In this document: in pieces, positions 1-17,514 of the stretch
How positions within the stretch are numbered: the stretch's first letter is position 1
Layout: each line of letters starts with the position of its first letter
Source: Candidatus Firestoneibacteriota bacterium
Lineage (GTDB): Bacteria; Oederibacteriota; D2-FULL-39-29; JBDRBU01
Assembly (NCBI GenBank): GCA_043822305.1
Contig: JBDRBU010000096.1
Coordinates: 1-17,514, forward strand
Reading direction: 5' to 3'
Length of the DNA stretch: 17,514 nt
The notes under the pieces: model-generated
Database searches by the model: none
Told to the model about the DNA's origin: nothing
What the model saw: only the letters and a program-made list of their open reading frames with translations
Translations under genes and position numbers: made by a program

Positions 1-744
1 TTTTCCATTATTGTCGTAATTTCTAAAATTGACAATTTTTTCTTTTTGTTCATCGGAGAGCAAGTCGGAGCGATAATAGAATACCATGATTTCATTTTTT
101 GCGAACGGCAAAGCATTTTCTCGTTTTACATTTTCATACTCCCTTAAACTCTTGAGGTTTATTTTTGTATCAAAATTAAAACTATTAAATTCTTCTACAT
201 GATTTTTGAATTGTTCCAGTAAATCGTCCCTGTGTGCCAGAAAAAGAATATCGTTTTTTGGTATTTCTTTTTCGTTTATGAGCTGTCCCAAGAGTTCAAT
301 CAGTTTAACAATAATCAATGTCTTTCCCGAACCAGTAGCCATCCAAAAACTCATCCGATTGATAAAATGCTCAAAAGAAATTTTGCTGTTTAAAACCGGA
401 TAATCTTTGTCATATTCCAAAAGAAATTTTGCTGTCTTACCATCCTGCTTTTTTTTTAGGTCATAATTAAAATTCTCTTCAAACCCATTTTGCTGATATA
501 ACCTAAAAAATGCTTTTTTACTGATTTTGTTTTCATCTTTTAAATAAGTAAAAGGCAATCTTGTTTCTTCATCTTTGTAGTAACGATAAAGCACTTTGAT
601 AACATTTTGTAAACCTCGTTTTTGAAAATCAAAAAGTTTTTTATCGTGAGAAAAATTCACATAATCAAAACCTTGCCACTTCGCCGGCAAGTTATCAAAA
701 GGAAAATCATCTACGATACTTTGCAAATATAATTTTATAATCAT
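1..744 (-). CDS. res: Type III restriction endonuclease Res subunit (SF2 helicase/ATPase), N-terminal part; runs off the left edge of the window
   Basis: Not in the ORF track; translated by hand from the ATG at 744: MIIKLYLQSIVDDFPFDNLPAKWQGFDY...LFDFQKRGLQN...INRMSFWMATGSGKTLIIVKLI...ILFLAHRDDLLEQF. Contains the Walker A motif MATGSGKT, is open to base 1, overlaps the upstream stop (ATGA) and lies downstream of mod. Confidence 0.88.
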   Translation of the reverse strand, partial: MIIKLYLQSIVDDFPFDNLPAKWQGFDYVNFSHDKKLFDFQKRGLQNVIKVLYRYYKDEETRLPFTYLKDENKISKKAFFRLYQQNGFEENFNYDLKKKQDGKTAKFLLEYDKDYPVLNSKISFEHFINRMSFWMATGSGKTLIIVKLIELLGQLINEKEIPKNDILFLAHRDDLLEQFKNHVEEFNSFNFDTKINLKSLREYENVKRENALPFAKNEIMVFYYRSDLLSDEQKEKIVNFRNYDNNGK

Positions 745-1562
745 TTTTTTAATAAGTTATTAGTTTGTGATTTCAAATAGTTCTCTTTGGAAACAATAGT
801 TCTTTTTAATCTTTTTTCTAATTTTTTTCTTGCTCCGCCAGCGATATCTCCACCAGATTTAGCATCAGATTTTAGTTTTGGTACACCTTGTGAATTCTCT
901 GTGCGATGGATCTCTGTAGTTGCTCTTTCTCCTAACATTGTAAAAATTAATTCAAAATCATCCATATGATCACGGAGATTTTCCCGTTTTAGACCTTTTA
1001 ATTTCTTATATTCGCTCGGTGTTACTCCAAAAGTTGCTTTAGAAATTTCTGCGGTTAAAATTTCATATTCTTTTTGTTCTTTTGCTCCTCGTTTCTGCCA
1101 TTCATCTGTAAGTTCTTCACGAATAGCAATGCCTCGCATTCGTTTCTCAATCCAATCATCTGAATAACCTTTGAGTTTGTAAAGCAATCTGGTTCTTTTA
1201 GTAGCTAATTCCGGATATTCAATTTCCTGCACTCTTTCATATCCCACTTTTGCCAGCCATCTTTTGAATGGCTCGGCTTTTGGGGAAGGAATTGACTGGA
1301 TAATACGAAAAAGACCTTCAGTATTAGCACAGTCTGTCTCATACCTTTTTCCATCTGAAGATTCCAATTTCAGTCCGTGACAAAATGTCACGACCTCACT
1401 TCCTTCTTCCTTCAGTCTTTGTTTCAATTTTCTCCAATATGCTCCAGCATCAGTACTATCAGTAAGAACCTCACATACATCTACAACCGAAAACCACCAT
1501 TCATTGTTATAAATGATTTTTCTGACTTTTTTACCTTTAAATAATGCGATTTTGTTTTCCAT
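741..1562 (-). CDS. Bro-N domain (phage antirepressor-like) DNA-binding protein
   Basis: Motifs WWFSVVDVCEVLT, YWRKLKQRL and TEGLFRIIQSIPSPKAEPFKRWLA are typical of Bro-N proteins. Lies between mod and res. Confidence 0.8.
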   Translation of the reverse strand: MENKIALFKGKKVRKIIYNNEWWFSVVDVCEVLTDSTDAGAYWRKLKQRLKEEGSEVVTFCHGLKLESSDGKRYETDCANTEGLFRIIQSIPSPKAEPFKRWLAKVGYERVQEIEYPELATKRTRLLYKLKGYSDDWIEKRMRGIAIREELTDEWQKRGAKEQKEYEILTAEISKATFGVTPSEYKKLKGLKRENLRDHMDDFELIFTMLGERATTEIHRTENSQGVPKLKSDAKSGGDIAGGARKKLEKRLKRTIVSKENYLKSQTNNLLKK

Positions 1563-1589
1563 AAGTTTTCTTCTTTAAATAATATTCAA

Positions 1590-4109
1590 CTATTCCCACC
1601 AAATCAATGGCTTAATCAGTTTATAATCCAAATCCTTTATATTTATTTTTATTCCATCGGTAAATTCTACTTCGCCATCAGAAACTCTTTTTATCCATTT
1701 TCCAGTAAGATTTGAAAGTGTTTCGGCAATATCTATATCAGGATAAAGTTTTGTTAAATCTACTTTTACTTTGTTGTTTCTATAATCAATCTCCAAAGAT
1801 TTTAGCATTTTTTCGTCTTTCATAAAAACATACTCCTGATATGGAGATTTTGATGGAGATGTTAGAAGATCACTATCTTTATAAGTATCTTTGCAGATAT
1901 TTAACGTTTCCTCATACTGCTCAAGTTCATAGTATTTAAAGAAACCACCGCCTTTGTATTCTTTTACATCTTTTGAAATACCAGATTTATCGTAAAATAA
2001 AACCTTTTTCATTCGCGGTAAAATCACACTGTAAAAATGTTCACCCATTTCCACACCAAGCCATTTTCTGCCAAGTTTATGAGCTACTGCGGTTGTTGTG
2101 CCAGAACCGAGGAAGAAATCAAAAATAATATCTTTTTCATTTGATCCTGTTTTTATTACTCTATCAAGAAGTTTCTCAGCATTTTCAGTTTGAAATCCAG
2201 TAGTTGAAGAATATCCAGAAATATCAGTCCAATTGCTATCAATAGCCATTTCAATATTTTCTAGTTTATAAATCATTCCCCTTTCTAATTTTAAATCTAT
2301 TTTTTCTATTTCATTTTTAGATAATCTCGAAATTAAATTCCCTTTTATATCAACTGCAATTATTTTCTTATCTTCGTATGCTTTATTTATTTTTTCCTGT
2401 TTTTGATTCCAGTGATACCCATTAGGAGAATAAAACTTTACATCGTTTACAAAACACCAATTTTTATTTGCATTATCTTTACTCGATAACATTTTTATCC
2501 ATTTCAACTCCCTATTTTTTACTTTTGTTAAAGGATTAAAAGTTTGATAATTTTTGTTTTTACAATATAAAAATAGACTTTCTGTGGCTGGATTAAACCT
2601 ATTTGGTAAAATGCCTTGGGTATTACCTTTTCTAATAGATATTTCGTTTCTTAAATTATCTTTCTCAAACACATCATCCATTAAACACCTAACAATCCAA
2701 TTCCCGTTGTAATCACACCTTACAAAAATGCTTCCTTTTTTATCTAAAACATCTTTTGCAAGTTTTAATCTGTTTTCCAAAAGTGTTGACCAATTTGCAT
2801 CTTTATAATTTGTACGATATAAAAACTGGTCAGAAGAATCTAAATTAAACGGCGGGTCAATATAAATCGCCTGCACTTTTTCTTTAAATTTTGGCAAAAT
2901 CGTGTTTAATGCCTGATAATTCTCACTTTTTATCAACCAACCGTCTAGTTGATTGTCTAAATCATCAAACAAAGATAAAATTTCAAGTTCCAGCTCTTTA
3001 AAATATTTTGTATCAATTGGTAAATGTTCGTATTCTTTTTTTAGATTTTGAGATTGCTTCACTTCGTTCGCAATGACAGAGGGAGAGAAATTTTTATCTA
3101 CAATCCCCAGTTCTTGCCATTCTTTGATTTGATCTTTTATTCCCTCGGCTTTTAGGATTTTTTTAATCAATGAGATTGCTTCATCGCTTCGCTCCTCGCA
3201 ATGACAGGCGGAGAGAATCCTGTCCAGTGTAATTACATAATTACTGTTTCTCACAAACTTCGGTTTGTTCCAAATTTTCACCAATTCATCTTCAAATTGA
3301 CTGATAAAATCAATAATTTTAAAAGCAATGCTTTTTAAAATTTGTAATTCATTTACTCTATTCGCACTCCATTCTTTAGAACCATCCCAGAAATATTGAT
3401 AACTCCACAGTTTAAACTGTTCCTGCAAGAATGCTTTAGCATTTTTATTGATAAAGAAATCAACTTCACTTTGCTTTTCAAAGACCCTAAAAGCCCTTTC
3501 TAATTGTTCTTCAGTAATGGCAACGCTTTTCTTTTTTAGAGATTTTAAGGTTTCATCTTGTTTAGTTTTTGTCCCTCTTTCGGAATAAGCAACTGCAAAA
3601 ACAATTATCTTATCTTCTTGCACTTTTTCTAGTTCAAAAATTAGAGATCGTTTCTCATTGGCTTTTTTGCTTTCTATTTTTAAAGCATCAAAGTAAAATT
3701 TGAATTCGTCAAACTCAACTGGCATACTTTTAAAAATCCTATCTGTCTTAACATAGTAAAGCATCTGCGTTTTCCAAAAGAGCACAACATCTTTTTCATC
3801 GGTATAAACTTTCTCGTAGATATTGTTATGAAATGGAGTAGAGTTAAAATAGATTGAACCACTTTCGGTAAAATAGCGGCTAAAAAAGGAATAAAGTTTA
3901 TCGAAAAGTTCATTCTTAAACTCATCCCTTGTTTTTTGAGAAGGAATTTTTTCTAAGGATTTCTCAATATCTTCTTGCAATTTTTTGTTTATCTTTTCAT
4001 AATAACCAGATTTTATCCTCATCAATTTGATGAAACCACCTTCACCTTCAATCTTGGCTCCGATAAAAACATCTTGCAGTGCTTTGTAAAACTTTTCTTC
4101 TTTAGTCAT
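1590..4109 (-). CDS. mod: Type III R-M site-specific DNA adenine methyltransferase (beta class)
   Basis: Catalytic IYIDPPFN, then a variable target-recognition region, then SAM-binding DFFLGSGTT (beta-class order). Also GRKWLGVEMG and GGGFFKYYEL. GAGG RBS upstream; res follows downstream. Confidence 0.92.
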   Translation of the reverse strand: MTKEEKFYKALQDVFIGAKIEGEGGFIKLMRIKSGYYEKINKKLQEDIEKSLEKIPSQKTRDEFKNELFDKLYSFFSRYFTESGSIYFNSTPFHNNIYEKVYTDEKDVVLFWKTQMLYYVKTDRIFKSMPVEFDEFKFYFDALKIESKKANEKRSLIFELEKVQEDKIIVFAVAYSERGTKTKQDETLKSLKKKSVAITEEQLERAFRVFEKQSEVDFFINKNAKAFLQEQFKLWSYQYFWDGSKEWSANRVNELQILKSIAFKIIDFISQFEDELVKIWNKPKFVRNSNYVITLDRILSACHCEERSDEAISLIKKILKAEGIKDQIKEWQELGIVDKNFSPSVIANEVKQSQNLKKEYEHLPIDTKYFKELELEILSLFDDLDNQLDGWLIKSENYQALNTILPKFKEKVQAIYIDPPFNLDSSDQFLYRTNYKDANWSTLLENRLKLAKDVLDKKGSIFVRCDYNGNWIVRCLMDDVFEKDNLRNEISIRKGNTQGILPNRFNPATESLFLYCKNKNYQTFNPLTKVKNRELKWIKMLSSKDNANKNWCFVNDVKFYSPNGYHWNQKQEKINKAYEDKKIIAVDIKGNLISRLSKNEIEKIDLKLERGMIYKLENIEMAIDSNWTDISGYSSTTGFQTENAEKLLDRVIKTGSNEKDIIFDFFLGSGTTTAVAHKLGRKWLGVEMGEHFYSVILPRMKKVLFYDKSGISKDVKEYKGGGFFKYYELEQYEETLNICKDTYKDSDLLTSPSKSPYQEYVFMKDEKMLKSLEIDYRNNKVKVDLTKLYPDIDIAETLSNLTGKWIKRVSDGEVEFTDGIKINIKDLDYKLIKPLIWWE
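3049..3078 (-). repeat. GTCATTGCGA...GAAGCAATCTC palindromic repeat in frame within mod (encodes VIANEVKQS)
   Basis: Minus strand reads TGTCATTGCGAACGAAGTGAAGCAATCTCA, matching the intergenic copy at 12447-12476 at 29 of 30 positions. Confidence 0.88.
3171..3206 (-). repeat. GTCATTGCGA...GAAGCAATCTC palindromic repeat in frame within mod (encodes CHCEERSDEAIS)
   Basis: Minus strand reads TGTCATTGCGAGGAGCGAAGCGATGAAGCAATCTCA. Same ends as 3049-3078 and 12447-12476; GC-rich within an AT-rich gene. Confidence 0.88.
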
Positions 4110-4132
4110 ATTATAACCTCAATGATCCTAAC

Positions 4133-4156
4133 CGCAGGCTAAAGCCTGCGACTACC
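4133..4156 (-). repeat. GTAG-type REP palindrome
   Basis: Minus strand GGTAGT-CGCAGGCT-TT-AGCCTGCG, an 8-bp stem preceded by GTAG. Matches 16837-16860 at 22 of 24 positions. Confidence 0.8.
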
Positions 4157-4205
4157 AATTAACACCAATTAAAACTGCTATACCTCTATTCCTCCATGCC
4201 TCTAT

Positions 4206-5006
4206 CTAAGTCCCTATCTTCACTGGATCAATAATTCTTTTAAAAGTAGCAACAGCAGAAAGAGCGGCCAGATAACTTGTCTTAGGATTTGTAGGGGCTT
4301 GTACATTTTCGGTTATAGTCGTTATTTTTCCAAAATCTCCAATTATTTCTACTTTATGAACATTTACTTTTAAGGAAGGGTCGGCTACTATCTTAACTTT
4401 TGTTTTTTCTAAACCAATTCCCGCCAGGCTTAAACAAACGGCTACATTAATATTTGCAGGAAATCCCTTTATGGCTTCTATGGCCTTCCCTTCAAATATA
4501 ACTTTCTTTTCTTTAATATCATCTAAATTAATTTTATTATCAATAAGATATGGAGCGCCTTTTAAAGATATTGGTGGCTTTGAAGTAGTTAAACTTACAG
4601 AATAAACTTTACCTGCTGTAGCAGACTTTATACCATCAAGACCAGAAACTGCACCGGATGGAAGATATATACAAACATCTTTCTTTCTGGCTAAATCTAA
4701 TAGTTCAAGATGTTCAACCAACCCACCAGTTGACATAATCATAATATCTTTACCCGACTTAAGAGATTTGGTTGCTATTTCATAAACAACATCTTTAACT
4801 GCACATTCTACAACTAAATCGGCCAAACTTACGGCCTCATCTATGTTCGTAATTTTTGGGTTATCTTTAGATAATTTAACAACCTTTTCTGCTTTTTTTC
4901 TATCCAAATCAACTACGGCAACCAACTCTACATCTTTTATAGAAGATGTTGCCTTAGCAATCTCAGTTCCAATAAATCCACAACCTATTAAACTAATCTT
5001 TAACAT
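4206..5006 (-). CDS. nadX: L-aspartate dehydrogenase (NAD biosynthesis)
   Basis: Rossmann motif IGCGFIG plus DLVVECA, LPSGAVSGLDG, FPANINVA and NPKTSYLAALS. Start placed at ATG 5006 (MLKISLIG) rather than the track start at 5033. Confidence 0.9.
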   Translation of the reverse strand: MLKISLIGCGFIGTEIAKATSSIKDVELVAVVDLDRKKAEKVVKLSKDNPKITNIDEAVSLADLVVECAVKDVVYEIATKSLKSGKDIMIMSTGGLVEHLELLDLARKKDVCIYLPSGAVSGLDGIKSATAGKVYSVSLTTSKPPISLKGAPYLIDNKINLDDIKEKKVIFEGKAIEAIKGFPANINVAVCLSLAGIGLEKTKVKIVADPSLKVNVHKVEIIGDFGKITTITENVQAPTNPKTSYLAALSAVATFKRIIDPVKIGT

Positions 5007-5047
5007 AAGTGTAAGTAGGGTCAAACTTCTCAATCAATGTTTGGTCC

Positions 5048-5395
5048 CTAATTCTCCTTTATACTATTTTTATCGTTAACAAATATTATCTTTGGTTTAA
5101 GTTTTTTAACTTCTTTTTCATTAAACAATCCATATGATATTATTATAACTTTATCTCCAATATTTCCAAATTTTGCTGCTGGACCATTTAAACAAATTTC
5201 TCCTGATTTTCCAGCAATTACATATGTTTCTAATCTTCCTCCTGTATTAACATTCAACACTTGAACTCTCTCAAAAGGTAAAATATCCGCTGATTTTATC
5301 AATTTTTCATCTATGGTTATACTCCCCATGTAATTAATATTCGCATCTGTAACGGTAGCCCTATGAATTTTGGACTTGCACATATATCTAAACAT
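5048..5395 (-). CDS. panD: Aspartate 1-decarboxylase (pyruvoyl enzyme)
   Basis: [23 protein letters not shown] self-cleavage site, RLETYVI and [16 protein letters not shown]. Confidence 0.96.
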
Positions 5396-5432
5396 ATAAT
5401 CTCCTAACCTAAGCGACTTCGTCGCAAATTAA

Positions 5433-5744
5433 TTATAACTCCCATTCTTCACAAAATACCTTTTTGAATTCGCGAGCACCATGGATAACCGCAAGTATTT
5501 CAATATTATCGTCTTTTATAATTCTATAAACAATCCTGTAATTTTGGTAAATAACTTCTCTAAATCCATATGTTTCAAGTTCAGACACAATACGACCACA
5601 TTGTGGCATCATCTCAAGTTTTTCAGTTGCTTTGATAAGAGAGATAATAAAACGAGTCGCATATGTTTCCGAATCTTTAGCAATATATTCATGTATTGTT
5701 TGCAAGTGAGTACTTGCTTTTTCTGTCCACTTTATTTTGCCCAT
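5433..5744 (-). CDS. Type II toxin, RelE/ParE superfamily
   Basis: IKWTEKA...IHEYIAKDS...PQCGRIVSE...FREVIYQNYRIVYRI...ILAVIHGAR; start overlaps the 3' end of the antitoxin gene. Confidence 0.9.
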   Translation of the reverse strand: MGKIKWTEKASTHLQTIHEYIAKDSETYATRFIISLIKATEKLEMMPQCGRIVSELETYGFREVIYQNYRIVYRIIKDDNIEILAVIHGAREFKKVFCEEWEL

Positions 5745-5917
5745 TTTTTAACTCTTTTGAGAATATCCTCCGTAGTCAAGACTCTCCCTTCTTCCGCATC
5801 TTTAAGACCCTCAAGAACCTGAGCTACAAAGTTTATTTCGTACATCATATCCTCAATAGAACATCCATCTGGCAATCGTTTCATAGTTTCAATAACGACT
5901 TCTTTTACTGTATCCAT
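5732..5917 (-). CDS. Putative cognate antitoxin
   Basis: 61-aa protein directly upstream of and overlapping the toxin. LPDGCSIEDMMY...EGLKDAEEGRV is a common RelE/ParE-partner pattern; GGAGG RBS. Confidence 0.8.
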   Translation of the reverse strand: MDTVKEVVIETMKRLPDGCSIEDMMYEINFVAQVLEGLKDAEEGRVLTTEDILKRVKKWAK

Positions 5918-6070
5918 CAGGCACCTCCCCTCAAATCAAGATAATAGGATTAAGCATTATTAAAATTCCTACACCTTAAAAAGATATTCCTAAACTTAGT
6001 GGGTTATATCAACTTTCCCACTTGTAATTATCCATTTCTGAACAGGCTTTACTAAAGCAATACTTTGTTC

Positions 6071-6279
6071 GTAAGTATTCAGTAAAAGCCCTCTATTTTT
6101 TAATTCCCCCTTAATAAAGGGGGTTAGGGGGTTGTTTAATTACAAGTTTTCAGTTTGCTAAATAATATTTTATGGTTAAGTTCTCTTACACGAAATTTCA
6201 ATACAACAACCCCCTTGATCCCCCTTAACAAAGGGGGAATATGGGAATATAATCTTCACGGCTTTCACTGACTATTTAC
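6071..6279. mobile_element. MITE-like non-coding element with GTAA...TTAC imperfect terminal inverted repeats (IS66-like termini)
   Basis: Left end GTAAGTATTCAGTAAAAGCC (6071); right end reads GTAAATAGTCAGTGAAAGCC on the minus strand (ends 6279). Both ends recur, at 16738-16761 and 16664-16684. No target duplication is visible. Confidence 0.7.
6101..6240. repeat. Inverted pair of CCCCCTT-N4-AAGGGGG palindromic repeats
   Basis: 6101-6146 TAATTCCCCCTTAATAAAGGGGGTTAGGGGGTTGT..., with an inverted copy at 6204-6240. Confidence 0.85.
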
Positions 6280-7496
6280 TATTCAAAACCTGACCCCAGT
6301 AACTCTACAATATGTAAAACCTTGATTTTCATTTTAGCACTATTTAGAAGATTTATCAACTGTAATTTACATGCAGGGCAGGAAGTAAGTACTAGATTAG
6401 CACCTGTTTTCTTAATGTTTTCAAGTTTTCTTTCTCCAATCTTTTTTGAAACTTCAGGAAAATAAATATGATAAAATCCTCCTGAGCCACAACACGAACT
6501 TGCATCTCGCATTTCTATATATTTTATACCCGGGATCATGGAAATAATTGCTCTAGGTTCGTTATATATACCTAATGTATTAACCAGATGACATGGATCA
6601 TGGTATGTTACTACTTCTTTACATTCTTTTAATAATTCGGGTAACTCTTTTTTGTTAAATATAAACTTATTTATATCAATTATTTTATCCTTTACACTGT
6701 TTATCTTTTTTAAATATTCTTTATTATGTTCTTGTAAAATTTCCGGATATTTTTCTTTTAAAGCAACCGCACAGGTAGGACAGGTAGTTATTATATAATC
6801 ATAATAAGAATTTGCAAGTAAATCTACATTTTTTTTAATATTAGACAAAACAGACTTAACATCTCCACTGATGATTATTGGCATACCACAGCATCGTTCC
6901 TCATCAGAGACCTCAACAGAATAACCTAATTTATTTAAAATCTTAATAGTGGAAGTAGCCGTATTAGAGAAAAGAAACCTATCCAAACAACCAACATAAT
7001 AAAGTACTTTTTTTACATTTGTACTATCACTTTTAATCCTTTTTAACGCTGGATTTATCTTTGGTAAGTATTTTAGATTTAAAGCACCTATAGAAATGTT
7101 GGCTGGCACATAATTTACAAAATTATTATATACTACGCGTGCCCAGATGGCTGACATAGAACGTAAATTATTATTACTTAATATAAAGTTTAATATTCTT
7201 TTTTTCCAATCTAAACCATATTTTTCTTTAAATCTTTCTCTAAGTTCTAATATAACTTCTGATGTCCGAAGTCCACTTGGGCAATTTTTAAAACATGTCT
7301 CACACATTAAACAATTAGCCGATATCTTTCTTAAATATTTGTCTTTAATGATACTGCCTTCTTTAAAAGCTTTTACTAATCTAAGTTTTGCCCTTGGAGA
7401 AACAATTTCTTCTTTAATCTCTTTATAGACTGGACAAACATTAACACAAAATCCGCATTTTAAGCATCTATTATATATATTTTCTGTGTTTGACAT
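6279..7496 (-). CDS. glcF: Fe-S/CCG-domain oxidoreductase subunit (GlcF-like)
   Basis: Two CxxCxxCxxxCP motifs (CLKCGFCVNVCP, CLMCETCFKNCP) and two CCG domains (YYVGC/CCGMP/TCPTC and YHDPC/CCGSGG/SCPAC). Confidence 0.85.
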   Translation of the reverse strand: MSNTENIYNRCLKCGFCVNVCPVYKEIKEEIVSPRAKLRLVKAFKEGSIIKDKYLRKISANCLMCETCFKNCPSGLRTSEVILELRERFKEKYGLDWKKRILNFILSNNNLRSMSAIWARVVYNNFVNYVPANISIGALNLKYLPKINPALKRIKSDSTNVKKVLYYVGCLDRFLFSNTATSTIKILNKLGYSVEVSDEERCCGMPIIISGDVKSVLSNIKKNVDLLANSYYDYIITTCPTCAVALKEKYPEILQEHNKEYLKKINSVKDKIIDINKFIFNKKELPELLKECKEVVTYHDPCHLVNTLGIYNEPRAIISMIPGIKYIEMRDASSCCGSGGFYHIYFPEVSKKIGERKLENIKKTGANLVLTSCPACKLQLINLLNSAKMKIKVLHIVELLGSGFE

Positions 7497-7501
7497 TTAT
7501 T

Positions 7502-8869
7502 TTAATCAATAAAACTTCCTGGATTAATAATTCCTTTTGGGTCAAACAATTTTTTAAGTTCTCTCATAATAGTAATTTCAGATTCTTTTAACTGTATATT
7601 TAAAAATTTCTTCTTGCCAATTCCAACTCCATGCTCGCCTGATATTGTTCCACCTCTAGAAACTATATACGGCATAATTTCCCCCATAACCAAATCTACT
7701 TTTTCTTCCTCTTCTTTTTTATCAAGCAAAAAATGTGGATGAAGATTTCCATCTCCGGCATGAGAGATTAATCCAAATAAAATCCCATATTTTTTTGTTA
7801 ACTCATCTAATTTTGCTATTACATCTTTCAAATATGAAACTGGAACGGTTATATCTTCTGCAATACAAATCGGTTTATATCTGGACATACTACCAAATGA
7901 ACTTTTACGAGCTAACCACAAATTTTCAGTTTCAGCCATATCTTTAGAAATTTTAGTCTCGATTGCTTTATTTTCCTTGCATATCTTTAAAACCTTTTTT
8001 GTATCCTCCTCTACTTGCAGTTCATGACCATCTAATTCAATCAAAAGCAATGCTCCTGCATCTTTCTGTAAACCAATCTTTACAAAATCCTCGACAGCAT
8101 TCAGGACAAGTTTATCCATTATTTCAAGAGCAGATGGTGAAACTCCGCTTTTTAAAATTTCCACAACTGTATCACACGCATCATTAATAGAAGAATAATG
8201 ATTTAATATAACCTTCTTATAAGATGGTTGAACAATTAACCTTACTGTTATCTCAACCATTATTCCTAATGTCCCTTCTGACCCGCAAATAAGGGATGTT
8301 AAATCATATCCTACTACATTTTTTTTTGCAAGAACTCCAGTACTTATCACTTCTCCATTGGCTAAAACTACTTTTAATCCAAGAATATAATCCCTTGTCA
8401 CACCGTATTTTATGGCCCTCATACCCCCGGAGTTCAAAGCAACTGACCCACCTATTGTTGCAATTCGACTGCTTCCCAGATCAATTGGATAAAATAACCC
8501 ATAATCATTAAGTTCGCTCTGCAATTCATCTAATATCTTGCCCGGTTGTAAGACAGCATATCTATTTTCTTTATTTATTTCTATTATTTTGTTCATCTTT
8601 GTAAAACTTAAAACAATTCCGCCTTTTTTCGGAACAGAAGCACCGCAAAGATTTGAACCAGAGCCTCTTGGAGTTATATAAAAATTTTCCTTATCAGCTA
8701 ATTTTACTACCTTTACAACATCTTCAATAGTTTCCGGAAAGACAACCACCTCAGGAAGATTCTCCTTTATATATCCATCATATGAATGTGATATCAAATC
8801 TTCCACCTCACTTCTTATCTTATCCTTACTTAATATTTTCTCTAACTCCTCAATCATTTTTCTTTTCAT
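7502..8869 (-). CDS. glcD: FAD-linked 2-hydroxyacid oxidoreductase (GlcD / D-lactate dehydrogenase family)
   Basis: PRGSGSNLCG, ATIGG...KYGVTRDY, GSEGTLG, HAGDGNLHP, GGTISGEHGVG and DPKGIINPG. Confidence 0.88.
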   Translation of the reverse strand: MKRKMIEELEKILSKDKIRSEVEDLISHSYDGYIKENLPEVVVFPETIEDVVKVVKLADKENFYITPRGSGSNLCGASVPKKGGIVLSFTKMNKIIEINKENRYAVLQPGKILDELQSELNDYGLFYPIDLGSSRIATIGGSVALNSGGMRAIKYGVTRDYILGLKVVLANGEVISTGVLAKKNVVGYDLTSLICGSEGTLGIMVEITVRLIVQPSYKKVILNHYSSINDACDTVVEILKSGVSPSALEIMDKLVLNAVEDFVKIGLQKDAGALLLIELDGHELQVEEDTKKVLKICKENKAIETKISKDMAETENLWLARKSSFGSMSRYKPICIAEDITVPVSYLKDVIAKLDELTKKYGILFGLISHAGDGNLHPHFLLDKKEEEEKVDLVMGEIMPYIVSRGGTISGEHGVGIGKKKFLNIQLKESEITIMRELKKLFDPKGIINPGSFID

Positions 8870-8898
8870 TAGTTTTATTCTCTTTTCTTTTATTTTCT

Positions 8899-9192
8899 TT
8901 ATTTACTTTCTTTACTTTCTTTACTCAATTCATCCGCATAATTAAGTTGTAATGTATAAATAATCTGCTCTATTAAATCATTTTCTTCTTTTGAAAGATT
9001 ACCTTTTGTCTTTTCTTTAAACATCCGCAGTATGTCTATCGTACTTTTTGCCTGAACTAAATCCCTCTCTACTTTATTTGTGGCCGGATTAACTATTTTA
9101 CCAAGTTGCATTATAGCCAGATTTTGAAAAGAATAAACCAAATGAAAAAATAAAACTTGAAACAACTGCTTTTCATCAATTTCCTCACTCAT
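8899..9192 (-). CDS. DUF1844 family protein
   Basis: QLGKIVNPAT...DLVQAKSTIDIL...EKTKGNLSKEE...LQLNY pattern. ATG 9192 lies 5 nt after GGAGG (the track starts at GTG 9198). Confidence 0.8.
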   Translation of the reverse strand: MSEEIDEKQLFQVLFFHLVYSFQNLAIMQLGKIVNPATNKVERDLVQAKSTIDILRMFKEKTKGNLSKEENDLIEQIIYTLQLNYADELSKESKESK

Positions 9193-9230
9193 ATCCACCT
9201 CCTAATTTTATTACAGGTATTGAAATAGTC

Positions 9231-9276
9231 TAATTCCCCCTTAATAAAGGGGGGTAGGGGGTTGTTTAATTACAAG
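9231..9276. repeat. CCCCCTT-N4-AAGGGGG repeat copy
   Basis: Matches 6101-6146 at 45 of 46 positions; overlaps the GH38 stop codon. Confidence 0.88.
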
Positions 9277-12200
9277 ACTGTCCCCATTTTGTTCAAAGGT
9301 TTGACCCCAATTTTTATTGTTTTAATCTCAAAAGGTTTAACAAACTTGGTTTTTTTAACCTTCCTCTCGAGCAGATTTACTTCTTCAATTATTCTAAGAG
9401 GTAAAACTGATTTAATATTAAATCTATCAACTTTCTTTCCGTAAGCATCATAAAATCTAATTATAAAACCATCTCCTTTTTCTGATTTCTTTATCGCTGA
9501 AACTATTAAATTGTCCTTATCAAATTTCAAGAAAGAAGCCTCGCCGGCTGGTAATCTTCCATGATGATTAGAAGTCTTTAAAACAAACAACGGATTATTA
9601 AGTTCATATCCCCTCTTAACTACATTTGCTGATTTAAAATCTTTTTTATGTGGATAAAGAGAATAAGTAAACTCATGCACTCCCGTATCTGAATCAGGGT
9701 CAGGGTCATATGCATTCCTAATTAAAGTTAAAGAAATATTATTTCCGGAAATACTATGACCATATTTACAATTATTCAGCAAACTTACACCATAGTCTTT
9801 ATTACTTAAATCTATCCATTTTAAGGCGGGAACTTCTTTGCCATTAGCCGGTCTTTCAATGAAACCAAAAGGAATTTCAAAATTAGCCTGACCATAATCA
9901 ACATTAACCGGAAAAGAAACTTTTAACATTGGTATTCCTTCATTAAAATTTCCTTTTTCCTGCCAGTTTACTTTTGTAACAAAATCTATTCTTTTTATCT
10001 TACTATAAACTATAATTTCTTGTTCAATGTTAGAATTTCCAAAAGTTAATTCTATCTTAAGAGATGCTTTTACAGGCCCATTTGAAATCACTTGTACTTT
10101 TGCGTTTTTATTAAGATTCTGTATTTTCGAAATATTACCTATACACCAACTAGACATAGAATGAGGCTCTTCTGTCCACAACTGAAAAACATTTCCTCGG
10201 CCAAACAATGTCTGGCCTTCTCCTTTTTCACTATAAAATAACACTTCCTTGTCTGCCATACCGGCATCTTTATCTTTCAATGATTCTATTACACCATTTT
10301 TTGGATTAATTGATATTGAATAAAACTCATTTTCCAATATATACTCTCCTTGGACAGTAATTGCTTCTAAATCGCCCGGCTTTTTATCTCCATATGTAAT
10401 ATAATAAACTTTATATCCTAAAGAAGGAACATCCTCTGCAATAAAATATAACATCTCGCCTTCTATCTGTAAGTTTATAATATTTCCTTCATTATCTTTT
10501 AGAATAACATCTCCCTTCTTTAACTCTGATATGTCTATCTTAACCATATCTGTCCTGTTCCAGTTTAAAGTATTAAACACTATGACTGGTTCTCCATCCC
10601 CTTTTGTATTAATTTCATTGGCTATGACTGGGATAGTAGTATTTATTATGTTCTGATAAGTTTCTTTAACATTATTAAAAAGTTCTTTTGAATATTCGTA
10701 TGTTGCTTTAATCCCGGAACCATCCAAAATATCATGAAATTGATTAAAGCACACAATCCTCCATGATTCCTCTAACTTTTTATCGGGATATTTATACCCA
10801 AATATTGAAGCAATGCTTGCCAATATTTCCGCATTTACTAACATGTTTTCGCCTTCACGGTTCATTTTCTTAATATCAGCATGAGTTGTATAACAACCGG
10901 AAAATATAAAGTTAAGTTCATCTTTTATTACTGGAAATTTGCCTTTTTGTTTATCTATTATTTTATAATAGTCAAGAGCGAACCCAGGTTTTATATCCGG
11001 GAAATTTTTGCTTTTCTTTAACTTTAGATAATTTTTCAAATCTTTCCTTGTTGGCCCACCACCATGGTCTCCTACCCCAAAAGAATGCAATATTTTATTA
11101 ACCTTACTTTTCTTGGAAATCTTTAACAAATTATACAAAACACTGTTTGGTTCAATTTCTCCATTATAGCCCTCTATATTAAAACAAAGAACTTCAGAAT
11201 CATCTAGACCTCTCCACCTGAATAATGGATAACCCTGGCCACATCGCATAAAGAAATAATAATTTATATCACACTTTTTTAAAATCTGAGGATAACTAAA
11301 TGGATGACCAAAAGTATCCGGGGCCCAGCAAATTTTTGGCTCTATTAGAAATTTCTCTTTAATATATTTTTTAGCATATAAAGTTTGTCGGACAAGAGAT
11401 TCTCCGGAGGCTATGTTTGGATCACCCTCTACCCATGTAGATGCTGTAATTTCCCATCTACCCTCTTTAACTCTTTTTTTAATTCGTTCAAAAAGTTCTG
11501 GATAGTTATCTTCTACTGTCTTATAAATATGAGCTTGACTTTGAGAAAAACAAAGATCAGGAAATTCACTCATTAATTTATCTACACTATTAAATGTATT
11601 TTTTATAGTCTTAAGTGTATTTTCCCAATCCCACATCCAGTTCATATCAAGATGAGCATGACCGACACAATGGATTAGATATTTTTTGGTATATTTTGAA
11701 AAATCAGGGATGCTCTTTCTTGCCCTTAAAATCGAAATATGAAATTTTAATAAATCCTTATTAAGCAAGGCGTTTTTATCAACACTATTTATCGCGGAAA
11801 TTAGAAGACTTTTGTCACATCTGCCGACGGCCATAAATTCACACATTTTAAGTTCGTTCAAAAACAAGTTAATATCAAATAAAATATTTTCAAGTTTATC
11901 AATATGTAATTGTGTCGACCCAAAACCACCATTCCACTTTATGGCTATTAAAAACTTAGTGGATTTCACCAATGACTTTCTTAAATCAATCATAGTCTCA
12001 AACCAATATTTATCTTTTTCTTTTAAAACTCCATCTACGAAAACTTCCCCACCATTCGGCAAAACTACTCTAAATTGAACATTTGAACCTATTAAATCAA
12101 GAGACCATATTTTATCTGGAACTTCCACCCAAGTTCTTCCCCAATGAACAATATCTGGATTAAGAATCTTAACCTTTATCTCTTCATCCCAATTAGTATC

Positions 12201-12347
12201 GTTAAAATTAGGCTTGAAAGCATCTTCTACATCACCTTGGAAAAAATGCCAATTTTTCATTCCTTTAAACTCATAAATTAGTTCCAAATAATATTTTATT
12301 TCCTTTTCAAAATTTGCAATTTCTTTCTTAATGTCCATTTTTTCCAC
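9270..12347 (-). CDS. Glycoside hydrolase family 38 alpha-mannosidase
   Basis: Zn-binding GHAHLDMNW, nucleophile WAPDTFGH, plus GVGDHGGGP, GCYTTH and NQFHDILDGS. True start may be ATG 12338. Confidence 0.93.
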   Translation of the reverse strand: MEKMDIKKEIANFEKEIKYYLELIYEFKGMKNWHFFQGDVEDAFKPNFNDTNWDEEIKVKILNPDIVHWGRTWVEVPDKIWSLDLIGSNVQFRVVLPNGGEVFVDGVLKEKDKYWFETMIDLRKSLVKSTKFLIAIKWNGGFGSTQLHIDKLENILFDINLFLNELKMCEFMAVGRCDKSLLISAINSVDKNALLNKDLLKFHISILRARKSIPDFSKYTKKYLIHCVGHAHLDMNWMWDWENTLKTIKNTFNSVDKLMSEFPDLCFSQSQAHIYKTVEDNYPELFERIKKRVKEGRWEITASTWVEGDPNIASGESLVRQTLYAKKYIKEKFLIEPKICWAPDTFGHPFSYPQILKKCDINYYFFMRCGQGYPLFRWRGLDDSEVLCFNIEGYNGEIEPNSVLYNLLKISKKSKVNKILHSFGVGDHGGGPTRKDLKNYLKLKKSKNFPDIKPGFALDYYKIIDKQKGKFPVIKDELNFIFSGCYTTHADIKKMNREGENMLVNAEILASIASIFGYKYPDKKLEESWRIVCFNQFHDILDGSGIKATYEYSKELFNNVKETYQNIINTTIPVIANEINTKGDGEPVIVFNTLNWNRTDMVKIDISELKKGDVILKDNEGNIINLQIEGEMLYFIAEDVPSLGYKVYYITYGDKKPGDLEAITVQGEYILENEFYSISINPKNGVIESLKDKDAGMADKEVLFYSEKGEGQTLFGRGNVFQLWTEEPHSMSSWCIGNISKIQNLNKNAKVQVISNGPVKASLKIELTFGNSNIEQEIIVYSKIKRIDFVTKVNWQEKGNFNEGIPMLKVSFPVNVDYGQANFEIPFGFIERPANGKEVPALKWIDLSNKDYGVSLLNNCKYGHSISGNNISLTLIRNAYDPDPDSDTGVHEFTYSLYPHKKDFKSANVVKRGYELNNPLFVLKTSNHHGRLPAGEASFLKFDKDNLIVSAIKKSEKGDGFIIRFYDAYGKKVDRFNIKSVLPLRIIEEVNLLERKVKKTKFVKPFEIKTIKIGVKPLNKMGTVL

Positions 12348-12403
12348 TCCCTTTTAATGTAAATATTCACTCAACCCAGTTACCGTATATTTTAGCAATT
12401 TCT

Positions 12404-12535
12404 GTTTGTCATTGTTTATTATTGCTTGTCATTGATTACTATTGCTTGTCATTGCGAACAAAGTGAAGCAATCTCATGTGTAAAAAAATGCTCGATGCAT
12501 TCTTGCCTTCGGCATAATACCGCCTCGCAATGACA
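12404..12535 (+). repeat. 20-bp tandem repeats running into a GTCATTGCGA repeat and its inverted partner
   Basis: TTGTCATTG recurs with a 20-bp period three times. Full copy at 12447-12476, inverted partner CCTCGCAATGACA at 12523-12535, and a TGCC-TTC-GGCA hairpin at 12504-12514. Confidence 0.8.
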
Positions 12536-12588
12536 CCGCAATAACTGTGTTCAGCAAGGATTTGCTTTTCCTTACTTTCCTTACTGCT

Positions 12589-13578
12589 TCACAGCCATTT
12601 ATTTTCTTTATACCATTTAATGGTTTCAGATATTCCTGTATGTAAATCATATTCAGGAACAAATCCTAATTCATTCCTTGCTTTAGATATATCGCCAGGC
12701 CAGTCACCAATCATCTCTTTCACTTTCTGCCGTGTAAAAATCGTTGAAGTATTTAAAACACTCGCTACAAGTTCTGACAAATATGCAGATGTAAAAATAA
12801 CGCTAACCGGTATTTTTATAGTAAATGCCTTTACCTCCAAAGTTTTAGCCATCTCATCCAGAATTTCTTTCCAGGCATATATCTTATCATCAGCAATTAT
12901 ATATATACGACCATTGGATTTGTCTGTTTTGGTTGACAATATTACTCCTTCTATAAGATCTTTAACATAACATAAACTTATATGTCTTTTCTTAAAACCA
13001 AAAATAGGTTTTATCTTTAACTTCACTGCTTTAAACATACTGTATATATCTTCATCTCTTGGACCATAAATAGCCGGAGGTCTAATAATTGTTACAGGAA
13101 TTTTCTTACTAAATTCTAATACCGCCTCCTCCCCTCTTAACTTACTCTCACCATAATAAGTTACAGGTTTACACTCATTACTTTCATTTATGGATTTTCC
13201 ATCCAAAGAAGGTCCCATAACAGCCAGACTACTTATATAAACAAATTTTTTAATATTCGGATTTTCTTTATATATTATTTCTACCAGATTTTTTGTCCCA
13301 ATGTAATTTACATCAAGGAAATCTTCTTTAGTCCATCCTTTCTTCAATCCAGCCGTATGAAATACATAATCAATATTCTTAAATAATCCTCCCAGACTAT
13401 CCTTGTCTGAAATGTCTCCATATACAAATTTAACCTTTAGATCTTTAATCCATCTTAAATTACTTGTTTTCCTTACTAAACAATATACTTCCATCCCTTC
13501 TTTTAATAACCTTTCCGTAAGAAAACTACCCACAAAACCATTAGAACCTGTAACTAATGCTTTTTTGCCATTTAACAT
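12589..13578 (-). CDS. NAD-dependent epimerase/dehydratase (extended SDR); candidate ceramide reductase
   Basis: VTGSNGFVG, VFHTAG, YISSLA and YGESK (YxxxK). The CerR role is inferred only from context. Confidence 0.85.
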   Translation of the reverse strand: MLNGKKALVTGSNGFVGSFLTERLLKEGMEVYCLVRKTSNLRWIKDLKVKFVYGDISDKDSLGGLFKNIDYVFHTAGLKKGWTKEDFLDVNYIGTKNLVEIIYKENPNIKKFVYISSLAVMGPSLDGKSINESNECKPVTYYGESKLRGEEAVLEFSKKIPVTIIRPPAIYGPRDEDIYSMFKAVKLKIKPIFGFKKRHISLCYVKDLIEGVILSTKTDKSNGRIYIIADDKIYAWKEILDEMAKTLEVKAFTIKIPVSVIFTSAYLSELVASVLNTSTIFTRQKVKEMIGDWPGDISKARNELGFVPEYDLHTGISETIKWYKENKWL

Positions 13579-13590
13579 TTAAATTCTCCC

Positions 13591-13619
13591 TTGACAATTT
13601 ATATTTTTACTGTTATAAT
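13591..13619 (+). promoter_or_regulatory. Perfect-consensus sigma70 promoter for the spt-like gene
   Basis: TTGACA (13591-13596), 17-nt spacer, TATAAT (13614-13619), with extended -10 TG at 13611-13612. Confidence 0.85.
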
Positions 13620-13626
13620 TATATCA
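13618..13626 (-). promoter_or_regulatory. Extended -10 promoter for the SDR gene
   Basis: Minus strand TGATATAAT about 40 nt upstream of the SDR start; weak -35 (TTTTAA). Confidence 0.55.
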
Positions 13627-13672
13627 TAAAAAAGAAAGATTTAAAAGAGTTTTAAACAAAGTGAGGTATCTT

Positions 13673-15082
13673 ATGAAAACTGAGAAAAATATCAAGGAAA
13701 CAAGAGTAAAGTCATTTAAAAGAAGAAGTAAGGCTATGTCTAACGCTGTTATGAAAAAATTCAGGGAACAAATGCCTGAAATCAGTAAATTTAAAGACAG
13801 AATGAAAAACATTTATCAGACTTCTAAACTTAAGATGAAGTTAAAAGCAAGAAAATATGCAAGGATTAGCGAAGAACATGTTATTTCCACAGGCACAAAA
13901 CACGGAGATTTATTTGAGAAAGCAAGAAATTTCACAGCTGCAAACGAAGTTCGAGCTGCTGGCTTATATCCTTATTTCAGAGCATTAGAGTCTGGACAAG
14001 ATACCGAAGTTATGTATCACAACAAAAAACTTATAATGATCGGCTCGAATAACTATCTTGGGTTGACATCTCATCCAAAAGTAAAAGAAGCTGTTATTGA
14101 AGCTGTTAAAAAATACGGTTCAGGATGCAGCGGTTCAAGATTCTTAAATGGGACTTTAGACTTGCATGTTGAGCTGGAAAATAGACTGGCTAAATTCATG
14201 AACAAAGAAACTGTCCTGGTATTTAGTACCGGTTTTACCACAAATTTAGGTGTTATATCATATATTGCAGGTAAAGATGATGTGATTCTATGCGACCGGA
14301 CAAATCATGCCAGTATTATAGATGGTTGCAGATTATCTTTTGCAAAGACAATGAAGTTTAAACACAATGATATGGAGGACCTTGAAAGATTAATTTCAAA
14401 AATTGACCCAAAGGCAGGAAAACTTATAGTGGTCGACGGTGTTTTCAGCATGGAAGGCGACCTTGTAAATTTACCCGGAATAGTAAAAATAGCACAAAAA
14501 CATGGTGCGAGAGTAATGGTTGATGACGCACACTCACTCGGAGTATTTGGTAAAAATGGAAGAGGAACCGCAGAACATTTTGGGTTAGAAGACAAGGTAG
14601 ATATGATCATGGGAACTTTCAGCAAATCATTTGCTTCATTAGGTGGATTTATAGCATCTGAAGCACCGGTGATAGATTATTTAAAACTTTCAAGAGAACA
14701 AATATTTCAAGCAAGCTGCCCTCCGGCAAATGTAGCCGCCGTTTTAGCCGCACTTGATATTATAGAAGCAGAACCGGAAAGGCGTGAACATCTCTGGAAA
14801 ATTACTAGAAAAATGCTTCAAGGATACAAGGATTTAGGATTTAAAATAGGAAATAGTGAATCACCCATAATCCCGATATTTGTCGGGGACGATTATAAAT
14901 GCTTTAAGATGAGTAAGATGTTAGAAGATGAAGGAGTATTCGTAAACCCAATTGTATCTCCAGCTGTCCCACCAGGTCAAGCACTGATTAGGACAAGTTA
15001 TACCGCAACTCATACCGAAAAAGAGATGGATTTTGTCCTTGAAAAATTCAAAAAAGTAGGGAAAGAATTAGGGATAATTTAA
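13673..15082 (+). CDS. spt: PLP-dependent alpha-oxoamine synthase, probably serine palmitoyltransferase, with an N-terminal basic extension
   Basis: GLYPYFR...QDTEV...GSNNYLGLTSHPKVKEA...GCSGSRFLNGTLDLH, NHASIIDG, DGVFSMEGD, VDDAH and GTFSKS (PLP lysine). The N-terminal signature resembles Bacteroidota-type Spt more than BioF/Kbl. GAGG RBS precedes ATG 13673. Confidence 0.8.
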   Translation: MKTEKNIKETRVKSFKRRSKAMSNAVMKKFREQMPEISKFKDRMKNIYQTSKLKMKLKARKYARISEEHVISTGTKHGDLFEKARNFTAANEVRAAGLYPYFRALESGQDTEVMYHNKKLIMIGSNNYLGLTSHPKVKEAVIEAVKKYGSGCSGSRFLNGTLDLHVELENRLAKFMNKETVLVFSTGFTTNLGVISYIAGKDDVILCDRTNHASIIDGCRLSFAKTMKFKHNDMEDLERLISKIDPKAGKLIVVDGVFSMEGDLVNLPGIVKIAQKHGARVMVDDAHSLGVFGKNGRGTAEHFGLEDKVDMIMGTFSKSFASLGGFIASEAPVIDYLKLSREQIFQASCPPANVAAVLAALDIIEAEPERREHLWKITRKMLQGYKDLGFKIGNSESPIIPIFVGDDYKCFKMSKMLEDEGVFVNPIVSPAVPPGQALIRTSYTATHTEKEMDFVLEKFKKVGKELGII

Positions 15083-16584
15083 ATCTTATGTAAAATATCT
15101 TTCAAGGTTGGATAAATTTTCTTGTAAACTTTAAATTTTTCTTCGTAAATTTTGCTTCTTTGGGAATCTGGATAAAAAACTTTTTTAACTTTTACCACAT
15201 TATTTATTGCTTCAAATATAGATTTATATTTCCCTATAGCTACTCCACCAAGTAAGGCAACTCCCAGACACGCTGATTCTGAAACATTCAATGACACAAC
15301 TTTTTTATTAAACATATCTGCTTTTAACTTTAACCATACATCTGATTTTGCACCTCCACCTATGGCTCTTATCTCGTTTATTTTAATCCCTGCCTTTTCT
15401 AAACAATAAAGATTTAATTTCATCTCGTAGGTAATTCCTTCAAGGATTGCTTTAACTATTTCATTTTTTTTAGTTCCTATCGTTAAGCCCAGAATCACAC
15501 CTTTAGAATTAGAATCAAAATATGGAGTTCCTGCTTGTAAAAAATGTGGAAGTATAAATAAATTTGTTGGAGATTTTGGCAGATTTTCTAATATTAGATC
15601 ATATACATCTTTATTTAACTTTTTAGCCAATCTCTTTTCCTCATTAGCCAATATATCTCTATACCATCTTAAAAGTGAACCGCCAGTGAAATTATAGGCA
15701 AAGGTCACATATAATCCCTTTAAAGCCGCAGGAGAACAACAATAGTTGTATTCTAACATCTTTTTATTTAAATTCAATTTATTAAACGTTGGAGTAATAC
15801 ATTCAACTGTTCCAGTAGAATCCATGGCTATTTCTTCTTTTATTATACCTGAACCAAGTGCTCCGGCTGGTTGGTCATGTGCACCAGAAACTAATAAAAC
15901 TTTTTTCTTAAAACCTAATTGTTTTGCAACTTTTTCGGAAACTTCTCCTATGATTTCTCCGGAAGGTTTAATGTTTGGTAACAAATTCTCATCTAGGCCA
16001 GCAATATTTAATATTTTATCAGACCATTTCTTCTTACTTATATCAAAAGCCATTGTCCTGGCTGCAATAGAGTAATCAGTTATAGTCATTCCACCTAATT
16101 TATAAAAAACAAAGTCCTCATAACATAAAAATTTCCATACTTTTTTAAAAAGTTGTGGGTTAAACTTCTTTAACCAAATCAGTTTATTAACCGTTAAAAC
16201 AGGATTTAGAGATTGTCCGGTTATTTTAAAGATATTAAATCTTCCAAGTTTTTCTTCCCATCCTTCCATTAAAAACTCAGCTCGTGTATCTAAATTAGCA
16301 ATACTATTACCTAAAATATTACCATTAGAATCAACAGAAACAAAACTTTCGCCCATTGATGAAACTGAAACAACTTCGACAGGGTCCTTCTTTGACAGAA
16401 TATTAACTTTTTTAATAACTTCTTCTATTGAATTCCATACAATATGCGGATTTAATTCTATCCAACCTTGTTTGATATAAATTAAAGGATATTCTTTATA
16501 CGAAGAAGCAATAATTTTCCCTTCCAAATTAAAAACTACTGCCTTAACACCTGTTGTCCCAACATCTATACCTAATAAACTCAT
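15079..16584 (-). CDS. FGGY family carbohydrate kinase (xylulokinase-like)
   Basis: LLGIDVGTTGVKA, TDYSIAART, GAHDQ, AILEGI and GGGAKS. AAGGAG RBS before ATG 16584. Its stop overlaps the convergent spt stop. Confidence 0.9.
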   Translation of the reverse strand: MSLLGIDVGTTGVKAVVFNLEGKIIASSYKEYPLIYIKQGWIELNPHIVWNSIEEVIKKVNILSKKDPVEVVSVSSMGESFVSVDSNGNILGNSIANLDTRAEFLMEGWEEKLGRFNIFKITGQSLNPVLTVNKLIWLKKFNPQLFKKVWKFLCYEDFVFYKLGGMTITDYSIAARTMAFDISKKKWSDKILNIAGLDENLLPNIKPSGEIIGEVSEKVAKQLGFKKKVLLVSGAHDQPAGALGSGIIKEEIAMDSTGTVECITPTFNKLNLNKKMLEYNYCCSPAALKGLYVTFAYNFTGGSLLRWYRDILANEEKRLAKKLNKDVYDLILENLPKSPTNLFILPHFLQAGTPYFDSNSKGVILGLTIGTKKNEIVKAILEGITYEMKLNLYCLEKAGIKINEIRAIGGGAKSDVWLKLKADMFNKKVVSLNVSESACLGVALLGGVAIGKYKSIFEAINNVVKVKKVFYPDSQRSKIYEEKFKVYKKIYPTLKDILHKI

Positions 16585-16628
16585 AGTCTCCTTGCCCTTG
16601 GCGAACAACTATTCCTACTCTGATTGCT

Positions 16629-16685
16629 GTGTCATTGCGACACAGTCTCAATGACACCACAATACGGCTTTCACTGACTATTTAT
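16629..16685. repeat. Shortened GTCATTGCGA hairpin followed by a MITE-like right end
   Basis: GTGTCATTGCGAC-ACA-GTCTCAATGACAC stem-loop (16629-16657). ACGGCTTTCACTGACTATTTA (16664-16684) is identical to 6258-6278. Confidence 0.75.
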
Positions 16686-16696
16686 CATTGATATAT

Positions 16697-16726
16697 AGAT
16701 TACTATGCGGTAACCCTCTTTGTCAA
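16697..16726 (-). promoter_or_regulatory. Candidate sigma70 promoter for the FGGY kinase
   Basis: Minus strand TTGACA (16726-16721), 18-nt spacer, TAATCT. Confidence 0.45.
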
Positions 16727-16737
16727 CAAAAAAAATG

Positions 16738-16882
16738 GTAAGTATTCAGTGAAAGCCCTCTTAATTTTTTTATGATATAAATGGAATCGGGGTCGTCCCT
16801 GACCCCGACATACCTTATATTCACAATAAAAACTAACGCAGACTAAAGCCTGCGGCTACCAAACCATGCACCTTTCACTGAC
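16738..16882. mobile_element. Second MITE-like element (intact left end, degenerate right end) carrying two REP-like palindromes
   Basis: 16738-16761 matches 6071-6094 at 23 of 24 positions. Partial right end CTTTCACTGAC at 16872-16882. Contains TCGGGGTC-GTCCCT-GACCCCGA (16787-16808) and a GTAG REP (16837-16860). Confidence 0.6.
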
Positions 16883-16897
16883 CCATGGCAAATGTAA

Positions 16898-17374
16898 TTA
16901 TTTCTCTTCAAATTTAACTACTGTAAAAGTGTAAATAACAGTATCTTTATCCTTCCAAGCATTGGCAGGAAGTCCTGCTTTATCGCCACATAAATGGTTT
17001 AAAAATTCCTCTTTACTCCATCCTGTTTCTGTTGCAACCTGGGGCAAGAAAATTCCTGAATTTCCACTTTTTTCCACTATGACACCATCTCTTCCCATCT
17101 TTATTTCTTCAATTTCTTTAATTTTTTTTAAAGGTGAGAGAACCGATATTTCAATCTTAATATCTTTTAGTTCTTCTTTTGTTACTCTTGAAAAACGATA
17201 ATCATTAAAAGCAGCTGATAATGCCATCTGAGAGATAGTTTCATATAAAGGAAGTTGTGCAACTAAATGGCCAATACACCCTCTTAAATTACCATTCTTC
17301 CTCAAGGTTACAAAAGCCGCTCTTTTTTCATATAGTATCTTTGATTCTGGTTTAAATTTTTTCACTTTACCATC
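16898..17374 (-). pseudogene. AMMECR1 domain / AmmeMemoRadiSam system protein A, probably 5'-truncated
   Basis: AAFVTLRKNGNLRGCIG, SAAFNDYRF, EISVLSP, FLPQVA and LCGDKAG. The usual N-terminal helix is absent. The frame extends upstream through DGK and then hits a stop at 17396-17398; no clear RBS for GTG 17365. Confidence 0.65.
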
Positions 17375-17463
17375 CGGGAAAATTTTGCGATGGTGTCAGT
17401 AAAGATGATATAGGAGTTGTGTATAGCATGGCCTCCTGATAGAATAGAAATAAAGGAGGAAAA

Positions 17464-17514
17464 ATGGACGAAATTGTAAAGAAAGCCGGCAGGAAAAAGT
17501 ACAATGCAGAGGAA
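17464..17514 (+). mobile_element. Start of a probable IS3-family transposase OrfA (runs off the right edge)
   Basis: AAGGAGG RBS at 17453-17459, then MDEIVKKAGRKKYNAEE, resembling the R-x-x-Y-[ST]-x-E-[EF]-K start of HTH_Tnp_1 domains. Only 17 codons are visible. Confidence 0.5.

Follow-up and report, generated by a model that had tools for sequence, protein, structure and literature searches.

In-frame hairpin units in the linker of a type III mod gene as probable members of the CGTC/TGTC-tagged repeat superfamily

Results

The window analyzed here, i.e., the whole 17,514-nt stretch of contig JBDRBU010000096.1 from a Candidatus Firestoneibacteriota bacterium (genome 2.15 Mb, 31.6% GC), carries an intact type III mod gene on its minus strand (1590..4109). 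The 839-aa product comprises an N-terminal domain of ~290 aa, a variable linker (aa ~298-363) and a methyltransferase core. The features of a type III Mod are present: an N6/N4 methyltransferase domain (Pfam N6_N4_Mtase, PF01555; aa 412-695, E 2.9e-38), DPPF (motif IV, 418-421) ahead of motif I, with FLGSGTT at 666-672, and a res gene nearby. The catalytic motifs are all intact, and D418, P419, P420, F421, F666, G668, S669, G670, and T671 were invariant in 102 aligned sequences; relatives in the PDB are the Mod of 6k0w and EcoP15I Mod (4zcf). The 5' part of res, belonging to the same R-M system and identified by a ResIII domain match (helicase motif), lies at 1..744 (minus strand), its start being downstream of mod and behind a Bro-N gene.

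Two copies of one repeat are translated as part of the Mod linker. Copy A (3171..3206, minus strand) is a TGTC-tagged hairpin unit with GC-type arms (ATTGC/GCAAT) that is read as CHCEERSDEAIS at site A, and copy B (3049..3078, minus strand) is the same repeat, read as VIANEVKQS at site B. Both lie on the mod sense strand as singlets in direct orientation, separated by 92 bp, and the ORF runs through both without interruption. In the protein they appear as ...LDRILSACHCEERSDEAISLIKK... and ...NFSPSVIANEVKQSQNLKK..., i.e., as two different frames of one repeat; coordinates, spacing, frames and the open ORF were all reproduced as originally predicted. On the 5' side, ~10 further bases, absent from the original description, are common to the two coding copies: the left junction of copy A, CTCTCCGCCT (3207..3216, minus strand), which provides the codons for LSA and the first base of a Cys codon and is specific to mod, and the near-identical left flank of copy B, CTCTCCCTCT (3079..3088, minus strand). 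The GC contents of copies A and B are 0.50 and 0.43, respectively, vs. 0.30 for the mod ORF.

A third, intergenic copy with a TGTC tag lies at 12447..12476 (plus strand) and has a single mismatch to copy B over 30 positions, in agreement with the predicted 29/30 likeness. It forms the left half of an inverted doublet whose partner (12496..12535, minus strand) has an exact left arm and a degenerate right arm, and the doublet as a whole (12441-12545) gave a folding z of -3.9. The description of the sequence as a "palindromic repeat" stands as regards the repeat, which is above chance in the window (two-arm pattern, 3 matches vs. 0 in each of 200 shuffles; left arm with ≤1 mismatch, 6 matches vs. 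a shuffle mean of 0.18). Palindromy in mod, on the other hand, is weak, since the outer stem of copies A and B is only 5 bp, with an interior of 12-22 nt, and their DNA folding energies (-4.0 and -2.2 kcal/mol) were no better than those of shuffles (z +1.15 and -0.22). A search of the entire window against Rfam at E ≤ 1 matched nothing.

Both peptides fall within the part of Mod that varies most. For 93 of 102 homologues the limits of the linker could be set, and its length there was 34-67 residues, so that the 12 extra residues at site A and the 13 exchanged residues at site B would be tolerated. Alignment blocks 301-310 and 341-360 were 8-23% identical to the query, as against 76-99% for adjoining blocks, and block 301-310, at site A, had a gap fraction of 0.75. 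The peptides thus lie in the two least conserved blocks of a region, upstream of DPPF, whose conservation is 80-99% elsewhere, where a tolerant region had been predicted, and we infer that the units are neutral for Mod function. Two further elements of that prediction were not supported. The repeat was thought to add peptide at both sites, whereas copy B takes the place of a segment of equal length with no net gain. The proposed placement in surface loops could not be shown with the two AlphaFold2 models obtained, which were too poor (pLDDT 60, pTM 0.33; pLDDT 65, pTM 0.40) and, at this low confidence, drew much of both peptides as helical.

The repeat proved to be a dispersed genomic family, as expected. 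The host genome contains 20 exact GC-type units (control, 0), all of the form GTC-ATTGC...GCAAT-C; thus the conserved bases upstream of the palindrome and the C following it, positions named by the mutagenesis in the portion of PMC11893778 available, are present in every one. Other genomic copies are tagged with CGTC or TGTC, and at least 8 inverted doublets occur. One hairpin doublet, in a Methyltransf_23 gene, accounts for a 10-aa and a 14-aa in-frame insertion relative to 11 homologues. A scan for GTCA followed by any 5-nt arm gave 133 matches vs. 168 in the reversed control, such a scan being of use for GC-containing arms only. The published degenerate search string for Ssn-related motifs (SRMs) matched twice genome-wide, with no match in mod and three in the reversed control; it misses GC-type units because it requires pyrimidines where GC stands. 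Among the public sequencing runs listed as matches, none exceeded 0.05 of the sampled words and none was an RNA run.

The same genome encodes a small, single-domain GIY-YIG protein of 98 aa (C85:20474-20770; PF01541, E 1.6e-16), whose gene lies between inverted CC-type units at C85:20415(+) and C85:20802(-). The CC-type unit at C85:20778-20802 has an 8-bp stem and a 5-nt loop. Homologues of the protein number at least 8000 at E ≤ 0.001, and the 119 listed come from many phyla, measure 93-155 aa (mostly 94-97) and are 69-78% identical; NCBIfam gave no family above cut-off for two small GIY-YIG proteins. Both outer-flank motifs of the cassette are found again next to other hairpin units; they had 10 and 9 pattern matches genome-wide, a count that includes the cassette's own and 2-3 matches per motif away from any hairpin unit. 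Besides the nuclease cassette, the genome has single units as well as doublets that lack a gene but share the cassette's outer flanks. The units flanking the nuclease gene are of the CC type, of which the genome has 3 exact copies, and those in mod are of the GC type, of which it has the 20 noted above, an observation that leaves the C85 enzyme as no more than a possible nuclease for the mod units, given that an altered palindrome abolishes SsnA activity (PMC11893778).

Since many of the units stand in REPIN-like inverted doublets and the genome has six Y1_Tnp matches over the Pfam cut-off, we considered whether they could be classical REPs or REPINs moved by this genome's RAYT. We regard this as very improbable: the tag is (C/T)GTC rather than GTAG, none of the six Y1 genes adjoins a unit of this family, the gene that units do flank is of the GIY-YIG type, and no dedicated transposase for CGTC REPs was found in the 2013 survey, as far as its accessible text goes (PMC3733652).

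Comparison of Mod homologues showed site A to be filled in 17 of 107 proteins, in one frame throughout and with an LSxxH-type junction, and in 5 of 42 genome loci; a metagenome scan found no filled site A among 51 loci covering the linker. The peptides had been expected to be absent from relatives. They are indeed missing from most Mod homologues (90 of 107 at site A), yet site A recurs in the other 17, and this recurrence of site, frame and junction type in other organisms contradicts the proposal of a recent insertion at site A in this genome. Site A is rather a long-standing polymorphism in the Mod family. The hairpin bodies at the 17 filled sites are of at least 6 different kinds. In P0006, the unit matches that of the Mod studied here at 12 of 12 residues, the overall identity being ~73%. 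A filled site B was seen in P0001, P0006, and P0111, with a different body in each.

Could the peptides then be ordinary ancestral Mod sequence, their likeness to intergenic DNA being due to chance or to mod fragments? The recurrence of LSACH..E.S-type site A peptides in 17 homologues might be read in this way. However, the unit is present in tens to hundreds of copies in unrelated genomes, far from mod, a census that contradicts this reading; the intergenic copies have no flanking mod-derived sequence; the unit is used in two frames within one gene; its GC content departs from that of the gene; and the great majority of homologues are without it. We attach next to no probability to this explanation.

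The general unit pattern was counted in five genomes of different phyla, giving 30, 213, 31, 127, and 26 matches vs. 1-3 in reversed controls. At least 26 matches were found in all 6 filled-allele genomes and in 8 of 36 others (Fisher p 6e-4), with this threshold for "hairpin-rich" picked after the data were seen and with genomes that are phylogenetically non-independent. Hairpin counts as such were likewise higher in filled-allele genomes (Mann-Whitney, one-sided p 0.0024; 0.004 without the window's genome). The filled alleles thus lie in hairpin-rich genomes, and the original prediction was not contradicted by peptides of this kind in homologues from genomes lacking the repeat. The body found in mod was of the host's dominant type in 3 of 5 hosts and of its second type in 1. 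The fit between hairpin body and host is imperfect; at locus L070, mod carries a GC-type body in a genome (G036) with 3 GC-type vs. 135 CC-type units.

These observations bear on whether the sites were filled once or repeatedly. If sites A and B were hot spots hit anew by each host's units, with no common ancestral insertion, the filled state should be scattered, and it is: the 17 filled rows required 15 state changes on the whole-protein tree, at least 10 of them forced, and 14 on a flank-only tree, where only 2 were forced and 41 of 500 shuffles were as low. The trees, however, do not decide between one origin and many. The Mod family is mosaic, as seen in P0018, whose linker is like that of P0013 and P0015 but whose position in the whole-protein tree is different, and scatter on a tree can thus arise by recombination. 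Repeated insertion is also in keeping with the at least 6 bodies, mostly of the type abundant in the host, with the hairpin-rich genomes of the filled alleles, with the 26-nt core of copy B, which is identical to two intergenic copies (C51:34740-34765 and C93:10674-10699), and with a precedent in the recB genes of two Xanthomonas species, where different REPs occupy about the same site (PMC3733652, in the part available).

Opposed to this is the left junction. The sequence CT(C/T)TCCGCCT is common to the window and loci L008 and L017, with L016 deviating only at the first two bases; filled alleles from four phyla thus carry a common junction of ~10 bases. It is missing from empty alleles and from all other hairpin copies in these genomes, including the 213 matches of G001. 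A pattern made of the final 14 bases of junction and tag matched only mod in genomes G000 (that of the window) to G003; G004 gave four extra matches, all without a hairpin and thus due to chance. For the four filled loci to which a pattern search was applied, the left junction is therefore specific to mod. The L070 body, rare in its own host, is likewise at odds with insertion from the host's stock. On balance, we regard independent repeated insertion as possible but clearly the less favored account.

Discussion

The sequence features of the mod units place them in the CGTC/TGTC-tagged hairpin superfamily, and it is probable that they are such elements ("Ssn-related motifs") carried in mod as passengers. 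Units of this family have a (C/T)GTC tag at the 5' end, a stem starting A-T-T, an inner hairpin that varies, and a C immediately behind the stem. The mod units lie in sense orientation, open in both of the frames used, within the linker that joins the N-terminal domain to the methyltransferase core, where they may be harmless. As to their history, one old insertion at site A with later exchange of the bodies seems to us about as likely to be right as wrong. According to this account, a unit would have entered site A in the ancestor of part of a horizontally transferred Mod family, and the gene would have carried it into the present genome. At both sites, other variants of the family would then have taken the place of the hairpin body, with the left junction specific to mod being retained. 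The probable route is gene conversion or a re-insertion for which resident copies served as template, and nuclease cuts a short way upstream of the unit may have initiated the exchange. We infer conversion as the mechanism, and the mod units may be cut by the genome's own nuclease.

Alternatively, the units might be kept for a function, as sense-strand nuclease sites that limit or steer uptake and recombination of mod, e.g., by breaking incoming single strands between the N-terminal domain and the catalytic/target-recognition part, thereby promoting module shuffling. In Neisseria, NTS around a gene changes transformation yield, and SsnA cuts in a strand-specific manner (PMC11893778, accessible portion). 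In agreement with such a role, both mod units are on the same strand, whole-protein and N-terminal/flank Mod trees disagree, and the unit peptide is identical at 12 of 12 residues between P0001 and P0006 where the neighboring linker differs, as a constraint at the DNA level would produce. However, identity at the DNA level is equally expected from recent conversion, and 90 of 107 proteins, like all 51 metagenome loci, lack the units. Recombination in the target-recognition region is known for type III mod genes, and the tree conflict may sit there. Retention for function therefore appears quite unlikely. A bolder version of the preferred account, that the embedded units are exchangeable cassettes, is conceivable but unlikely. 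Each new host's nuclease would cut just upstream, at a site marked by the fixed, gene-specific left junction, the body would be rewritten from resident copies, and mod would be re-tagged with the host type, the cut site doubling as a breakpoint for shuffling N-terminal and catalytic parts. If this were true, a horizontally moving R-M gene would take on the hairpin type of its current host.

In-frame REPs of this superfamily are already in print, in the Rickettsia work and the 2013 survey; what is new here is the turnover of bodies at the same site across phyla. By itself, the case is one more example of a selfish or domesticated hairpin repeat that is translated as protein. It also widens the range of the Ssn-type cassette, and of the miniature derivatives that lack its gene but share its outer flanks, to an AT-rich genome not belonging to the groups covered by published work. 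A natural experiment is available in the Mod family, where a single orthologous site, carried into many phyla by horizontal transfer, is either empty or filled by at least 6 hairpin variants behind a constant junction. Comparison of Mod sites could reveal whether units turn over by conversion or by re-insertion, a question that the available portions of PMC3733652 and PMC11893778 do not settle.

Among known repeats, REPs and REPINs associated with a RAYT resemble the present family in their short hairpins and inverted doublets and in a small gene that lies between copies of its own repeat, but they combine a GTAG tag with a Y1 transposase, whereas (C/T)GTC is combined with a GIY-YIG nuclease gene here. 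A literature search on cyanobacterial "small dispersed repeats" as a candidate identity returned nothing relevant. Rickettsia palindromic elements, with which the mod copies had been compared in the original prediction, were reportedly described by Ogata and colleagues in 2000 as short elements inserted in frame in working genes, adding peptide segments. RPE-1 is a longer element, and the host considered here differs in being a free-standing genome of 2.15 Mb and 31.6% GC. The analogy turns out to be closer than claimed, since RPE-4 and RPE-6 are assigned to the same superfamily of CGTC/TGTC-tagged REPs, together with Neisseria dRS3/NTS, in the accessible part of PMC3733652; this comparison is by description.

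According to that part of the survey (PMC3733652), CGTC REPs have an unpaired CGTC tag (TGTC or CCTC being allowed), a stem of 8-9 bp whose first bases are a complementary A and T, a loop of 4-5 nt, and a short unpaired tail with the consensus CCA, and head-to-head dimers predominate. Intragenic, in-frame copies are described, sometimes two per gene, e.g., in R. conorii uvrB. The units studied here agree with these REPs in the TGTC tag of both mod units and the intergenic copy and in the A-T-T stem start. They differ in the 5-bp outer stem and longer, interrupted interior of the mod units. The tail of the present units reads CTCA; doublets occur in the genome, and the mod units are singlets. 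The hosts also belong to other phyla, and the same-site variation crosses phyla in a horizontally transferred gene.

The superfamily was tied in 2025 to the Ssn GIY-YIG single-strand nucleases (Chenal et al., PMC11893778), and the available portion of that paper permits a closer comparison. NTS, which contains dRS3, is one SRM. SsnA of Neisseria binds the sense strand of the unit and cuts a few bases upstream, acting on single-stranded DNA of the NTS strand only, and alteration of the palindrome with the hairpin kept abolishes its activity. In N. meningitidis, 2% of NTS are intragenic, and translated copies are not discussed in the portion available. The present units differ from NTS in their GC-type arms, which enclose a GA-rich loop and an inner hairpin that varies, and in lying in frame inside a gene in the case of mod. 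They share with SRM/NTS the GTC tag before an ATT-starting stem, the C right after the stem, the oriented units, and the frequent inverted pairs. Finally, just as the Neisseria nuclease gene is flanked by two inverted units (PMC11893778), a gene for a single-domain GIY-YIG protein of ~94-98 aa, known here from its sequence, lies between two inverted units.

Two Hairpin Units Within mod

The type III mod ORF of the window (1590-4109, minus strand, 839 aa) matches N6_N4_Mtase over aa 412-695 (Pfam, E 2.9e-38), and the 5' part of a ResIII-type res gene is located downstream (1-744, minus strand); therefore, the ORF encodes a type III Mod subunit. Between mod and res, 3' of mod, is a gene with a Bro-N domain (741-1562, minus strand, 273 aa), and a ParE-family toxin gene is found at 5433-5744 (minus strand, 103 aa, E 2.5e-20). 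As originally predicted, one repeat occurs twice inside mod and is read in two frames. Copy B (3049-3078, read as VIANEVKQS) and copy A (3171-3206, read as CHCEERSDEAIS), two TGTC-tagged hairpin units on the mod sense strand, are 92 bp apart and their frames differ. The predicted intergenic copy at 12447-12476 has a single mismatch to copy B over 30 positions, and two intergenic copies in the genome carry the exact core of copy B. The two-arm pattern was matched three times in the window, as compared to zero times in each of 200 shuffles. GC content was 0.50 for copy A and 0.43 for copy B (mod gene, 0.30), and ~10 further 5' bases are common to both coding copies (CTCTCCGCCT and CTCTCCCTCT). 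Both are weak as hairpins, with a 5-bp outer stem each and fold energies no better than those of shuffles; the intergenic doublet at 12441-12545 folds well (z -3.9). Ahead of the intergenic unit, at 12405-12447, are three spaced TTGTCATTG words (TTGTCATTGTTTATTATTGCTTGTCATTGATTACTATTGCTTGTCATTGCGA) that look like duplicated partial left arms.

Columns invariant in 102 Mod sequences include DPPF and FxGxG, and since the window's Mod retains every such column, the gene looks intact despite both units. By sequence, its PDB relatives (6k0w and 4zcf) align only from residue ~380 on, and both units are upstream of the known Mod core. Two AlphaFold2 models of the window's Mod were poor (pLDDT 60 and 65); both showed a low-confidence loop at 301-304 and helices at 305-320 and 343-353. 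That Mod may tolerate the unit-coded segments is suggested by the alignment, not by these models.

Units Elsewhere in the Genome

The genome (G000; 2.15 Mb in 125 contigs, 31.6% GC, 96.8% complete) contains 20 exact units of the GC type (GTCATTGC...GCAATC), vs. none in a reversed control. CC-type units (GTCATTCC...GGAATC) are few, three of them exact, and imperfect units occur besides. The inner parts of units are variable, yet hairpin-like, and at least eight pairs form inverted doublets whose members are 80-120 bp apart. Of ~38 units counted by eye, four are translated, in two genes; among exact-arm units the fraction is 3/25. A hairpin doublet on contig C85 (10903, + and 10967, -) is translated as part of a 345-aa Methyltransf_23 gene (C85:10088-11125; locus L085:289-1326), where it accounts for two insertions, one of 10 aa and one of 14 aa, relative to 11 homologues, with the C-terminus still aligned. 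Its + unit is identical to a unit at C106:2345. Three other candidates for coding units, situated in long ORFs (C51:15409, C66:9954, and C71:5210), were rejected, as they precede the probable start codons and an intergenic reading suits them better. A second family of short palindromes (GTCATTGCGACACAGTCTCAATGACA and relatives starting TTCATTGCGACACAG), present at 16631-16656 of the window and ~9 other places in the genome, has its left arm in common with the hairpin unit, but is self-closing.

Filled and Empty Sites in the Mod Family

More than 15 phyla of bacteria and archaea have Mod homologues of ~70% identity, and in these homologues the segment between the conserved LDRI and PIDTKY anchors is 34-67 residues long (mode 54). 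In the Mod alignment, identity to the query falls to 8% in block 301-310 (gap fraction, 0.75) and to 15-23% in blocks 341-360, as compared to 76-99% in neighbouring blocks. Site A, the place of copy A in the linker, was filled by a hairpin unit in 17 of the 107 protein homologues whose anchors could be recognised (of 120, 13 were dropped for having no anchors or being fused forms), in 5/42 genome loci covering the site (L008, L016, L017, L025, and L070), and in 0/51 metagenome loci covering it. Four homologues (P0003, P0053, P0076, and P0119) are ~200 aa longer and have a PF04480 (DUF559/very-short-patch-repair-like endonuclease) domain fused to the methylase.

Filled site A alleles are all read in one common frame and start with an LSxxH-type junction (variants include IFACH and LLARH), behind which are at least six kinds of hairpin body (CEERSDEAIS, SERSEES, SRESGNPDS, YRENGNSYS, SEQSEKS, and SKSDIAREES). 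In DNA, TGTCATT follows the junction CT(C/T)TCCGCCT in the window, L008, and L017 (ATTTCCGCCT in L016); past the junction, hairpin and tail differ among these four. In those genomes, a pattern made of the final 14 bases of junction and tag matched nothing but mod, although one of them holds 213 matches to the general hairpin pattern; four matches in a fifth genome were attributed to chance. Homologue P0006 has both sites in common with the window's Mod (P0001), and its 12 unit-coded site A residues are identical, vs. ~73% overall identity. At site B, bodies are present in P0001, P0006, and P0111, and all three differ; in P0001, copy B replaces 13 residues by 13. The Mod homologue of a Dehalococcoidia MAG (L070:2393-2700), a host genome in which CC-type units prevail, has site A filled by a GC-type unit (VSGCHCQERSDKAISL), and its site-B region holds a longer foreign stretch (…SPLKKGGHSEGMTGYS…), possibly a reverse-oriented unit.

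History of the Sites and Their Hosts

A tree of whole proteins minus the linker required 15 changes to explain the 17 filled rows, and well-supported branches forced at least 10 of these; shuffles averaged 16 changes and 124/500 were as low as 15. A flank tree (N-terminal domain plus 115 residues past the linker) gave 14 changes, only two forced, with 41/500 shuffles as low, and placed the window's Mod among five proteins grouped with weak support, of which three have different bodies and two are empty. The family is mosaic, e.g., P0018 has its linker in common with P0013 and P0015, but not its whole-protein tree position. The two trees did not separate a single insertion plus recombination from many insertions, and repeated insertions into a hot spot are a live rival for the history of the site.

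The hairpin family is abundant in hosts of filled alleles. General hairpin-pattern counts were 30, 213, 31, 127, 26, and 149 in these hosts, vs. 0-21 in 28 and 34-365 in 8 of the 36 hosts of empty alleles (Mann-Whitney one-sided p = 0.0024; 0.004 without G000). With a threshold picked post hoc, at least 26 matches were present in 6/6 filled and 8/36 empty hosts (Fisher p = 6e-4). The link was weaker with exact-arm counts (p = 0.008; at least 20 units in 4/6 filled vs. 6/36 empty hosts, p = 0.02), and the filled host G004 is poor in the family. The body in mod is of the host's dominant type in G000, G002, and G003, of the second most common type in G001, and of a rare type in G036 (3 GC-type vs. 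135 CC-type units). With moderate confidence, we favor one or a few old insertions, the junction of which would have been inherited, with the hairpin bodies exchanged later from resident copies. The mechanism in the original prediction, a recently mobile repeat that adds peptides to Mod, was right in kind but wrong in its timing for site A.

A GIY-YIG Cassette

A gene for a 98-aa single-domain GIY-YIG protein (C85:20474-20770; PF01541, E 1.6e-16) lies between inverted CC-type units at 20415 (+) and 20802 (-), forming a cassette (C85:20357-20820; L086). The protein has at least 8000 homologues at E <= 0.001; the 119 listed (120 rows with the query) are 93-155 aa long, mostly 94-97 aa, are 69-78% identical, and come from Patescibacteria, Omnitrophota, Chloroflexi, cyanobacteria, and others. 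Its nearest solved structures are UPF0213 GIY-YIG proteins. The outer flanks of the cassette, a left motif ending ...ACTGAACATCGTC and a right CTGCTTGTCATT read inward, recur beside gene-less hairpin doublets (e.g., C93:10654-10770 and C48:8726-8866), and judging from sequence, the cassette seems to have given rise to the doublets as miniature derivatives. None of the genome's six Y1-transposase genes adjoins these hairpin units. In C78:38900-39373, a second small GIY-YIG gene (~88 aa) directly follows a tRNA-like stretch and a GC-rich hairpin, with no main-type units at its flanks; the hairpin has an inner stem (CCCTG.ACC...GGTACAGGG) that is also present within units C64:19291, C66:9954, and C121:2810.

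Discussion

The repeat predicted inside mod is real and belongs to a known superfamily of hairpin repeats. The CGTC-tagged REP superfamily was defined with TGTC permitted as tag, and the main text equates its members with dRS3 and with RPE-4 and RPE-6 of Rickettsia (Di Nocera et al., 2013; PMC3733652). Since RPE-4 and RPE-6 are in the same superfamily, the analogy to Rickettsia palindromic elements that was originally drawn is borne out as kinship rather than mere likeness. In-frame intragenic copies, with two in some genes, are already in print in the same main text (PMC3733652), as is the link to a nuclease (PMC11893778). What is apparently new is an orthologous site, within a gene that has spread horizontally, with many hairpin bodies behind a constant junction, together with the link to hairpin-rich hosts. 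In literature searches, which covered text of both papers, we found neither such a site nor anything linking a filled orthologous site to hairpin-rich hosts; the nearest precedent for same-site variation comes from recB of two Xanthomonas species (PMC3733652).

According to the main text of Chenal et al. (2025; PMC11893778), the Neisseria Transformation Sequence (NTS) contains dRS3, and its GTCATT...AATC frame is common to the mod-type unit. SsnA, a 94-aa GIY-YIG nuclease, is described there as binding NTS as single-stranded DNA and cutting a few bases upstream; NTS units often flank ssnA, Ssn-related motifs are present in many phyla, and Ssn recognition is reported as sequence-specific. The published search string for Ssn-related motifs, run on G000, does not match the GC-type unit, and unit type differs between the surroundings of the nuclease gene (CC) and mod (GC). 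The GIY-YIG cassette and the gene-less doublets resemble an IS with its MITEs.
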